Part shown: positions 1-64,000 of the stretch, in pieces | How the letters are laid out: every line of letters begins with the position of its first letter | Position numbering within the stretch: position 1 is the stretch's first letter | Origin: an uncultured Ignavibacteriales bacterium | GTDB lineage: Bacteria; Zixibacteria; MSB-5A5; GN15; FEB-12 | NCBI GenBank assembly: GCA_964518635.1 | Contig: CAZFGK010000016.1 | Coordinates: 2,943 to 66,942, forward strand | DNA: 64,000 nt | Direction of reading: 5' to 3' | The notes under the pieces: model-generated | The model's database searches: none | Told to the model about the DNA's origin: nothing | What the model saw: the letters and a program-made list of their open reading frames with translations, nothing else | Made by a program: the position numbers and the translations under genes

Positions 1-242
1 ACTTCTGCTTTCTCCACAGCAAGGTTCCCATCCAAGGAACATCGAAATCCAGACCATGCACCATTCTCAATTGCCAAAGCGTAGCTCTCTCGTGCGCCAA
101 TCACACACCAGAACTGTGCGCCGATGGTGTTGGAGGGTAGTCCGGCGAGATCATTGCGGAATGCTGACGGGTCGAGATGAGCCGCAAGTTCGTCGTAGAG
201 TGAGATGGAGAGTTCGAGGCGTTCGGTGAGGAGTGTCATCAT
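1..242 (-). CDS. Hypothetical protein, possibly DinB/YfiT-like; runs off the window edge
   Basis: Manual translation of the minus strand from ATG at 242: MMTLLTERLELSISLYDELAAHLDPSAFRNDLAGLPSNTIGAQFWCVIGARESYALAIENGAWSGFRCSL..., open to position 1. Not in the ORF track because it has no stop in the window. Confidence 0.6.
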   Translation of the reverse strand, partial: MMTLLTERLELSISLYDELAAHLDPSAFRNDLAGLPSNTIGAQFWCVIGARESYALAIENGAWSGFRCSLDGNLAVEKAE

Positions 243-300
243 ACTGGAAGTATGGTCTGTTTGTAGGAATAGCTCAAGGGGGTGTTGTGGTTAGTGATTT

Positions 301-446
301 CTTTTGGTGCCCCACTGCGCAGAGGACGGAGTCGTCCGGCGGTGGGTTTCAGGTCCTTATTCTCTTACGAAATCTTTCATGAAAAATACAGACCGGGAAC
401 CCACCGCTTGATTCGCTGCGCGAATCTTCGCAGTGGGGCACCGAAG
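301..446. repeat. Inverted pair of REP-like palindromic units (REPIN/BIME-like)
   Basis: The left unit ggtgccccactgcg...gcggtgggtt (about 306-348) matches the reverse complement of the right unit aacccaccgc...cgcagtggggcacc (398-442). Each unit also folds on itself. Confidence 0.6.
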
Positions 447-455
447 AATGATGAG

Positions 456-480
456 ACCCTTCGACAGGCTCAGGGTGACA
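456..480 (-). repeat. REP-like element TGTCACCCTGAGCCTGTCGAAGGGT
   Basis: 23/25 identical to the intergenic copy at 30580-30604. Confidence 0.65.
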
Positions 481-532
481 TCGGTAAAATGCCCCACTTG
501 CCTCGCTCCTGTTTCCATCTATCTTCCTTCCC

Positions 533-1027
533 ATGACATCAAAACGATCTGACTATATCTCATGGGAAGAATATTTCATGGCGGTCGCGCAGCTTTCTGC
601 CCAGCGATCTAAAGACCCCAGCACACAAGTAGGTGCTTGTATTGTCAATTCCCGAAAACGAATCATCGGCATCGGCTACAACGGCTTTCCTGTCGGCCTC
701 TCCGATGATGACCTCTCCTGGTCACGTGAAGGGGAATTTCTCGATACAAAATATCCATATGTCTGTCACGCCGAGATGAATGCAATTACCAATGCGTCAA
801 ACAAGACCGAACTCGACGGCGCATCTATCTATGTTTCCCTCTATCCCTGCAATGAATGCGCGAAGCTGATCGTGCAAGTAGGCATTCGTGAAGTGGTTTA
901 TTTGTCAGACAAATACGCCGAAAAGGATGTGTTCATCGCCGCCAAACGAATTTTCCAAATGGCCGGAGTGACCACTCGTCAGATGCAAGTCTCGCGGCGA
1001 CATCTCGAAATCCATTTCGAGGCCTAG
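533..1027 (+). CDS. dCMP deaminase (ComEB/DCTD family)
   Basis: [20 protein letters not shown], zinc motifs CHAE.NAI and PCNECAK. Confidence 0.93.
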
Positions 1028-1073
1028 ATTCCTCTTTCAGGCGCATCTCTAATCTCCTGCCTGCTAAAGAGTT

Positions 1074-1101
1074 GGGGGATTTTGTCGATAATCCCCTTTT
1101 T
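1074..1101 (+). terminator. Probable intrinsic terminator
   Basis: ggggatt/aatcccc stem followed by a T-run. Confidence 0.5.
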
Positions 1102-1187
1102 AGATTGATTAGGGGGCGTCGTTACATTTATTAGCCCGCTTTCAGAGAAGCCCGTTCCAACGCCAAGATACTCAGGAGAGCCAGACC

Positions 1188-2513
1188 ATGACAAAGACCC
1201 GTGAAGATGTAGTTCGGCAGATCGATGATGCCGGTGTGCACAATGTCCGCCTCTGTTTTACCGATGTCCTCGGTCGGATCAAGGGGATGACCATCACCCG
1301 CAGCGAGATCGAAGCAGTCCTCGAACAGGGGCAGGGATTTGATGGCTCTTCTGTGGAAGGATTCTCACGAATTGATGAATCCGATCTGATGGCGATCCCT
1401 GATCCGAAGACATTTCGTATTCTCCCCTGGGAAGTCGCTGGCGCGAAAGTTGCCATGATGTTCTGCGACATTCAGACGCCGGATGGTGCCCCGTATGAAG
1501 GGGACCCGCGCTACATTCTCAAGAAACAACTTGCCAAGCTTGAGAAGAAAAATCAGAAGATGTTTGTCGGGCCGGAGCTTGAATTTTTCTATTTCAAGAA
1601 TGACAAATGCACCGAGACTCTCGATTCAGCGGGATATTTTGACTATTCACGAGTCGATGTCGGAACGCTTGTAGTTCAAAAGACAGTCAATGCGCTTGAA
1701 GCAATTGGGATTCCGGTAGAGTGCGCTCATCACGAAGTTGCACCGAGTCAGCATGAGATCGATTTGAAATACCAGGAAGCCCTGGTCATGGCCGACTTTG
1801 TGCAGATATATCGCTTTATTGTCAAAGAGATCGCCCAGCAAAACGGCGTCTATGCGACCTTCATGCCAAAGCCGATCTTTGGTCAAAACGGTTCAGGTAT
1901 GCACTGTCATGTGTCGCTTTTCGAAGGAGACAAGAATCTCTTCTTTGATGCCAAGGCAGATCATCATCTTTCAAAAACCGCGCGCCACTTTACCGCCGGA
2001 TTGCTCACGCATGTTTCCGAAATCACTGCCGTGCTCAATCAGTGGGTGAATTCTTACAAGCGTCTTGTGCCGGGGTACGAAGCACCGGTCTATATTTCCT
2101 GGGGTCAGCGAAATCGCTCGTCGCTTGTTCGTATTCCGGGCTATCGTGTAGGAAAAGAAAAAGCGACTCGTATCGAGCTTCGCTCACCCGATCCGTCAGC
2201 CAATCCATATCTGACCTTCGCGCTTATTCTTGCCGCAGGGATGAAGGGGATCGACAAGCAGATGGAACTCGGAAAGCCAGTCGAGACAAACATCTTTGAA
2301 ATGGATGCCGCCGAAAAAGCCAAGCACAAGATCGATAGTCTTCCGGGTTCACTTCTTGATGCGATCAATTTGCTGGAAAACTCGAAACTCGCCAAGGACA
2401 CGCTGGGTGAGCATATTCATGGCAAGTTCATTGAGAACAAGAAGATGGAATGGGATGAATTCCGTATTCATGTTTCGAAGTACGAGCTGGAGAACTATCT
2501 CCCCGAGCTATAG
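1188..2513 (+). CDS. glnA: Glutamine synthetase type I
   Basis: GFDGSS, HHEVAPSQHEID, FMPKP..GQNGSGMH, NSYKRLVPGYEAP, RIELRSPDPSANPYL; AGGAG RBS. Confidence 0.97.
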   Translation: MTKTREDVVRQIDDAGVHNVRLCFTDVLGRIKGMTITRSEIEAVLEQGQGFDGSSVEGFSRIDESDLMAIPDPKTFRILPWEVAGAKVAMMFCDIQTPDGAPYEGDPRYILKKQLAKLEKKNQKMFVGPELEFFYFKNDKCTETLDSAGYFDYSRVDVGTLVVQKTVNALEAIGIPVECAHHEVAPSQHEIDLKYQEALVMADFVQIYRFIVKEIAQQNGVYATFMPKPIFGQNGSGMHCHVSLFEGDKNLFFDAKADHHLSKTARHFTAGLLTHVSEITAVLNQWVNSYKRLVPGYEAPVYISWGQRNRSSLVRIPGYRVGKEKATRIELRSPDPSANPYLTFALILAAGMKGIDKQMELGKPVETNIFEMDAAEKAKHKIDSLPGSLLDAINLLENSKLAKDTLGEHIHGKFIENKKMEWDEFRIHVSKYELENYLPEL

Positions 2514-2539
2514 TTCGCACACTTCAGGGTACTGATTTG

Positions 2540-2570
2540 ACGGGCGCAGGAAACTGCGCCCGTTTTTTTT
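2540..2570 (+). terminator. Intrinsic terminator after glnA
   Basis: acgggcgcag-gaaa-ctgcgcccgt followed by a T-run. Confidence 0.85.
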
Positions 2571-2642
2571 GCCATTGCGCTCGTACGAAATGGCATATAT
2601 TTGATTTGTATGGGACGGGTATTCAGCCAATTCATCCGCAAT

Positions 2643-4040
2643 ATGAAGCTCGCTCTCTTGCTGAACGCAATGGTCGCTACAGTAATTGTGATCAGTTGCA
2701 ATGAAAAAAGTGCTCCTACAGATGCTGGTGGAAACAATGGGAGCGGAGTTACCATCGATACGGCGGGAAAGTTATTTGTCGGTCAGGGAGCAAGCGGAAA
2801 TGGGACAAAAAGCAGCCCATTCGGCTCAATATGTCAAGCATTGGAAGTTGCAGGCCAGACTCCACACATTGATACAATACTTTTGTCATCAGGAACTTTT
2901 GAAGAGTCTCTGGATATTGGAATTGACGTCTATTTTTCTGGGAACAGGGATCCGCTTAAAGACTGGAGAGAGTTAGACTCCAAGAGTCTCGCGACTATCA
3001 TTTCTTCCCCAAAAGAGGATAGCACCACAATCGTTGTCAGAGGCGAATGTCGAGTTACGTTCAGAGCGCTGAAAATTTTCGGTCCAGACTCAGCAACTTC
3101 CGGTAATTCTGCAACATCTATAGTTGCTTCAAATGCAGAGTTGCACTTTTCGAATTGCACAGTAGTTGGTGGTGTTGGCAGTCGCGGTGCGAGTGGATTG
3201 AACGGGGTCTCTGGATCAGTGAGATTCGCTACGTTGCCATCTCAGGACTTGATCATCCCGCGAGGCGGAAGAGGAGGAAGTCCGAAGTGGCGAGATTGTG
3301 ACTTTGTTCTTCATAATGGATCGCCCGGTGAGAGAGGATGGGCTGCGGATGGAACTCAAACCGGAGGACTCGGAAGCCAAAGTGGCCCCGGAGAAAAGGG
3401 AGCCGATGGAGCTTCGGGGAACAACGGAAGGGGTGCAGGGACTTCTACTACATTTAGGACTCATTTTGCGGTAACAGTTCCAGTTATCAACTCAGGAGAA
3501 GATGGTGGAGTCGGCATAAGTGGAAGTGGAGCTGGCGGGGCTGGTGCTACTTATTCTCCACACCCACAGTGTGGCAACCTTTTTCCTCATTGTCCGTGTA
3601 GTGACGAGCATCAGCCGTGCAATGGTGGAAGAGGCGGGCCAGGTGGGGAAGGCGGTAAGGGAGGAATAGGCGGTGCTTCCTCTTATGCGTTTGCACTTTC
3701 AGGAGTTCAGTTGTTTCTCGACTCATGTACTATATCAGGAGGTCGAGGCGGTGATGGGGGTGTCGGAGGGTACGGCGGTGTCGGGATGGACGGATTTGAG
3801 AGTGTCTGTATTGGATCATTTGTGGGTCCGGTAAGCTCACCCGGTGGCGCGGGTGGCACTGGCGGGAACGGCGGCGGTGGCGCGGGGGGATGGAGTATCG
3901 GAATTCTCTCGATCAATTCTACGATTGTGAAAGATACAGCGACCACCATCACTCCCGGTACTCCGGGCAAGGGTGGAATTGGTCCGACTCCGGAAAGTAC
4001 CGGAGCCGACGGAAAAGCAGTGACGATTTTGGAGCTATGA
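2643..4040 (+). CDS. Gly-rich (PGRS-like) lipoprotein with an N-terminal DUF1565/pectin-lyase-like region
   Basis: Lipobox VISC after a hydrophobic stretch; G.GTKSSPFGSI..AL motif; long GGxGGxGG tracts. ATG 2643 chosen over the ORF start at 2601. Confidence 0.65.
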   Translation: MKLALLLNAMVATVIVISCNEKSAPTDAGGNNGSGVTIDTAGKLFVGQGASGNGTKSSPFGSICQALEVAGQTPHIDTILLSSGTFEESLDIGIDVYFSGNRDPLKDWRELDSKSLATIISSPKEDSTTIVVRGECRVTFRALKIFGPDSATSGNSATSIVASNAELHFSNCTVVGGVGSRGASGLNGVSGSVRFATLPSQDLIIPRGGRGGSPKWRDCDFVLHNGSPGERGWAADGTQTGGLGSQSGPGEKGADGASGNNGRGAGTSTTFRTHFAVTVPVINSGEDGGVGISGSGAGGAGATYSPHPQCGNLFPHCPCSDEHQPCNGGRGGPGGEGGKGGIGGASSYAFALSGVQLFLDSCTISGGRGGDGGVGGYGGVGMDGFESVCIGSFVGPVSSPGGAGGTGGNGGGGAGGWSIGILSINSTIVKDTATTITPGTPGKGGIGPTPESTGADGKAVTILEL

Positions 4041-4105
4041 TCTCACAATCTCTTTCAAAACATTCTGCCACTTGAGTTTTCTTCGATCCTGCGTATTTTC
4101 AGATA

Positions 4106-5485
4106 GTGCGCCGACTTCTCCTGCTGACAACCCTTCTTCTTCTCTCCTGCTCCGACAGCTCCCTTTCCCCCGGGCAGCAGTTTGAACCGCCTGTCACCCG
4201 TCTCTATGTCAAGAACGGTGGCTCAGGGGATGGACGCACCGCCGAAACTCCAGCCAGCACGATCTCAGCCGCACTCAATACCGCATATCTTGATCCCAAC
4301 ATCGAAGAGATTTTTATTGCTGGCGGTAATTACATCGAGTCGATGCGCATCCGTTCAAGTGTGACGATATCCGGTTCACGTGACCCGAATAATGGCTGGG
4401 CAGTAAGCGGACCACGCACCGTCATTCAGGGCAGAAGTATCGACACTCTCGGTATTGCCTGTTTGATCCTGAATCTTTCTCGTCGTGTTGGACTTGAAAA
4501 TCTCGACATTAAGGGGCCAAACCCACCCGGGAACGGGGCCTCAACGATCGTGCTCTATACCGATGATGTTGATTCCCTCTATATTTCGAACTGCAACCTG
4601 ATCGCAGGGAATGGAAAATCCGGCGCAAACGGGATCCGCGGAACAGATGGTACACAGGGAGCGAATGCAGTTCGCGCACTCCCCGGTGTTACTCCTACCG
4701 AGGGTGGGGAAGGTGGGGCTCCGGGTCCTGCAGTCTCAACCGCACAGCAGCCGGGTGAACCGGGGGAGATCGGGGACTGCGGCGGAATCGGTACCGGCGG
4801 TAGTGGTGGCACTGGCGGTATCAATGGAAACGGCGGTCCTGGTGGTCGCGGCTCGGATGGACTTCCGGGAGCAGATGGCAATGGTGGTCTTCAACTCGTC
4901 ACACTGGAGCCAATAGGGAACTTTCTATTTCCCCTCTCTGAAGAAGCTGATTCCGGCGTTGTCGGCTATGCCGGATGTGGTGGCGGCGGCGGTGGTGGAT
5001 CTGCATCGGTTTGGAATCCAAATTTCACGTATGTCGGTACCAAAGGGGGAGGGGCAGGATCTGGTGGGTTCGGCGGTACAGCCGGTGGCCCCGGTCAGGC
5101 CGGTGGACATTCGATCGGTATTCTCGCCTTGCGATCATCTGTGACCTTAACCTCTTCGACCGTGATATCCGGATCAGGCGGCAATGGCGGTAATGGCGGA
5201 GAGGGGGGAATCGGTGGTCCGGGTGGACTTGGGGATGGGAATCCATCGGTCATCTACTCCGGCGGACGAGGTGGCGACGGTGGCACTGGTGGCAAAGGTG
5301 GGTATGGTGGGGGCGGAGCTGGCGGATGGAATGTGGCGATCATACTCTCGTCATCAACGATCACAAATGCGTCATCAACGCTGACCGTTGGAACGGCTGG
5401 AATTGGCGGGGTCGAGCGTAGTGCTGGAAATGGTGGCGCTGCAGGAGTCGCGACGACCATGCATGAAATCAGCCCCGGTCTCTAA
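4106..5485 (+). CDS. Gly-rich (PGRS-like) lipoprotein, paralog of the upstream gene
   Basis: MRRLLLLTTLLLLSC lipoprotein signal; GSGDGRTAETPASTISAAL; GGxGGxGG tracts; shares GGGGAGGW with the upstream gene. Confidence 0.7.
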   Translation: MRRLLLLTTLLLLSCSDSSLSPGQQFEPPVTRLYVKNGGSGDGRTAETPASTISAALNTAYLDPNIEEIFIAGGNYIESMRIRSSVTISGSRDPNNGWAVSGPRTVIQGRSIDTLGIACLILNLSRRVGLENLDIKGPNPPGNGASTIVLYTDDVDSLYISNCNLIAGNGKSGANGIRGTDGTQGANAVRALPGVTPTEGGEGGAPGPAVSTAQQPGEPGEIGDCGGIGTGGSGGTGGINGNGGPGGRGSDGLPGADGNGGLQLVTLEPIGNFLFPLSEEADSGVVGYAGCGGGGGGGSASVWNPNFTYVGTKGGGAGSGGFGGTAGGPGQAGGHSIGILALRSSVTLTSSTVISGSGGNGGNGGEGGIGGPGGLGDGNPSVIYSGGRGGDGGTGGKGGYGGGGAGGWNVAIILSSSTITNASSTLTVGTAGIGGVERSAGNGGAAGVATTMHEISPGL

Positions 5486-5594
5486 AAATTTCTGCAATTC
5501 AATTTCTAGTCTGACAAGTCCATTCCTGTAGTTTCCGAAAATTCAAATGGTTCTACTTGCCGATGCTCACCAGAATCGGCATGTTCTGCGCTTC

Positions 5595-7010
5595 ATGATC
5601 GATTCCAAAACAGCCATTCAGATTCGTGATCAAGTACGAAACGGGGAGTCCTCGTTCTCCGCTCTCAATTCCAGTCTCGAAATGGCTGCCACAGCTGGGA
5701 AAGAACTTAATGCTTTCCTGACCCTGTGCGAGGCTAAATCAAGAACTCAGGCGTCTAGTCTCGACTCATACGCCAATAAGCGCTCACTTTCTCTGGCTGG
5801 CGTGCCGATCGCGATCAAAGATAATATCTGCTACACCGATTATCCCTGCAGTTGTGGATCGAGAATTCTCGAGGGATTCGTTCCCCCGTATGATGCAACG
5901 GTCGTCACTCGTCTTCAAAATGCCGGTGCATTGATTATTGGGAAAACGAATCTTGATGAATTCGCGATGGGTTCATCGAATGAGAATTCAGCATTCGGTC
6001 CGGTGAAAAATCCGGTTCGTCATGATCTCGCCCCGGGTGGTTCATCCGGTGGGTCGGCTGCGGCAGTTGCAGCCGGAATTGTTCCTCTATCGCTCGGATC
6101 GGAGACGGGGGGTTCAGTTCGCCAGCCTGCGGCATTTTGTGGTGTCTACGGACTCAAACCAACCTACGGCGCAGTCTCTCGCTACGGACTGGTGGCGTTC
6201 GCGTCATCGACCGATCAAATCAGCCCCTTTGCACGAACGGTCGAAGACCTCGCTACTCTCTTCGGTGTGATCGCAGGACATGATCCGATGGATTCGACCT
6301 CTGCTGCACATGCATGGCCCGATTTTTCTGCAAAGCTCGCCGAGAAGCGGACATTTCGAATCGGCATACCGAAAGAATATTTCGCAGCGGGTCTGGATAC
6401 AGAAGTTGAACGTGAAATACGCCGTTGCATGGAGCAGCTTCGCTCACTTGGTCACACGCTGGTGGATATGAGTCTGCCGACCACCAGCATGGCGATTCCG
6501 ATTTATTATGTCATTGCATCAGCTGAGGCATCTGCGAATCTCGCACGTTTCGATGGCGTTCGCTACGGATTACGTGTCGCCGGAGATCAACCACTTGAAC
6601 AGATGTATCGCCAGACCCGAGCAAAAGGATTCGGCCGCGAGGTGAAACGACGTATCATGCTCGGTACGTATGTCCTCTCCTCCGGTTACTACGATGCCTA
6701 CTATACCAAGGCATCGCAGGTACGTGAATTATTGCGCCGTGAATATGTACAGGCATTCAATCAGATTGATTTGCTTCTTTCACCGACCACACCGACCGCG
6801 GCATTCAAACTTGGTGAGAAATCATCCGATCCGTTGGCAATGTATCTCAGTGATGTCTACACCGCACCTGCGAATCTTGTTGGAATTCCCGCAATCTCGG
6901 TGCCATACGGAAAAGTCAGTGATGGCCGCCCGGTTGGGGTGCAGTTCATGGCGAAGCATTTCGATGAGCTTTCTCTCTTTCAAGTTGCCCGTCAACTGGA
7001 GGGGAACTAG
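5595..7010 (+). CDS. gatA: Glu/Asp-tRNA amidotransferase subunit A
   Basis: Amidase signature GGSSGGSAAAVAA, GSETGGSVRQPAAFCG, RFDGVRYG, EVKRRIMLGTY. Start may instead be 5547. Confidence 0.97.
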   Translation: MIDSKTAIQIRDQVRNGESSFSALNSSLEMAATAGKELNAFLTLCEAKSRTQASSLDSYANKRSLSLAGVPIAIKDNICYTDYPCSCGSRILEGFVPPYDATVVTRLQNAGALIIGKTNLDEFAMGSSNENSAFGPVKNPVRHDLAPGGSSGGSAAAVAAGIVPLSLGSETGGSVRQPAAFCGVYGLKPTYGAVSRYGLVAFASSTDQISPFARTVEDLATLFGVIAGHDPMDSTSAAHAWPDFSAKLAEKRTFRIGIPKEYFAAGLDTEVEREIRRCMEQLRSLGHTLVDMSLPTTSMAIPIYYVIASAEASANLARFDGVRYGLRVAGDQPLEQMYRQTRAKGFGREVKRRIMLGTYVLSSGYYDAYYTKASQVRELLRREYVQAFNQIDLLLSPTTPTAAFKLGEKSSDPLAMYLSDVYTAPANLVGIPAISVPYGKVSDGRPVGVQFMAKHFDELSLFQVARQLEGN

Positions 7011-7012
7011 CG

Positions 7013-7858
7013 ATGCCGTTTGTTAAGCGCAATGGAGTGCACCTCGAGTACGAGATTCACGGGGAGGGTGATCCCGTTTTCCTCCTGCATGGATTCACCA
7101 TGGACAGCAGCATGTGGTCGACTCCAAAGACAAGACCAACGCCATATGATCTTCTCTTGCCCGGTCGTCAGCTTATTTTTCTGGATGCCCGCGGACATGG
7201 AAAATCAGATTCACCAGAGTCAGGTTATGCCCGCCACGAGCGAATCGCGGATCTTCTGGCGGTGATTGACAAATTGAATTTACAGAAGGTCGACCTGATT
7301 GGTTTTTCAATGGGGGGAAGTACCTCTCTTGGTTTCACACTGGAATATCCCGAACGTGTTCGAAGTCTCACCCTTGTGGCAACGAATGCTGCTGGCTGGA
7401 ATATGGGAAAGAAGCTCGACACGCTCTTTGAGCAGGCACGTACCGAACGGATTGATACGGCGAAAGAAAAGTGGCTCGATTGGTCGATTGCCTACAATCG
7501 AGACAAAGGGCGAGATGATATCGTCGAAGTACTTCGGGAGATGATCAGCCGCAATTCAGGCGCGATGTTCGCCGATCCTGATCGACCAAACTATCCGACT
7601 CTCGTTCCTGATCTTGAGCGTGCTTGTTTTATCTCTGTTCCAACGCTGATCCAGATCGGCAGTGATGACAAAATATTCGTACCACTTGCAAAGCAGCTGC
7701 ATCGAGAAATTGCAGGGAGTAAGTTCTCTTTGTATGAAGGGTGCGGGCATCTTCTCACTATGGAAGAGCCGGTACGTTGGGGATCAGAAGTGAATGCCTT
7801 TCTTACAAGTGTAGCGAAACCTCAGATTACGACTACTCAGGCGCAGGTGTCGAATTGA
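7013..7858 (+). CDS. Alpha/beta-fold hydrolase
   Basis: LLHGF, DARGHGKS, nucleophile elbow GFSMGG, GSDD, CGH. Confidence 0.9.
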   Translation: MPFVKRNGVHLEYEIHGEGDPVFLLHGFTMDSSMWSTPKTRPTPYDLLLPGRQLIFLDARGHGKSDSPESGYARHERIADLLAVIDKLNLQKVDLIGFSMGGSTSLGFTLEYPERVRSLTLVATNAAGWNMGKKLDTLFEQARTERIDTAKEKWLDWSIAYNRDKGRDDIVEVLREMISRNSGAMFADPDRPNYPTLVPDLERACFISVPTLIQIGSDDKIFVPLAKQLHREIAGSKFSLYEGCGHLLTMEEPVRWGSEVNAFLTSVAKPQITTTQAQVSN

Positions 7859-9324
7859 GCACTGAAAAATCGCCGTACATTGTCGATGGGTATGAGCCGG
7901 TCATCGGGCTGGAAGTGCACGCCCAACTCGCCACAGATTCGAAAATTTTCTGTGGTTGCAAGAATCAATACGGTGCCGAACCGAATACACAGACCTGTCC
8001 GACCTGTCTTGCCCTTCCCGGTGCTCTGCCAGTATTGAATCGAACGGCCGTCGAATATGCCATGCGAATGATTCTTGCGGTCGGCGGGGAAGTACAACCA
8101 CTCTCGATTTTCGCTCGAAAAAATTACTTCTATCCTGACTTGCCTAAGGGGTATCAGATTTCTCAGTTCGACAAGCCGACTGGGCTTGGCGGACAGATTG
8201 AATATCGGATTGATGACGGTACGGAGCATGTGTGTCGTCTGATTCGCATTCACATGGAAGAGGATGCCGGAAAGTCATTGCACGCTGAACGTGGCGAGAG
8301 CTATTCTCGAGTCGATCTCAATCGCTGCGGCGCGCCACTGATCGAAATAGTCTCTCACGCTGATATTCGCAGTCCACAGGAGGCGTACGGCTATCTCACT
8401 CGTTTGAAACAAATTCTTCAGTATACCGGAGTCTGCACCGGTGATATGGAAAAGGGGCAGCTACGTTGTGATGCCAATGTATCGGTTCGTCCGGTTGGAC
8501 AGGACAAATATGGGACCCGAACTGAACTGAAAAATCTCAACTCCTTCAAGGGGGTCGAGCGCGCCATCACCTATGAAATCAATCGTCAGATTGCCGAACT
8601 CAAAGCGGGCGGGACAATCACGCAGGCGACCCTGCTCTGGAACGAAGCCAAACAGCAGGCCGAGATGATGCGGAGCAAGGAAGACTCCCACGACTACCGC
8701 TATTTCCCGGATCCCGATCTGATGCATCTGCATATTACAGATGAATGGCGAGAATCGATACGTCACTCTCTTCCGGAGCTTCCCGTTGCTCGGGCTGCCC
8801 GATTTGTAGAACAGTATGGGCTTCGTCCCTATGACGGAGTCGTCCTGACCGACACCAGAGCTCTTGCCGATTACTATGAAGCGATTGTGAAAGCCGGAGT
8901 CGATCCGACTCTCGCCAGCAACTGGCTGCAGACGGAAATTCTGGGTGTTATTAATGCACTGGGGAAAACAATCGAAGAGTTTTCTCTTACGCCGAACACA
9001 GTTGCGGCGTTATTGACAAAAATCGGATCCGGTGAACTTTCCGGCAAGATGGCGAAAGAGGTCTTCGCCGAGATGCTTGCGACCGGAAAAGAGGCAGCAG
9101 CTATCATTGCTGATAAGGGGCTTGTCCAGATTAGTGACGAAAGTGCTATTGAGAAAATCTGCGCAGAAATCATTGTCGCGAATCCGGATAGTCTCGCAAA
9201 ATACAAAGCAGGGAAGACCAACCTCTTCGCTTTCTTTGTCGGACAGACAATGAAAGCAACCAAAGGGCAGGCGAACCCTGCCGCGGTCAATGCGGTCCTC
9301 ACTCGCCTTCTTGAGAATTCCTGA
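7855..9324 (+). CDS. gatB: Glu/Asp-tRNA amidotransferase subunit B
   Basis: YEPVIGLEVHAQL, RKNYFYPDLPKGYQISQ, HMEEDAGK, RCDANVS, DYRYFPDPDL; TTG start overlaps the upstream TGA. Confidence 0.97.
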   Translation: MSTEKSPYIVDGYEPVIGLEVHAQLATDSKIFCGCKNQYGAEPNTQTCPTCLALPGALPVLNRTAVEYAMRMILAVGGEVQPLSIFARKNYFYPDLPKGYQISQFDKPTGLGGQIEYRIDDGTEHVCRLIRIHMEEDAGKSLHAERGESYSRVDLNRCGAPLIEIVSHADIRSPQEAYGYLTRLKQILQYTGVCTGDMEKGQLRCDANVSVRPVGQDKYGTRTELKNLNSFKGVERAITYEINRQIAELKAGGTITQATLLWNEAKQQAEMMRSKEDSHDYRYFPDPDLMHLHITDEWRESIRHSLPELPVARAARFVEQYGLRPYDGVVLTDTRALADYYEAIVKAGVDPTLASNWLQTEILGVINALGKTIEEFSLTPNTVAALLTKIGSGELSGKMAKEVFAEMLATGKEAAAIIADKGLVQISDESAIEKICAEIIVANPDSLAKYKAGKTNLFAFFVGQTMKATKGQANPAAVNAVLTRLLENS

Positions 9325-9346
9325 GGCATGCATTACACTTTAAATC

Positions 9347-9970
9347 ATGACCCGAACTGAACCGGTGCGAGCGGCGATTTTCCTATCTGGTAGCGGAAGT
9401 AACTTCCAGTCACTCCTGGATTCGACAAGATCGAAACGACTGCAAGCGACCGTGGTCTGCGTTGCGTCAAACCGTCCCGATGCCTACGGACTGGTGCGAG
9501 CGAAAGATGCGAGTATCCCGACGATTCATCTCTCCTATCCAATGACTGAACAAGCGATTGATCAGCTCGCTCAAACGTTAACCGATTTTCGAGTTGAGTG
9601 TATTCTACTCGCCGGGTTTCTGCGAAAAGTCCCGGAGAAGATTTTACGGGTGTATTCTCGCAGAATTCTGAATATCCACCCTGCCTTGTTGCCGAAATTT
9701 GGTGGGAAGGGGATGTACGGACATCATGTCCACGAAGCAGTGTTGGCTTCCGGTGTGACAGAAAGTGGCGCGACTGTACATCTCGTCGACAGTGAATATG
9801 ACACCGGCGAAATTCTTGCGCAGCAGTCTGTCTTGGTTTTTCCGAATGATACTGCCGATTCACTTTCCCGCCGTGTGCTCGAAGTCGAGCATGAGTTATA
9901 TCCACGAACTGTTCAACAATTCTTAGAACGTGAGTTTGCCGTTGCTCCGATCACACCCGCTCATCACTGA
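9347..9970 (+). CDS. purN: Phosphoribosylglycinamide formyltransferase
   Basis: SGSGSNFQ, LAGF, NIHPALLPKFGGKGMYG, GATVHLVD.EYDTG. Confidence 0.96.
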   Translation: MTRTEPVRAAIFLSGSGSNFQSLLDSTRSKRLQATVVCVASNRPDAYGLVRAKDASIPTIHLSYPMTEQAIDQLAQTLTDFRVECILLAGFLRKVPEKILRVYSRRILNIHPALLPKFGGKGMYGHHVHEAVLASGVTESGATVHLVDSEYDTGEILAQQSVLVFPNDTADSLSRRVLEVEHELYPRTVQQFLEREFAVAPITPAHH

Positions 9971-10856
9971 AAGCCAGATCAGCAGCGTTCCCCTCTTTCG
10001 GCGTGGAAAGGTTCGGGATGTTTACGACCTCGGTGAGAATCTTTTGTTTGTCACCACCGATCGTGTCTCGGCATTTGATGTCATTCTTCCGTCCGCGGTT
10101 CCCGAAAAGGGAAGAGTGCTCACGCAGATGTCACTCTTCTGGTTTCGCTATCTTGAGCAATTGGTACCGAATCATATTGTCACTGCTGATCTGCAAAAAT
10201 ACCCGGACTCATTGCAGCCATATCATGAGGAGTTGGATGGACGCTCGGTAATTGTTCGAAAAGCCGAGCGAATCGACATCGAGTGTGTGGTGCGCGGCTA
10301 TCTCGCAGGATCGTTCTGGAAAGAGTACCGAGAGATGCTTCAAGCAGGTCATTCTTCTTTGCATGGTTTCTCGCTCTCTCCTAACCTCATTGAATCATCC
10401 CGCCTGCCAGAACCGATTTTCACTCCGGCTACGAAAAATGACAGCGGGCATGACGAAAATATCTCGTTTCAGAAAATGATTGATGCTGTCGGCAAAGAGG
10501 TCGCCACACAGTGTCGCGACCTCTCGTTAGCCATCTATGCTCGCGGCTGCGCGCATGCCGAGTCGAGAGGCATACTGATTGCCGATACGAAATTTGAATT
10601 CGGATTCATCGACGGGAAGATATCACTGATCGACGAAGCCCTGACACCCGATTCGAGTCGTTTCTGGCCGCGAGATCAATATATGCCCGGGAAAGGTCAG
10701 CCCTCATTCGACAAGCAGCCCATTCGGGACTATCTCGAAACGCTCGACTGGAACAAACAATCCCCGGGACCAAAGCTCCCCGAATCGGTGATTACTGCAA
10801 CTACTCAGCGTTATATCGATGTCTACGAACGGCTCTCCGGAAAGAAATATGAATAA
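9930..10856 (+). CDS. purC: SAICAR synthetase
   Basis: RGKVRDVY, DRVSAFD, ECVVRGYLAGS, ADTKFEFG, DEALTPDSSRFW. Confidence 0.96.
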   Translation: MSLPLLRSHPLITESQISSVPLFRRGKVRDVYDLGENLLFVTTDRVSAFDVILPSAVPEKGRVLTQMSLFWFRYLEQLVPNHIVTADLQKYPDSLQPYHEELDGRSVIVRKAERIDIECVVRGYLAGSFWKEYREMLQAGHSSLHGFSLSPNLIESSRLPEPIFTPATKNDSGHDENISFQKMIDAVGKEVATQCRDLSLAIYARGCAHAESRGILIADTKFEFGFIDGKISLIDEALTPDSSRFWPRDQYMPGKGQPSFDKQPIRDYLETLDWNKQSPGPKLPESVITATTQRYIDVYERLSGKKYE

Positions 10857-12408
10857 CTTCAGGCCGATTCGACGCGCCCTTATCTCACTTTCTGATAAAT
10901 CAAATCTGCCGATGCTCGCCAGCGAGCTGCATCGCCGAGAAATTGAAATACTAAGCACGGGGGGAACACTCAAAGCTATTGAAGCACTCGGGATTCCTGT
11001 TCTCAGTGTTGCGACCTATACGAACTCGCCGGAACTCTTTGACGGTCGCGTCAAGACACTTCACCCGAAAATTCATGCTGGGATACTGCACCGACGTGGT
11101 AATGCAAAGGATCAATCAGACCTTTCGAAAATGGATGCCCAGTCGATCGACCTGGTGGTCGTCAATCTTTATCCATTCGAGTCAGCTCTTGAAAATGAAA
11201 ATGCAACTGAAGCAGAGATGATCGAAGAGATCGATGTCGGCGGACCGTCATTGCTCCGCGGTGCTGCAAAGAATCATGACGCGGTGACGGTCTTATGTGA
11301 CCCGATTCAATATGATTCCTTTCTTGCTGAGCTCATTGCTCATGACGGCGCAACTTCTCTTGAGTTCCGTCGCAACTGTGCGGCGATGGTCTTTGCTCGC
11401 ACTGCGACTTACGACGCCGCCATAGCAAATTACCTTGCTCCGGTTGCAGAGAAGTTCCCCGAGCGAGTGGCAATTGGAATGACACGGCTGCAATCACTTC
11501 GGTATGGTGAGAACCCGCATCAGGAAGCCGCTCTCTATCAGATTCCCGGAACGCGTGGAGCATCGCTCACTCGCGCGACCATCCTAAGCGGCAAGGAACT
11601 TTCTTACAACAACTATGCCGATCTGGATGCCTGCCTTGAGATGCTGCTGGAATTCACTGAGCCGTTCGCCTGTCTGATCAAACATGCCAATCCCTGCGGA
11701 GCGGCGATAGGGAACACCGCGGCCGAGGCCTACACGCGTGCCCTTGCTACTGATCCACTTTCTGCCTTTGGTTCCATTATCGGAGTGAATCGCCCTGTCG
11801 ATATCGAAACGGCGAAGGTCATTCATGAAACTGAATTCGTAGAGTGTGTGGTTGCTCCTTCATTCTCGGAGGAAGCACTCGCACTCATGTCGAAAAAGAA
11901 AGCGAGACGACTGCTCGCGCTGCATGATCAACTTGATCAAATGAAGCAACCTCGTTTTCAGTTCAAAGGGATTCGAGGCGGTTTCTTGGTGCAAACTCCC
12001 GACATAAAAATCACGAATACAAGCGATCTGAAGGTGGTTACACGAAAGCTACCGTCAGAGGCCGAACTACGAGACCTTCTGTTTGCGTGGAGAGTAGTCA
12101 AGCAGACAAAGTCGAATGCGATTGTTCTTGCGAAAGATGGAGCCGCTACGGGAATCGGTATGGGGCAGACTTCGCGGGTCGATTCGGTGTACATGGCAAT
12201 CAAACGGGCCGGAGAACGTTCGTTTGGTTCGGTGATGGCCTCAGATGCATTTTTTCCCAAGACTGACAACATCGCTCTTGCTTCAGAAGCGGGTATCGTA
12301 GCTATTATCCATCCCGGAGGATCAAAAGCGGATGAAGAAGTATTAGCAGCCGCTGATGAAGCGGGTATTTCTATGATTTTGACTGGGGTTCGACATTTTC
12401 GGCACTAA
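10849..12408 (+). CDS. purH: Bifunctional AICAR transformylase / IMP cyclohydrolase
   Basis: RALISLSDK, GRVKTLHP, LRYGENPHQ, KHANPCG, ASDAFFP, TGVRHFRH. Confidence 0.97.
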   Translation: MNNFRPIRRALISLSDKSNLPMLASELHRREIEILSTGGTLKAIEALGIPVLSVATYTNSPELFDGRVKTLHPKIHAGILHRRGNAKDQSDLSKMDAQSIDLVVVNLYPFESALENENATEAEMIEEIDVGGPSLLRGAAKNHDAVTVLCDPIQYDSFLAELIAHDGATSLEFRRNCAAMVFARTATYDAAIANYLAPVAEKFPERVAIGMTRLQSLRYGENPHQEAALYQIPGTRGASLTRATILSGKELSYNNYADLDACLEMLLEFTEPFACLIKHANPCGAAIGNTAAEAYTRALATDPLSAFGSIIGVNRPVDIETAKVIHETEFVECVVAPSFSEEALALMSKKKARRLLALHDQLDQMKQPRFQFKGIRGGFLVQTPDIKITNTSDLKVVTRKLPSEAELRDLLFAWRVVKQTKSNAIVLAKDGAATGIGMGQTSRVDSVYMAIKRAGERSFGSVMASDAFFPKTDNIALASEAGIVAIIHPGGSKADEEVLAAADEAGISMILTGVRHFRH

Positions 12409-12475
12409 AACCGGCTCAATGCTCTCTTGAAGATAGAGCGGACTCCAACTGATCAACAGGGAACGAAAAAGCAGC

Positions 12476-13567
12476 ATGACTCAACAGGTGAATCGCGTAC
12501 GTACACCTTCCCATAGTAATCGAAAGACGCGGTGGGGTGTGTCGGTTGCAGTGCTCTTCATACTAGCAACCGCGATCCAAAGCACACTCAAAGCGTTTCC
12601 AAGATTGACTGCCGAGCAAGGGGCGAGTTGTAACCAATGCCATATCAGTCCGGCGGGGGGTGGAGCTCGCAATGAGTTCGGCAATTACGCTACCGCACTC
12701 CAGGAACTCTGTCTTCCGGCCACCAAGAAACTCGTCGAAAAGGAATACAAACCGCCACGGATTGGTGAAGCACTCCTCGTTGGATTTGATGCCCGCTGGC
12801 TGGTGCTTGAAGACCCGCGCATATTTCGAATGCAGACCGATCTTTTTGCGACTCTAGATCTACTCAAGAATCTCAAGTATCACCTGCGATTCTCTGAAAT
12901 CGGCATTGATGAAAATTACGCTTTGTTGTCGCTACGCAATGAGAGTATTGGCATAAAGATCGGTCGGTTTTATCCGGCATTCGGGCTGCGTCAGGATGAT
13001 CATACTTCATACACACGTGCAAAAATCGGATTCGGTCCGCGATCATTCTTGGATGGAGTGTCAGTCTACGCGAATCTTTCCGGTGCCCAGGTATTCGTTG
13101 AAGCATTCGATCCGAATCAGCAGGGGATGCTGATCGGACATCTCCTGTATCCAACCACTATCGGCCCATTGAGTGGCTTCGCGGGAGGTTCAGTACGATT
13201 TACTGAGACGGTGGTTGGTGGAGGGTATGGGGCGTATCCACATCTCAAGTCTGCATTCGGTGGATTTTCGTATGACCGACTGACACTTACTGCCGAAGGA
13301 ACACTAATCGGCAACGGGAACGATGCCCTCGTCGGCTATGTTTCCTCTGTGATGAGATTCGAGTACGGACTTTACGGAATCGTGGACTACAATTTTTTTG
13401 ATCCAGATCGTAGGCTTGCTTCAGGTACTGAGCAGTTCTGGCGCTACTCGATCGAACTCTATCCCCTGCCGTTCGTACAAGTCAGGCCGTCTTATAGCAG
13501 ATATACCGTCCGTGCCGAAGGTGCCCCGGCAGATCAGTGGTTCGTGCAGTTTCACTTCGGCTATTGA
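12476..13567 (+). CDS. Putative monoheme cytochrome c / outer-membrane beta-barrel fusion (Cyc2-like architecture)
   Basis: Signal peptide, then FPRLTAEQGASCNQCH..PAGGG.RNEFG (CxxCH); amphipathic beta-strands; aromatic C-terminus WFVQFHFGY. Confidence 0.65.
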   Translation: MTQQVNRVRTPSHSNRKTRWGVSVAVLFILATAIQSTLKAFPRLTAEQGASCNQCHISPAGGGARNEFGNYATALQELCLPATKKLVEKEYKPPRIGEALLVGFDARWLVLEDPRIFRMQTDLFATLDLLKNLKYHLRFSEIGIDENYALLSLRNESIGIKIGRFYPAFGLRQDDHTSYTRAKIGFGPRSFLDGVSVYANLSGAQVFVEAFDPNQQGMLIGHLLYPTTIGPLSGFAGGSVRFTETVVGGGYGAYPHLKSAFGGFSYDRLTLTAEGTLIGNGNDALVGYVSSVMRFEYGLYGIVDYNFFDPDRRLASGTEQFWRYSIELYPLPFVQVRPSYSRYTVRAEGAPADQWFVQFHFGY

Positions 13568-13575
13568 GAACAACA

Positions 13576-14631
13576 ATGAAGAGTCTCAACTTTCAATTTC
13601 TTACCCTTGGCACGCTGCTATTGCTGAGTTGTCAGGATCTCGGCATACAACCCGATCCTCCAGCTGCGGTCGTTCCATCAATTAGCATTGATGACATTTT
13701 CCTGCAAGAAGGGGAGACACGGTCGTTTGAAGTATCGCTGAGTGAACCGACGACCGTCGATGTCTCGTTCACCTGCACATTTCTCGATGGACTTGCCACT
13801 GGTGGGGCAGATTTTTCGGGAGTGAACGGAGTGCGGACTATTCCGGCCGGGATTCGTTCGCTTGATATCGATGTCACAGCTCTAGTCGATCTGTTCAACG
13901 AAGCGAATGAGAATTTTTCAGTCCGGCTCACCAACGGTGTCAACGGAGTCTTCACCGATTCAGTCGGTACAGCGACGATTCTGGGCACTAACGAGCCGAT
14001 TCTTCAGGTTGCTGACATAACCATTGCCGAGGCGGAGGCCGCGTCGATTCAGGTCACGACATCAATCATCTCAAATGTGGACATCACCTTCAACTGGATC
14101 ACTCAGTCCGGTTCCGCAACAGCAGGAACAGATTATGTTGGTGCCTCTGGTACCGGCACTATTTTCGCAAACACTCTATCGGCCGGAATCGTGGTTCAGG
14201 TGAACACCGATGCACTTACTGAAGGGGAAGAGAGCTTCCGTATTCAAATTTCGAATGCAGTGAATGCAGTTATTGGTGATGAGTTTGGGACCGTTACCAT
14301 CCCCGCCAATACCGCTCCAGTCAGTTTTGCCAGTCAGGTTCGCCCGTTGCTCACTGGCAGTTGCGCAATTGCGGGATGCCATGGTGGAGGTTCGAGTGAC
14401 GGAGGTCTCGCACTCGGGAGTGCAACGTACGCTCAGGTACGAAACGGAACTGGTTTCAACGGAACGATCATTTCAAATCCACCTGTTGGCGCAAACAGTA
14501 CCCTCTATCGTGTGCTCACCAGCTCTCCTCCGTCGGGAATAGATCGAATGCCGGATGGTGGCCCATTCTTTAGCCCAGCCCAGCAGCAGATTATCAAGGA
14601 CTGGATTGATCAGGGTGCATTGGACAATTAG
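13576..14631 (+). CDS. Lipoprotein with two Calx-beta domains and a C-terminal planctomycete-type cytochrome c domain
   Basis: LLLSC lipobox; two Calx-beta repeats (ATGGADF / ATAGTDY, E..E.F.V.L.N); VSFASQVRPLL..SCAIAGCH...RMP...IIKDWIDQGA. Confidence 0.75.
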   Translation: MKSLNFQFLTLGTLLLLSCQDLGIQPDPPAAVVPSISIDDIFLQEGETRSFEVSLSEPTTVDVSFTCTFLDGLATGGADFSGVNGVRTIPAGIRSLDIDVTALVDLFNEANENFSVRLTNGVNGVFTDSVGTATILGTNEPILQVADITIAEAEAASIQVTTSIISNVDITFNWITQSGSATAGTDYVGASGTGTIFANTLSAGIVVQVNTDALTEGEESFRIQISNAVNAVIGDEFGTVTIPANTAPVSFASQVRPLLTGSCAIAGCHGGGSSDGGLALGSATYAQVRNGTGFNGTIISNPPVGANSTLYRVLTSSPPSGIDRMPDGGPFFSPAQQQIIKDWIDQGALDN

Positions 14632-14644
14632 AAAGGATGATACC

Positions 14645-15298
14645 ATGAAATTAGTTTCTTTTTCGAAGATGTGCCGCACAGTCATCCTGATTATTTCTCT
14701 TACATCTGCTTCAACTTTTGCGGCTACATTTGTGTTGGATTCTTCGAAAAAATCTGATTCGGTTTTCTTTCGTTCACAGGCAAAACTTGAATTTATCGAA
14801 GGGGTTACTACACAGATAGCCGGGCATTTCGATTTCAATCCTGCGGTACTCAATGATTCGGCGCGAGGTATTCTTCAGGTAGATCTGCGAACGCTTAGAA
14901 CAGAGATCTCGACACGTGACGAGCACATGCGGGAGAATCATCTGCATACAGAGAAATTTCCGTATGCTTATTTCGAGTTGATTGCGATCGATGATCTTCC
15001 CATTGCATGGAAGGCAGATACAACCTACACCCTCAAAGCCAGAGGGTATTTCTACATTCATGGTGTGAAGCGGAAGCTGACCTCCCAGATTTCCGCGATG
15101 CAGTCGAGTATGGGGAACCGTCAGGTACTGGCCGTCCGGACCACTTTTTCAGTGAATCTCGACAGTTTCAAAATTCCGCGCCCGAAAGCACTGTTTCTGA
15201 AACTGGCCGAAACGATGAACATTGAGGTTATCTTCAAGGGGTACAGTGGCTTGGAAGCTATGCCCCTCACACTTCCAGACTGGCCGGAACTCAAGTAA
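14645..15298 (+). CDS. YceI family lipid/polyisoprenoid-binding protein
   Basis: Signal peptide; RDEHMRENHLHTEKFP, G.FYIHGVKR; GAAAGGA RBS. Confidence 0.85.
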   Translation: MKLVSFSKMCRTVILIISLTSASTFAATFVLDSSKKSDSVFFRSQAKLEFIEGVTTQIAGHFDFNPAVLNDSARGILQVDLRTLRTEISTRDEHMRENHLHTEKFPYAYFELIAIDDLPIAWKADTTYTLKARGYFYIHGVKRKLTSQISAMQSSMGNRQVLAVRTTFSVNLDSFKIPRPKALFLKLAETMNIEVIFKGYSGLEAMPLTLPDWPELK

Positions 15299-15370
15299 GT
15301 TTTTCAGGTTCAAGCTTGTAGCTTTTCGTCCGAAAGGGTAGATTAGTGCAACTGAAACGAAGAGGACGAT

Positions 15371-15844
15371 GTGGATAACCGCACTCTTGAAATCATCTTC
15401 CAGCTCGTCGAACAGATCCAGGCAAACAATGGTGCTCTGCCGACTCTCGAAGCATCTCTCCTCAGTCTCAAGGAACTTGGGTTTGAAGAGGATGAAATTC
15501 GTCAGGCACACGTGTGGCTGTCAGACCGACACGCCGGTGCACCCGATCGCTTGTATGAGGGGATCCCTCGTATCCATGCCCCGCATCGCATTTTGACTCC
15601 GGAAGAACGTCTGCAGGTTTCTCCTGAAGCATATGGTCTGTTGCTGACCCTCCTGAATCTTGGCGTCGTCGATCCGGAACAGTTTGAATCGTCGCTTGAG
15701 AAGGCATTTGTCTATGGCATCCGCCCGGTCAATGTCGATCAGATCAAGTGGATTGCATCTGGGGTGGTTTCCGGAGAGTTCAGCTCGGATGATAACGAAG
15801 AGCTCAATCAGATTTACCTCGATCCCCCGGGACGAGTCAACTAG
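15371..15844 (+). CDS. DUF494 / Smg family protein
   Basis: L.ELGF.EDEI.QA..WL and RILTPEERLQVSPEAYGLLLTL. Confidence 0.75.
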   Translation: MDNRTLEIIFQLVEQIQANNGALPTLEASLLSLKELGFEEDEIRQAHVWLSDRHAGAPDRLYEGIPRIHAPHRILTPEERLQVSPEAYGLLLTLLNLGVVDPEQFESSLEKAFVYGIRPVNVDQIKWIASGVVSGEFSSDDNEELNQIYLDPPGRVN

Positions 15845-15903
15845 ACAAGGCTGAGCAGGTCGGGATGAGTTTCCACTCATCTCGGCAACTCACAGGTCAT
15901 CAG

Positions 15904-17118
15904 ATGTCACTTACTAACACAAAAATCTTGATCGGCGTCAGCGGCGGCATCGCTGCCTATAAGATTCCGAACCTTGTTCGTCTGCTTCGCAAAGCCGGAG
16001 CCGAGGTGCAGGTGATGATGACCGACTCAGCGCGTGAATTTGTCACGCCACTCACCTTCGAAGCGGTCTCGCAGCGTCCGGTCTACACCTCGCTTTGGCA
16101 AGGGGGATCCGGTATGATCGCGACTCGTCATATTGATCTGGCTACCTGGCCCGATCTGGTTCTCGTTGCTCCTGCTACGGCAAATCTTCTTGCGAAACTA
16201 GCATGGGGACTCGCTGATGATTTCGTTACGACGGTTCTCTCCGCAACACCAAAGCCGATATTGCTCTCACCTGCGATGAATCCGGAGATGTGGGAGAATC
16301 GTGCGACACAGGAGAATCTGGTTCGCCTCAAACATCTCGGTTACGAGATTATCGATCCGGATGAGGGCTCGATGGCCTGCGAAACCGTCGGTGTTGGTCG
16401 CATGCCCGAGCCGGAAGCACTCTTCTCCGTGATCGAAAAATATCTGGAAGAAGAGTCCGAGCTTCGTGAGAAATTGTCTGGACGAAAAGTGATAGTCACG
16501 GCCGGGCCCACACGGGAAGCAATCGATCCGGTTCGCTATCTCTCGAATCGAAGTTCCGGCAAGATGGGATATGCCATCGCTCGCGCTGCCGTACGAGCCG
16601 GAGCCGAAACCACTCTCATCAGTGGACCGGTCTCGCTTGATCCGGTACGGGGTGCGTCGATGCAGTACATCGAAACCACCGATTCACTCTGCCGGGAAGT
16701 GCTCTCCCATTTTGCTGATGCAGATTGTCTGATCATGGCGGCAGCGCCGGCTGATTTTACTCCCACAACAATTTCGAAAACGAAAATCAAGAAGCACGCG
16801 GGGAGTCTTCCCGATCTGCCGCTCTCTCCGACCGTCGACATTCTTGCCAAAGTGTCGAAGACTCGCAAAGCACATCAGCGGGTGGTTGGTTTTGCCCTTG
16901 AAACTGATCACGCTCTCGCCAATGCCAAAACAAAGCTGACTGAAAAGATACTCGACCTGATTGTTCTCAATTCCTTATCCGATCCCGGTGCCGGATTTGA
17001 ACATGATACCAATAAGCTCACGCTTATCCACAAAGGTGGGAATTCGGAGGACTGGCCGCTCATGTCGAAGCGGGAAGCGGCGATCCGCCTGATTCGAACT
17101 GTCGCGAATCTTTTCTAG
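15904..17118 (+). CDS. coaBC: Phosphopantothenoylcysteine decarboxylase / synthetase
   Basis: GVSGGIAAYK, APATAN, PAMN..MW, TAGPTREAIDPVRYLSNRSSGKMG, GFALET. Confidence 0.97.
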   Translation: MSLTNTKILIGVSGGIAAYKIPNLVRLLRKAGAEVQVMMTDSAREFVTPLTFEAVSQRPVYTSLWQGGSGMIATRHIDLATWPDLVLVAPATANLLAKLAWGLADDFVTTVLSATPKPILLSPAMNPEMWENRATQENLVRLKHLGYEIIDPDEGSMACETVGVGRMPEPEALFSVIEKYLEEESELREKLSGRKVIVTAGPTREAIDPVRYLSNRSSGKMGYAIARAAVRAGAETTLISGPVSLDPVRGASMQYIETTDSLCREVLSHFADADCLIMAAAPADFTPTTISKTKIKKHAGSLPDLPLSPTVDILAKVSKTRKAHQRVVGFALETDHALANAKTKLTEKILDLIVLNSLSDPGAGFEHDTNKLTLIHKGGNSEDWPLMSKREAAIRLIRTVANLF

Positions 17119-17149
17119 TCACATTCTGTCCACATCACCCTGTGGGCAA
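17024..17149. promoter_or_regulatory. Candidate DnaA boxes upstream of udg-dnaB
   Basis: Perfect TTATCCACA at 17024-17032; CTGTCCACA at 17126-17134 and inverted TGTGGGCAA at 17141-17149 (2 mismatches each). Confidence 0.35.
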
Positions 17150-17241
17150 CAAAGTGCGCTAATAGTTTTTTCGAAAATGTGATGGCGAATTCGCCAAAGG
17201 GCTTTACGCTTACGATCTTGCCGCCTACGTTCACCATCGAC

Positions 17242-18018
17242 ATGGGAAAGAACGAACACAAACATCACGCATCAAATGAGCTTTCAAATCGTGGAAGTGA
17301 TATTACCCTTACTCGTGAGTTGCTCCAGCATGCCATTGAGGCGGAGCGATCACTCGGAACTGACTCGATCATTCTGAATCGAACTACGAAAGTTGACATT
17401 CCCAAAGTACAGATCAGCAGTAGTCTTGCCGAAGCAGAAATTCTATATCCCAGTCTGGAAGCGCATCGAGAGGCAATTTGTAATTGCCAGAAATGTCCTC
17501 TGGGCGCGACGCGTAACAAGTTTGTGTATGGGGTTGGTCATCCGAAGGCGCGTGTCCTGTTTATCGGTGAAGGGCCGGGGGCAGATGAAGACCGTATCGG
17601 TGAACCATTCGTCGGTCGGGCCGGACAACTCCTCGACAAGATTCTCATCTCTATCGAGCTGAATCGTGAGATCGCCTATATCGCGAATGTGGTCAAGTGC
17701 CGTCCCCCGGGCAATCGGGTCCCATCGCCGGAAGAGATGACCGCCTGTCGTCCGTATCTGAATGAACAGATTCGCCTGATCAAACCTGATCTGATCTGTT
17801 GTTTGGGGCGGACTGCCTCACTTGCCATGCTGCCGCATACAAAGGAGTTTTCACTCCTGAAAATTCGCCAGCAATGGCATGATGTGATGGGGATCCCGAC
17901 GATTGTCACCTATCATCCAGCAGCGTTGCTGCGTGACCCGAAATATAAACGGGACTGCTGGGAGGATATGAAACTTCTCAAGGCCCGATATGACCTTCTT
18001 CCGAAGAGAGTTGGATAG
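17242..18018 (+). CDS. udg: Uracil-DNA glycosylase family 4 (Fe-S)
   Basis: [47 protein letters not shown]. Confidence 0.93.
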
Positions 18019-18066
18019 CATGAGGGAGGTTGCAATTGGACAGAATATTAGTTACCTATTTGACTT

Positions 18067-19494
18067 ATGTCAGATGTTCAAAGAAAGAAAGGTTCACTTG
18101 AGCCGCCGCACTCGATTGATGCTGAGATAGCAGTCTTAGGTTCGATCATGAAGGACCCGGAAGCCATGAACCGGGTAGTAGAAGTGATCGATAGCGAAGT
18201 CCACTTTTACAGTTTAAGACATCGTAAAATATTCGCGGCAATTCTAGAGCTATACAAATTATCCTTGCCATTCGACCTCTCAATGGTAAGTGAAAAGCTG
18301 CTATCTACCGGCAATTTGGATTCGATTGGAGGTCGGTCTACTCTAGTCGAAATCGTCGAAATGGTTGGAGCTACGGCGCACGCAAGGCATTTTGCAGATA
18401 TTGTTCTAGAAAGGTCACTGCTTAGGCAGCTAGTTCAAGCGTCTTCAGAAGTTTCCGAAAACTGTTACAGATCAGGCGTGTCCGCAGACGAGCTGTTAGA
18501 TCAGGCAGAATCTGTCATTTTTCAACTTTCAGAGTACAAGTTAAGAAAAGGTTTCGTATCGATAGACAAGCCTGTTGAGACAATTTTTACTAGAATTCAG
18601 TCTGACCCTGATGATCCCATTTTTCATGATATCGTAAAGACGGGGTATTCTAGGCTAGATGAATTGATAGAGGGTCTTCACAAAGGTGATCTTGTGATTA
18701 TAGCAGGAAGACCAGCAATGGGAAAAACTGCACTAGCAATGAACATTGCAGAAAACATAGCACTCGGTAGTAAGCTTCCCGTTGGCATATTTTCCCTAGA
18801 AATGTCAAAGGAGCAGTTAGTTACCAGAATGTTGTGCGGACAGGCCAGAGTAAACGCGAAAAAAATTAGAAGGGGACACCTTAGCAACGTAGAGGTCGAT
18901 GCCCTTACAAGAGCTGGTGGCCCTTTGGCACTCGCTCCGATATATATTGACGATTCATCGACACTTACTTCACTAGAGTTGAAAGCAAAGGCACGTAGAC
19001 TAAAGCAACAAGTTCCCACCCTAAGCGCAATCATTGTTGATTATTTGCAATTAATGACTGCATCGGGAGGGTTTGAAAATAGACAACAAGAAGTTGCCCT
19101 AATTACTAGAAGCATGAAATCAATTGCTAAGGATCTTAACATACCCGTGATAGCAATTTCACAACTTTCTAGAATGGTCGAACAGAGAGGTAAGGATCGA
19201 GTCCCGCAATTGTCCGATTTGCGAGAGTCAGGAGCAATTGAACAAGATGCTGACATAGTTATGTTCGTTTATCGGGAAGAATACTACCTCAACCAAACAG
19301 AACGAAATGATCCCGACAATTACGCAAAGCTTGGTAAGGCTGAAGTGATTGTTGCGAAGCAAAGAAACGGTCCGACTGGGTCCGCTCATCTAGTATTTCT
19401 GAAAGAATATACTAGGTTTGAGAATCTTTCAGTCGAGAGTGAAATTGATGCACGAGAAGACAGAATTAAACAATCTGGCTACTCTCCTCTGTAA
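18067..19494 (+). CDS. dnaB: Replicative DNA helicase
   Basis: PPHSIDAE.AVLG, AGRPAMGKT, FSLEMS, IVDYLQL, SQLSR, LSDLRESGAIEQDAD, AKQRNGPTG. Confidence 0.98.
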   Translation: MSDVQRKKGSLEPPHSIDAEIAVLGSIMKDPEAMNRVVEVIDSEVHFYSLRHRKIFAAILELYKLSLPFDLSMVSEKLLSTGNLDSIGGRSTLVEIVEMVGATAHARHFADIVLERSLLRQLVQASSEVSENCYRSGVSADELLDQAESVIFQLSEYKLRKGFVSIDKPVETIFTRIQSDPDDPIFHDIVKTGYSRLDELIEGLHKGDLVIIAGRPAMGKTALAMNIAENIALGSKLPVGIFSLEMSKEQLVTRMLCGQARVNAKKIRRGHLSNVEVDALTRAGGPLALAPIYIDDSSTLTSLELKAKARRLKQQVPTLSAIIVDYLQLMTASGGFENRQQEVALITRSMKSIAKDLNIPVIAISQLSRMVEQRGKDRVPQLSDLRESGAIEQDADIVMFVYREEYYLNQTERNDPDNYAKLGKAEVIVAKQRNGPTGSAHLVFLKEYTRFENLSVESEIDAREDRIKQSGYSPL

Positions 19495-19541
19495 TAGAAT
19501 TTAATCGTGATAAAATACGAAGCATAGGATAGGCTTCCCTC

Positions 19542-20903
19542 ATGGCGATGATCAAGGCAGCACAAAAGACACTCTATGTCTGTGCACAGTGTGGGGCAGG
19601 ACATCAGAAATGGCAGGGGCAATGCCGGGAATGTGGTGCCTGGAATTCTCTCGCCGAAGAACGTCTGAGCAGCTCCAAGAAAAAGCACGCCAGCAACGCC
19701 CCGGAATCAGTTTCACTCGCATCGATCAAACCAAGCCAATTGTCCGGTCTCTTGAGCGGGATTGCTGAGTTTGATCGTGTGCTTGGCGGCGGTCTGGTTC
19801 GCGGCATGAGTGTGCTTCTCTCCGGTGATCCGGGGATCGGCAAATCGACGCTCTTGTTGCAGGCAGCCGCTAGTTATGCCGCCCTCGGAGCGAGAGTCCT
19901 CTATGTCGCCGGGGAAGAATCACTCGATCAGATCAAACTTCGCGCCACACGACTCGGTCTGAAAGATTCATCGCTGGAAGTTGTGTCATCGACCGTGGTC
20001 GATGAACTCGCCGCTTTGCTTTCATCCAAGCCGTTTGATGTGCTCTTGGTCGATTCAGTGCAGACTCTTTCGAGTCCGCTCTTTGATTCACCTCCCGGAA
20101 CTGTCGCGCAGGTGCGTGAGTCGGCATACCAACTTACGTTGATCGCCAAAAGTTCGGGGACAAGTGTGATCATGATCGGTCATGTGACCAAAGAGGGGCT
20201 GGTCGCTGGTCCCAAAGTGCTTGAACATATTGTCGATACGGTGCTGACCTTTGAAGGGGATCAGACCCATCTGCATCGCATTTTGCGCGCGACAAAAAAC
20301 AGATTCGGCAGCACCAGTGAAATCGGCGTTTTTCGCATGACCGCACGAGGGCTCGAAGAGGTCGCGAATCCGTCGGCAGTCTTTCTTGGTCAACATGAGA
20401 AACCAACCCCCGGCTCGGCAGTGACCGCAATCTGCGAGGGAACCCGCACGATTCTCGTCGAAGTGCAGGCCCTTGTCACATCGGCTGCCTACGGCAGCCC
20501 GCAACGTGTCGCCAGTGGAATCGATCAGCGGAAATTGAGTTTGCTGCTGGCGATTCTCGAAAAGCGGGAAGGGTACCCACTCTCGCAGCAGGACGTATTT
20601 GTTTCTGTGACAGGTGGGCTTCGTCTGGTCGAACCAGCAGCAGATGCCGCCTTTGCGACGGCGATTATCTCTTCACTCACCAATCGACCGGTTGCCTCGC
20701 GGATGGTGGTGGTTGGAGAACTTGGACTCAGCGGAGAGATGCGTCCGGTCAGTCAGCTTGAACAGCGCATCAGTGAAGCAGCCCGTCTCGGCTTTACATC
20801 ACTCGCCGTTCCGAAGCAATCGATGGAGAAAAGTGGGAATTCGACCGGCTCAGTGCATCAGGTCGCCGATGTTGCCGGACTGATGCAAATTGTCTTCGAT
20901 TGA
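19542..20903 (+). CDS. radA: DNA repair protein RadA/Sms
   Basis: Zinc finger CAQCG..KWQGQC.ECGAWN, GDPGIGKST, KNRFG, Lon-like C-terminus. Confidence 0.97.
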   Translation: MAMIKAAQKTLYVCAQCGAGHQKWQGQCRECGAWNSLAEERLSSSKKKHASNAPESVSLASIKPSQLSGLLSGIAEFDRVLGGGLVRGMSVLLSGDPGIGKSTLLLQAAASYAALGARVLYVAGEESLDQIKLRATRLGLKDSSLEVVSSTVVDELAALLSSKPFDVLLVDSVQTLSSPLFDSPPGTVAQVRESAYQLTLIAKSSGTSVIMIGHVTKEGLVAGPKVLEHIVDTVLTFEGDQTHLHRILRATKNRFGSTSEIGVFRMTARGLEEVANPSAVFLGQHEKPTPGSAVTAICEGTRTILVEVQALVTSAAYGSPQRVASGIDQRKLSLLLAILEKREGYPLSQQDVFVSVTGGLRLVEPAADAAFATAIISSLTNRPVASRMVVVGELGLSGEMRPVSQLEQRISEAARLGFTSLAVPKQSMEKSGNSTGSVHQVADVAGLMQIVFD

Positions 20904-20974
20904 CTCAACTGATTTCAACTTGCTGCTGACTTCTGGCTGACAATCTCTCTTGTAACAACTATTCTCTCCGGCTC

Positions 20975-22120
20975 ATGTCCTCAAACAACACTGCACTCTA
21001 CACGCAATTCTCATCCGACGGGCTTGCTCGTCGTGGTCGTCTCAACACCGATCACGGTACCGTCGAGACTCCGGCATTCATGCCCGTAGGGACATCAAGT
21101 GCGGTGAAAGCTCTTACGATGGAAGATATTGAGCATGCCGGTGCCGAGATGATTCTTGGTAATACCTATCATCTCTATCTGCGCCCTGGACATGAACTGA
21201 TTCGTCGCCTGGGTGGGCTTGCGGCATTCAATGCCTGGAAGAAACCGACTCTGACTGATTCTGGTGGCTTTCAGATTTTTTCACTCCGTGATCTTTCTGT
21301 ACTCGATGACAACGGGGTCGAATTCAAGTCTCATCTGGATGGATCGAAACATCGCTTTACCCCTGAGAAAGTGATGGAGATTGAACAGGCAATCGGGGCA
21401 GATATTATCATGGTGCTCGATCAGTGTGCCCCCTATCCCTGTAGCCATGAAGAAGCGGCAACGGCAGTAACTCGCACCACAGCATGGGCAAAGCGAGCAA
21501 AAATCTATCTCGCGGAACATCCCGAAGATTCCAAGTGGCGACAATTCCTCTTCGGCATCGTGCAGGGATCAGTGAATGCAGAGTTGCGTGTGCAATCGGC
21601 AAAAGAGCTAGTCGATCTGGATTTTCCCGGCTACGCAGTTGGTGGCTTATCGGTAGGCGAGCCGAAGCCACTCATGGAAGAGATGCTTGCGGCGACGATG
21701 CCACAGCTACCGACTGATCGTCCGCGTTATCTGATGGGGGTTGGATATCCTGAGGATATTCTGATGGCGGTGTCGTATGGAATCGACATGTTCGATTGTG
21801 TCCTTCCGACCCGAAATGCCCGCACCGGCGCGGTCTTCACTTCCCGCGGGCCACTAGTCTATCGGAATGCCGAGTATGCCGATGATCCTCGTCCACTTGA
21901 TGAAGCATGCAATTGCCCTTGTTGCAAACGGTATAGCCGGGCATACCTGAGGCATCTGTACAATCAATCGGAAATTACTGCGATGGTCTTGTCGTCAGTT
22001 CACAATACTTTCTTTTTTCAGCATCTCATGCAGGGGATTCGCAAGGCAATCGAAGAGAAACGCTTCGATGCATTCAGAAAATCATTCTTGTCGGTCTATC
22101 AACAGGGGCAAATTCGATAG
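20975..22120 (+). CDS. tgt: Queuine tRNA-ribosyltransferase
   Basis: TPAFMPVGT, GNTYHLYLRPG, TDSGGFQ, GGLSVGEP, DCVLPTRNAR, CxCxxC. Confidence 0.97.
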   Translation: MSSNNTALYTQFSSDGLARRGRLNTDHGTVETPAFMPVGTSSAVKALTMEDIEHAGAEMILGNTYHLYLRPGHELIRRLGGLAAFNAWKKPTLTDSGGFQIFSLRDLSVLDDNGVEFKSHLDGSKHRFTPEKVMEIEQAIGADIIMVLDQCAPYPCSHEEAATAVTRTTAWAKRAKIYLAEHPEDSKWRQFLFGIVQGSVNAELRVQSAKELVDLDFPGYAVGGLSVGEPKPLMEEMLAATMPQLPTDRPRYLMGVGYPEDILMAVSYGIDMFDCVLPTRNARTGAVFTSRGPLVYRNAEYADDPRPLDEACNCPCCKRYSRAYLRHLYNQSEITAMVLSSVHNTFFFQHLMQGIRKAIEEKRFDAFRKSFLSVYQQGQIR

Positions 22121-22123
22121 CAG

Positions 22124-22738
22124 TTACTTGATCTTGAACAGGTAGCCGAAGGTCAGCGAAATTGAGCTGGTCTTGATCTTCTCTTTTCCGATTGCATACT
22201 CTGTCCCCAGCCCGTTGCTTCGTTCAACCAGACTTGGGTAAGTCTCCGTAATCCGTACTTCTATCGAATATCTTCGCATATAGCGAGCACCAAAAAAAAG
22301 ACGATAGCCGAAAGTCGGCTTGAAACTGAGCTGATCAATATCAGACGTACGAGACAGTGAATCACGAGTCGATTGATTCGGAGTGAAGCTATTAAACGTG
22401 TAGAGCGGTCCTGCTCCGAAAAAGCCGGTCAGTTCTCGTGTCCCGCGGTAATACATGGCTTCCGCTGAGATCGTATAAGTTTGAAGCGGCCCCTGTGGAT
22501 GGAGCGTACTCGAAATACTGCCGTCTTTGTACTCGGCACCAAACCGAATGATCAACGGATGAACGGTGAGCATCTCGTAACGAAGTGCCATCTCCGGCGC
22601 GGCTTTAAGAATTTCACTGGGGCTATGCAGACCGATGGAGAACTGCATATTTACGGCATTGGCAGTATCCTGCTCCAGCGGATTCAAAGGAGCAAGAGGG
22701 GCACACATCCAAAGTGAGAAGAGCGTAGTAAGTAGCAT
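22124..22738 (-). CDS. Putative outer-membrane beta-barrel protein
   Basis: Alternating beta-strands with aromatic residues; ends SLTFGYLFKIK; start uncertain (ORF extends to 22828). Confidence 0.55.
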   Translation of the reverse strand: MLLTTLFSLWMCAPLAPLNPLEQDTANAVNMQFSIGLHSPSEILKAAPEMALRYEMLTVHPLIIRFGAEYKDGSISSTLHPQGPLQTYTISAEAMYYRGTRELTGFFGAGPLYTFNSFTPNQSTRDSLSRTSDIDQLSFKPTFGYRLFFGARYMRRYSIEVRITETYPSLVERSNGLGTEYAIGKEKIKTSSISLTFGYLFKIK

Positions 22739-22861
22739 GACCGATTTGAAATATAACGAATATCCCCCCGCTTGCTGTTTACTTTCTTTTTGAAGCGAAT
22801 CATGCGCTGAGAAAATCCGAAAGCTCAACTCTAGTTCATTTTCGCCGCTGATATTCGGGCG

Positions 22862-22890
22862 TTGACCCTCTATTTGAGTAGCTCTATATT
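22862..22890 (+). promoter_or_regulatory. Sigma70-like promoter for the ALDH-arcC-cca-suc operon
   Basis: TTGACC-17-TATATT. Confidence 0.55.
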
Positions 22891-22989
22891 CGGGGCTTCC
22901 CTTTACGGGCTGACGGCTTCAGGTTGTCGGTCTCTTCAAGTGGCATCTGATGGGATGCCAGTAATGTGATACATAACAAGGAGTTAGCT

Positions 22990-24483
22990 GTGGCATCCGC
23001 GCCCATTCATAACAACTACATTAATGGCCAATGGGTCGCATCTAAAAATGGAGAGACCTTTGAAAATCGTAATCCTGCCGATCAACGCGACCTGATCGGG
23101 CTTTTTCAGAAGTCGACCCCTGATGATGTCCGCTCGGCAGTCGATGCCGCGAATCAAGCCTACGAGAAATGGCGACTCGTCCCGGCTCCAAAACGTGGTG
23201 AGCTTTTGTATCGAGTCGCAGCCCGTCTGGCGAGTCAGAAGGAGTCACATCTGCGTGACATGACCCGCGAAATGGGGAAGGTCATGGCGGAAACTGGCGG
23301 GGATGTGCAGGAAGCGATCGACATGACCTACTACATGGCAGGGGAAGGACGTCGCTTGTATGGGATGACTTCGCCATCAGAACTGCCTAACAAGTTCAAC
23401 ATGACAGTTCGTCAGCCACTTGGTGTCTGCTCGATGATTACTCCGTGGAATTTCCCGATGGCGATTCCGGCATGGAAGATCATGCCGGCGCTTATTTGCG
23501 GCAATACAGTAGTTATTAAGCCCGCAACCGACACACCTCTTTCTGTGGTGAATCTGATGAAGGCATTTCATGATGAAGGGCTTCCGCCGGGAGTGGTGAA
23601 TATGGTCACCGGAACGGGTAGTTCACTCGGTGATTCACTCATCACCGATGATCGGATCAAAGTAGTCTCCTTTACTGGTTCGACAGAGATCGGCAGAAAA
23701 GTCTCGCAACTCTGCGCGCCGAAATTTAAGCATGCCTGCCTCGAAATGGGGGGGAAGAACTTCCAGATTGTGATGGATGACGCCGAGATTGAGCTCGCCC
23801 TCGATGGCGTTCTCTGGGGTGCGTTCGGAACGACCGGGCAAAGGTGCACGGCGACCAGCCGACTCATTTTGCACGAAGCGATTGCAAAGAAATTTATCGA
23901 GCAGCTCGTCGAACGAGCGAAAGCAATTCGAGTCGGCAACGGTCTTGATCCGAAGATGCAGATGGGGCCGCATATCAGCAAGAGTCAGCAGGAATCAGTG
24001 CTGGCGTATGTCGAGATCGGAAAGAAAGATGGTGCCAAACTCGTCGCTGGTGGATCAAAGTTGACCGGTGGTGATTACGATCATGGATTTTTCTCCCAGC
24101 CGACGATCTTTGCCGATGTCGATCGCAGCATGCGAATCTGGAAGGAAGAGATCTTCGGGCCGATCCTGAGTGTGACCACCTGCAAGTCATTCGATGAAGC
24201 GATCATGCTTGGGAATGACACCGTCTATGGTCTGTCCGGTTCGATCTATACACGTGATGTGAACAAAGCCTACGCCGCGATCCGTGATGTGCAGACGGGA
24301 ATTTTCTATGTCAACGCACCGACTATCGGAGCCGAGACACACTTGCCGTTCGGCGGCGTAAAAGAGACCGGCAATGGGCACCGAGAGGCATCGGAAGCAG
24401 CGCTAGATGTCTACTCTGAATGGAAATCGGTCTATGTCGATTTCTCCGGCACCATGCAACGTGCACAGATCGACAATCAGTAA
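22990..24483 (+). CDS. NAD-dependent aldehyde dehydrogenase
   Basis: ITPWNFP, SFTGSTE, LEMGGKN, GQRCTA, EEIFGP, PFGG; AAGGAG RBS before GTG. Confidence 0.95.
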
Positions 24484-24491
24484 GTCATTTG

Positions 24492-25448
24492 ATGCCTACT
24501 GATCGTCATAAGCGAACCGCTGTCGTTGCCCTTGGAGGGAACGCGATTACACAACCGGGTCAGGACGACACGATTGCGAATCAGTTTTCGAATACTCGTC
24601 TGGCCCTCGATGGAATAATCGATCTTTTGACACACGGCTATCGAGTCGTGATTACGCATGGGAACGGCCCCCAGGTGGGGAATGCACTCCTTCGCATCGA
24701 ACTCTCTCGCGGGAAGGCTCCTGTTCTTCCGCTTGGTGTCTGCGTTGCAGACACTGAAGGGGGGATGGGGTATATGATCGCGCAGTCATTGCAAAACAGA
24801 CTCAAGCAGGAGAATATCTCACTTGAAGTCGTGACCGTAATTACCCAGATGATTGTCGATGAGCACGACCCTGCGGTCGCAAATCCAGCGAAGTATGTGG
24901 GGCAGTTTTACACTGAGGCAGAAGCCAAAATGTATTCCGAGACTCGTGACTGGGTGATGAAGCAGGATGGAAATCGTGGCTGGCGTCGAGTCGTTCCCTC
25001 GCCAATCCCAACGAAAGTAGTCGAGGCACCAGTGATTCGTCAGTTGGTCGAGTCGGATGTGATTGTGATTGCAGCAGGTGGCGGTGGGATTCCGGTCTTC
25101 ATTGATCATCGCGGTCTGTACGAAGGAATGGACGCAGTCATCGATAAAGACATATCATCAGCGGTACTTGGCCGAGAGATCGGTGCAGAGATTCTCTGCA
25201 TTCTCACTGGCGTCGAACGAGTCGCGATTAATTTCGGAAAACCAGATCAAAAAGAATTGAACAAGGTTTCGGTGAGTGAACTTAAGAAATATGCCGCCGA
25301 AGGGCATTTTCCTGCCGGATCGATGGGGCCGAAAGTTGCTGCGGCAATCAAGTTCATTGAAAGCGGTGGAGAGATGGTCGCCATTACCTCGTTAAACAAT
25401 GCGCGGCGAGCACTGGCAGGAGAAGGAGGGACGATCGTCGTCCCGTGA
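24492..25448 (+). CDS. arcC: Carbamate kinase
   Basis: VALGGNA, THGNGPQVG, WRRVVPSP.P, GGGGIPV, AVIDKD, GSMGPK. Confidence 0.95.
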   Translation: MPTDRHKRTAVVALGGNAITQPGQDDTIANQFSNTRLALDGIIDLLTHGYRVVITHGNGPQVGNALLRIELSRGKAPVLPLGVCVADTEGGMGYMIAQSLQNRLKQENISLEVVTVITQMIVDEHDPAVANPAKYVGQFYTEAEAKMYSETRDWVMKQDGNRGWRRVVPSPIPTKVVEAPVIRQLVESDVIVIAAGGGGIPVFIDHRGLYEGMDAVIDKDISSAVLGREIGAEILCILTGVERVAINFGKPDQKELNKVSVSELKKYAAEGHFPAGSMGPKVAAAIKFIESGGEMVAITSLNNARRALAGEGGTIVVP

Positions 25449-26866
25449 TGTCACTCCCTATGTGCCACCTTTCAGCTTCAGCTCTGGATGCACTTCTCAA
25501 ACGTGGCAAAGTCTACGAGGTTGGGGGAGCAGTGCGTGATCGTCTCATGACCGGACGTTCGCCGCAGAAAGACCGTGACTATCTGGTCACTGGTATACCG
25601 TACGAAGAATTAACCGGTATTCTCAAACGTCATGGGCGAGTCGACCTGGTTGGCAAGAGTTTCGGTGTGATCAAGTTCACGCAGCAGACTCACACCTTTG
25701 ATATCACGCTTCCGCGTCGAGAATTTTCTACCGGTGTCGGACATGCTGATTTTGAGGTCGATTTCGATCCGGCACTTCCGGTGGAGGTCGATCTATCCCG
25801 TCGGGATTTCACTATCAATGCGATGGCAGTTGATGTGGAGAGTGAGACCGTCATCGATCCACTTGGTGGCATAAAAGACATAGAGCGACGTCTTCTGCGA
25901 ATGACCTCTCTTCGCTCCTTCGAAGAGGATCCGCTGCGAATGCTCCGTGCGATGCAGTTTGCCGCACGCTTCAATTTCGAAATCGAAGCAGAGACGCTCG
26001 CTTCTCTGAAAGAGCATGCTCAACTGATTAGTTCAGTCTCAGCCGAGAGAATTCAAGAAGAGATGAACAAGCTGCTTGAGCACAGCGATAGACCGTCGCA
26101 CGGATTTCGTCTGATGCAACAGACGGGATTACTCGATCATCTCTTTCCGGAACTTGCATTGTGTGTTGGTGTGACTCAACCGGGGCCGTATCACACTCAC
26201 GATGTCTTCGAGCACATTCTGCACACTCTTGATGCCGCTCCCAAGAATTTACGTATTCGTCTTGCCGCACTCTTTCATGACATCACCAAGCCGCAGCATC
26301 GGCGATTGGTCGATGATGGCGCGACTTTCTACAGTCATGAAATCAGCGGTGCACGAATTGCCAAGCGGGTGATGTCTCGCTGGCGATACAGCCGGAAACT
26401 GACCGAAGAGGTCGCCACCCTTGTTGAACGTCACATGTACACCCATGATGTCACTGACAAAGGACTGCGGCGATTGATTCGACGGGTCGGGCTTGATCTG
26501 ATCTTTGATCTTCTAGAGCTGCGACGAGCGGATATCGTTGGTCAGGGAAAAGGGGGACTAGGGCGGGATGTTGACGAGTTCGAACGCCGTATTCGGGAGG
26601 AACTCGACCGGAAACCCCCGTTCGGAATTTCTGATTTAGCCCTCTCGGGGCTGGATGTCATGAGACTTCGGGATATTCCCCCCGGGCCACTTGTGGGCTA
26701 CATTCTGAATGCATTGCTTGAGGCAGTGCTGGATGACCCGTCGCAGAACAGCGTTGAGGGTCTCACTCCACTGGTGATGGCTTACGATCTGAACAACCCA
26801 CGGGTTGTTCGTAGCGATACTGAACTTGAAATGGATGATGAAAGCCAGAAGGAAACTGATCTATGA
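25445..26866 (+). CDS. cca: CCA-adding enzyme / poly(A) polymerase family with HD domain
   Basis: VGGAVRD, DRD, DL.RRDFTINAMA, EDPLRMLRA, ERI.EE..K, HDV.EH...FHDITKP. Confidence 0.88.
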   Translation: MMSLPMCHLSASALDALLKRGKVYEVGGAVRDRLMTGRSPQKDRDYLVTGIPYEELTGILKRHGRVDLVGKSFGVIKFTQQTHTFDITLPRREFSTGVGHADFEVDFDPALPVEVDLSRRDFTINAMAVDVESETVIDPLGGIKDIERRLLRMTSLRSFEEDPLRMLRAMQFAARFNFEIEAETLASLKEHAQLISSVSAERIQEEMNKLLEHSDRPSHGFRLMQQTGLLDHLFPELALCVGVTQPGPYHTHDVFEHILHTLDAAPKNLRIRLAALFHDITKPQHRRLVDDGATFYSHEISGARIAKRVMSRWRYSRKLTEEVATLVERHMYTHDVTDKGLRRLIRRVGLDLIFDLLELRRADIVGQGKGGLGRDVDEFERRIREELDRKPPFGISDLALSGLDVMRLRDIPPGPLVGYILNALLEAVLDDPSQNSVEGLTPLVMAYDLNNPRVVRSDTELEMDDESQKETDL

Positions 26867-28005
26867 ACGTACATGAGTATCAGGCCAAGGAGCTGTTTGC
26901 TCAGGCCGGTATTCCGATCCCCGCCGGTGAAATCGCGACCACGCCGCAACAGGCGCGCGAAATCGCCGTCGGCTACCACAAAGCAGTGATGGTCAAAGCC
27001 CAGGTGCATACCGGCGGACGAGGGAAGGCCGGTGGGGTCAAATATGCCGAAAATCCGGAATCGGCTCGGGTCCTTGCGCAGTCTATTCTCGGCATGGATA
27101 TCAACGGACACAAAGTCCGTAAAGTGCTGGTGACGGTTGCAGAAGAGATTCTCTCCGAAGCGTATGTCGGGATCATTCTGGATCGCGCATCCAAGCGACC
27201 GGTGATCATGGTCTCCGCGGCCGGTGGGATTGACATTGAAGAGGTTGCTAAGAAGACACCGGAGAAAATTTTCAAGTATGCGGTTGATCCGCAGCAGGGA
27301 CTTCGTGTCTATCAGGCACGTCAACTTGCTGCGAAATTGTTCAAGGACACCGGTCAGATGAATCAGGCGACCGACATGATCATGAAGCTCTATCGTGTCT
27401 TCTGGGAATGTGATGCCTCTCTCGCTGAAATCAATCCTCTGGTCTCAACACCGGGTGGAAAGCTTGTCGCTCTTGATGCAAAACTCTCGGTCGATGACAA
27501 CGCACTCTATCGTCAGCCAAAAATCTCAGCCATGCGTGATATCGACGCAGAAGATCCGTCGGAAGTGAAAGCACGCGAAGCCGATCTATCCTTCGTCAAG
27601 CTCGATGGAAACATCGGGTGCATGGTCAACGGCGCGGGTCTTGCGATGACGACGATGGACCTGGTCAAACGATACGGTGCAGAGCCAGCGAATTTTCTGG
27701 ATATCGGCGGATCATCTAATCCGAAGAAGGTTGTCGCGGCGATGCAGATCATTCTTGCCGATCCAAAAGTCCGAGCGATTCTGATCAATATCTTCGGCGG
27801 CATTACGCGCTGTGATGATGTCGCTCGCGGACTCGTGCAAGCGTTCGATGAACTCCGTCCGCAGCTTCCCATCGTAGTCCGTCTCGCAGGTACGAACGAG
27901 CAGGAAGCAAAGCGTATCCTCGCCACGGTAAAACTTCACACCGCCGACACCCTCGATGAAGGTGTGAAGCGGGCAATCGAACTCGCCGGGCTGACGGTTT
28001 CGTAA
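26863..28005 (+). CDS. sucC: Succinyl-CoA synthetase beta subunit
   Basis: [47 protein letters not shown]. Confidence 0.97.
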
Positions 28006-28024
28006 CAAGAAGAGAGAAAGAAAT

Positions 28025-29080
28025 ATGGCAATTTTCATAGATAATAAGACACGAGTAATCGTGCAGGGAATTACCGGTCGTGACGGTAGTTTCCACGCTC
28101 AGCAAATGAAAGAGTACGGCACTCTGGTCGTCGGCGGTGTGACTCCCGGCAAAGGGGGAACGAGTATTGCCGGCATTCCAGTCTTCAACTCCATGGAAGA
28201 GGCGGTCGCCAAGACGAATGCAAATTGTTCGGTGATCTATGTACCACCTCCGTACGCAGCGGATGCGATCTACGAAGCCGCCGATGCCGGAATCAAACTG
28301 ATTGTATGCATCACAGAGGGGATTCCGGCGAATGACATGATGAAAGCCGTTCCGTATGTGAAAGATAAAGGGGGGCGTCTGATCGGTCCGAATTGTCCGG
28401 GACTCATTTCGCCGGGGCTTTCAAAAGTCGGCATCATGCCCGGCAATATTGTGCTGAAAGGAAATGTCGGCGTGGTTTCACGCTCTGGCACCCTCACCTA
28501 TGAAGCAATCTGGGCACTGACATCTGTGGGCATGGGGCAGTCATCTTGTGTCGGCATCGGTGGTGATCCGGTAAATGGAACGGGATTCATTGATTGCCTT
28601 GAAGCATTCGAAAAAGATCCGGCGACGAAAGCAATTGTGATGATCGGTGAAATCGGTGGCTCGGACGAAGAGGCCGCCGCTGCATTCATCAAGAAGCATG
28701 TCAAGAAACCGGTCGTGTCATTTATCGCCGGTCAGACTGCTCCTCCGGGACGACGCATGGGGCACGCCGGTGCGATTATCTCCGGCGGGAGTGGTTCTGC
28801 TGCTGACAAGATCAAAGCCCTCAATGATGCAGGCGTACCTGTTGCGGGATCGCCGACCGAATTGCCTGCGCTTCTGAAAGAACGGATGAGTGGCAAGAAA
28901 ATCGGCGTGGTGGTTGCACCAGTCGAGAAAATCGCTGTCGCGAAGACAAAACCAGGGAGTTTCCGAATGGGGATGTCATCCTCTTCGCCGAAGTCATCCG
29001 GCGCTGGGAAGAAAAGCATGGCGAAGCCGGTGAAAAAAGCAGCCACCAAGAAAACAGTCACGAAAAAGAAAAAGAAATAA
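28025..29080 (+). CDS. sucD: Succinyl-CoA synthetase alpha subunit with a Lys-rich C-terminal extension
   Basis: [36 protein letters not shown]. Confidence 0.97.
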
Positions 29081-29137
29081 CACCCTGACGAGTCCGCGGA
29101 GATCGCGGAGATACAGAAAGATAGAGAAGAAGATAGA

Positions 29138-29548
29138 ATGAGCAGATCCCTACTCATGGTAAAGCCGGATGCAACCGGCAGAAATCTGGTTGGTCATGTG
29201 ATCAACCGTCTCGAACGTGCACGTTTCAGCATTAAGGCAATGCGCATGCTCACCCTCACCGAAGCACAGGCGCGGCAGTTTTACGCCGTGCATGCGGACA
29301 AGCCATTTATCAATGGGCTGGTCGCATTCATGACCTCCGGTCCTGTTGTTCCGATGGTGCTGGAAAAAGAGAACGCGGTCGAAGATACCCGCGCACTGAT
29401 CGGCGCGACCAACCCATCGAAAGCCGCGTGCGGTACACTGCGATGGGAAATCGGACTGGATGTAGAAAAGAACTCGGTACATGCCTCTGATTCGGATGAA
29501 AATGCGGCGAATGAAATCGCCTTTTTCTTTCCTGAACTCAAGAAGTAG
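29138..29548 (+). CDS. ndk: Nucleoside diphosphate kinase
   Basis: VKPDA, FYAVHADKPF, SGPV, GATNP, NSVHASDS. Confidence 0.96.
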   Translation: MSRSLLMVKPDATGRNLVGHVINRLERARFSIKAMRMLTLTEAQARQFYAVHADKPFINGLVAFMTSGPVVPMVLEKENAVEDTRALIGATNPSKAACGTLRWEIGLDVEKNSVHASDSDENAANEIAFFFPELKK

Positions 29549-29585
29549 TACCGCTCACTGATAGTTGTAACAGAAGAAGAGATGT

Positions 29586-30512
29586 ATGCAAAAGAAAATT
29601 GCGGTTATCGGGGCAGGAAACGTCGGAGCATCATGTGCGATGTATATCGCAGAAGCGAATATCGCCGATGTCGTCATGCTGGATATCAACGAGGGTGTCG
29701 CCAAAGGGAAGGCCCTTGATCTGACTGAAGCCGGTCCGGTGCGTGGCTATAACGCCATGATCACCGGAACGAGCGACTACAAAGACCTCGCTGGTTCGGA
29801 TATCGTTATTGTCACCGCTGGATTGCCGCGCAAACCGGGAATGACTCGTGAAGACCTGCTCAAAATGAATGCCGATATCGTCGGCAGCGTTGCGCAGAAT
29901 ATCAAGACCCACGCGCCAAAGTCGATTGTGATCGTGGTTTCGAATCCACTCGATCTGATGACCTACCATATGTTCAAAGTGACCGGCTTTCCGGCGAATC
30001 GTGTGGTCGGTCAGGCCGGTGTGCTCGATTCTATTCGCTTTCGTTCATTCGTGGCGATGGAATTGGGAGTTGCCATGACTGACACGCAGGCCCTTGTCAT
30101 GGGCGGGCACGGCGACACTATGGTTCCGCTTCCGCGCTACAGCACCGTCGCTGGTGTGCCGATCACTGAGTTGATTTCTCCCGAACGGATCAAGGCAATT
30201 TGTGATCGCGCCGTCGATGGTGGTGGCGAGATTGTACGTCTGCTGCAAACGGGCTCGGCATTTTATGCTCCTGCGGCGGCGTCGGTGGATATGTGCAAAG
30301 CGATTTTCAGCGATGAAAAACGTGTGTTGTGCGCCTCTGCACTGATGAACGGAAACTTTGGACTGAACGACCTGTACATTGGTGTGCCGGTGGTGCTGGG
30401 TGCGAATGGGATCGAAAAGATTCTCGACATCAAGCTCTCGGCTGGCGAATCCGCTGCGCTGAAGAAATCAGCGGACACGTACAAAGAGCAGCTCAAGTTT
30501 CTGGGGTATTAA
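29586..30512 (+). CDS. mdh: Malate dehydrogenase (LDH-like type)
   Basis: IGAGNVG, TAGLPRKPGMTREDL, VSNPLD, GVLDS.RF, GGHGD. Confidence 0.95.
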   Translation: MQKKIAVIGAGNVGASCAMYIAEANIADVVMLDINEGVAKGKALDLTEAGPVRGYNAMITGTSDYKDLAGSDIVIVTAGLPRKPGMTREDLLKMNADIVGSVAQNIKTHAPKSIVIVVSNPLDLMTYHMFKVTGFPANRVVGQAGVLDSIRFRSFVAMELGVAMTDTQALVMGGHGDTMVPLPRYSTVAGVPITELISPERIKAICDRAVDGGGEIVRLLQTGSAFYAPAAASVDMCKAIFSDEKRVLCASALMNGNFGLNDLYIGVPVVLGANGIEKILDIKLSAGESAALKKSADTYKEQLKFLGY

Positions 30513-30579
30513 TTTCGTAACGAAGAAGGGCAGTCGAGGGCGCCTGCCGCTCACAGGCTGACTAGGTGGTGTTGCTCTT

Positions 30580-30604
30580 TGTCACCCTGAGATTGTCGAA
30601 GGGT
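30580..30604 (+). repeat. REP-like element, same family as 456-480
   Basis: TGTCACCCTGAGATTGTCGAAGGGT. Confidence 0.6.
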
Positions 30605-30808
30605 GATGTCCACAAGATGAATACCCGAAAACAAACCGACCTTTCAAGAGGTCGGTTCTTTTTATGGGCTGAAAATCAGGTGAGAATCTCCCTCTGAACA
30701 TTTGTCGAACGGAATGGTTCTTCGAATAGTATAATGACTTTGGGTTCAGCCCCGGTGCATTTATGTCCAATGCCGAGGTCGATCCCGCTACCGAAGGAGA
30801 TTGTTCAG

Positions 30809-31480
30809 ATGACTACATTACGAAAAAATATCGCACTCCTGGCACTCGTCGTTGCCGGAGTCATTGGTTGGGCATCATCTGCGGATGCAGTTGTTCGCGG
30901 GGCACGTCAGACTGGCTACTTCGAGTTTTCTGTAGGTGGCAGTTCTCCGATTCATGAGTATGACCGACTCGGTCAATTCATCTTCGTTGATCAGAATGAC
31001 CGGCCAACATTTCTCACGGCGAGTGATGTCTTCGATCCGACCTGGACCATCGGGCTTGGATTCGGGCAGCTCATCAACGATCAGTACACTTTCGGCGTCA
31101 ATTTCCGGTATGCGCATGTCGAGCTTGACCGATTCGCGGAGCAGTTTATTACCGAAGACTATCGCTACAATCTCTATGAGATTGGCGCCGATCTGAATCT
31201 CTACTTACTGCCACATAGCAAAGCATCGCTGGCGCCCTATGTCGGGGCTGGATTGTCGGTCGGGGCTTTTTCAGAATCTGCCCCCGGCGAGGATGCGAAT
31301 GCAGAATTGGTAGGTGATCTTCATCTAAATTTCGGGGCAGATTTGGCGGTGATCGATGAGGCCTCAACCGGAGGTCGGATGACACTCTCGTCGATCAATT
31401 CAGTTTCGATCGGTTCTCTGAATGATCGCCCTCGGTATCTGACTATCGGTGTCGGTATTCGCTATTTCCTGCCGAGGTAG
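30809..31480 (+). CDS. Outer-membrane beta-barrel protein (OmpA/OmpW-like)
   Basis: GAAGGAGA RBS, signal peptide, LAPYVGAGL strand, C-terminal IGVGIRYF. Confidence 0.75.
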   Translation: MTTLRKNIALLALVVAGVIGWASSADAVVRGARQTGYFEFSVGGSSPIHEYDRLGQFIFVDQNDRPTFLTASDVFDPTWTIGLGFGQLINDQYTFGVNFRYAHVELDRFAEQFITEDYRYNLYEIGADLNLYLLPHSKASLAPYVGAGLSVGAFSESAPGEDANAELVGDLHLNFGADLAVIDEASTGGRMTLSSINSVSIGSLNDRPRYLTIGVGIRYFLPR

Positions 31481-31488
31481 GGGTTCTG

Positions 31489-32325
31489 TTGAAGCCAAAA
31501 ATACTTCGGGATGAATATCCAAGCATTCGAAAGGCATTTGAGAGTTTAGGCGAGGTTCGAGGGCAGGTCTGGAAGGCACTTGAATCCAAATCAAGTGACG
31601 ATCCTAGACTCTTCGTTTACTTCCAAGCAGAGTTTCTTCGAGTTAACGACTTCTGCAAGGCCATACAGATGCTTTCAGACGATCTGAGGAGTGAACCGGC
31701 ATCGGTTTTGTGTAGATCTTTGCTTGAAGTAGTTTGGCACATGAACTTCATACTCACCAGTCAAAACCCTACTGCTGTGTGTCTATCTCTCAATGTCAAA
31801 TCAATAAAGGAACTACTAAAGCAACACGACTCTAAGTCATTCAAGTCTGGCGTCGGAAAACCGTTGAGTGATGATCCTGAAGAATTGAGAAGTCTTTTGG
31901 GCGAATTGAAAAGTGAATTGAGAGATATAGAGGAGCCTGGGAGTGACCAAGACATCGGTTCAATTTCTGTTGAAAGAATTTGTCAAATATTGGATGAACG
32001 TATGTCTGCTAATGCTGGTGAAAAGACTACGAGGACTCAGCAAGAGTATGATCGCCATTATCGAAACTGGTCTCAGCCCACTCATGGTTTGATTTTGGGA
32101 GTCAGAAATTATTTCAAGAAGGATGGAAGTTTCTACGATCCCAGAAGTGAAGAGGCGATCTCCAGGTCGTTATTTACGGCCCTGGCGACCTTAGAATTCT
32201 CTCTCAGGTTTATGGGCTTGGGCAATGATTACTTCAAGCTGGGACAAGAAGAACTCATCCGAAGTGAGTTTCAGAACTATTCTGTGCTGCTGGGGGAGTT
32301 TGAACAGAGATTCAATTGGTCCTAA
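31489..32325 (+). CDS. Hypothetical protein, DUF5677-like
   Basis: 278-aa ORF with A.VLCRSLLE and Y..HYRNWSQPTHG motifs resembling DUF5677/HEPN-like helical proteins; AT-richer than the flanks; TTG start. Confidence 0.5.
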   Translation: MKPKILRDEYPSIRKAFESLGEVRGQVWKALESKSSDDPRLFVYFQAEFLRVNDFCKAIQMLSDDLRSEPASVLCRSLLEVVWHMNFILTSQNPTAVCLSLNVKSIKELLKQHDSKSFKSGVGKPLSDDPEELRSLLGELKSELRDIEEPGSDQDIGSISVERICQILDERMSANAGEKTTRTQQEYDRHYRNWSQPTHGLILGVRNYFKKDGSFYDPRSEEAISRSLFTALATLEFSLRFMGLGNDYFKLGQEELIRSEFQNYSVLLGEFEQRFNWS

Positions 32326-32359
32326 GATTCGCACTCGTAGGGACTCTAGCCCCCCCACA

Positions 32360-32394
32360 AACAGAAACCGGGTCCTCTTGCGAGAACCCGGTCG
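32360..32394 (-). terminator. Intrinsic terminator of the minus-strand small transcript
   Basis: Reverse complement: accgggttctc-gcaa-gaggacccggt followed by ttctgttt. Confidence 0.7.
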
Positions 32395-32446
32395 GTGATT
32401 CTGTGTGGATTTATCCAGGGTGAACTGGAGGGATCCAGATCGACCG

Positions 32447-32485
32447 CTAGATAGCAGTCACCTCACGTAAGTCGCGTTTCATCAT
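32447..32485 (-). CDS. Putative 12-aa micropeptide MMKRDLREVTAI
   Basis: ATG ATG AAA CGC GAC TTA CGT GAG GTG ACT GCT ATC TAG, downstream of a very strong SD (13-nt spacing, rather long). Confidence 0.35.
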   Translation of the reverse strand: MMKRDLREVTAI

Positions 32486-32519
32486 ATAAACTGGACCACC
32501 TCCTTTCGAGTGTACCGTA

Positions 32520-32547
32520 ATTATATTGAGTTGAATAATTTTGCCAA
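32520..32547 (-). promoter_or_regulatory. Sigma70-like promoter of the small transcript
   Basis: Reverse complement: TTGGCA-16-TATAAT with an AT-rich spacer. Confidence 0.65.
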
Positions 32548-32747
32548 GCAAAAAAATAGGGGGATCAGAGGCTTCATCCGGAAGCCCCCCATTTTGTATA
32601 ACCCTTGGACAGTTACGCAAGCCCAGCCAACGGACAGGGAGATTCTCGTCCCCGTCCCGTGACTGTTCTTGTTTACTGACGATGGCTGAACACCTATACT
32701 TTTTTGGTTAATGAATCACTCACCCAGATTTGATTGGAACTGAACAG

Positions 32748-33428
32748 ATGGCTCTCTCGATTTCAGAATTTGCTCACTCACTTTCCAGTGCCGGCGGCGC
32801 AGCTCTGACCCTCGGTATTCTTCTTCTTGCCTGCGCTCAAGGGGATATTTCGGCCACCGACGGCCCTCGCCCAGCCAGACCAGCCGTCGCCTATGGCGAC
32901 ACTTCAAAAGCGGCAGCCGACTATGTCATGCCGATGCGTAACGCCAAAAACAAGATCGTCACTCTCGAAACCAGTTTCGGCAACATGACCATCGAACTCT
33001 TTCATGACCTCGCCCCGAATCATGCTGATTCATTTTATGCCCGCGTGCTCGACGGATTCTACTCGAAACAGATTTTTCACCGCATCATCCCGGGTTTCAT
33101 GATGCAGGGGGGAGACCCGAAGGGGACCGGTCAGGGGGGCGCGAACTACACCCTGAAAGCTGAATTCTCGAAAGAGCCGCATGTCGCGGGAACTCTCTCC
33201 ATGGCTCGCACAAATGATCCGAATTCTGCCTCGACGCAGTTTTTTGTCTGCTTCAACGATGCCCCGCATCTCAATGAGCAGTACACGGTGTTTGGACATC
33301 TGCTGAAAGGGTACGACGTTCTCTACAAGATCGAAAAGTATGCAGGGTCGCCGAATGTCAAGACCGATCCGCCGAAGCTGATCAATTCGTTTGTATCCGA
33401 TGCAAGCGGAAAGCCGAAGAAGGGTTGA
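32748..33428 (+). CDS. Cyclophilin-type peptidyl-prolyl isomerase, probably a lipoprotein
   Basis: FHRIIPGFMMQGGDP.GTG.GG, LSMART.DPNSASTQFF, HLN.QYTVFG; LLAC lipobox. Confidence 0.93.
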   Translation: MALSISEFAHSLSSAGGAALTLGILLLACAQGDISATDGPRPARPAVAYGDTSKAAADYVMPMRNAKNKIVTLETSFGNMTIELFHDLAPNHADSFYARVLDGFYSKQIFHRIIPGFMMQGGDPKGTGQGGANYTLKAEFSKEPHVAGTLSMARTNDPNSASTQFFVCFNDAPHLNEQYTVFGHLLKGYDVLYKIEKYAGSPNVKTDPPKLINSFVSDASGKPKKG

Positions 33429-33555
33429 TCGAAGTCAATTCGCAACTCACCGAGCATCCTAAGTATTCTGACACTGCTCACGCGTGCATAACCAGCGCGT
33501 GAGCAGTGCTGTTCTTTCAACTTCACCTTCTCTCAGCAAAGAAACTCGTTCAAGC

Positions 33556-34767
33556 ATGAGCACTCCTTCAGCGCAACTCGTCCCGACAACAGGGAGGAGA
33601 TTCACTCGTCTCCGACGTATTGTGCTGCTTGGTTCGACCGGCTCTATCGGAACGCAGACTCTTGATGTTATTTCTAGAAATTCTGAGCACTGCGAGTTGC
33701 TGGCGATTTCATCACACTCAAATGAGATTCTCCTCGCCGAACAGGTCAGACGATTTCGACCGAAGTTTGTAGGCATCGTCGATCAATCATCCGGTAATCG
33801 TCTACGCGCTTTGCTTGGTGGAGTGAAAGTCGAAATCCTGGTCGGGACTTCATGTCTGACAGAATTGGCAGCACTTTCCGACGCGGATATTATTGTCAAT
33901 GCGGTTGTCGGATCAGCAGGTCTTGCAGCTTCATTGCAAGCAGTCGAACAGGGTAAGATCCTCGCCCTTGCCAACAAGGAATCCCTCGTCGCAGGTGGGG
34001 GACTCTTTGCGCCGATTTGCCAGAAGACAGGGGCGGTTGTCCATCCCATCGACTCAGAACACTCCGCGCTCTGGCAGGCACTGCAGGGGAATGATCCGGC
34101 GAGTATCAAATCGCTGATCCTGACTGCTTCCGGCGGGCCATTCCGGACAATTTCGAAAGATCAGCTACAAGACGTGACTGTCGAGGAGGCACTCTCTCAC
34201 CCGACCTGGCGAATGGGACCAAAAGTGACCATCGATTCGGCAACCCTTGCCAACAAAGGGCTGGAGATCATTGAAGCGGTCATGCTTTTTGGTCTGCCGC
34301 GGAAAAAAGTGCAGGTAGTGGTTCATCCGCAGTCGATTGTCCACTCCATGATTGAGTTTGCTGATTCCTCGGTCATGGCGCAGCTTTCCACCCCTGATAT
34401 GCGTCTCCCTATTTCATATGCCTTATCCTATCCGGATCGCTGGGCTGGTCAGCCGGGAACAATTGAGTGGTCGAAGCTGTCTACTCTTACATTCGAGATG
34501 CCCGACACTAAGCGATTCCCCTGTTTGCAGCTTGCCATGGATGCCGCCGATGACCTCGGCACCGCTCCGGCGATTTTTAATGCTGCCAATGAATCAGCGG
34601 TGGCGGCGTTTCTGGAGCGATCCATTTCATTTGTGCAGATTCCTGAGGTCATCGCCCGGGTTCGGGAGCAGATGACAATAGAAAAATTAGATTCTCTGGA
34701 TGATATTCTTCTCGCCGACCAACAATCGAGGCAGTTTGCCCGTACAGTGATTGAGAAACTTCCATGA
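33556..34767 (+). CDS. dxr: 1-deoxy-D-xylulose 5-phosphate reductoisomerase
   Basis: LGSTGSIG, LANKESLV, PIDSEHSA, LTASGGPF, HPTWRMGPKVTIDSAT. Confidence 0.97.
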   Translation: MSTPSAQLVPTTGRRFTRLRRIVLLGSTGSIGTQTLDVISRNSEHCELLAISSHSNEILLAEQVRRFRPKFVGIVDQSSGNRLRALLGGVKVEILVGTSCLTELAALSDADIIVNAVVGSAGLAASLQAVEQGKILALANKESLVAGGGLFAPICQKTGAVVHPIDSEHSALWQALQGNDPASIKSLILTASGGPFRTISKDQLQDVTVEEALSHPTWRMGPKVTIDSATLANKGLEIIEAVMLFGLPRKKVQVVVHPQSIVHSMIEFADSSVMAQLSTPDMRLPISYALSYPDRWAGQPGTIEWSKLSTLTFEMPDTKRFPCLQLAMDAADDLGTAPAIFNAANESAVAAFLERSISFVQIPEVIARVREQMTIEKLDSLDDILLADQQSRQFARTVIEKLP

Positions 34768-35885
34768 CAACTATTCTCGCGTTTGTATTCGTCTTAGGTG
34801 TGCTCGTGTTTGTTCATGAGCTGGGGCATTTTCTTGTTGCGAAATGGGCAGGAATCAAGGTCGAGCGTTTCGCGCTCGGTTTCCCCCCTTTCATTTACAG
34901 CAAGACCGTCGGCGAGACTGCATACAGCATCGGAATAATCCCGCTTGGTGGTTTTGTAAAAATGCTGGGTGAAAATCCGGACGAAGAGGTGCCTGACCCC
35001 AAAGACCCGAAAGCTGAAAAGACCGAAGTCGTTCCACCTGATCCAAACGACATCGGTCGTAGTTTCATGGACAAGTCGGTCGCCAAACGAGCGGCGGTGA
35101 TTATTGCCGGACCGCTGATGAACTATGTCCTCGCCATACTTGTCCTGATTGGGCTGTATACTTTTGCCGGAAGACCAATTGTCGACGAAACAAAAATCGT
35201 CCTCGGTGAAGTTTCGACAGATAGTCCCGCCTCACGAGGCGGACTCATGGCTGGTGATCAGATAGTTTCAATCAATGGTAAACAGGTCACGTCGTATGAT
35301 TCTCTTCGTGCCGTGATTTCAGCCAACCCGGGAACTTCGGTTGAACTTGAGTGGCTGCGCGGGAGCGAAGTCTTAACTGGCAGCATCGTGCCATTGGGTG
35401 AACCGGTTCCGAATGAAAAGGGGACGATAGACACCGTCGGTAGAATCGGAATCGCCCAGAAGATTGACCGGTATGAAAGTTATCCATTTACCGAAGCCGT
35501 GGCGATGGGCTTTACGACGACTCATGAACTGATCGGGCAAACCGTTCTTTTTGTGAAGCGGCTGATTTTTGGTGAGGTCAGTACCAACATGCTCGGTGGA
35601 CCTATATTTATTGCCAAAGAGTCGGGGAATCAGGCCAAGAAAGGGCTCCCGTCCCTCTTGTTCTTCATGGCCCTTCTCTCGATCAATCTGGCAGTCCTGA
35701 ATGTTCTGCCAATTCCGGTGCTCGATGGCGGACATCTCATTTTTCTGGCAATTGAAGCGATCAAGGGTTCCCCAGTGAATGCAAAAGGGCGACTCCTTGC
35801 TCAGCAGATCGGCATGGGGCTGTTGCTCATTCTGATTGTCATGGTGACCTACAACGATATCTTACGGATGATTCGCGGCTACTAG
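34764..35885 (+). CDS. rseP: RIP metalloprotease RseP (M50 with PDZ domain)
   Basis: HELGH, IPLGGFVKM, AGP..N, PDZ domain, NVLPIPVLDGGH. Confidence 0.95.
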   Translation: MTTILAFVFVLGVLVFVHELGHFLVAKWAGIKVERFALGFPPFIYSKTVGETAYSIGIIPLGGFVKMLGENPDEEVPDPKDPKAEKTEVVPPDPNDIGRSFMDKSVAKRAAVIIAGPLMNYVLAILVLIGLYTFAGRPIVDETKIVLGEVSTDSPASRGGLMAGDQIVSINGKQVTSYDSLRAVISANPGTSVELEWLRGSEVLTGSIVPLGEPVPNEKGTIDTVGRIGIAQKIDRYESYPFTEAVAMGFTTTHELIGQTVLFVKRLIFGEVSTNMLGGPIFIAKESGNQAKKGLPSLLFFMALLSINLAVLNVLPIPVLDGGHLIFLAIEAIKGSPVNAKGRLLAQQIGMGLLLILIVMVTYNDILRMIRGY

Positions 35886-35950
35886 GGTCGCGTCTGAGCT
35901 GGCAGGAGTATCCGGTGAACTTATCGGGGATACTGCCGTAGAAAGGGAAT

Positions 35951-36715
35951 ATGGCCACGCCGACCACTCGTACAAAATCTGATCCTGAGCTTACCTCCCG
36001 ACCAATGGGGGTGACCGGATTTATCTGGGATATTATCAAAAATTACGGACTAGCGTTGCTGGTCGCGTTGGTCGTGAAGACTTCGGTGGTTGAGGCGTAC
36101 AAGATTCCGTCGTCGTCGATGGAAGACACGTTGCTGGTTGGGGATTTTCTACTGGCCAACAAATTTATCTACGGAGCTGAGATTCTCTTTACCAAGTGGA
36201 AACTGCCGGCAGTGCGCGATCCAAAAGCGGGGGATGTGGTCATCTTCATCTTCCCTGATGATGGTGTCACCAAGTACATCAAGCGATGCGTGGCGGTCGG
36301 CGGTGATACCGTCGAAATCAGAAACAGTCAGCTCTATGTCAACGGAGTGATTTCAGATAATCCGGAGCGGGCGAAATTCATTGATGCCCAACGTCAGAAC
36401 GAGCAAGCATTTGTTCCTGATCGTCGCGGAACGGGTCGAGATAACTTTGGGCCATATGTGATTCCAGCGAATACTTTTTTCATGATGGGGGACAACCGGG
36501 ACAACTCCTACGACTCCCGCTTCTGGGGAACCGTACCGCGTGCCAATGTCCTCGGTATGGCGATGGCCGTCCATTGGTCATGGAACGAAGGGGAACACAA
36601 CTCTCCCCCTGTTTCATTGACTGATCCACTTTCTGTACCGCGCTTGTTTTTGTTTAACGCCGTTCACTTTATTGAGAAAGTCAGATGGGATCGACTCTTC
36701 AGACCAATCAACTGA
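35951..36715 (+). CDS. lepB: Signal peptidase I
   Basis: IPSSSMEDTL.GD, YIKRC, MGDNRDNS.DSRFWG. Confidence 0.95.
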   Translation: MATPTTRTKSDPELTSRPMGVTGFIWDIIKNYGLALLVALVVKTSVVEAYKIPSSSMEDTLLVGDFLLANKFIYGAEILFTKWKLPAVRDPKAGDVVIFIFPDDGVTKYIKRCVAVGGDTVEIRNSQLYVNGVISDNPERAKFIDAQRQNEQAFVPDRRGTGRDNFGPYVIPANTFFMMGDNRDNSYDSRFWGTVPRANVLGMAMAVHWSWNEGEHNSPPVSLTDPLSVPRLFLFNAVHFIEKVRWDRLFRPIN

Positions 36716-37464
36716 GCATTTCTCATGGTAGACTGATTTCCACTCTGTCATTTATGACGGCAGTGGGTTTCTGTTTTTTTCTGACGTTCTCCTCTGTGAG
36801 TGCGGCTCCAAAGGCAAAAGTAAGTAAAGACACCTTTGATTTCGGGCTAGTTGGTCAGCGGGCATTGTGTACGCGTAATTTTTGGGTCAAGAATCCGGGG
36901 ACAGAACCACTCAAGGTCTCCCGTATCGATGCCGGTTGCAGCTGCACGCAGATCCCGATGCCTGATTCACTGATCCGCCCCGGCGACAGTATCCCTCTCG
37001 GGATTACTTTTTCTTCGGGTAATTTTCTTGGAATCATTTCGAAACGTCCGAAGTTCTGGATCGAAGGGGACAGCACCGAGTACGTCCTGAAAATCTACGC
37101 CAATGTCACCAGAGACACGGCCCTCTTTCGACCGATTCTGCCAACTCCATTCCAGGTTGATATTTCGCAATTCGGAACGAAGGAACGCCGCAAAGCGAGC
37201 TTCACATTGACCAACCTGACAAATTTGCAATACAAGATTACTGTCGCTGACAATAATGGAAAATCTGTGACAGTCTCTGTTCCGAAGACGATCCCTCCGA
37301 TGGGGAAAGTTGAATGCACGCTGACCGTCACGCCTCAGGCATTAGCGACTGATTTCAAAGAGTCGATCACTCTCTCTTTCGATGATCCGGACGCCACCAA
37401 GCTGACTATTCCGTATCGTCGGCTCTACCGTCCGAATGCCGCACCGGGGACATCAAGCAAGTAG
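36685..37464 (+). CDS. DUF1573 / Ig-like secreted protein
   Basis: FDFG, F.VKN.G.EPL.V....AGCSCT, I.PG.S; start uncertain (possibly 36754). Confidence 0.7.
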   Translation: MGSTLQTNQLSISHGRLISTLSFMTAVGFCFFLTFSSVSAAPKAKVSKDTFDFGLVGQRALCTRNFWVKNPGTEPLKVSRIDAGCSCTQIPMPDSLIRPGDSIPLGITFSSGNFLGIISKRPKFWIEGDSTEYVLKIYANVTRDTALFRPILPTPFQVDISQFGTKERRKASFTLTNLTNLQYKITVADNNGKSVTVSVPKTIPPMGKVECTLTVTPQALATDFKESITLSFDDPDATKLTIPYRRLYRPNAAPGTSSK

Positions 37465-37548
37465 TCCCTGGTTTTGTCTGATCACCTCAGACATTTCTTT
37501 ATAATAGTTTAGAGTTTCCGTTCTCATCCAATTTCCGTTCTTTCCTGC

Positions 37549-38196
37549 ATGCTGCTCGTGCATGGTCAATCACTCGCCCGAAAATTTGGCCGGCGAGAAC
37601 TGTTTGCTAATCTTGATCTCAGCTTTCAGACGGGAGAGGTGCTGGGAGTTACCGGCGGAAATGGCTCCGGTAAATCAACTCTGTCGATGATCCTGCTTGG
37701 GCAATTGCGTCCAACGAAAGGCACCATCCAATGGGAGCTTGATGGCCGAGCATTATCCTACGACGAACGTCGTGCGGTGAGCTGGATAGTCGCGCCGTAC
37801 TCTCATTGGTACGAACCCCTCACTGCAGATGAAAACCTCCGTTTTCTGACTGAAGTGACCGGTCGTCATTTTGACGGTCGCGCGGTGCAATCTGCACTTG
37901 AGCAGGTTGGTCTGGGTGGACGAGGAAGTGATCTGGTGCGAACCTATTCCTCCGGCATGAAACAGCGACTCAAGCTGGCAGCGATTGAAATTCTCCGTCC
38001 GGCACTTCTCATTCTTGATGAACCGGGGAGTACCCTCGATCAGGACGGTCATGCACTCATTAAATCTCGCCTGAGCAGTTGGCGCGATTTTGCGGCGATT
38101 GCACTTGCGACGAATGATGAACGGGAAGTTGCTCTGAGCGACAGACAGATTCATCTGCTTTCTTCATCCGCCCATGAATTCAGAGGGAAGGGATGA
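37549..38196 (+). CDS. ccmA: Heme exporter ATP-binding protein
   Basis: GGNGSGKST, YSSGMKQRL, LILDEP; directly upstream of ccmB. Confidence 0.8.
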   Translation: MLLVHGQSLARKFGRRELFANLDLSFQTGEVLGVTGGNGSGKSTLSMILLGQLRPTKGTIQWELDGRALSYDERRAVSWIVAPYSHWYEPLTADENLRFLTEVTGRHFDGRAVQSALEQVGLGGRGSDLVRTYSSGMKQRLKLAAIEILRPALLILDEPGSTLDQDGHALIKSRLSSWRDFAAIALATNDEREVALSDRQIHLLSSSAHEFRGKG

Positions 38197-38870
38197 TCAG
38201 TTCGGCCTGGGCAGTGTTCCAGAAGGATCTGCTTCTCGAATTACGTTCAAAAGTAGCGGTCAATACGGTGCTGCTTTTTGGAGTTGTCTCGCTGGTGGTA
38301 GTTTCATTTTCGATTGGTGCCGAGGATTTAACTCCGACGGTGCAGGCGTCGTTACTCTGGGTCGTTCTGTTATTCAGCGCGATCACTTCACTGTCACTGC
38401 TGTTTGTTCGTGAAGAGGACAGTGGGACGGCATTAATCTTACGAGTCGTGGCACCGGCGCAGTCGGTATTTCTAGGGAAATTCTGGCTTAATCTGCTTCT
38501 GTTTTTCATCCAGTTTCTGGTTCTTGTTCCGCTCTACCATGTTTTTCTCAAGCCGACGGTCGCATCGCTTCCGTTGTATCTGCTGATTCTTTTTCTTGGG
38601 CTGGGATGTATCACCATCGCGTGTACATTTGCGGCAGCCCTTGTCGCGCGGGCTGCGTCACGAGGGGCACTCTTTGGGGTGATGAGTCTGCCGATCATGA
38701 TCGTCCCGCTCTGGTCACTCACCGGTGGCACCACAAGATTGTTCAACAAGGAATTACCCGCCGCGGAGCTTTTCGCTGCATTGGCCCCCTACCTGCAGGT
38801 TTTGACTGCTTATCTGGTTGTGATGGTCACTCTCGCTTTCCTGTTGTTTCCTCACTTGTGGGATGACTAA
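38193..38870 (+). CDS. ccmB: Heme exporter permease
   Basis: KDLLLELRSK, LLWV..LFS, F.REEDSGT, FLGK, LPIMIVP. Confidence 0.88.
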   Translation: MISSAWAVFQKDLLLELRSKVAVNTVLLFGVVSLVVVSFSIGAEDLTPTVQASLLWVVLLFSAITSLSLLFVREEDSGTALILRVVAPAQSVFLGKFWLNLLLFFIQFLVLVPLYHVFLKPTVASLPLYLLILFLGLGCITIACTFAAALVARAASRGALFGVMSLPIMIVPLWSLTGGTTRLFNKELPAAELFAALAPYLQVLTAYLVVMVTLAFLLFPHLWDD

Positions 38871-38877
38871 TTACGGT

Positions 38878-38988
38878 ATGGATGGAAACTACATTGCTCT
38901 CGCGGTTACTCTTGTGGTCTGGATTGGGATCTTTTTCTATCTGCGTCGACTCGATAAACGACTGAAAGAGATCGAAAAACGTCGCTAG
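38878..38988 (+). CDS. ccmD: CcmD-family small membrane protein (36 aa)
   Basis: MDGNYIALAVTLVVWIGIFFYLRRLDKRLKEIEKRR: single TM helix plus basic tail, 7 nt after ccmB; below the ORF-track cutoff. Confidence 0.75.
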   Translation: MDGNYIALAVTLVVWIGIFFYLRRLDKRLKEIEKRR

Positions 38989-39084
38989 TCTCGCGGCTAC
39001 CGACGGTTAGTATCCTCCCTCATCCCGGATTCGTCAGCTGAAATAGGACTGAATCTCTCAGACACTGACGTCGATACTAGGGGT

Positions 39085-39954
39085 ATGTTCCCTCCTGTAT
39101 TGTTACGTCCTCTAATCCATGTCACTCCAGTAAGCATTATTGCATTTTTTCTTTCTGTACTCCCGCTGCTAAATCCTGCGAAGGCCGGTTCTGTCAGTTT
39201 TGATCCATCTGATGGAATATTGCTTGTTGATGTCGTCGTGAATGGTCATATCGAGGCACGCTTCGGGCTCGATAGTGGGGCGGATGATCTTTATATCGAC
39301 TCTTCATTTGCAGCCGCGAACGACATATTTCCATCAAGCGGAAGTCGTCCGTTCTCTGTGACCGGAATCGGGACCAAAGTCATTGCCCGTTCGGTGACTT
39401 TGCGTTCAATTTCCGTTGCGGATGAAGGGCTCTATAATCTGAGTGGGGCAATCGTTGATCTTGCGGGGATTTCACAGCTTCCTCATGGAGAGCAACCAGA
39501 CGGTCTAATCGGATTTCCTGCATTGAATGATTTCGTACTGACCGTCGATTATGCCAGCCATAAGGTCTCACTCGATCAATCTTGGCCTGATGATCTCACT
39601 GCCGATCCGATTGAAATTGAATTCACTCAAATGAATCATTGGATTTCGCTACGAGAAGAGGCAACCGAGAGTTGGTTTCTTCTCGACCTGTGCGCATCAC
39701 ATTCGTTGATTACTCAGGATGCGGTCGCTGAATTGCAGCTTCAGTTTTCAGGTGATAAAGTGCAGGTGGCCGATCTCACCCTCGCTGAGGGCTGGAATCT
39801 CGGACCGCTGAGTATGTGGTTGATGCCGACAGCAACTCTTTCAGCCCTTCGACCGAATGTCAAAGTTGGCGGCTTACTGGGTCAGAATGCACTCGACGGG
39901 CTGCGTATATCAATTGACTACGACCGCCGAATCATACGCATCGAGCGGCCGTAG
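39085..39954 (+). CDS. Secreted retropepsin-like aspartyl protease (two lobes)
   Basis: V.VNG....F.LDSGA and DGLIG...L..F..TVDY; second lobe FLLDLCA and GGLLG..AL...RISIDY. Confidence 0.75.
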   Translation: MFPPVLLRPLIHVTPVSIIAFFLSVLPLLNPAKAGSVSFDPSDGILLVDVVVNGHIEARFGLDSGADDLYIDSSFAAANDIFPSSGSRPFSVTGIGTKVIARSVTLRSISVADEGLYNLSGAIVDLAGISQLPHGEQPDGLIGFPALNDFVLTVDYASHKVSLDQSWPDDLTADPIEIEFTQMNHWISLREEATESWFLLDLCASHSLITQDAVAELQLQFSGDKVQVADLTLAEGWNLGPLSMWLMPTATLSALRPNVKVGGLLGQNALDGLRISIDYDRRIIRIERP

Positions 39955-39979
39955 TCATACTTTCAGAACTGCTTCTTCT

Positions 39980-42115
39980 CTATCGTCCTCGCTTGCGGAG
40001 ATATCTTCGAAACCACTTTTCGATCCACTCCAGTCGCGCGATTCTTCGATCCGGGCGACCGTGACGAGAAAGTCCATGTGGCTCGTCAGGAAAACGAACC
40101 ATCTCGACCGTCTTCTTCATCAGCTTGAGTGTCACAAACAGTTGTTCTGCCTGCTCAATCGGACAGCGTAAGTCCTGCTCGTTATGCAGTATCAGGAGTG
40201 GTGTCTTGATCTTTTTTGCATGAGAGAGCGGGGAGCGATGCTGGTATTTTTCCGGTTCGGTCCAGGGCAGACCCGAGAACTCCTCTTTCAGCGAGAAGCC
40301 AATATCAGAAGAGCCGGTCATTGATCTGAGATCAACGACTGAGCGCATCGTCACCGCTGCGGCGAAACGATTCGTCTGGGCAACAATCCAGTTAGTCATG
40401 AAGCCGCCATACGAGCCACCACCAACGCCGATCCGTTTCGGATTGATCCATGACTGTTTTGCCAGCCAGTCGGTCGCAGTCATCAGATCCTTGTAATCGA
40501 TATCTCCCCATTCACCGGCATTCGCTTCGGCCCAGAGTTCCCCTTTACCGGTGCCGCCTCGCGGATTGGTATAGAGAACGACGAATCCTTTGCCCGCAAG
40601 AAATTGCATTTCATGCATCATCGAATAGCCATACTGGACTCGCGGTCCGCCATGAATCATGAGAATCGACGGGTAGCGCTTTTTCGGGGAGAAATCCGGC
40701 GGCAGGGCACACCAGCCATGAATTTCGATTCCTTCTTTCGTCCCAATCCGAACATCCCGATATTTTGCAAGGCGACGTTCTTTACGGAGTCGTTCATTCA
40801 GATTCGTTATCTGGCTTGCCTTCTTGTCAGCGCGATATGCAGTGGAAGCGATCCAGATATCGCCCGGGGAATCGAGTGTGGCACTAATAACTGCACAGCT
40901 TTTTCCGGCTCGATCTATCGCCATTCCTTTGACATGGCAGTCGCCGCCAAAGATACGAGTCGGCTTTCCGCCTCGAGAGGGAACCGAAAAGAGATTGGTT
41001 GTGCCGTCATCACCACTGACAAAGAAAATCTGACGGCCGTCTGAGGACCATTCAAGAAACTCAGAATGCTCAGCAGGGAGATCGCAGATAGTGTCATCAA
41101 TGCAATTACGGTCGAATTTTGCGGTCAGATCACGTCCGCCACGATTCCCCTGAACGTCGACCGACCAGACATGAACATTGGTCACCCCCCATGCCTCTTG
41201 TGGTTTGTCATGCCCGAGAAAGGCAATACGTTTTCCATCTGGTGAAAAACGAGGAAGGAACTTCGCCCCATCCGAAAGTGCGAGAAGTCGTTCTTTTTTT
41301 GCAGGACGACCGGCATTTTTCCGGGTGGAACGTGTGGAGAGTGGCATGACATAAAGCCCGGTCTTCCACCACTCAGCCTCCGCTTCCTTCGAGCGATTCG
41401 ACAGATAGCAGATCATTGATCCGTCACGCGAAAGGTCAGGATCAGTATGATCAAATGCACCACTCGTGATCTGGGTGAGTTCTGCACTCTCAAGATCAAG
41501 GGTGTAAACTTGATAGTTATCTTTCGGCAGGAAACCGTAGCCATCATACTTGTAGGAGAGCTTCGTAATATGCCGGTACGCTGGGGATCTTTCTTTCAGT
41601 TTCTTGTCTGTAATGAAATGGCTGTCCTGATAGCGCATGGCAAAGAGAAGCCCTGATTCATCCGGCAGCCACCTGAGCGCACTCAGATCGGCATCATAGT
41701 CGCCGATCTTTTTCTCATTCCCACCTGCGATAGAAATGACATAGAGCCCCTGTTTCTTCTCGATGCTGGATAAGTACGCGAGATACTTTCCGGATGGAGA
41801 AAAACTGAGTGAGTAGTCGTTTCGCTTTCCGGATGTGAATGTTCGCGTCTGTTTGGTGTCACGGTCAAACACCTGTATCTCGGTGTAGTAGGCGACATCA
41901 TCTTTGTCCATATGTTCAACGGTCCATGCGGTGAATCGTCCATCCGGTGATATCACCACCGAACGGGGAATGCGTAGCAGATAGAGATCATCTGCCTGCA
42001 CGGGAAGTGGAGTCACACGTGGTCGTCCGGCTCTGCGAACGCTCACTTTTGCATTTCTTGAGTTCTTACGAGGGGTTTTCAATCCTGATCCTGATCGTCG
42101 TTTTGTTTGTACCAT
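39980..42115 (-). CDS. S9 family peptidase (acylaminoacyl/dipeptidyl peptidase) with beta-propeller
   Basis: SPDG repeats, IHGGP, NPRG, GGSYGG, D.RCP, EPHG. Confidence 0.93.
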   Translation of the reverse strand: MVQTKRRSGSGLKTPRKNSRNAKVSVRRAGRPRVTPLPVQADDLYLLRIPRSVVISPDGRFTAWTVEHMDKDDVAYYTEIQVFDRDTKQTRTFTSGKRNDYSLSFSPSGKYLAYLSSIEKKQGLYVISIAGGNEKKIGDYDADLSALRWLPDESGLLFAMRYQDSHFITDKKLKERSPAYRHITKLSYKYDGYGFLPKDNYQVYTLDLESAELTQITSGAFDHTDPDLSRDGSMICYLSNRSKEAEAEWWKTGLYVMPLSTRSTRKNAGRPAKKERLLALSDGAKFLPRFSPDGKRIAFLGHDKPQEAWGVTNVHVWSVDVQGNRGGRDLTAKFDRNCIDDTICDLPAEHSEFLEWSSDGRQIFFVSGDDGTTNLFSVPSRGGKPTRIFGGDCHVKGMAIDRAGKSCAVISATLDSPGDIWIASTAYRADKKASQITNLNERLRKERRLAKYRDVRIGTKEGIEIHGWCALPPDFSPKKRYPSILMIHGGPRVQYGYSMMHEMQFLAGKGFVVLYTNPRGGTGKGELWAEANAGEWGDIDYKDLMTATDWLAKQSWINPKRIGVGGGSYGGFMTNWIVAQTNRFAAAVTMRSVVDLRSMTGSSDIGFSLKEEFSGLPWTEPEKYQHRSPLSHAKKIKTPLLILHNEQDLRCPIEQAEQLFVTLKLMKKTVEMVRFPDEPHGLSRHGRPDRRIARLEWIEKWFRRYLRKRGR

Positions 42116-42206
42116 GCAGCAATGCTAGCAGGTCGGCAAAAACTCTACAAGCCCTTTCTCGCGTAAGGTGTTGTCCCGCCACACGTAAGGAGTTGTCAAA
42201 AACACT

Positions 42207-42234
42207 TTGCAGGGAGAAAAGAGGGATATATCTT
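42207..42234 (+). promoter_or_regulatory. Candidate promoter for the E1 gene
   Basis: TTGCAG-16-TATCTT. Confidence 0.4.
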
Positions 42235-42362
42235 GCGCGCCCGTTGTATTCCTTGTTGGCTACCTTCCCGTTCGGGAAATAAGCCGCGCTCCTGGAGCGC
42301 AAAAGGATACAACACGCACTCATGTCAAAAATGTAATTGAGAAATACAAGGAGAGTTAGTTC

Positions 42363-44654
42363 GTGGAAACGATGGCGCTCATTGAGCGAATCAAAAAGTA
42401 TGACGGAAAGCTTCCCAAAGCGAAACCGAATCAGCCCCTTCCGGAATACTCCGGTAAAACCCCGGCTGAGTTAAAGCAGATGATGAAGATCATGCTCACC
42501 GCCCGGCGTGTTGAACGTGAAGAAAAACTGCTTCTTCGTAAAGGATACAATCGCTTTTTCATCGGATGCGGCGGCAAAGAGATGATGGATGTCGTCCTCG
42601 CGTCGCATACCACCGTGAAAGATCCATTTCACGGCTACTATCGTAACAAAGCATTCGATCTGTATCGTGGCACGACCATCAAAGACAAAATGCTCGAAGC
42701 GATTGGTGACACGAAATCCAAGAACGGCGGGATGCAGATTCCGCAACATCCGGCCTATCCGGAGCTTGGGATTATCCCGCAGTCATCTCCGACGGGCGGG
42801 AATGTCATGGAAGCTGCCGGTCTTGCCGAAGCCCTCATGCATCCTTCTCCGGTATCAAAGCTCTCGCAGTTTCCCGGTGGTGCCTATCCGAAAGATGCGG
42901 TCTCCATTGCCTGTATTGGTGATGGCTCTACCTCCGAAGTCGAGTTCGCCCGTGCGGTTTTCTATTCGACCTTTTACAAGACTCGCATGATCTGGGCGAT
43001 CTATAACTGTGGTTGGGCAATCTCGGTAAATGTGCACGAACAGTATCCCGACGGTGATCCGACCGTTCAATGTACCGGACTTGAAAAGTATGGTCTGAAG
43101 ATCATGCACTTCGATGGTACCGACATCAAAGAAGCACTGAAAAAAGTCAAAGAAGCATTCGATTATACCCAGGCCGGAAACGGTCCGGTACTCATGAATG
43201 TGAAAACAACCCGTGAGGGTTCGCATTCTGGTTCGGATGATCAGTCATTCTATATGGATCCGGTTGAAGTCGACTGGCACACCTACAATGACGCGGTTCT
43301 CAAGACCTGTAATACGTTCATTGAAGATGGGATCATGACGCCGAAAGATATTTCGGATATGTGGGATTCCATCGACGCTGAGATCAATGAAGTGTCAGCC
43401 AAGACTGTTGCGGAGTTCTCACCAAAGACCACTGAATTCGTGCTCAAGCATGTACTGACGTACGATTTCGAAGAGGTGAAGAAGACATGGAAGGCGTATC
43501 GCGATCTTTCCAAAGTCGACCGCGCTGCCAAGTACAAAGAATTCCATGAGAAGGGATACTTTGCTACTCCGGCCATACCGGAAGAAGCAGGTCCGATGAC
43601 CATGCGCTTCGCACTGAACTACACCCTTTTTGATCTGTTCATGCTCACTGAAGATGTCATCATGTTCGGTGAAGATGTCGCCGATTTCTCCGGCCACATG
43701 GCGCACGAGAAAGAGAAGCAGAAAGGGATGAAAGGAAAAGGGGGAGTCTTCCTCGTTTCCAAACATCTTCAGATGGCCTTCGGGAATCATCGCTGTTTCA
43801 ATACCCCGCTTGACGAAGCCGGTATTCTTGGTCGCGCCGCCGGACACGTCTTTCAGGGACGTCGTCCGCTGCCGGAGATTCAGTTCCTTGATTACATCAA
43901 CCCAGCCTATCAACTGCTGAAAGACCGTATCGCGACCTGTTATCAGCGTTCCGGCGGACATTTCAAGATGCCGATGGTGATCCGTTGTACCTTTGGTGGA
44001 TTCAAGCAGGGGGCTGGGGCTTTCTGGCATTCCGAATCAAACATGGGGACCTTCCTGAACATGCCGGGGATCCTGATCGCGACGCCTTCAAATGCTCATG
44101 ATGCTGCTGGTTTGCTCAAAACCGCCTGGGCAACTGATGATCCAGTTCTCTTTTGCGAATCGGTCGCGCTCTACAATCGTCGTGATTGGGAAGGACTCCC
44201 GATTGAAGCAGAGATGCCCGGTATCGATGAACTGATTCCATTCGGTGTCGCCAAAGTCTATCATCCGGAAGCAACCGACGTCGGGATTATTACCTACGGT
44301 GCAACGGTGCAAATGAGCCGGAAGGCGGCAGAGATTCTCCGTGAAAAGGGAATCAACGTCCGCGTCATCGATCTGCGTACTCTTCGCCCAATTGACGAAG
44401 AGGAGATCGTTCGGACTGCTAAGGAGTGCGGCAAAGTGCTCGTGGTGACCGAAGATCGCTTCCCGGGTGGATCGGCTGCAACGATTTCGGCAATCATCAC
44501 CCGCGGCGAAGGGCTGTTCGCTCTTGAAGCCCCGGTGCAGTTGCTGACAGCAATTGATGCCCGTGTTGCGTATGGTATGGATGGAGATGCTGCCTGCTTG
44601 CCGTCAATCGACAAGATTGTCGCCGAAGTGGAAGCTCTTCACCAGAACTTCTAG
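42363..44654 (+). CDS. Fused alpha/beta E1 component of a 2-oxoacid dehydrogenase (probably branched-chain)
   Basis: TPP motif GDGSTSE...YNCGWAIS, HSGSDD, beta part GEDV..GGVF, NTPLDEAGI, EIQFLDY, IDLRTLRP; AAGGAG RBS. Confidence 0.9.
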   Translation: METMALIERIKKYDGKLPKAKPNQPLPEYSGKTPAELKQMMKIMLTARRVEREEKLLLRKGYNRFFIGCGGKEMMDVVLASHTTVKDPFHGYYRNKAFDLYRGTTIKDKMLEAIGDTKSKNGGMQIPQHPAYPELGIIPQSSPTGGNVMEAAGLAEALMHPSPVSKLSQFPGGAYPKDAVSIACIGDGSTSEVEFARAVFYSTFYKTRMIWAIYNCGWAISVNVHEQYPDGDPTVQCTGLEKYGLKIMHFDGTDIKEALKKVKEAFDYTQAGNGPVLMNVKTTREGSHSGSDDQSFYMDPVEVDWHTYNDAVLKTCNTFIEDGIMTPKDISDMWDSIDAEINEVSAKTVAEFSPKTTEFVLKHVLTYDFEEVKKTWKAYRDLSKVDRAAKYKEFHEKGYFATPAIPEEAGPMTMRFALNYTLFDLFMLTEDVIMFGEDVADFSGHMAHEKEKQKGMKGKGGVFLVSKHLQMAFGNHRCFNTPLDEAGILGRAAGHVFQGRRPLPEIQFLDYINPAYQLLKDRIATCYQRSGGHFKMPMVIRCTFGGFKQGAGAFWHSESNMGTFLNMPGILIATPSNAHDAAGLLKTAWATDDPVLFCESVALYNRRDWEGLPIEAEMPGIDELIPFGVAKVYHPEATDVGIITYGATVQMSRKAAEILREKGINVRVIDLRTLRPIDEEEIVRTAKECGKVLVVTEDRFPGGSAATISAIITRGEGLFALEAPVQLLTAIDARVAYGMDGDAACLPSIDKIVAEVEALHQNF

Positions 44655-44680
44655 ACTTCGAAGATTAATGAAGAACACAC

Positions 44681-44717
44681 CAACGGCCGTGGCATTCACC
44701 GCGGCCGTTGCTTTTTC
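44681..44717 (+). terminator. Intrinsic terminator after E1
   Basis: caacggccgtgg/ccgcggccgttg stem followed by ctttttc. Confidence 0.7.
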
Positions 44718-44755
44718 AAATTGCATCAATGAACTGTCTCGTTCGTAGAACCATC

Positions 44756-45898
44756 ATGTACGCTGGCTTTTCTGGTCGGATTCTGAACTCTCTCGCTCTG
44801 GGGTTTCTCCTGCTTACTCCATTGGCAGCTCAGGAGCCGGTGCAACCGATCCCAGGTGACACTCCGGGAGTGATTCGTACGTGGCAGGGGTACAATCCGA
44901 TGCGTCTCACTCAGCCGAATTTCCCGGTCGAAAATCGGTCTATGCTTCAATATTTCTCAGACTCAGCGAGACATCTGCTTGTCGAAGTTGGCCCAGATGG
45001 GAAAGTAATAGCTGCCACTGCAATTGATTCAGTCCCAGTTGCTACCTCTCAGTGGATGGGCATCTGCACACCATTGCAATTTGATCTTCTAGGGGAGTCA
45101 TCAGGTGACAATCAACGTCGAATCGTCGTCATTCGAATCACGCTGGATGAAACTGGCCGAAATCTTCGAGTACGTGCACCGCAAACGAAGGGGCGTCCGC
45201 TTGAGTATCGATTGCTATCAGCCACTCTTGAAAAGGCAGGAATCGAAATCCCCAAACTCCGTTCATTTCCATCATTCTATCCGGTTCACCACTCACCTGA
45301 TTCGATGTTGTTGCCGCCGGTGGTCTTGTTGAAAATCGAGACTGATGCATTAGGGAAGGTTCTCTCATCTGAAGTTTTCTCCTCGACGGTGCCGGGAATC
45401 TCACCACAAATTGAGGCGGCTGGACTACGCGCAGGAGTTACGAGTCCAGCGAACGGAAACGGACAGACGAAAATCGCATATCTTCTTGTCAATCTACTCT
45501 CGTCGGGTGTTTCTCCTCTTCCGGCTCTCAAAGATTCAAACGTCAACGAATGGTTTGGTTTTCCGCGAGTAGTTGCTCTGCCAGACCGTCCTGATAGCAC
45601 CGAACTCCTTTGTCCACCGATCCCCAGAACCGATCTTCGCAAGCTCCAATGGGTTGAATGTGCCGGAGTCACCTACCCAGTCGCGGCGAAAGTGGCAATC
45701 AGCAAGGAAGGGGTGACCCGGGTATTTATCGATATGAAAATCAAAAGGGAGTTGCGTTCCAAAATGGATAAGCGGCTCCATGAGATTCGATTCTTTCCGG
45801 CAATACTGGCGAATGGGGAGCCGATTGACTGGCGTGGGAGTATACGTCTTGAATTTTCCGAAGAGGGGAGACTCCGGGTCATTCCGGATTGGCTTTAA
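44756..45898 (+). CDS. Secreted hypothetical protein with degenerate TonB-C-like segments
   Basis: Signal peptide; V.V..DGKV, VLLKIETDALGKV, RFFPA..NGEPI..RGSIRLEF. Confidence 0.5.
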   Translation: MYAGFSGRILNSLALGFLLLTPLAAQEPVQPIPGDTPGVIRTWQGYNPMRLTQPNFPVENRSMLQYFSDSARHLLVEVGPDGKVIAATAIDSVPVATSQWMGICTPLQFDLLGESSGDNQRRIVVIRITLDETGRNLRVRAPQTKGRPLEYRLLSATLEKAGIEIPKLRSFPSFYPVHHSPDSMLLPPVVLLKIETDALGKVLSSEVFSSTVPGISPQIEAAGLRAGVTSPANGNGQTKIAYLLVNLLSSGVSPLPALKDSNVNEWFGFPRVVALPDRPDSTELLCPPIPRTDLRKLQWVECAGVTYPVAAKVAISKEGVTRVFIDMKIKRELRSKMDKRLHEIRFFPAILANGEPIDWRGSIRLEFSEEGRLRVIPDWL

Positions 45899-46300
45899 AT
45901 CGCAATCACTGCGATGGCTGGGTCGAAATTCGCCTTTTTCCATAGAAACAGCTACTCTGGGGCGAAAGGGGAGGGAACGCCACCTTTCAAATGAGAATTG
46001 ATAGGAAGAATTGCTCCCACTTTACAGGCGGGAAGATAATGACTGCTTTTGGTGTACAAGATGGGCAGAGACACCGCTTGCCAAAGCGGGTTCAAACACG
46101 ACTAACGGAGAGTGTCCCTGTTGGGGCAATCAGGCCGGGAATCGTGCCACGAACTGAAAGGAGCTCCGATGCGCAGTTCTTTTTCGACTGTCCAGATTTC
46201 CCCCGTCGGTTCGGGCAATACGCGGGTAACCATTTACCAGACAAAGGATGAAATGAGACCGTTCAGACAAAACAGTTCCGGGAAGATGTCAGCGAGGGAC

Positions 46301-46328
46301 TTGACAGGGGACGTCCAAAACCTACTTT
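46301..46328 (+). promoter_or_regulatory. Promoter of the TPR-ExbBD-TonB operon
   Basis: TTGACA-16-TACTTT. Confidence 0.5.
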
Positions 46329-46384
46329 GTGGGTCTTTGGCGAAAACGGAGAAGGAACCTCATGCAGTGCGAAGCTGCTTTTCA

Positions 46385-48322
46385 ATGAACGTGATCAGAC
46401 CGAAATCCCGTATCGGCGCTATTTTCATAGCGTTGATTCTCTCTGTCGTTGCTTTTTCGAGCAACTCGATGGCTGCTTTCAAGGACCCCGAAGTCCAGTC
46501 GGCCCTTCAGGCGGGGGACACAACCAAGGCGTTAGCTACAATCAATGCCAAACTCTCCTCTGACCAGTCATCTGACGATCTCTACCACGCCCTCGGCGCA
46601 ATTCAATACCAACGTCAGCAATTCGAAGTCGCTCTCCCCAATCTCAAGCGTGCGGTAGATCTTCGTGCCAAGAACTGGGAAGCGCAATTACTTCTCGGTC
46701 GCCTCTATCTTCAGCTTGGTAATATCGACGCCGCCGAGAAACTCTTCCTCGAACAGAAGGGGAAGATCAAAGATAAGAAGGGGCTGGCGGAGCTGGAAAA
46801 CGGCTACGGGCTTACTATGATGGCGAAAAAGAATTACAGCGAAGCGGATAAGGCATTTCGACGGGCGATTTCCAACGGTGGAGAGAAGGCCGAGTATCGT
46901 ATCAATCTCGGCGATGCCAATTTTGCTCAGGGAATCCCGACTCTCGCCATGGCAGAATATGAAAAGGCACTCTCAGTCGACAAGACCGGCTCCCGAGAGG
47001 TCTATTTCCGCTGGGCTGAGTCCTGCATCGAAAACAAAGATTACGGCTGCGCGATCGAGAAGCTGAAAATAGTCCTCGATAAAGACAGCACTTATGCCCC
47101 GGCATGGAGACGAGCTGGCGAAATCTATTTCAAGGCCTCCGTCGGAGCGCGCAACTCAGATGACCGTTCGGCCCGCTCAAAAGATGTCATCGGTGCTTAC
47201 AATCGTTACTTCAATCTCACCGGTGCCAAAGCTGATTCCCTGACCGTACGCCCCTATTTTGAACTGGGAATGGCCTATGCAAATATCCGTGCCTTCGATA
47301 GTGCGGCATTCTACCTGAACACTGTGTTGCAAATCCCCTACGAGCCACGTGATGTCTACTACACCTACGGTAAAGCTCTCTGGGGGAATCGTGAATGGGA
47401 CAGCTCGGCGGTCTATTTCGCAAAGCATCTCGAGTGGGTTGCTCGTCAGGATGATCGATACATCTCGACCATCAACATGCCTGAATTCTATCAGATGTAC
47501 GGAGACGCCTACTATTTCCGTGAGCCGAGAGATAATGCCAAGGCAATCGAACTCTACAAAAAGGCGCTCGAAACCCAGCCGGACAATAAGCGAGTCCTGG
47601 AACGTATCGCCTTTGCGTATCATCAGAATAAAGACTACGCCCCGGCAATCGCTGCCTACGAAAAGCGAATCGTCCTCGGAATTGATTCCGCCTCCAGCAG
47701 CACTCTGAAAAATGCCGGCTTCTGCGCTCTTGCCGTTGCCAGTGGCGGGAAAGAAGAATCGGAAGAGTTTGCCCCATCTGATAGCACCACCGAAGAAAAG
47801 GGTGGAAATGGGGATGCTGCCAGTGGCATCGACCCAAACAAGAATTACCGCATGGTCGCTATTGAGTATTTCAAGAAGTACCTTGAATATACGCCGAAAG
47901 ATTCGCGCGTACTGCTCCTCGTTGCCCAGACCTATATGTCACAGCTCAAGGATTGCGGAGAAGCAACGAAATGGTTCGACCGCTTGTTGAGCGTTGATCC
48001 TTCAAACTGTGATGCTTTGAAATCACTCGGATTTGCCTACACTGCCGGAAACGGCTGCCCGAAAAACTACGGACGTTCGCTTGACTATCTCCTGAAGGCA
48101 GTTGAATGTCATCGGAAGAACGGCAAGGGATGCGACGGCAAGCTTCTTCTTGCAATAGCGCAGGCCTATCATCTCCGGGCTGCTGAATTGTCAGCGAGCG
48201 ATCCAGCAGCATCGAAGAGTGATTACAAGAACGCCTACGATTGGTATGGAAAAGTACTGGAATGCGAGCCGAAGAATTCGGACGCAAAGAAAGGGCAGCA
48301 GGACACTCGTTTCGAGTTCTAG
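46385..48322 (+). CDS. Secreted tetratricopeptide-repeat protein
   Basis: Signal peptide (IGAIFIALILSVVAFSSNSMA) and many TPR motifs; start 46367 or 46385 preferred over 46112. Confidence 0.85.
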   Translation: MNVIRPKSRIGAIFIALILSVVAFSSNSMAAFKDPEVQSALQAGDTTKALATINAKLSSDQSSDDLYHALGAIQYQRQQFEVALPNLKRAVDLRAKNWEAQLLLGRLYLQLGNIDAAEKLFLEQKGKIKDKKGLAELENGYGLTMMAKKNYSEADKAFRRAISNGGEKAEYRINLGDANFAQGIPTLAMAEYEKALSVDKTGSREVYFRWAESCIENKDYGCAIEKLKIVLDKDSTYAPAWRRAGEIYFKASVGARNSDDRSARSKDVIGAYNRYFNLTGAKADSLTVRPYFELGMAYANIRAFDSAAFYLNTVLQIPYEPRDVYYTYGKALWGNREWDSSAVYFAKHLEWVARQDDRYISTINMPEFYQMYGDAYYFREPRDNAKAIELYKKALETQPDNKRVLERIAFAYHQNKDYAPAIAAYEKRIVLGIDSASSSTLKNAGFCALAVASGGKEESEEFAPSDSTTEEKGGNGDAASGIDPNKNYRMVAIEYFKKYLEYTPKDSRVLLLVAQTYMSQLKDCGEATKWFDRLLSVDPSNCDALKSLGFAYTAGNGCPKNYGRSLDYLLKAVECHRKNGKGCDGKLLLAIAQAYHLRAAELSASDPAASKSDYKNAYDWYGKVLECEPKNSDAKKGQQDTRFEF

Positions 48323-48356
48323 CCTGACTGCCAAGTGAAAGGACTGCGACAGAGGC

Positions 48357-49199
48357 ATGGCTGATCCAAAGACCGCAACCGGACAGAAGAGAATCTCGCC
48401 GGAAGAGCGTTTTCGTTATATCGGTTTTGATGTCTTCCCGGGAAAACCGGGGGAGATTTTCAAATCAGAGACTGAGCGTGCAAAACTCGTAACCGAAGCT
48501 GAGAAGCGTCGCCATAGCGGGAATACCCTTCGCGACGACTGCAAGCTCTTGGAAGAACGTGTCAGCGGTATGGAGCGGATGGTTCTCACCGTTGCTGCCG
48601 TCGTCATGGTCTTGGCACTTTTCCTCCCGTTCTATCGCAGCAACACCGAACAGGTTGTGCAAAAAGAGGTTGCTGCTTCTCCGAACCAGACGAACGCAAA
48701 AGGGGATGAGGTCATCACCGCGACACAGACTCGCCGTGATGTGACTCGTACTTTCTATTCACTTACCGGTTTTGGTTCCATTCTGGCAGTTGGCGATGTT
48801 GGCGGGAAAGTCTTCGGCTCCGGTATCATTCTGATCCTGACCGGCCTGGTTCTTTTTCTTCTGACTGTCTCATGCGTCGCGGTGCCGGTGATGATACTCA
48901 AAGAAATCTACACTGGTCGTGGCACTCCTGATGAGCGTGCGACCAAACTCAAGAAAACACTTCGGATCGCATGGGCACCGCTGCTCTTGTTTGTTGCCGC
49001 CATGTTCCTGTCATTTTTCGGATCAAGCTACGGCTTTGATCCGGCAAACGGCGCAAGCTATGGTGTCCCCAACGGGCTTGCTTTAGTCACTCTTGGCAAC
49101 GGCTACTCGGTCGCTGCTTTCCTTGGTACCGTCTCTTTTGGTGTCTATGTTGCCCTTGCAGCATCGATACTGTTGGCAATTAAAGGCGTAGAAATTTAG
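48357..49199 (+). CDS. Hypothetical multi-pass membrane protein
   Basis: About 4 hydrophobic helices; AAAGGA upstream; lies between the TPR gene and exbB. Confidence 0.7.
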   Translation: MADPKTATGQKRISPEERFRYIGFDVFPGKPGEIFKSETERAKLVTEAEKRRHSGNTLRDDCKLLEERVSGMERMVLTVAAVVMVLALFLPFYRSNTEQVVQKEVAASPNQTNAKGDEVITATQTRRDVTRTFYSLTGFGSILAVGDVGGKVFGSGIILILTGLVLFLLTVSCVAVPVMILKEIYTGRGTPDERATKLKKTLRIAWAPLLLFVAAMFLSFFGSSYGFDPANGASYGVPNGLALVTLGNGYSVAAFLGTVSFGVYVALAASILLAIKGVEI

Positions 49200-49235
49200 T
49201 GAAACAATACATCCTAGCACGGAGGAACCGTTCGC

Positions 49236-49994
49236 GTGGTTAAGCAGACTCTCTTCATTACCCTGAATGCCGTGATTGCGTTCAGCATCGGATTTTACCT
49301 CTGGTTCTTTGTTTTCAAGAACTCAGAAAATACGATTCTACAATCCGTCTATCATGGCGGTCCGCTCGTGGTCATTCTGATCATGGTGCTCATTATGCTC
49401 CTGGCCTTCATTGGCGAGCGCTACTTGTCCCTTTACAAGAATGCCAAGGGGACCGGCTCGGTGCAGATTTTCTTCAAGAACCTCGTCGGTTTTCTTTCAA
49501 AAGATGACTTCGACGGTGCAATCGCCGCCTGCGACAAGCAGCGCGGAACTACTGCTAACGTCCTTCGCTCCGGTATCGAACGCTATCGCGAAGTTCGCGC
49601 CGACAAGTCAATGGATGCCGAGAAGAGAATCAATCTGGTGCAGAGTGCTATCGATGAAGCCAACGCCCTAGAAGGACCGCTTCTCGAACGGAACCTGATC
49701 GCTATGTCGACCATCGCCTCTATTGCGACCATGATCGGGCTTCTGGGGACGACCATCGGCATGATTCGCGCCTTTGCCGCGACCGGTAATGTCGAAGGTG
49801 GTGTCATTGACGCTTCTTCCCTTGCCGTCGGTATTTCTGAGGCACTGGTGAATACTGCCGGTGGACTGATCTCCGGTATTCTTGGGATTTTCTTCTACAA
49901 TTTCTTCGTGAACAAGGTCGACTCATTTAACTATGTCACCGATGAAGCGGTATTCGAAGTGATCCAGCTTCTGAAGGCGAAGGAAGGAAAGTAA
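49236..49994 (+). CDS. exbB: MotA/TolQ/ExbB proton channel
   Basis: ATMIGLLGTTIGMIRAF, GISEALVNTA.GL. Confidence 0.92.
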   Translation: MVKQTLFITLNAVIAFSIGFYLWFFVFKNSENTILQSVYHGGPLVVILIMVLIMLLAFIGERYLSLYKNAKGTGSVQIFFKNLVGFLSKDDFDGAIAACDKQRGTTANVLRSGIERYREVRADKSMDAEKRINLVQSAIDEANALEGPLLERNLIAMSTIASIATMIGLLGTTIGMIRAFAATGNVEGGVIDASSLAVGISEALVNTAGGLISGILGIFFYNFFVNKVDSFNYVTDEAVFEVIQLLKAKEGK

Positions 49995-50046
49995 GCAGCA
50001 CGTATGCAGCCGAGATGCTGCATGAATCGCTTACAAACAGAACGCG

Positions 50047-50517
50047 ATGAGTAAGATTAAGAAAAAACGGCGCGTCGGCATTAATATCGACATGACCCCT
50101 ATGGTCGATATCGCCTTCCTGCTTCTGATTTTCTACATGATGACCACCTCGTTTAAGCCACCGGAAGCGAAGGCAGTTGATCTGCCGTCGTCACACTCAC
50201 AGATCGAATTGCCTGACAAGGATATTATCAATATCACTGTCACCAAGGATGATTCGATCTATGTCGATCTGGTGACCAAAGAGCAGCAGACGATTGATGG
50301 CGTCGAACAACTGACCACTGCCCGTATCGTGCGAACCAGCAGTGTCTTCACTATTGGGCAGGACTTGGTGGAGTTTCGTGCCAAGAATATCCGCGCGAAT
50401 ATTGTGATGAAGGCGGATGAACGTGCGAAATTTGGTCTGATGAAGAAGATTATGGATGCGATGCAGGAAAACGACATGGGTCGATTCCTGATCATCACTG
50501 ATAACGAAGCATCGTAG
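50047..50517 (+). CDS. exbD: ExbD/TolR family protein
   Basis: IDMTPMVDIAFLLLIFYM, MKAD. Confidence 0.92.
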   Translation: MSKIKKKRRVGINIDMTPMVDIAFLLLIFYMMTTSFKPPEAKAVDLPSSHSQIELPDKDIINITVTKDDSIYVDLVTKEQQTIDGVEQLTTARIVRTSSVFTIGQDLVEFRAKNIRANIVMKADERAKFGLMKKIMDAMQENDMGRFLIITDNEAS

Positions 50518-50618
50518 CAATTTCAGACGTGGGTGCTTCTTGAACTGCACCCGTTTGCTGAATGCTTGAATAATCGTCGAGAGTTACTCGACTATACAAA
50601 GAGAGAAGGAACCCGGTC

Positions 50619-51284
50619 ATGGCCGGAGCAGTAGCCGAACGAGCAGCGAAGCCTGGAAAAGGACAGAGTGGACGACGTCGCCCCAAACGACGACTCGGGA
50701 TTCGTATCGATATGACCCCGATGGTCGATATCGCTTTCCTGCTTCTGATTTTCTATATGGTGTCGACGGTATTCGCGATGCCACAGGCGATGGAAATCAC
50801 TCTACCGCCGAAAAATGCGGAAGAAGAGACTATTGAAATCGCTGAGTCGAATCTTTTAACCATCCGCGTTGACAGTCTTGGCCGTTACTGGTGGAATATC
50901 GGGAAGGCCGCTGAAAATCTCCCGGAACTGCTCCCCAGCAGAAAAGAGAAACCGGATTCAGTTGCGTACGCGTTCAATGAAGATACCCTACGAAACCTGC
51001 TGGTGGCAAAGAACCGAGCCAATGCGAAACTTAGCACGCTCGTGCTCATTCACCCCCTCGCTAACTACGGCGATATGGTGAATATCCTGGATGAAATCGA
51101 TGTCCTCGAGCGTTCCTGGAACGATTTCACAGCCAAGCAGAAGGGGATTGAGGTAGAGGATTTGATGGCAGGAGACAAGTTCTCCTACCGTTACGCTACC
51201 GGTGTATGGGAAGACCGGGACAGCAGGGTCACCGACGAAGCGGTCAATCAGGCGAGAGCGCAGGGGAAACTCGTTGGATTCTAG
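50619..51284 (+). CDS. exbD: Second ExbD/TolR family protein
   Basis: IDMTPMVDIAFLLLIFYM, YGDMVNILDE. Confidence 0.88.
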   Translation: MAGAVAERAAKPGKGQSGRRRPKRRLGIRIDMTPMVDIAFLLLIFYMVSTVFAMPQAMEITLPPKNAEEETIEIAESNLLTIRVDSLGRYWWNIGKAAENLPELLPSRKEKPDSVAYAFNEDTLRNLLVAKNRANAKLSTLVLIHPLANYGDMVNILDEIDVLERSWNDFTAKQKGIEVEDLMAGDKFSYRYATGVWEDRDSRVTDEAVNQARAQGKLVGF

Positions 51285-51433
51285 TCGCAGTCAATGCGTT
51301 GCCGGAACGAGAGTGCCCAGTACGTTGTTTATGAGTATGAAAGAAAGAAAAGTTGACCCGATGACGGGAAGAATTGAGAAATCAGGGGAGTATACCTGTT
51401 GGACGGCGAATGAATCCCGTCAAGGAGTGATCT

Positions 51434-52153
51434 ATGAGTAACAACCTGGAAAGCGCAGTCTATTCCCCCTATGGTGCGTACGAGCTTAAGGCGAAGTACC
51501 AGTCGAACTTTCTGCGGTCATCACTGACCATTGCAGGTTTTGTCCTGCTGGTCATTCTTGGCTTCTGGATTGCCTCCAATGTCGGTGAAGAGCCGATTGT
51601 GGTCATTCAGCCGAAAACCGTGAAAACTGTTGCCGAGCTTGGTCCTCCCCCGACGATTATCAAGCGTCCACCGGAAGTGAAACAGGTCGTCCAGAATCTG
51701 CCGAAAGTCGGAATTCCGGAGCCGGTCGCTGATGACGAAGCAGTCGATGAAGATGTTGTACTCGCCACCAAGGATGAACTGGCTGATATCTCCGCTCCGA
51801 CTATCGGGGAAGGGGATCTCGATAATGTCGAAATCGCTGAGACCGACTATATCCCGTCGGAAGATGAATTTGTACCGACGGAAAACGCGGCAGAGATGAT
51901 CGAAAAGTTTCAGCCGATTTATCCGACCAGTGCGCGCAACGCCGGTCTGGAAGGAACGGTCTGGATCAAGTCGCTGATCTATAAAGACGGCTCAGTACGA
52001 GAAAGCCGTGTGATGAAATCTTCGGGTATTGATGCCCTTGATAAGGCCGCACTTGATGCCGCCCCAAAGTGTGTGTTTAAGCCCGGAATTCAGAACGGAA
52101 AACCAGTTACAATGTGGGTTTCCTACAAAGTAGATTTCAAGCTCGAAAAGTAG
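51434..52153 (+). CDS. tonB: Energy transducer TonB
   Basis: YGAYELK..Y N-terminus, TM anchor, Pro/acidic linker, YP..ARNAGLEGTV C-terminal domain. Confidence 0.9.
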   Translation: MSNNLESAVYSPYGAYELKAKYQSNFLRSSLTIAGFVLLVILGFWIASNVGEEPIVVIQPKTVKTVAELGPPPTIIKRPPEVKQVVQNLPKVGIPEPVADDEAVDEDVVLATKDELADISAPTIGEGDLDNVEIAETDYIPSEDEFVPTENAAEMIEKFQPIYPTSARNAGLEGTVWIKSLIYKDGSVRESRVMKSSGIDALDKAALDAAPKCVFKPGIQNGKPVTMWVSYKVDFKLEK

Positions 52154-52174
52154 ACGAGCAATGAAAGATTATTC

Positions 52175-52208
52175 AAACGGGTCCGAGAAATCGGGCCCGT
52201 TTTTTTTT
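52175..52208 (+). terminator. Intrinsic terminator after tonB1
   Basis: aaacgggtccga-gaaa-tcgggcccgt followed by a T-run. Confidence 0.85.
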
Positions 52209-52282
52209 GAATCCTCCGGAAGAATCGCTCCGCTTTCCAGTATTCCGTGAAACGTCACCTATTTACGACACGGAGGATTGCG

Positions 52283-53002
52283 ATGACTCAACCGGTATTG
52301 CCCAGAAATTTTCCGGCGACGAACGCGTTCGATCTCAAATCCAGCTACCAGCGGAACATGATGACCTCGATGTCTGCGGTTTCAGCTCTCGCGTTGGTCG
52401 TCGCGGCCTCGATTTGGATTGCTGATACCTATTTTTTGGAATCCTCTGAACCGTTTGGAATAGTGATTTCTGATCCAATACCATGGGAACCATTTCAGCC
52501 GATATCGCGACCTCCATCAACTCCTGATGCGCCCGTTGAAGCATCGAAACAACCGGCAATCGGTATCCCCGAGCCAGTAGCTGAGGAATCTCCAATCGAA
52601 CAAACTATTGAAGTTGCCTCAGCCGGAACTGGAACGGATGACTCTCTTGTCTGCAAGTACCTTCAAGAGGCGACTACATTTGCCGATGGAACCGAATACT
52701 TTCCTTCAGATACAGAGTTTATCGTAGTCGAAAAACCGGCGGAGGTTGTTCAACTTTGCCGTCCAGAATACCCTCGACTGGCACAAAAAGCGGGACAGAC
52801 CGGAATCGTCTGGATCAAGACCCTTGTAGATCGTCATGGCAACACGCGAGAGAACAAGATCGGGAGATCATCGGGGATCCCCCTGCTTGATCAAGCAGCA
52901 TTGGATGCTGCCAGTCGGTCGACATTTATACCAGCGATTCAGAACGGACATCCAGTGGCGACCTGGGTGACCTACAAGGTGGTCTTTGAACTGGAGAATT
53001 AG
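52283..53002 (+). CDS. TonB paralog 2
   Basis: AFDLKSSY, TM anchor, IGIPEPVA, PEYPRLAQKAGQTGIVWIK; CGGAGG RBS. Confidence 0.85.
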   Translation: MTQPVLPRNFPATNAFDLKSSYQRNMMTSMSAVSALALVVAASIWIADTYFLESSEPFGIVISDPIPWEPFQPISRPPSTPDAPVEASKQPAIGIPEPVAEESPIEQTIEVASAGTGTDDSLVCKYLQEATTFADGTEYFPSDTEFIVVEKPAEVVQLCRPEYPRLAQKAGQTGIVWIKTLVDRHGNTRENKIGRSSGIPLLDQAALDAASRSTFIPAIQNGHPVATWVTYKVVFELEN

Positions 53003-53085
53003 CTGATTCCCGGAGGGAGCGTGATCTCTGTTTCTCTTTGCCTTAGCGCCGTTCAGGGGATAGGTTCGGGGGTATAATGGATCAG

Positions 53086-54273
53086 ATGCCTGCCAAATAT
53101 CGTAGCCTGTTGTCCGTCTTCCTCTTCGTTTTTACAACAGGGTTTGCTGCGACGGCAATCACCGTGCGCGCGGTCGATACCGAGCCGACCCCGCCTGTCG
53201 ATTCGGCTCGTGTCGCACAGGTCGACAGCACGAAACAATCCGATTCTCTTCAAACGGTGATTTCTGCTCCCGATTCACTCCAGGTGGACTCTCTCAAATC
53301 GGACAGCACATTAATCAAACTCCCGCTCTGCTCCGAAGGGGTACGCGCAACTATTCCCCCCAATTTTAAGAAATTCGGCAAAGTGTCATTTGATCGGAAG
53401 ATTGTCACCCTCACCGATCCGGTGATCTCACTCGTGCGCTGTTGCATTGACGTTGACGGGACAGTGCTTGGGGCTGAAATCGCTCAGTCCTGTTCGATCC
53501 CTTTGCTGGACGATATCGCCGTGAGCACTGCCAGCAAGCATACTGTCGAACCGGCCAAAGTCATTGATGAAATAGTCCAGACCGCGGCGTTTTTCAAGGT
53601 CACCTTCAAGCTGGGGAAAGAGTCCAAAAAATTCTATGGGCGCTATGAAATCGGTGAACTCGAATTCGCCTTCATGGGGCTCGATACCACCTTGCCGAAG
53701 CTTGGCTCGGATGCATCTATCGATTCAATGATTCCTGAGTCACTACTCATTGCAGCGAAAAATGCAGAGCCGGGAAGCAAAGCGATGACGTCGCTTGATA
53801 GTGCACGCATGGTAGCAAAGGGGATACTTGAACCTGACGATACACGAGCTGGCGGTCGCACTCCGAAAGACTCGACAGGAAAACCGGTCGCTTCAAATGC
53901 TGACGGGAAGAAAGATTCGAAAGAAAAGCCGGGGAAGACTAAGCCACAGAAGAAGGAAGAAGAGCTGATTCCGGAAGTCGATGCGGTCATCGCTGTCGAT
54001 CAGCTCGCCGTGATAAGTCGAGCCGAGAAACCCTCCTATCCGAAGGAGGAGGCGAAGAACAGAGTTGAAGGAACAGTCTGGATTGCGTCCCTCATTGATT
54101 CAAAGGGGCGCGCACGAGATCACAAAATATGGAAGAGTTCGGGGAATGCGAAATTTGATCAGGCCGCTCTGCAGGCCGCGGTGACATTCAAGTACCAGGC
54201 GGCACAGCGGGATGGTAAACCGATCATGACCTGGTTGAAACACCGGATTGAATTTCGGCTGAGTGATTTGTAG
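53086..54273 (+). CDS. TonB-family protein with two TonB-C-like domains
   Basis: IDVDGTV..AEIAQS..IPLLDDIA and PSYPKEEAKNRVEGTVWI; TATAAT just upstream suggests a near-leaderless start at 53086. Confidence 0.75.
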   Translation: MPAKYRSLLSVFLFVFTTGFAATAITVRAVDTEPTPPVDSARVAQVDSTKQSDSLQTVISAPDSLQVDSLKSDSTLIKLPLCSEGVRATIPPNFKKFGKVSFDRKIVTLTDPVISLVRCCIDVDGTVLGAEIAQSCSIPLLDDIAVSTASKHTVEPAKVIDEIVQTAAFFKVTFKLGKESKKFYGRYEIGELEFAFMGLDTTLPKLGSDASIDSMIPESLLIAAKNAEPGSKAMTSLDSARMVAKGILEPDDTRAGGRTPKDSTGKPVASNADGKKDSKEKPGKTKPQKKEEELIPEVDAVIAVDQLAVISRAEKPSYPKEEAKNRVEGTVWIASLIDSKGRARDHKIWKSSGNAKFDQAALQAAVTFKYQAAQRDGKPIMTWLKHRIEFRLSDL

Positions 54274-54286
54274 GAGCATCTAATCA

Positions 54287-55369
54287 ATGGTGAGGGGATT
54301 CAATTCATCTGGAGTTTTCACAATTGCCGTATTTGTGAGCGCGCTTGTGCTGTTCACATCTTCGATTTCGGCGAGCAAGAATGATTGGAAATCGGCCACC
54401 TATATTTCAGGCTCGCCGATGTTTTCACTCTTTACAGTTGCAATAGATGATGAGATACGAGACACAATCTCCTGCGATGTTGCCGTGCTCGTTAATCGGA
54501 AGGGGAAAGTCGAACGCGCGCTGGTCATACGTTCTTCAGGACACCGGGAAATTGATCGCTCTGCTCATCATGCGGCTCTGAATATTAGGTACGACTTTTC
54601 CGGTATTGAGAAGAAGTCGCACTTCATGCAGCAGTGTTATCTGCAGTTTTCTCCAGATTCTCTTGACAGAAGAGTTCTGCACCTGGTAGAGTCAAGGGGA
54701 AGGGCGTATCAACTTACGAACGAAATTGATGGCTTTGTTGACGGTGTACTCTCGCTTGAGAACGCAATCGGAACGGACAAATTATCACCCGACGAATTTC
54801 TACCTGTAGATTTTCCAGCTGAAGCAGTGCAGGGGCTGAGTATTGCACTTGAACCGGGAGTGGACACGATCAACCCTGTCTGGTTGAGTATTCTCATAGA
54901 CACTTCGCAGCTAGCCGTCGATATGCGAATCAGTAAGAGCTCCGGGGATCCACGTAAGGACACTTTGGCGATGCTCGGCGTACCGTCGCTGAAGTTTCGT
55001 TCGGCTATGATAGCTGGGCATGCCGTCAGGAGCTGGATGTCTCTTAAAGTGACATTTGGAATTGATACAACACTTGTTCCTCAGAACAATCCATACGATG
55101 AACCATCCGAGATGATTGTGAATGCACCAGTAAAGTATCCAATTGAAGCAAGAAATACCGGGCTGGAAGGGATCGTCTGGATCAAATCACTCATCGGAAT
55201 ATCAGGTGAGGTGGAAGAGGCGCATGTTATGAAATCAAGCGGAGTTTCCGCATTGGATATGGCGGCACTGAAAGCGGCGTTCGACTGCAAATTCAAACCC
55301 GGCATGCGTGACGGAAAACCCATAAGAATGTGGGTTGCGTACAAGGTGACCTTCGCACTAAGTAGATAA
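54287..55369 (+). CDS. TonB-family protein with about three TonB-C-like domains
   Basis: Three RSSG/KSSG..D..A repeats; last domain YPIEARNTGLEGIVWIK. Confidence 0.75.
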   Translation: MVRGFNSSGVFTIAVFVSALVLFTSSISASKNDWKSATYISGSPMFSLFTVAIDDEIRDTISCDVAVLVNRKGKVERALVIRSSGHREIDRSAHHAALNIRYDFSGIEKKSHFMQQCYLQFSPDSLDRRVLHLVESRGRAYQLTNEIDGFVDGVLSLENAIGTDKLSPDEFLPVDFPAEAVQGLSIALEPGVDTINPVWLSILIDTSQLAVDMRISKSSGDPRKDTLAMLGVPSLKFRSAMIAGHAVRSWMSLKVTFGIDTTLVPQNNPYDEPSEMIVNAPVKYPIEARNTGLEGIVWIKSLIGISGEVEEAHVMKSSGVSALDMAALKAAFDCKFKPGMRDGKPIRMWVAYKVTFALSR

Positions 55370-55398
55370 AAAAAGGGAGACCTTTGCGGGTCTCCCTT
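55368..55398. terminator. Terminator between convergent genes
   Basis: A-run, then aagggagacc-tttgc-gggtctccctt hairpin. Confidence 0.75.
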
Positions 55399-55431
55399 CA
55401 TAGTTTACAGATGTTCGAGTGTAGCCGCTCT

Positions 55432-57189
55432 TTACTGGCACGCCGCCGTCGGGGCGAACGTGATAAACAGGTGGTCAACGAGTGCTGTCAGATCGCCGAT
55501 ATCGGGAGTCGGCGAAATGCTGCCATCAATATTGGCTTCACCATCACAAGCAAGTGCAGTAAAGGTTATAAACAGGTGATCGACCAGAACGGTCAGATCT
55601 CCGATGTCGACACCGTCCCCCGGGCTATTGTCTACGTTTCCAGTGCTTGCGACGCAGCAGCTGGACGGCGGTGGAATTTTCATCAGTGCCGGGGTTGTTG
55701 GAAGGACGTGGTTGTAGCAATTCGTGATTCCTTCCGCAGGGCTGGTCAACAGGACAGGGTCAAATTTCACAAAATTCGAATCGCCGGCGGGAGCAAGTGA
55801 AGATGTGCGGAAGAAGATTTTCGCGACTGGTCCGCTTCCGGCTCCAATCTGTGGACCGAAAATTCGCCAGACCTCTTTTTTGGATCCGGCTGCTCCATTC
55901 ACGGTTTTTTCTTTTGACCAGCCGTTGGTACGCAATCCGACAGTTGAGATCGAATCAAACTGAAGGTTGAACGGACCGTTGTAGTCAAGCGGGATCACTA
56001 TTTCGTTGATATCGCCGCCGTTGTTGAGTGAGGCAGTTACGAACGGTTTTGCAGACGGAGCAGTCATCACCGTGTTGCCGCTGAGCGCATCGGATGCTAC
56101 ATCGACGGTTCCAGACGTGAAGATGAATAGTTTCCCGTCAAGGTTTGAGGCATAGACTCGACCCGATTGTGTATGCGGAAATACCCCCCAGCAGCCGTTA
56201 AAGTCAGCGTTCTCAGTCGGCCAAGTGTCATACCTTGCGACTTCTTGTGGGCTGGCGGGGTTATTGATATTGATCACGGCCACGCCGGATTCATAGTGCG
56301 ACATATAGAATTTGTCCCCCTGCCAGTGGACATTGTGAACGAGGCCACTCGGGGCCAGATAATTTCCAACAAGCTGAATATTCGCATAATTGGAGATATC
56401 CCAGATCTTCACTGTTCGATTGTCGGTCTCCTGGGATGTCGCGACATAGTTGCGATCATCTGATGGCCAGATATTGTGGACATAGCCTCCATCGGGGAAA
56501 GATGTCCGGGCGATGAATTGAGCGGCATTCTTGTTCGCCATATTCCAGACTGAGAATGTCGCGAGGTTCCCTTCAGCCACCCAAACGGTGTCATTATATG
56601 CAAATACATCGTGGATATCGCCTGTGGCAACAAAGGGATGCTCGGTCGGAAAGACCGGATTTGCAAGGGAGACGACTCTGAATCCGCTACCATTCTGTTT
56701 CACGAGGTAGGCATAACCCTTTACCGTATCGATGTTCAGATTATGGCTGGTGATGTCTGAGCCAGTGGTGTACGAGCGAACAAAGTGGAGCGAGTCTGGG
56801 AGAAATGACATGTCTATAATCATCATACCCTGATTGGTACCTGTACACTCGGAGACTGCGTAGAGGTAATTCTGGTAGTGCTTGATATCTCGCCAGCGAG
56901 TATTGCCGCAGCCGTTCTGAGGACCGATGATGGTGTCCACAATATCATGATCAGTCACGTTCACGCAGACAATTCCATTGATGATTCCCATGAATGCATA
57001 CTCGCGACCATCCGGCGCCTGCCATCCCCAGCAATCTGTTCCTGCAACGGTACTGAACTGGTATTGCTGTTCCAGACACATCACAAAGCCGTCGTTGGGA
57101 TCATCCAAGGCCCGACAGTCTTTTGGGGTCAGGGTGAAGATCAGAGCCGCGAGGGAAAAACAGGTAACGGCGCGTACGAATAATGACAT
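55432..57189 (-). CDS. Choice-of-anchor B (LVIVD-repeat propeller) protein with cohesin-like and dockerin-like C-terminal domains
   Basis: DCWGW..PDGREYA, WRDIK, HN repeats, SHYESG, GCWGVFP; C-terminus CC...GNVD...DIGDLT.LVDHLF twice. Confidence 0.8.
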   Translation of the reverse strand: MSLFVRAVTCFSLAALIFTLTPKDCRALDDPNDGFVMCLEQQYQFSTVAGTDCWGWQAPDGREYAFMGIINGIVCVNVTDHDIVDTIIGPQNGCGNTRWRDIKHYQNYLYAVSECTGTNQGMMIIDMSFLPDSLHFVRSYTTGSDITSHNLNIDTVKGYAYLVKQNGSGFRVVSLANPVFPTEHPFVATGDIHDVFAYNDTVWVAEGNLATFSVWNMANKNAAQFIARTSFPDGGYVHNIWPSDDRNYVATSQETDNRTVKIWDISNYANIQLVGNYLAPSGLVHNVHWQGDKFYMSHYESGVAVININNPASPQEVARYDTWPTENADFNGCWGVFPHTQSGRVYASNLDGKLFIFTSGTVDVASDALSGNTVMTAPSAKPFVTASLNNGGDINEIVIPLDYNGPFNLQFDSISTVGLRTNGWSKEKTVNGAAGSKKEVWRIFGPQIGAGSGPVAKIFFRTSSLAPAGDSNFVKFDPVLLTSPAEGITNCYNHVLPTTPALMKIPPPSSCCVASTGNVDNSPGDGVDIGDLTVLVDHLFITFTALACDGEANIDGSISPTPDIGDLTALVDHLFITFAPTAACQ

Positions 57190-57250
57190 GAACAGGTCTC
57201 CTCATCCCCGGAGGGACGTCCGGGCAGGTAGTAGGGGGTAACTATATCCA

Positions 57251-57278
57251 AAGATACACAATTTTGTCTCAGGGTCAA
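57251..57278 (-). promoter_or_regulatory. Promoter for the 55432-57189 gene
   Basis: Reverse complement: TTGACC-16-TATCTT. Confidence 0.5.
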
Positions 57279-57432
57279 TTTTTTCCTATGAGCGCAGGTA
57301 GTGCCCTGAAGTGAGGGAACACTCCACTACCTAGAGAGCTGATTCAAGGAATTCGTCCACTGATGACCATCAGAAATCGTTCTGGGGCAATCCATTAGAT
57401 GATGGGCACGAAAATTGTGCTATATGGTAAGA

Positions 57433-58230
57433 ATGAAACAGCCTGGAGGTAATGTGTCAAATGAGCGTCTGAGCCATGTTCGCTGGAAGACCATTCTCTT
57501 TTCATTGTTCATCTTGGGAATTGCAGGCAGTATCCAGCTGGGCTGCACTGACAAAATCATTGGGTTGGACGAATCAACGCGGGCCACTCAAGAGGCAAAT
57601 GAACAAATCGCTCAACAGGTTGAAAAGTATATCAAGACTTCAAGCGATTCCCTCGACTCCTCCACAATCTCCCTTCGTCCATTTGATAATACGGATTCAA
57701 CGAATGGACTGAATCCGCCAATTCTTCCGGGTCAATTGGATGACGATTCAATTCTTGCTCTTCGCAGAGGACTTGAAGATGAAATGAATTTGACTCTCAC
57801 GTTCAGAGGAGCCGACACCGTCAATATTGGTACCACAGGCGGGCAAATAGAATTGACTGGTCTGGCAGGAAAGGGAAGAATCAAATTCCCTACAGGTGCA
57901 CTTTCAAAGACCGAAGTCATTACTGCACGAACTTCAAACTCCATTACTGAAGATTTGATACTGTACGAGTTCAGATTTGGTCCAGACGGCGTAGTCTTCG
58001 GGAAATCTGTCTCTCTGGAACTATCTGCCACTCTTTTCACCAGTCTCTTCGGCAAACTCCCCACTCGCGGCGCATGGATGTATCTGGATGAAAAAAGTAA
58101 TCAGTGGCAAGTCCTACGGGAGATTTCTGTATCATCAGACGGGAACTTCCACATCCCAATTGAGCACTTCAGCTCTTATCGAATGGTCGTGACTCCGGCA
58201 GTTGGTCTTTCACAGGGTGGTCAGAACTAG
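57433..58230 (+). CDS. Hypothetical lipoprotein with a ZU5-like region
   Basis: QLGC lipobox; IG..GG.I, FP.GAL, F.FGPDG.VF.K.V.L, IEHFS.Y; start uncertain. Confidence 0.6.
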   Translation: MKQPGGNVSNERLSHVRWKTILFSLFILGIAGSIQLGCTDKIIGLDESTRATQEANEQIAQQVEKYIKTSSDSLDSSTISLRPFDNTDSTNGLNPPILPGQLDDDSILALRRGLEDEMNLTLTFRGADTVNIGTTGGQIELTGLAGKGRIKFPTGALSKTEVITARTSNSITEDLILYEFRFGPDGVVFGKSVSLELSATLFTSLFGKLPTRGAWMYLDEKSNQWQVLREISVSSDGNFHIPIEHFSSYRMVVTPAVGLSQGGQN

Positions 58231-58260
58231 TCGACGCATATGCGTTCACTGACAAAGAAC

Positions 58261-58294
58261 AAAACGGACAGTGCAGACTGCCCGTTTTATTTTC
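58261..58294. terminator. Bidirectional intrinsic terminator
   Basis: aaaacggacagt-gcag-actgcccgtttt. Confidence 0.7.
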
Positions 58295-58331
58295 TTGGCT
58301 AGCGAATGTTTGGTTCTTTAGAAAATCCTTC

Positions 58332-60095
58332 TCATTGGCAGATCGCAGTCGGTGCAAATGAGATGAACAGGTGATCGACTAGTGAAGTGAGATCACCTAT
58401 ATCCGGAGTCTGGGTCACGCTCCCATCAATATTCGCCTCACCCGGACAGGCAGGTGGCTGAAATGAAATGAAGAGATGGTCGACAAGAACTGTCAGGTCG
58501 GCAATATCAACACCGTCCATCGGATCAAAATCCACATTTCCCGTTGAACCTATACAGCACGCAATCACATGAATCATCGCTGGACGAGTCGGAAGCGTGT
58601 GGGTGAAACATCCCGTCACACTTTCCGAGGCCGAGGTAAAAAGCACTGGACCTAGGGAAACAGGGTTCGAGTCCCCTACTTGTGCAGTGCTGGGAATCGT
58701 GAGAAATATTCTTGCCACTGGTCCAGAACCGGATGGGATCGAGGAGCCAGTTATTTTCCAGACATCCCGACGTGAACCCGGACTTCCTGTAAGTATCTTT
58801 GACTTCGTCCAGCCATGTGTGCGAAGCCCGCTGACCGATATTGAATCGAAATTCAGATTCAATGCTCCGCCGTAATCAATCGGAATGATCACTTCACTCA
58901 CAGAAGCACCATTGGTGAGATGAACCGGCACAATCAGGCGAAATCCCGGTGGCGCCGTTGTATCAAAAGCAACAAGCGAATCTGCAGAGACATCGACTTG
59001 TTCAGAGGTCAAGATGGTCAATTTACCATCAAGATTTGATCCCCAGACTTTTCCGCTCAATGTGTGCGGATATACTCCCCACGCCCCATTGAAATTTGGA
59101 GATTCTGCTGCCGGGTAGGTGTCAAACTGCGATAGCGTCACCGGGGCAGCAGGGTTGGAGACATCGACGGCGATCAGTCCGGATTCAAAATGCGCGATGA
59201 AGAGTTTACCGTTCCACCAATGAGCATTGTGGGCAAGCCCGCTCGGACCGATAAAAGTACCCGCTAGTTGTATGTCTGAGTAATCAAGAATGTCCCATAT
59301 TTTGATGTTCTTCCCCGGTGTTTCCTGAGTTGAAAAGAGATAATGACGATCATCTGTCGGCCAGAGATTATGCGCGAGTCCACCATCCGGCATGGTCACA
59401 CGGGTGATAAACTGCGGAGCAGCTTTATTGGTCAAATCCCATATTGAGAACGACGAATTCAGGCGCTCTGTTACCCAGACGGTGTCGTTAAAGGCGGTCA
59501 GATCATGAATGTCAGGAAGAGCTACGTTATTGACATCGATCGGATTTTCAGGATTAGCCAGACTCACCACGCGGAATCCATTCAAGGCCGAATTGTCAAT
59601 ATACGCGTAACCAGTAATGGTATCGATACAAAACTCAAGTGCGGTGATGTTTCCAGGCGGAGCATAAGTACGTACGAGATGCAGAGAATCGGGGAGATAG
59701 TTCAGGTCGATAATCTGCAGCCCTTGATTCGTGCCCGTACAGAGGGAGACCGCATAGAGATAATGCGAGTAATGTTTCATCTCACGCCAAAAGACGGTCC
59801 CACAGTTGCTCAGTGGCCCCGGGATAGTGTCGACGATTCGACGTCCGGTGACATCAACACAGACAATCCCCGGCTGAATCCCCATAAAGGCATACTCTCG
59901 ACCAGATGAGTCGGTCCAACCCCAACAACCCGAGCCGCCGAAACTACCAAATTGATACTGTTGATCGAGGCACATGACAAAGCCATCGGCGGGATTATCC
60001 ATGGCGCGAGAGTTCGTAGCGAAGAGAAGGAAAAAGAACAGCAACGGCGAGATGACCGTTCGGATTTGTGGAGTCAATCTTGATGAGTCGAACAT
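58332..60095 (-). CDS. Choice-of-anchor B protein with cohesin-like and dockerin-like domains, paralog of 55432-57189
   Basis: Same architecture; shares DGFVMCL.QQYQF, PSGL.HN.HW and TPDIGDLT.LVDHLFI.FAPTA.CQ. Confidence 0.8.
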   Translation of the reverse strand: MFDSSRLTPQIRTVISPLLFFFLLFATNSRAMDNPADGFVMCLDQQYQFGSFGGSGCWGWTDSSGREYAFMGIQPGIVCVDVTGRRIVDTIPGPLSNCGTVFWREMKHYSHYLYAVSLCTGTNQGLQIIDLNYLPDSLHLVRTYAPPGNITALEFCIDTITGYAYIDNSALNGFRVVSLANPENPIDVNNVALPDIHDLTAFNDTVWVTERLNSSFSIWDLTNKAAPQFITRVTMPDGGLAHNLWPTDDRHYLFSTQETPGKNIKIWDILDYSDIQLAGTFIGPSGLAHNAHWWNGKLFIAHFESGLIAVDVSNPAAPVTLSQFDTYPAAESPNFNGAWGVYPHTLSGKVWGSNLDGKLTILTSEQVDVSADSLVAFDTTAPPGFRLIVPVHLTNGASVSEVIIPIDYGGALNLNFDSISVSGLRTHGWTKSKILTGSPGSRRDVWKITGSSIPSGSGPVARIFLTIPSTAQVGDSNPVSLGPVLFTSASESVTGCFTHTLPTRPAMIHVIACCIGSTGNVDFDPMDGVDIADLTVLVDHLFISFQPPACPGEANIDGSVTQTPDIGDLTSLVDHLFISFAPTAICQ

Positions 60096-60224
60096 GAGTC
60101 AGTCCTTTTTGCTACCTGCCGATGCAGGTGGTTACTGACTCAATAACGCGCGATATCCGGTTTTGGCTATGAGCAGGTCGTGAACAGCAGATATAACTCG
60201 CGTACAGCAGAGGAAGTGGAATTC

Positions 60225-61073
60225 TCACCCCTTCGGTTCAAGCATTCGTTTCATTTCCATGAGCGTCGTCGGGGCGTGGCCGGAGAAGTGGTTGTTGAAG
60301 AAGACAAAAATATCGAGCGTGTCGGTCGATTTGTGTGCGTAGGTTTTGAGCAAATTCGTCCAGTAACTCAACTCCTGCGTTCGGTTGATCTTCACATGGC
60401 TGAAATCTTCGGTCAGCACTTTGTGATCTCCCAGCATTCGCAGATAGTGAAATCGCCCCGTTTTGATATCGACTTTAGGCATCCAGGGATGATCGACTTG
60501 AGTAAATGGGATTTTCCGGCTGGTGAGAAGTTCGTAGGTCGCCCGCGTACACCATTTTCTATTTCGAAATTCGACAGCGATCTGGAGATCATCGGGGATA
60601 ACGTCCAATATAGCGAGAAGGTCCTCCGAGTGATCTGGCGTGAACGCGTACGGGAATTGCAGCAGCAACGGTCCGAGCTTCTCCTTGAGCCCTCGTATCG
60701 ACGCGAGAAACTGCTCGGCTTCGGCTTTCCGCTGATCCATCGTCAGCCATTTCGGTTGGGATGTCGGTTTCCCCCGTTCAGAATTGTACGCGCTGGTGAC
60801 ATGCCCCCCGTGAGTGACAGTCTGCGGGAACTTTGCGGCGAACTTGAATTCATCGGGGGTGATCGCGCGCCAGCGGTCGATCATACTCTTTGTTGGGATT
60901 CGATAAAAAGTCACATCCAGCTCAACACACGCCATTCTCTCGGCGTAGGATGCCAGCCAGTCGGTCGGTTTTGAGCTCTCCGGGTAGAAATTGCCGACCC
61001 AGTCTGCATAGCTAAAACCGGAAGTCCCCAGCCAGACGGTCGTTCGGTTATTCATCATCACTTTCATCTGCAC
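60225..61073 (-). CDS. DUF72 (YecE/YunF) family protein
   Basis: GTSGFSY.DW.G.FYP, VELD.TFYRIP, F.FAAKFP..VTH, LLQFP, AVEFRN, FFNNH..GHAP; start may be slightly downstream. Confidence 0.92.
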   Translation of the reverse strand: MQMKVMMNNRTTVWLGTSGFSYADWVGNFYPESSKPTDWLASYAERMACVELDVTFYRIPTKSMIDRWRAITPDEFKFAAKFPQTVTHGGHVTSAYNSERGKPTSQPKWLTMDQRKAEAEQFLASIRGLKEKLGPLLLQFPYAFTPDHSEDLLAILDVIPDDLQIAVEFRNRKWCTRATYELLTSRKIPFTQVDHPWMPKVDIKTGRFHYLRMLGDHKVLTEDFSHVKINRTQELSYWTNLLKTYAHKSTDTLDIFVFFNNHFSGHAPTTLMEMKRMLEPKG

Positions 61074-61199
61074 AAGATAGCACAGGAATTCGTTCCCTTC
61101 AGGTGAAAATCAGCACTGGTTCCAGCAGTTGATTCTGCGCTCTGGGGCTGCTATTTTCCCTGAAGTCAAAAGAATGCGACAGCCAACGAAGGATTGGAA

Positions 61200-62327
61200 A
61201 TGAAAGACAAACGCCACGACCGCCTTGCCGGAATCCTGATCGACTATTCCCTCGCCATCAAACCGAAAGAGACCCTCTACCTTGAGATAAAGGGGAAGGA
61301 AACCATCGAGCTTGGCAAGCAAGTGATCCGCATCGCCACCGAACGGGGGGCGAATGTCTTCTGGTACTACTCAGATGAATCAATCATGCGTCAATTTGTT
61401 GGCGCGGCAAATGACGACCAGATGAAATTGCAGTCTGATATGCATCTGAAGCTCATGCAATCCGCCGATTGTTATATCGGGCTGCGTGGCTCCGATAACC
61501 CGTTCGACATGGCCGATCTCGACCAGAAACGAGTCGAAGCCTACAACCGGATTTTCTACAAACCGGTCCATCTTGAACAGCGGGTGAAAAAGACTCGATG
61601 GGTGGTGCTGCGTTATCCAAACAATGCCATGGCGCAACTAGCGCAGACCTCGACTGAGAGTTTTGAGGATTTCTATTTCGATGTCTGCTGTGCGGACTAT
61701 CCGAAAATGGACAAAGCGCAGGAGCCGTTGCAGCAAATGATGATGCAGACCGACAAGGTCCGCATTGTCTCACCGGGGACTGATCTCCAGTTCTCCATCA
61801 AGAACATCCCGGCGAAAAAATGCGCGGGGAATCGCAACATCCCGGATGGGGAAGTATTCACTGCGCCGGTGCGCGATTCGGTGAATGGGACTATCCGTTA
61901 CAATACCCCTACGCTTTATCAGGGGAATCTTTTTACGAGCGTAACTCTCACCTTTGAAAAAGGAAAGATCATCAAGGCGACGGCTGATCAGAATCAGGAG
62001 AAGCTCGATCAGATTTTCAATACCGACGAAGGGGCGCGCTATGTCGGTGAATTCGCGATTGGGCTGAATCCGTTCATTCTGCACCCGATGAAGGACACTC
62101 TGTTCGACGAAAAAATCGCCGGTTCAATTCACTTTACGCCGGGGCAATGCTACGAAGAGACCGAAAACGGGAACCGTTCGGCGATCCACTGGGATATGGT
62201 CCTGATCCAGCGGAAAGATTACGGCGGCGGCGAACTCTGGTTCGACGACAAACTGATCCGCAAAGATGGGATCTTTACCGACGCAAAGATGGAAGCGAGT
62301 TTTAGTAAAGAATCGTTGAAGGGGTAG
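61200..62327 (+). CDS. Thermophilic metalloprotease (M29) aminopeptidase, AmpS/PepS-like
   Basis: NIPDGEVFTAP, DEGARYVGEFAIG.N, LFDEKIAGSIHFTPG..Y, N.SAIHWDMV. Confidence 0.93.
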   Translation: MKDKRHDRLAGILIDYSLAIKPKETLYLEIKGKETIELGKQVIRIATERGANVFWYYSDESIMRQFVGAANDDQMKLQSDMHLKLMQSADCYIGLRGSDNPFDMADLDQKRVEAYNRIFYKPVHLEQRVKKTRWVVLRYPNNAMAQLAQTSTESFEDFYFDVCCADYPKMDKAQEPLQQMMMQTDKVRIVSPGTDLQFSIKNIPAKKCAGNRNIPDGEVFTAPVRDSVNGTIRYNTPTLYQGNLFTSVTLTFEKGKIIKATADQNQEKLDQIFNTDEGARYVGEFAIGLNPFILHPMKDTLFDEKIAGSIHFTPGQCYEETENGNRSAIHWDMVLIQRKDYGGGELWFDDKLIRKDGIFTDAKMEASFSKESLKG

Positions 62328-62332
62328 GGGGG

Positions 62333-62763
62333 ATGGGACTTGATGATCAGTTTGACTGGTTCCATGACACATGGATAAGTAGTATTCAGTTTATTCACGA
62401 GAATGACGACGGCAACACTTCGCTTTCAGACCTAGTCATAAGCGCAGAATACTTGGACCAGAGTGGTGCGAGGGAGAAGTCAATATTCGACTGAGGGGCA
62501 TATTGGATATCACAGGCAATAAGTTTTGTACGATAAACCTTATCCTGAGAGTAAGAGTACTTGAAGCAGGATCATATGTTGTCGAAAACCTGAATGGCTT
62601 GCTTTCCAGTCATTATGACCCGGACCGCTCCAAATTCGAAGAGCTTCTTATTTATGCAACGAAGCATAACTACAAGCTGTTTGAACTAGACGCGACAGCG
62701 GGCCTCACCATCGTTGCGCTTTGCAAAGATGTAGTAGTCGAAAAAGTTGAGTTGATCGAATAG
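62333..62763 (+). pseudogene. Probably frameshifted hypothetical gene
   Basis: ORF 62333-62494 (MGLDDQFDWFHDTWISSIQF...) joins the frame of ORF 62503-62763 by a -1 shift near GCGAGGGAGAAGTC (about 62470). Confidence 0.45.
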
Positions 62764-62866
62764 TTTGGTAGCCCTGAGCACCCGCTCAGGGTTTCAGCTT
62801 GTTTTTTTCAGCTCTTTCACTTTCACTGACGAAACCTGTCTATACACCGCTACATTCTACTACGTC

Positions 62867-62936
62867 GGGTGGCCCGTGGGCTTGCCCCGGGTTCCCGTGA
62901 ACTCAAACGGCGGCACCGAAGACGGAGCCGCCCTCC
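62867..62936. repeat. GC-rich REP-like palindromes
   Basis: GGGTGGCCCGTGGG-CTTG-CCCCGGG and GGCGGC...GCCGCCCTCC hairpins in an intergenic region. Confidence 0.4.
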
Positions 62937-63153
62937 AGTTGGTGATTGCGAAGTGTTGGGGCAGAAGAAGGCATCTGCCCGTTCTTGTATTATGGATAGA
63001 GTTTGTAATAGCTCATCGAGCATCGCGAAACGAAGATAGATTGACTACCGAAAGGTTCATTGCCAACAGTCAGTGTGCGTCTTAAATTGAAGCTCGTCGA
63101 GACCGAATGGAATTGACGGCATTCAATCGCAAATCAAAGACAAGAGGTCTTTC

Positions 63154-64000
63154 ATGGTGCATCCGCGCCTGATACAAGGCGGCATGGGTATTGGAGTCTC
63201 TTCCTGGCAACTTGCTCGTGCGGTAGCGTGTGCGGGACAGCTCGGTGTGGTGTCCGGCACCTGTATCGATATTGTCTTTGCGCGTCAGTTACAACTCGGT
63301 GACCCGGACGGTCTCCTACGAGAGGCGTTATCACATTTTCCAAATCCCGCTTTGGCACAACGAATATTGAAACGGTATTTCAAGCCCGAAGGCATGGCAC
63401 CAACCGATTCATTCCGGAATCCGCTACAACTCACACTTGAGCCAAACCGGGATTCAATCGAGTTGATTGTCTGCGCGAATTTCTGTCAGATAAGGCTCGC
63501 CAAACAGGGACACAACGGTCTGGTCGGTGTGAACTATCTCGAGAAATTGCAATTGCCGCTTTTGCCGTCGATCTACGGGGCACTATTGGCGAACGTAGAT
63601 TATATCCTCATCGGGGCCGGTATTCCAAATCAGATCCCGGCAGTTCTTGAGCAATTGGCGCAGCATCAGGAAGCGAGTTATCGCGTCTTCGTGTCTGACT
63701 CCGCTCAATCGGATGATTTCCGAACTAGATTCAACCCCAGTGATATTCTTCAAAAACCGTCTCAAACTCTTTCCATTCCATATTTCCTTCCAATTGTCTC
63801 TTCATCTGTGTTGGCACAGCGCCTCATGAAAGCCGGTCGAATAGATGGCTTTGTTGTCGAAGGTCCGCTCGCTGGCGGACACAATGCTCCTCCTCGAGGG
63901 ACGTTGCAATTGACTGAAAAGGGTGAACCGCTCTACGGTGATAGAGATAATGTGGATTGTGAAAAACTGAAGGAACTTGGTCTTCCTTTCTGGCTTGCCG
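63154..64000 (+). CDS. Nitronate monooxygenase / 2-nitropropane dioxygenase family flavoprotein; runs off the window edge
   Basis: Manual translation: MVHPRLIQGGMGIGVSSWQLARAVA...GVVSGT...LQLGDPDG...GVNYLEKLQ...IGAGIP...DGFVVEGPLAGGHNAPPRG. Confidence 0.88.
   Translation, partial: MVHPRLIQGGMGIGVSSWQLARAVACAGQLGVVSGTCIDIVFARQLQLGDPDGLLREALSHFPNPALAQRILKRYFKPEGMAPTDSFRNPLQLTLEPNRDSIELIVCANFCQIRLAKQGHNGLVGVNYLEKLQLPLLPSIYGALLANVDYILIGAGIPNQIPAVLEQLAQHQEASYRVFVSDSAQSDDFRTRFNPSDILQKPSQTLSIPYFLPIVSSSVLAQRLMKAGRIDGFVVEGPLAGGHNAPPRGTLQLTEKGEPLYGDRDNVDCEKLKELGLPFWLA

Follow-up and report, generated by a model that had tools for sequence, protein, structure and literature searches.

An AT-rich, CTAG-dense dnaB in a conserved gene row of a Zixibacteria genome: possible replacement in place by an allele of the same lineage

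Introduction

Omelchenko and colleagues reportedly described in 2003 how genes of conserved operons are displaced in situ, by xenologous or orthologous replacement. Rare codons in a replication gene also have a classic precedent, dnaG of E. coli. Halobacterium salinarum strongly avoids CTAG except in low-GC islands of horizontal origin, where the tetramer is denser (PMC7002104). In Vibrionaceae, viral genes have taken the place of replicative helicase loaders (PMC11087808), and in Leptospira interrogans 4-methylcytosine at CTAG in a promoter and 5' coding region affects transcription (PMC7708080).

The locus described here is dnaB, the replicative helicase gene of a Zixibacteria genome. Essential replication genes present in one copy are usually regarded as stable markers of vertical descent. 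This dnaB looks more foreign than any other gene of the genome, yet its protein tree looks vertical. As in displacement in situ, it is a lone foreign-looking gene in a conserved row with native neighbours, no mobile genes and no second copy; unlike the classic cases, which are known by a discordant protein tree, its tree is concordant and the evidence is compositional. Given this concordance with the neighbouring genes, any donor would have belonged to the same lineage. dnaB shares with E. coli dnaG a richness in the rarest codons of the host, but its bias is far stronger, the GC content of the gene is approximately 10 points lower, the bias is absent in 39 orthologues and there is a CTAG excess in addition. 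CTAG is avoided in resident DNA and denser in a low-GC class of genes, as in H. salinarum (observed/codon-expected 0.51 vs. 0.93 here); however, the islands of that organism are large, contain many mobile elements and carry accessory genes, while the present one is a single essential 1.4 kb gene in place. Parts of the helicase-loading machinery are repeatedly exchanged horizontally, as in Vibrionaceae; there the loader was replaced by a non-homologous gene, whereas here the loader DciA is native and the helicase gene itself seems to have been exchanged for a homologous allele. The CTAG sites that affect transcription in Leptospira belong to a genome in which CTAG is fairly evenly spread, unlike the dense set in dnaB.

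Results

Gene row and integrity of dnaB

The window (the whole 64-kb stretch of DNA that was analysed) contains the row coaBC-udg-dnaB-radA-tgt, a gene order that relatives retain without exception (20/20). The features considered are the following:

15865-17118, forward strand: coaBC, native composition, in the conserved gene row (Pfam DFP, Flavoprotein)
17179-18018, forward strand: udg, uracil-DNA glycosylase family, native composition, no CTAG (Pfam UDG)
18004-19569, no strand: compositional island of dnaB and both spacers, possibly reaching 4 codons into the end of udg and 9 codons into radA
18019-18066, no strand: udg-dnaB spacer, 48 bases, 38% GC
18067-19494, forward strand: dnaB, replicative DNA helicase, 475 aa, intact, single copy (Pfam, TIGR00665)
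18244-19415, no strand: the 14 CTAG sites (positions and frame analysis)
19495-19541, no strand: dnaB-radA spacer, 47 bases, 36% GC
19542-20903, forward strand: radA, native composition, one CTAG (Pfam families and RadA names in the sources)
20975-22120, forward strand: tgt, native composition, in the conserved gene row (Pfam TGT)

A sequence-only reading of this DNA had described an intact DnaB with no mobile genes nearby, and both points held. The protein carries PF00772 (N-terminal domain, E = 1e-26) and PF03796 (DnaB_C, the RecA-like ATPase domain, E = 1e-103) and scores 512 bits against TIGR00665 (equivalog cut-off 385.25); it stays below the cut-offs of the phage-type DnaB model TIGR03600 (379.7 vs. 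498.65) and of the island-type (SPI-7-type) model NF040583 (356.1 vs. 655). Among 9 candidates, there was one DnaB_C match in the genome, which is 96% complete. No mobile genes near dnaB, no flanking repeats and no remnant of an older dnaB copy were found, and a search for attachment-site-like repeats at the island ends yielded solely short, imperfect repeats at chance level. An Rfam search of 17000-20500 (E up to 0.1) gave no match, and promoter and terminator scans revealed nothing that distinguishes dnaB. A search of RNA runs listed none that contains this DNA. An overlapping gene was rejected (no Pfam family matches the longest ORF on the antisense strand, 18678-19034, 118 aa), as was co-replacement of the helicase loader or dnaA: DciA and DnaA are both present, with native composition.

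A compositional island bounded by the gene

dnaB is a real compositional island of about 1.57 kb. Fourteen of the 60 CTAG of the window lie within 18067-19494, all at exactly the positions read from the sequence, and the low counts given for the neighbours were likewise correct (0 in udg, 1 in radA, at 19870). Genome-wide there are 1,622 CTAG in 2,872,418 bases (0.56 per kb), while dnaB has 9.8 per kb. When the whole genome was scanned in 27,714 sliding windows of 1,428 bases, only the 2 centred on dnaB reached 14, and the runner-up locus had 9. By frame, 9 of the sites arise where a CTA (Leu) codon precedes one that begins with G, and 5 where NCT precedes an Arg codon, AGA or AGG. The GC content of dnaB is 42.9%, against 51-54% in the flanks, and its GC3 is 37.4% (genome median 54%, 1,726 long ORFs). 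Among the 1,726 ORFs of at least 200 aa, dnaB comes first both in codon atypicality and in CTAG per kb, second in its share of the rare codons CTA, TTA, AGA, AGG and ATA, and third in low GC3. These five codons had been called frequent, and each is indeed raised compared to the genome: CTA and TTA make up 27% and 13% of Leu codons (4% each in the genome), AGA and AGG 53% and 19% of Arg codons (10% and 4%), and ATA 31% of Ile codons (9%).

The island was also said to be sharply bounded, and this was confirmed. All of the forty-codon blocks of dnaB (12/12) score foreign, and all blocks of coaBC, udg, radA and tgt score native. Maximum likelihood on per-codon foreign/native log-odds placed the change points at 18004 (2-log interval 17953-18013), 4 codons ahead of the udg stop, and at 19569 (interval 19471-19620), 9 codons into radA; GC is 0.40-0.45 inside and 0.52-0.58 outside. 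Among 148 comparable spacers (mean GC 46.8%), the udg-dnaB spacer falls in the lowest 13% and the dnaB-radA spacer in the lowest 5%.

Assembly

A chimera of assembly or binning at the gene boundaries, which the draft state of the genome (73 contigs) might suggest and which had been named as a possible origin of the island, is hardly credible. In the biofilter runs X1, X2 and X3, which belong to 2 studies, separately assembled per-run contigs cross the udg/dnaB junction with 0 differences; contigs from X1 and X2 (1 study) do the same at the dnaB/radA junction. The independence of these runs is incomplete, because the assembly may itself derive from the sample of one of them. Depth is even (4-7x) over the island and the flanks. 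Run X6 covers both flanks and, at 2-7x depth, has no contig over 18274-19747. For dnaB, there was no contig at 90-99% likeness in the four runs compared; the only contigs at this likeness in the four runs match a 42-base conserved RadA motif (19823-19864).

CTAG density and codon usage

Shuffling the codons of dnaB itself (10,000 shuffles) gave 7.9 ± 2.1 CTAG versus the 14 observed (P = 0.0044). The CTAG residue (z = 2.97) ranks 2 of 256 tetramers, behind GTGA (3.09); it is about the chance extreme of 256 tests and is not significant once all the tetramers are counted. The CTAG density of dnaB is mostly a by-product of local codon bias.

Native ORFs contain 0.51 of the CTAG expected from their own codons (773 vs. 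1,514.6), low-GC atypical ORFs 0.93 (93 vs. 100.5) and dnaB 1.82 times the expected number; dnaB has the largest excess over its own-codon expectation of all 1,726 ORFs (14 vs. 7.7-7.9). The two-fold avoidance of the host predicts about 3.9 CTAG for dnaB, versus the 14 seen (Poisson P = 6e-5). In dnaB, G follows CTA in 9 of 14 cases and other Leu codons in 10 of 38 (Fisher P = 0.02), whereas native genes show the reverse (0.26 after CTA, 0.35 after other Leu codons). Codon usage of dnaB correlates with that of 37 low-GC atypical ORFs at r = 0.83 and with that of 1,434 native ORFs at r = 0.48, and the agreement with the atypical class extends to shifts that run counter to AT-richness (AAC, CAC, TAC and AAG all up). 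A PCA of codon usage was dropped because noise from two-codon families dominated it. Ten of the next 20 most atypical ORFs after dnaB have no Pfam family, and the remaining ones encode GmrSD, ParB-like, DNA methylase, HSDR_N, ImmA/IrrE-type and similar accessory genes. A DNA methylase domain is present in one atypical ORF of the genome.

CTA, TTA, AGA, AGG and ATA account for 55 of the 475 codons of dnaB. In a highly expressed set (the genes of L11, L1, L10, L7/L12, S12, S7 and EF-G, plus two large ORFs between them), the shares within the respective amino acid are 0.01 for CTA, 0.01 for TTA, 0.02 for AGA, 0.00 for AGG, 0.02 for ATA and 0.08 for CAA, and enrichment in dnaB is anti-correlated with enrichment in this set (r = -0.45, P = 3e-4). 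Since the highly expressed genes of the host almost never use those 55 codons, helicase synthesis is probably slow and reliant on minor tRNAs.

Orthologues and protein history

The bias was found in 0 of 39 orthologues, contrary to the possibility that dnaB of relatives would share it, and the gene matches its flanks in 39 of 39. The GC3 residual z ranges from -2.7 to +2.8 in the orthologues versus -5.7 in the present dnaB, CTA never exceeds 9% of their Leu codons, and the 39 genes together contain 14 CTAG, with no more than 2 in any of them. Among the Zixibacteria dnaB sampled, none has such codon usage; two genes from low-GC genomes reach r = 0.54 and 0.51. By contrast with GC3, the GC2 residual of dnaB is small (z = -0.5) and the amino-acid make-up is unchanged, so only synonymous positions have shifted. 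The F, Y, M, I, N and K share of DnaB equals the expectation for a 53% GC genome (z = +0.13), and 96 lineage-specific replacements show no AT-rich drift (24 to and 22 from these six residues).

The nearest genome is G110 (identity 61% for DnaB, 62% for RadA, 57% for CoaBC and 70% for Tgt); for UDG, at 61% in G110, G002 is marginally nearer at 62%. In the trees, G000 groups with G110 and G106 for DnaB (support 100) and with G106 for RadA (support 98). The identity deficit is 0.091 for DnaB and 0.086 for RadA; DnaB shares the long branch that is general to the genome, with the same lineage-wide divergence as RadA. Every named protein among the best 120 matches in 5.8 billion is labelled Zixibacteria, FCB-group or plain bacterium; the best six of these matches are unnamed or Zixibacteria, and the closest (65% identical) sits in the same clade. 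A donor search reached at most 43% identity in phages, at most 45% in plasmids and at most 43% over full length in the viral contigs of IMG/VR, where partial matches rose to 54%; the closest homologue, P0001, which comes from a 2.5-kb contig, served as query against JGI metagenome contigs and gave 53% at best. The protein carries no sign of foreign origin, and its tree is congruent with those of the neighbours. Because the relatives, identity, synteny and divergence of DnaB match those of RadA and the neighbours, only a donor within its own lineage is left.

These data bear on xenologous replacement in situ, as proposed in the sequence-only reading. The foreign composition stands (r = 0.83 vs. 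0.48, no CTAG avoidance), but the distant donor does not, DnaB being congruent with RadA. A donor in another phylum, a phage or a plasmid would explain the composition, but the labels of the named best matches, the position of DnaB inside its own family beside the same genomes as RadA, the scores below the phage-type and island-type cut-offs (380 vs. 499; 356 vs. 655) and phage, plasmid and viral-contig matches of at most 45% over full length make it very improbable; transfer from a distant donor is refuted.

Discussion

The preferred reading, with a probability of about 0.5, is recent replacement in place, by an allele that would come from a gene pool of the same lineage, rich in AT and tolerant of CTAG. 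The resident gene, spacers included, would have been swapped for an allele that had long resided in an AT-rich background without CTAG avoidance. The pool, which may also be the source of the accessory and defence genes, would consist of mobile elements or an unsampled close relative, and the donor would belong to the Zixibacteria sub-lineage of the organism itself. The CTAG density would have no function of its own, being a consequence of the many CTA (Leu) and AGA/AGG (Arg) codons, and the swapped gene would not yet have been subjected to the two-fold CTAG avoidance of the host. A single event of this kind would account jointly for all of the DNA-level features. Against replacement, none of the sampled Zixibacteria dnaB has such codon usage and no donor was found; crossovers exactly at both gene ends are unexpected for homologous recombination of diverged DNA; and foreignness at the protein level is absent, the 96 replacements show no AT-rich drift, and there are no mobile genes, repeats or remnant. 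Replacement is a known type of event, here in an unusual gene.

If dnaB was replaced, alleles of the same lineage can displace core genes in situ and leave no trace in protein phylogenies; tree-based screens would miss such swaps, which composition alone would detect. In a CTAG-avoiding genome, the ratio of observed to codon-expected CTAG offers a practical rule, being 0.5 for resident genes and about 1 for those that arrived recently. If selection acted instead, dnaB would be a rare example of a replication gene de-optimised in its codons over its whole length.

Such de-optimisation in place, in which selection would keep the rarest codons of the host in a native dnaB and so throttle helicase synthesis or tie it to minor tRNAs that stay charged in starvation, is in our estimation unlikely. 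In its favour, the shift is synonymous only (GC3 z = -5.7, GC2 z = -0.5) with the same amino-acid make-up, the island bounds coincide with the ORF, and DnaB agrees with its neighbours in tree and synteny. The ribosomal-protein/EF-G set shuns exactly the codons that are enriched in dnaB, dedicated tRNA genes for them are present (including two tRNA-Arg(CCT)), and the rare codons of E. coli dnaG are a precedent. Of the rare-codon throttling proposed from the sequence, the non-optimality of the codons, avoided by ribosomal and EF-G genes, thus stood. However, the bias is in 0 of 39 orthologues, and a resident gene should retain the two-fold CTAG avoidance, with about 3.9 sites rather than 14 (P = 6e-5). 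Moreover, G after CTA (9/14 vs. 10/38 after other Leu codons) runs opposite to native genes (0.26 vs. 0.35), both spacers are AT-rich as well, and more than a hundred weakly selected codons would be a far less direct means than a change of promoter or start site. A wider version is less probable again: dnaB would never have been replaced, and selection would have rewritten its synonymous sites and would hold them in the rarest codons and CTAG, so that helicase synthesis would depend on minor tRNAs and/or on CTAG methylation or binding, a gene-specific replication brake absent in relatives.

Selection might instead act on the DNA itself: the CTAG sites or the AT-rich tract would be targets of methylation or protein binding, through which the helicase gene is regulated or the replication cycle marked. 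In favour of this overlay are the largest CTAG excess over codon expectation of the 1,726 ORFs (14 vs. 7.7-7.9, P = 0.0044), the preference for G after CTA (Fisher P = 0.02) and the regulation of transcription by methylated CTAG in L. interrogans (PMC7708080). We consider the overlay, which had been suggested from the sequence, improbable: local codon bias accounts for 7.9 of the 14 sites, and CTAG ranks second of 256 tetramers (z = 2.97, GTGA 3.09), close to a chance extreme. CTAG does not explain the rise of ATA, TTA, CAA, GCA and GTT, no extended motif was seen round the sites on reading the sequence, 0 of 39 orthologues have more than 2 CTAG, and there was no Rfam match. The DnaA-box cluster upstream of dnaA, and dnaA itself, are likewise without CTAG, and the island contains neither a DnaA box nor a skew inflection.

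An origin function, also suggested from the sequence, was rejected, as was a terminus function: the 79-kb contig shows no GC-skew inflection and the island no DnaA-box-like site. On another contig, six DnaA-box-like sites lie upstream of dnaA (C8:6366-6753), within a region that contains 0 CTAG (C8:5000-8641), and the likely origin is next to dnaA on that contig.

Identity and composition of dnaB

The window corresponds to G000:C16:2943-66942. The source genome, G000, is a 2.87 Mb draft of 73 contigs (51.3% GC, 96% complete), placed in Zixibacteria through the source-given names of the relatives of its DnaB and RadA. The only DnaB_C match in this genome is the dnaB studied here. Its product passed TIGR00665, the curated model of the cellular replicative helicase (512 bits, cut-off 385), and failed both the phage-type and the island-type DnaB models. 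No older dnaB remnant (sought genome-wide), mobile genes, flanking repeats or RNA family match were found at or around the island, in agreement with the sequence-only reading of an intact DnaB with no mobile genes nearby. The gene and its compositional limits are:

18067-19494, + strand: dnaB, 475 aa, both DnaB domains present
18004: left change point (maximum likelihood), 2-log interval 17953-18013, 4 codons ahead of the udg stop
19569: right change point (maximum likelihood), interval 19471-19620, 9 codons inside radA

The AT-richness, CTAG density and rare-codon content reported from the sequence were all confirmed. dnaB has 42.9% GC and a GC3 of 37.4%, against 51-54% GC in the flanks. All 14 CTAG were recovered at their positions (radA has a single one, udg has none); nine of the 14 are formed by CTA (Leu) plus a G-initial codon, and five by NCT plus AGA or AGG. 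The whole genome has 1,622 CTAG (0.56 per kb). Among 27,714 sliding windows of dnaB length only 2 reached 14, both centred on dnaB, and the next locus had 9. No other of the 1,726 ORFs of 200 aa or more departs as far from genomic codon usage as dnaB or is as dense in CTAG; dnaB comes second in its share of CTA, TTA, AGA, AGG and ATA (55 of its 475 codons), and only two ORFs have a lower GC3.

Island boundaries and assembly

The island is sharply bounded, as first noticed. The per-codon log-odds of atypical versus native usage was positive in 12/12 forty-codon blocks of dnaB, and did not exceed 0.02 in any block of coaBC, udg, radA or tgt. The spacers of dnaB were also AT-rich: upstream (38% GC) and downstream (36% GC), they fall in the lowest 13% and 5% of 148 comparable spacers (mean 46.8%).

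A chimeric assembly at the boundaries was not borne out. The udg/dnaB junction was bridged with 0 differences by single-run contigs from three biofilter metagenome runs of two studies (X1, 16936-18349; X2, 17746-18659; X3, 17882-18197) and the dnaB/radA junction, again with 0 differences, by two (X1, 19223-19647; X2, 18702-20047). Depth was similar over the island and the flanks (4-7x), although one bridging run may be the assembly's own sample. An assembly artefact is therefore extremely improbable. In another run, X6 (2-7x depth), contigs covered both flanks and none crossed 18274-19747; this gap could mean either that AT-rich DNA was poorly covered or that the run holds another allele.

dnaB in related genomes

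The bias was absent from all 39 orthologous dnaB loci compared, which came from the family and order. dnaB GC minus flank GC averaged +0.007 in these orthologues (sd 0.021, range -0.030 to +0.096) versus -0.098 here, and the GC3 residual ranged from z -2.7 to +2.8 versus -5.7. The orthologues carry 0-2 CTAG each (14 altogether, 26 with none), and CTA and AGA reach at most 9% of Leu and 30% of Arg codons, respectively. The codon usage of two orthologues of equally low GC3 (0.385 and 0.404) correlated with that of our dnaB at only 0.54 and 0.51. Consequently, low-GC Zixibacteria chromosomes of the kinds sampled make a poor donor model.

The row coaBC-udg-dnaB-radA-tgt was retained in 20/20 relatives examined. 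About 1.5 kb separates dnaB from radA in 16 of them (compare 19495-19541 in the window); in relative G110 this stretch (L042:2997-4581) holds genes for an MlaE permease and an ABC ATPase. dnaB adjoins radA directly in our genome and in G106, G013, G039 and G004. The best MlaE and ATPase matches in our genome lie side by side on contig C5 (43% and 38% identity).

CTAG against expectation

Re-drawing the dnaB codons from genomic usage gave 1.2 ± 1.1 CTAG (maximum 7) versus the 14 observed, while shuffling its own synonymous codons gave 7.9 ± 2.1 (at least 14 at P = 0.0044, 10,000 shuffles). In the same shuffle CTAG ranked second of the 256 tetramers (z = 2.97), after GTGA (z = 3.09). Hence more than half of the count is local codon bias, and the residue is non-significant when all tetramers are considered. 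A motif or AT overlay written into synonymous positions, to which the sequence-only reading had given a place, keeps this residue in its favour and is improbable.

CTAG by ORF class; expected numbers are from each gene's own codons
ORF class; n; observed; expected; ratio
Native; 1,434; 773; 1,514.6; 0.51
Intermediate; 254; 228; 451; 0.51
Low-GC atypical; 37; 93; 100.5; 0.93
dnaB; 1; 14; 7.7; 1.82

dnaB does not show the CTAG avoidance of its host, and its excess over own-codon expectation was the largest among all 1,726 ORFs. The second-largest belongs to ORF G000:C2:126434-129004 (9 versus 4.5 expected, GC3 0.46).

The proposed origin-related function found no support. The island has no DnaA-box-like site, and cumulative GC skew climbs steadily across the contig. 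The likely replication origin is on another contig, where the DnaA-box-like and dnaA region has 0 CTAG:

G000:C8:6366-6753: six sites resembling DnaA boxes with at most 1 mismatch, a short way upstream of dnaA (C8:7151-8641)

Protein history

G110 was the nearest genome for DnaB (61%), RadA (62%), CoaBC (57%) and Tgt (70%); for UDG it was tied at 61%, with G002 at 62%. Among 5.8 billion proteins the best DnaB match (P0001) was 65% identical and the best non-self RadA match, from G110, 62%; neither protein revealed a close relative of the organism in that set. Quick maximum-likelihood trees grouped our DnaB with those of G110 and G106 (support 100), with P0001 as sister (support 95), and our RadA with that of G106 (support 98). 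The long branch of the genome is common to every gene (shortfall of its mean identity to the other genomes, relative to their own mean: 0.091 in DnaB, 0.086 in RadA, 0.043 in CoaBC, 0.047 in UDG and 0.048 in Tgt), and DnaB divergence is no greater than that of RadA, a neighbour of native composition.

The shift in dnaB is at synonymous positions: residuals were z = -5.7 for GC3, -3.2 for GC1 (which includes Arg/Leu synonyms) and -0.5 for GC2, and +0.13 for the F+Y+M+I+N+K share of the protein. The 96 DnaB replacements specific to this genome included 24 towards and 22 away from these residues. Xenologous replacement from a donor outside the organism's own sub-lineage is refuted by the criterion of the sequence-only reading itself, since DnaB is congruent with its neighbours. 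DnaB proteins of phages, plasmids and viral contigs reached at most 45% identity over full length, and a distant donor is very improbable.

Codon class and rare codons

The codon usage of dnaB is closer to that of the 37 atypical ORFs (r = 0.83) than to that of native ORFs (r = 0.48). Its agreement with the atypical class covers shifts opposing the AT trend (AAC, CAC, TAC and AAG all up). The 20 most atypical ORFs below dnaB include no other housekeeping gene; 10 have no Pfam family and the others match GmrSD_N, ParB_N, a DNA methylase domain, HD, DUF3800, Peptidase_M78 + HTH, HSDR_N_2, DUF5677, DUF7666 and Trypsin_2. The window also holds a low-GC atypical DUF5677 ORF, lone among native genes (31489-32325, G000:C16:34431-35267, GC3 0.45), and a moderately atypical ORF (2601-4040, G000:C16:5543-6982, GC3 0.41, codon score -0.08).

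The highly expressed reference set comprised 9 ORFs on contig C43; Pfam confirms 7 (L11, L1, L10, L7/L12, S12, S7 and EF-G), and the two large ones are presumably rpoB and rpoC, judged by position and size. In this set CTA, TTA, AGA, AGG, ATA and CAA make up 0.01, 0.01, 0.02, 0.00, 0.02 and 0.08 of their own amino acids. The codons favoured by dnaB are those most avoided by highly expressed genes (enrichments anti-correlated, r = -0.45, P = 3e-4). C43:1-15024 carries nusG, rplKAJL, the two large ORFs, rpsL, rpsG and fusA. As the contig stops directly after fusA, and no frame as long as EF-Tu stands among the genome's 9 GTP_EFTU matches, the assembly probably lacks tuf. tRNA genes for CTA, TTA, AGA, AGG and ATA are all present; aragorn found 48 tRNA genes, including tRNA-Sec and two tRNA-Arg(CCT) decoding the rarest genomic Arg codon.

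Origin of the island

We give a probability of about 0.5 to a recent in-place replacement of dnaB by an allele of the same lineage from an AT-rich, CTAG-tolerant background, which might be a mobile element carrying a dnaB that came from a host, or a relative not yet sampled whose composition is unusual. A single event of this kind would explain why composition is shifted over the entire gene and the spacers are AT-rich, why the bounds are sharp, why dnaB resembles the accessory class and why it lacks CTAG avoidance. The weak points of this reading are that no donor was found among the phage, plasmid, viral and protein sets searched, that protein history agrees fully with the neighbours, that AT-ward amino-acid drift is absent and that the bounds match the gene ends oddly well. 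Those ORF-exact bounds and the congruent protein fit selection in place for de-optimised codons. The rare-codon throttling suggested earlier stands insofar as the enriched codons are avoided by highly expressed genes; it fails to explain the lack of bias in every orthologue, the AT-rich spacers, or the 14 CTAG, since about 3.9 are expected of a resident gene with such codon usage (Poisson P = 6e-5). It would need CTAG to play a positive part as well, evidence of which is nominal, and we consider this reading doubtful.

A published parallel for replacement is Halobacterium salinarum, where CTAG is avoided except in low-GC acquired islands (PMC7002104). In-place gene displacement and compositional islands are known kinds. 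Paper searches on dnaB with codon usage and horizontal transfer, on displacement in situ and on CTAG under-representation showed no comparable dnaB case, which does not prove absence. The present case is unusual in that the gene affected is the sole replicative helicase, that no ORF of the genome is more atypical and that nothing in the protein tree points to an exchange. Whatever its origin, translation of this helicase is likely to be slow and dependent on minor tRNAs.

What the first reader, a model, noticed from the sequence alone, without database searches (positions are those of the whole stretch)
32360..32547. Stand-alone small transcript carrying a 17-nt antisense to the 16S rRNA 3' tail, a 12-codon ORF and an internal 16S-tail mimic
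Seen on the minus strand: promoter TTGGCA-16-TATAAT (32547-32520); within about 10 nt of the likely start, GAAAGGAGGTGGTCCAG (32507-32491); ORF MMKRDLREVTAI* (32485-32447), which contains a second SD-like GAGGTGA; a hairpin over the stop codon; CTGGATCCCTCC (32438-32427); and a terminator (32394-32360). Established: the conserved 16S 3' end is ...GGCUGGAUCACCUCCUUUC, so the 17-mer could pair along its whole length with one G-U pair. That reaches beyond the anti-SD into the helix-45 strand, far longer than an ordinary SD. The downstream CTGGATCCCTCC resembles the 16S tail and could sequester the 17-mer. Two TCCAG and two CTGGA blocks allow mutually exclusive folds. Inference: an unannotated ribosome-binding or titrating sRNA, or a switch-controlled micropeptide or type-I-toxin-like mRNA. 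Standard ORF callers would miss it.
Basis: partly seen in the sequence, partly recalled or inferred. Interest (0 to 1): 0.82.

Follow-up and report, generated by a model that had tools for sequence, protein, structure and literature searches.

The report
Ribosome-docking small mRNA, Ms_IGR-5 family
This is a real, stand-alone ~155-base transcript whose start can pair with the whole free tail of the ribosome's 16S RNA and which carries a 12-codon reading frame; it belongs to a small-RNA family already listed in Rfam and resembles the 'rre' small mRNAs of alpha-proteobacteria, whose role is still unknown.

Summary
The 17-mer is the longest complement to this genome's own 16S tail outside the rDNA.

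It is not new. The element gives a full-length but sub-threshold match to Rfam RF02471, Ms_IGR-5 (37.8 bits against a cut-off of 45). In 27 of 151 genomes of the same phylum (Zixibacteria) a homologue scores above the cut-off. The same idea was published in 2016 as rreB/rreR: a stand-alone small mRNA with 17 nt complementary to the 16S 3' end, bound to 30S and weakly translated (PMC5711450).

- The family spans at least eight phylum-level groups.
- In 151 of 156 copies the frame has a start codon just after the extended SD and a stop exactly 9 nt after an invariant GAGGUG. Shifted frames give 0 of 156.
- Conservation is at nucleotide level, not amino-acid level.
- The "second SD" is one strand of a covarying long-range helix.

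The CTGGATCCCTCC "16S mimic" is not conserved. No RNA data were available, and the function remains unknown.

The parts
32550..32556 (-). Run of seven T directly upstream of the -35 hexamer (UP-element-like)
   Evidence: Sequence read. A T-run of at least 4 sits at the same offset in 30 of 31 Zixibacteria copies.
32520..32547 (-). Sigma-70-type promoter TTGGCA-16-TATAAT
   Evidence: Matches 11 of 12 consensus positions. TTG at the same offset in 28 of 31 copies, with a TATTA-like -10 conserved in position.
32358..32513 (-). Predicted transcript of about 155 nt. The start at A32513 (ACAC) and the end in the T-rich tail are both inferred.
   Evidence: A32513 lies 7 nt after the -10 hexamer. The Rfam RF02471 alignment spans 32513-32361 full length and model R1 spans 32513-32359. 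No RNA reads were available.
32491..32507 (-). Extended Shine-Dalgarno GAAAGGAGGTGGTCCAG, complementary to the single-stranded 3' tail of the genome's own 16S rRNA with one G.U
   Evidence: The predicted duplex with the tail is -34.5 kcal/mol, against -8.7 for GGAGG alone. GAAAGGAGGTGGTC is invariant in 30 of 30 aligned copies.
32447..32485 (-). 12-codon reading frame MMKRDLREVTAI, ending in stop TAG
   Evidence: An equivalent frame is present in 151 of 156 family sites: a start 0-9 nt after GGTC and a stop exactly 9 nt after GAGGTG. Shifted frames give 0 of 156.
32455..32462 (-). 5' strand of long-range helix P1 (GGTGACTG). It overlaps the invariant GAGGTG at 32464-32459.
   Evidence: RNAalifold on 30 copies. 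Across 89 aligned matches, all 4 pairs of the RCUG/CAG part show changes on both sides.
32394..32403 (-). 3' strand of helix P1 (CAGAATCACC), directly 5' of the terminator
   Evidence: With P1 enforced, the window RNA folds at -57.2 kcal/mol, 5.5 above the MFE.
32412..32454 (-). Stop-codon hairpin: TATCTAG (32453-32447) pairs with CTGGATA (32418-32412). It encloses a small hairpin, CTGGA-TCCC-TCCAG (32438-32425).
   Evidence: P1-enforced fold. The equivalent helix covaries: 5 of 5 and 2 of 2 pairs show changes on both sides. The inner block CTGGATCCCTCC is unique to this copy.
32401..32412 (-). Conserved junction AAATCCACACAG (AAATCCCAACAG in most relatives)
   Evidence: Nearly invariant. It is complementary to a G-rich stretch inside the hairpin: median 8 nt, and 25 of 30 copies beat the shuffles. 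In the window the complement is only 5 nt, reached by 42 of 300 shuffles.
32356..32393 (-). Intrinsic terminator: a 12-bp stem at 32393-32366 followed by a T-rich tail
   Evidence: The stem covaries: all 10 pairs of helices 7-8 show changes on both sides.

Best explanation
The element is a diverged member of the small-RNA family that Rfam lists as Ms_IGR-5 (RF02471). It is of the same kind as the rreB/rreR small mRNAs of alpha-proteobacteria.

It is a stand-alone transcript of about 155 nt, made from its own strong promoter. After a 6-nt leader comes a 14-17-nt stretch that can pair with the entire free 3' tail of 16S rRNA, so the RNA can dock firmly on 30S subunits. This docking is inferred here and shown experimentally only for rreB.

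A short frame follows (12 codons here, 10-18 in the family). Its start and stop positions are conserved, but its amino acids are not. What is selected is therefore most likely the passage of a ribosome, not the peptide.

The last five codons and the stop lie inside a structured 3' domain. The invariant GAGGUG plus RCUG pairs with CAG..CACC next to the terminator (helix P1), and the stop codon sits in a hairpin. A translating ribosome must open this domain.

The same middle strand can alternatively pair with the 3' half of the extended SD, so the RNA is probably bistable. The inferred mechanism is that 30S binding and translation switch the fold and control the RNA's own turnover. The downstream physiological output is unknown.
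For: Family membership:
- RF02471 aligns full length to 32513-32361 at 37.8 bits, E = 5e-7.
- blastn of the element hits 18 of 60 relatives at E <= 2.2e-4, over the stretch from the transcript start to the stop codon.
- RF02471 matches 51 of 151 genomes of the phylum at E <= 0.01. In 27 of 151 the match is above the gathering cut-off; the best is 70.6 bits.
- A gathering-threshold scan of 18 loci drawn from the pattern matches gives RF02471 in 10 of 18. These include 6 of 6 actinobacterial loci and one record titled Zixibacteria.

Translation is selected:
- 151 of 156 sites have an in-frame ATG, GTG or TTG 0-9 nt after GGTC and a stop exactly 9 nt after GAGGTG. Both shifted frames give 0 of 156.
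- Start and stop codons interchange among the copies: ATG/GTG/TTG and TAG/TGA/TAA.

Conservation is of nucleotides, not of the peptide:
- GAG GTG is invariant.
- Asp is GAC in 18 of 18 cases.
- The codon before GAG is NGT, giving Cys, Arg or Ser.
- In Actinobacteria the pattern is NGG ACN.
- Peptides differ between phyla.

Structure:
- 90.9% of cells form pairs, against 29-49% when partners are slid.
- 26 of 28 pairs show changes on both sides.
- The covariation score is 0.346 against 0.107 in shuffles, reached by 0 of 500 shuffles.
- The alternative SD-masking pairing is compatible in 90.5% of cells.

Docking and independence:
- The predicted duplex with the own 16S tail is -34.5 kcal/mol.
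- The promoter is conserved in position, and synteny is shared by only 1 of 30 relatives.

Experiments on the analogue rreB (PMC5711450, Results and Discussion read):
- It co-sediments with 30S subunits.
- The 5' extension of the SD is needed for ribosome association.
- Translation is weak.
- Changing the start codon to a stop raises the RNA half-life from 10 to 37 min.
Against: - The window copy is below Rfam's curated cut-off (37.8 against 45 bits).
- No transcript evidence exists for this organism.
- Alignment A2 was fitted to my own model's structure, which favours that structure. The sequences are also related, so the shuffle control overstates support.
- The pattern-scan set was selected for GTGAGGTG, so the invariance of that motif in that set is by construction. 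It is independently invariant only in the 30 Zixibacteria copies.
- The SD-masking alternative cannot be tested by covariation because the SD side never varies, and one slid control also pairs well (98.8% of 171 cells).
- rreB/rreR differ in start-codon position and reading frame. Carrying their biochemistry over to this element is inference.
- Thr in Actinobacteria uses ACG, ACA and ACT about equally, which would also fit some selection on the peptide.
- In the window, the junction-to-loop complementarity is not better than chance.
Confidence: 0.78

Rival explanations
1. A purely non-coding RNA that pairs with the 16S tail to titrate or park 30S subunits, or to help 16S 3'-end handling. On this reading the short frame is incidental.
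For: The 14-nt complement to the tail is invariant. The predicted duplex is very stable, -34.5 kcal/mol. rreB is bound to 30S and only weakly translated.
Against: Start and stop codons are maintained at fixed positions in 151 of 156 copies with interchanging codon types, against 0 of 156 in other frames. In Bradyrhizobium, 20-fold overexpression of the ribosome-binding form did not affect growth, and the authors judged ribosomes far more numerous than the RNA.
Confidence: 0.08
2. An ordinary gene for a micropeptide (12 residues here) that is itself the effector. The extended SD would only set the expression level.
For: The frame is conserved. Within phyla the peptides look alike (MKxDxCEV.. 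in Zixibacteria, MxxxRTREVA.. in Actinobacteria). Thr in Actinobacteria uses three synonymous codons.
Against: Wobble positions are as conserved as the others: GAG/GTG are invariant, GAC is 18 of 18, GCT is the only Ala codon. Conserved nucleotides span amino-acid changes (NGT gives Cys/Arg/Ser; NGG gives Arg/Trp/Gly). Codons 9-11 and the stop vary in step with their RNA pairing partners. Peptide length and sequence differ between phyla. Synthetic RreB and RreR were unstructured, and overproduction had no phenotype.
Confidence: 0.08
3. A trans-acting base-pairing sRNA whose seed is the conserved junction AAAUCC(C/A)A(A/C)CAG. Translation of the short frame would unmask the seed (a dual-function RNA).
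For: The junction is nearly invariant. It is complementary to an internal G-rich stretch that could mask it: median 8 nt, with 25 of 30 copies above shuffles. A terminator with a U tail follows, as in many sRNAs.
Against: No target was sought or found. In the window the masking complementarity is only 5 nt. The pairing could equally be a pseudoknot with a purely structural role.
Confidence: 0.05
4. A type-I toxin mRNA, or the leader peptide of a transcription attenuator that controls a downstream gene.
For: A short frame followed by hairpins and a terminator resembles an attenuator.
Against: The peptide is hydrophilic and only 12 residues. Nothing lies downstream on the same strand: the next gene is convergent, on the + strand at 31489-32325. 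Neighbours are not conserved (1 of 30).
Confidence: 0.01

Closest known systems
Rfam RF02471, Ms_IGR-5 (Actinobacteria sRNA, first reported in Mycobacterium smegmatis)
   Same: Full-length alignment at E = 5e-7. Shared features are the ACAC start, GGAAGGAGGUGGUC, GUGAGGUG.CUG, a stop codon in a hairpin, the AAUCC..CAG junction, CACC and the terminator. Zixibacteria relatives of the window copy score up to 70.6 bits against a cut-off of 45.
   Different: The window copy scores 37.8 bits, so a gathering-threshold scan misses it. The family is labelled actinobacterial and non-coding, and its consensus structure pairs the SD region with GCUGCC. My covariation analysis supports GGUGRCUG pairing with CAG..CACC. 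Of the three papers that name the family, I read passages in one, which only lists it. The other two were seen only in the search listing.
rreB / rreR small mRNAs of alpha-proteobacteria (Hahn et al. 2016, RNA Biol, PMC5711450)
   Same: A stand-alone transcript of about 165 nt with its own promoter and terminator, 16-17 nt complementary to the 16S 3' end, a short frame directly downstream, a structured remainder, and context not conserved across orders.
   Different: In rreB/rreR the last base of the complementary stretch is the first base of a GUG start. Here the ATG lies 5 nt beyond the end of the 17-mer. Their frames are 14 and 18 codons with unrelated peptides. [quoted passage not shown] The supplements of that paper could not be seen.
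Rfam RF01867, CC2171 (Caulobacter sRNA; Northern-validated in Methylorubrum, preprint 10.1101/2022.01.24.477521)
   Same: A weak full-length match (23.2 bits, E = 0.008) and the same 5' motif, ACA..GAAAGGAGGUG(A/G)UCC. All 14 alpha-proteobacterial loci fetched carry a short frame after it.
   Different: The match is far below the cut-off of 75 bits. In those 14 loci the start lies 2 nt after G(A/G)TC, the frames are 17-31 codons and all begin Met-Ser. None of the 14 has the in-frame GAG GTG + 3 codons + stop layout.

Membership tests
Rfam RF02471 (Ms_IGR-5) | Covariance-model score at or above the curated gathering cut-off (45 bits) | tested here: not met
   The window copy scores 37.8 bits, E = 5e-7, aligned over model positions 1-184. 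It is absent from the gathering scan.
Rfam RF02471 (Ms_IGR-5) | Homology to sequences that do pass the cut-off (membership by a chain of relatives) | tested here: met
   blastn links the window copy to 18 of 60 relatives at E <= 2.2e-4. The same loci in relatives score 45-70.6 bits with RF02471, in 27 of 151 genomes. One alignment holds the window copy and 29 relatives at 66% mean column identity.
Rfam RF02471 (Ms_IGR-5) | Shared architecture: 5' extended SD, GUGAGGUG, stop-codon hairpin, AAUCC junction, CACC, terminator | tested here: met
   The alignment to the model consensus, the family alignment and the pair counts.
rre-type small mRNA (Hahn et al. 2016) | At least 16 nt complementary to the 3' end of the organism's own 16S rRNA | tested here: met
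   17 nt with one G.U (16 Watson-Crick pairs) against the tail found on contig C62.
rre-type small mRNA (Hahn et al. 2016) | A short reading frame directly downstream on a stand-alone transcript | tested here: met
   A 12-codon frame with a predicted promoter and terminator. The transcript itself could not be observed.
rre-type small mRNA (Hahn et al. 2016) | The start codon (GUG) overlaps the last base of the complementary stretch | tested here: not met
   The ATG starts at 32485, 5 nt after the 17-mer ends at 32491. In relatives the start lies 0-9 nt after GGTC.
rre-type small mRNA (Hahn et al. 2016) | Physical association with 30S subunits, and start-codon-dependent turnover | not testable with these tools
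   Shown only for rreB in Bradyrhizobium.
Rfam RF01867 (CC2171) | Score at or above 75 bits, and the Met-Ser frame that starts 2 nt after GATC | tested here: not met
   23.2 bits. The frame layout differs from all 14 alpha-proteobacterial loci.
Type-I toxin mRNA | A hydrophobic, membrane-active peptide and an antisense RNA partner | tested here: not met
   The peptide MMKRDLREVTAI is charged and 12 residues long. The only promoter-like site the scan found on the opposite strand lies at 32672-32700, upstream of the element and pointing away from it.

The most novel reading that the evidence does not exclude
Ms_IGR-5, the copies found here in other phyla, and the alpha-proteobacterial rre genes may together be one ancient device, found in many bacterial phyla, that reports the state of the translation machinery.

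A free 30S subunit would be captured through its entire 16S tail. The ribosome would then translate about 12 codons. The anti-SD would pass from the 5' super-SD to the in-frame GAGGUG, which sits at initiation-like spacing (9 nt) before a stop codon. That stop is UAG in about 90% of copies, and UAG is read only by RF1. This transit would flip a bistable 3' domain and expose or hide the conserved AAAUCC junction.

In this way the cell would measure the availability of free 30S subunits or of RF1, and would couple it to RNA decay or to regulation of targets.
Probability: 0.1. Interest if true: 0.8.

Novelty: new member of a known kind. Interest (0 to 1): 0.4.

Why it matters
For this window, the result is an annotation. 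It adds an unannotated small gene that standard Rfam thresholds and ORF callers miss, and it assigns that gene to a known family.

More broadly, an RNA labelled "actinobacterial sRNA" turns out to be a translated, ribosome-docking small mRNA. It is found in Actinomycetota, Acidobacteriota, Zixibacteria, Gemmatimonadota, Rokubacteria, Planctomycetota, Nitrospiria and Leptospirales. It shares its design with the rre genes of alpha-proteobacteria.

Its function has been open since 2008-2016. The fixed layout found here gives concrete mutants to test in cultivable carriers such as Mycobacterium smegmatis or Streptomyces. That layout is the super-SD, a short frame, GAGGUG 9 nt before the stop, helix P1 and the stop-codon hairpin.

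Tried and rejected
- **Rfam at gathering thresholds:** nothing in the 64-kb window. Only the permissive scan of 651 bases revealed the family.
- **RNA evidence:** no RNA holder listed. Three runs of one study hold 0.22-0.28 of the sampled words as contigs. Read laying was not used, because contigs cannot show a transcript.
- **Own 16S:** the rRNA model found only the 5' part, at a contig end. The 3' end was found by motif on contig C62.
- **Synteny:** tblastn of seven window neighbours against 30 relatives' loci hit only L057. Context therefore gives no functional clue.
- **L124 (Rhodobacteraceae) and a second site in L178:** both matched motifs by chance. Neither has the stop at +9; L124 also lacks an in-frame start, and in L178 the only in-frame start lies far downstream of the SD. 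L124's genome carries a separate CC2171-like locus, L190.
- **Simple -10/-35 regex:** it found only 12 of 31 and 9 of 31 promoters. Column counts anchored at ACAC were used instead.
- **Literature.** Searches for Ms_IGR-5, CC2171, rreB and the title of the 2016 paper found no work on function. None links rre genes to Ms_IGR-5 or to other phyla. The only papers found citing the 2016 work come from studies of the trpL leader of Sinorhizobium. PMC5521070 mentions neither family. Supplements of all papers were closed; those of PMC5711450 (extended alignments) might list further taxa.
- **Rejected readings:** a type-I toxin, an attenuator leader, and a chance strong SD (see the rival explanations).
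Full report
**1. The observation**

- a run of seven T (32556-32550);
- the promoter TTGGCA-16-TATAAT (32547-32520), matching 11 of 12 consensus positions;
- a likely start at A32513 (ACAC), 7 nt after the -10 hexamer;
- GAAAGGAGGTGGTCCAG (32507-32491);
- the frame ATG ATG AAA CGC GAC TTA CGT GAG GTG ACT GCT ATC TAG (32485-32447);
- CTGGATCCCTCC (32438-32427);
- a 12-bp terminator stem (32393-32366) with a T-rich tail.

The 161-nt RNA folds at -62.7 kcal/mol, z = -4.0.

The assembly's 16S gene is broken. The 5' part sits at the end of contig C9 and the 3' end is on contig C62. The 3' end reads ...GGCTGGATCACCTCCTTTCTAAGG. The 17-mer therefore pairs with the organism's own tail with one G.U, as claimed.

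Of about 4,022 GGAGG sites in the genome, this site has the longest contiguous complement to the tail. The run is 19 nt counting three wobbles, with 16 Watson-Crick pairs. The next best is 16 nt with 12 Watson-Crick pairs, and the rDNA itself gives 25. The organism does use SD sequences. An SD-like 4-mer precedes 31% of 1,247 long frames, against 8.5% at a control offset. This used a naive start call.

**2. What it is**

A gathering-threshold Rfam scan of the window is blank. A permissive scan of 32150-32800 gives a full-length match to RF02471, Ms_IGR-5 ("Actinobacteria sRNA"), at 37.8 bits (cut-off 45) and E = 5e-7. It also gives a weak full-length match to RF01867, CC2171 (Caulobacter sRNA), at 23.2 bits and E = 0.008.

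Relatives confirm the family:
- blastn of the element against 60 relatives finds 18 genomes at E <= 2.2e-4. The matches cover the stretch from the transcript start to the stop codon.
- RF02471 searched over 151 genomes of the phylum matches 51 at E <= 0.01. In 27 the match is above the curated cut-off, up to 70.6 bits. It matches none of 14 control genomes.
- There is one copy in the window's own genome.

Most are Actinomycetota. Others are Acidobacteriota (Terriglobia, Blastocatellia, Bryobacterales, Polarisedimenticolia), Rokubacteria, Planctomycetota, Gemmatimonadota, Nitrospiria and Leptospirales. At Rfam's own threshold, RF02471 recognises 10 of 18 such loci tested. These are 6 of 6 actinobacterial loci plus one each from Gemmatimonadota, Zixibacteria, Polarisedimenticolia and Blastocatellia.

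**3. The literature**

Hahn et al. 2016 (PMC5711450; abstract, Results and Discussion read) described rreB in Bradyrhizobium. It is a 165-nt stand-alone mRNA with 17 nt complementary to the 16S 3' end and a 14-codon frame. Their findings:
- The RNA co-sediments with 30S subunits.
- The 5' extension of the SD is needed for this association.
- Translation is weak.
- Replacing the start codon with a stop raises the half-life from 10 to 37 min.
- Overexpression has no effect on growth.
- They found analogues (rreR and others) only in four alpha-proteobacterial orders, and called the function elusive.

CC2171 was confirmed by Northern blot in Methylorubrum, again without a function (preprint 10.1101/2022.01.24.477521, passages read). 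Ms_IGR-5 is named in three papers. The one whose passages I read only lists it. The other two were seen only in the search listing. My searches found no paper that links rre genes to Ms_IGR-5 or to other phyla.

I fetched 14 alpha-proteobacterial CC2171-type loci. They share the leader and the extended SD. Their start codon lies 2 nt after G(A/G)TC, their frames are 17-31 codons and all begin Met-Ser. None of the 14 has the layout described in the next section. They are the same kind of element but a different subfamily.

**4. Anatomy of the family**

*The reading frame.* I collected 166 distinct GGAGGTGGTC sites from all loci. Ten lack a nearby GAGGTG and lie inside ordinary genes. Of the other 156, 151 have a stop exactly 9 nt after GAGGTG and an in-frame ATG, GTG or TTG 0-9 nt after GGTC. 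Frames shifted by 1 or 2 give 0 of 156.

The five failures are:
- three Zixibacteria copies that have the stop but whose only in-frame candidate start is an ATT 2 nt after GGTC. I read this ATT from the sequences printed; no script checked its frame;
- two chance sites (L124, and a second site in L178).

The pattern-scan set was selected for GTGAGGTG, so that motif's presence there is by construction. The start and stop positions are not.

*Nucleotides rather than amino acids.* Peptides differ by phylum. Zixibacteria have MKxDxCEV(A/T)(A/D)T. Actinobacteria have MxxxRTREVA(A/V)(R/S). Acidobacteria have 17-18 residues ending RPGEVAET. Codon statistics show conservation at nucleotide level:
- GAG GTG is invariant.
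- GAC is used in 18 of 18 cases.
- GCT is the only Ala codon.
- NGT before GAG gives Cys, Arg or Ser.
- NGG ACN in Actinobacteria gives Arg, Trp or Gly followed by Thr.

I conclude that the passage of a ribosome is what is selected, not the peptide.

*Structure.* RNAalifold on 30 Zixibacteria copies predicts three elements:
- a long-range helix (P1) between GGU.RCUG, which covers the Glu-Val-x codons, and CAG..ACC directly 5' of the terminator;
- a hairpin whose 5' strand holds the last codons and the stop;
- the terminator.

A covariance model built from this structure aligned 89 matches from 95 sources. On that alignment:
- 90.9% of cells pair, against 29-49% when partners are slid by 1-3 columns;
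- 26 of 28 pairs show changes on both sides;
- the covariation score is 0.346 against 0.107 in shuffles, reached by 0 of 500 shuffles.

The alignment was fitted to the structure and the sequences are related, so these figures lean towards the structure. Even so, by eye in the sequences printed, the strand varies between phyla while staying complementary. Examples are GGUGGUCA/UGACCACC, GGUGACCACC/GGUGGUCACC and GGUGGUG/CACCACC.

*An alternative pairing.* Rfam's own consensus instead pairs the SD's GGUGGU with GCUGCC. That pairing is also compatible in 90.5% of cells. It cannot covary, because the SD never changes, and one slid control pairs equally well. The middle strand may therefore toggle between masking the SD and forming P1.

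*The junction.* The junction AAAUCCCAACAG is nearly invariant. It is complementary to GUUGGGGU inside the hairpin: the median run is 8 nt, and in 25 of 30 copies at most 15 of 300 shuffles reach it. In the window the run is only 5 nt, reached by 42 of 300 shuffles.

**5. The window copy**

Its minimum-energy fold masks the SD with CTGGATCCCTCC. That block is absent from most relatives. The family fold with P1 enforced costs 5.5 kcal/mol more, at -57.2. The predicted duplex with the 16S tail is -34.5 kcal/mol against -8.7 for GGAGG alone, so 30S binding should win.

The unit appears independent. The promoter is conserved in position: a T-run in 30 of 31 copies, TTG in 28 of 31, and a TATTA -10. 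Neighbours are shared by only 1 of 30 relatives. The next gene downstream is convergent.

**6. Mechanism**

*Shown here:*
- the complementarity to the 16S tail;
- the conserved frame boundaries;
- the covarying 3' domain;
- the independence of the unit.

*Shown elsewhere, for the analogue only:*
- 30S binding;
- weak translation;
- start-codon-dependent decay.

*Inferred:*
- The 5' GAAAGGA serves as a toehold for the 16S tail.
- Docking opens any SD masking.
- A ribosome that reads the roughly 12 codons must unwind P1 and the stop-codon hairpin.
- When the stop is in the A site, GAGGUG sits 6 nt before the P-site codon, a spacing like that at initiation. The anti-SD could therefore re-pair there.
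- The resulting refolding sets the RNA's fate.

The physiological output is unknown.

**7. Verdict**

The element is a new, sub-threshold member of a known family and a known kind.

No RNA data were available.

Noticed in passing
window 32550-32590 (minus strand): Just upstream of the element's -35 hexamer lies GGGGGGCTTCCGGATGAAGCCTCTGATCCCCC followed by TATTTTTTT. It looks like a hairpin plus T-run (a terminator or insulator) and overlaps the UP-like T-run. No minus-strand gene lies upstream; the neighbouring cyclophilin-like gene is on the + strand.
   Followed up: no
L024, L038, L039 (Zixibacteria relatives G030, G025, G012): Three copies keep the stop 9 nt after GAGGTG but have no in-frame ATG, GTG or TTG. 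In each, I read an in-frame ATT 2 nt after GGTC from the printed sequences, which suggests an AUU start codon. No script checked the frame.
   Followed up: partly
family-wide: The base that faces U of the 16S GAUC is G (a G.U wobble) in all 30 aligned Zixibacteria copies, although A would give a Watson-Crick pair. The cross-phylum loci were selected for this G by the search pattern, so they do not add evidence. In the alpha-proteobacterial CC2171 type, 11 of 14 copies have A. Unexplained.
   Followed up: partly
family-wide: The stop codon is TAG in 26 of 28 distinct Zixibacteria frames and in 71 of 80 distinct frames of the pattern-scan set, which is mostly high-GC Actinobacteria. From recall, TGA is the usual stop there. 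TAG lies in the stop-codon hairpin, so the preference may be structural or may relate to RF1.
   Followed up: no
Rfam RF02471 consensus structure versus alignment A2: The curated Rfam structure lacks the long-range helix GGUGRCUG/CAG..CACC that covaries across phyla. It also labels the family as a non-coding actinobacterial sRNA, although the family carries a conserved short frame and occurs in several other phyla.
   Followed up: yes
G000 contigs C9:1-803 and C62:~150-200: The genome's 16S rRNA gene is split by the assembly. The 5' part lies at the end of contig C9 and the 3' end lies on the short contig C62.
   Followed up: partly
window 31489-32325 (+ strand): A 278-residue frame of unknown function converges on the element's terminator. 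It found no counterpart in the 30 relatives' loci.
   Followed up: no
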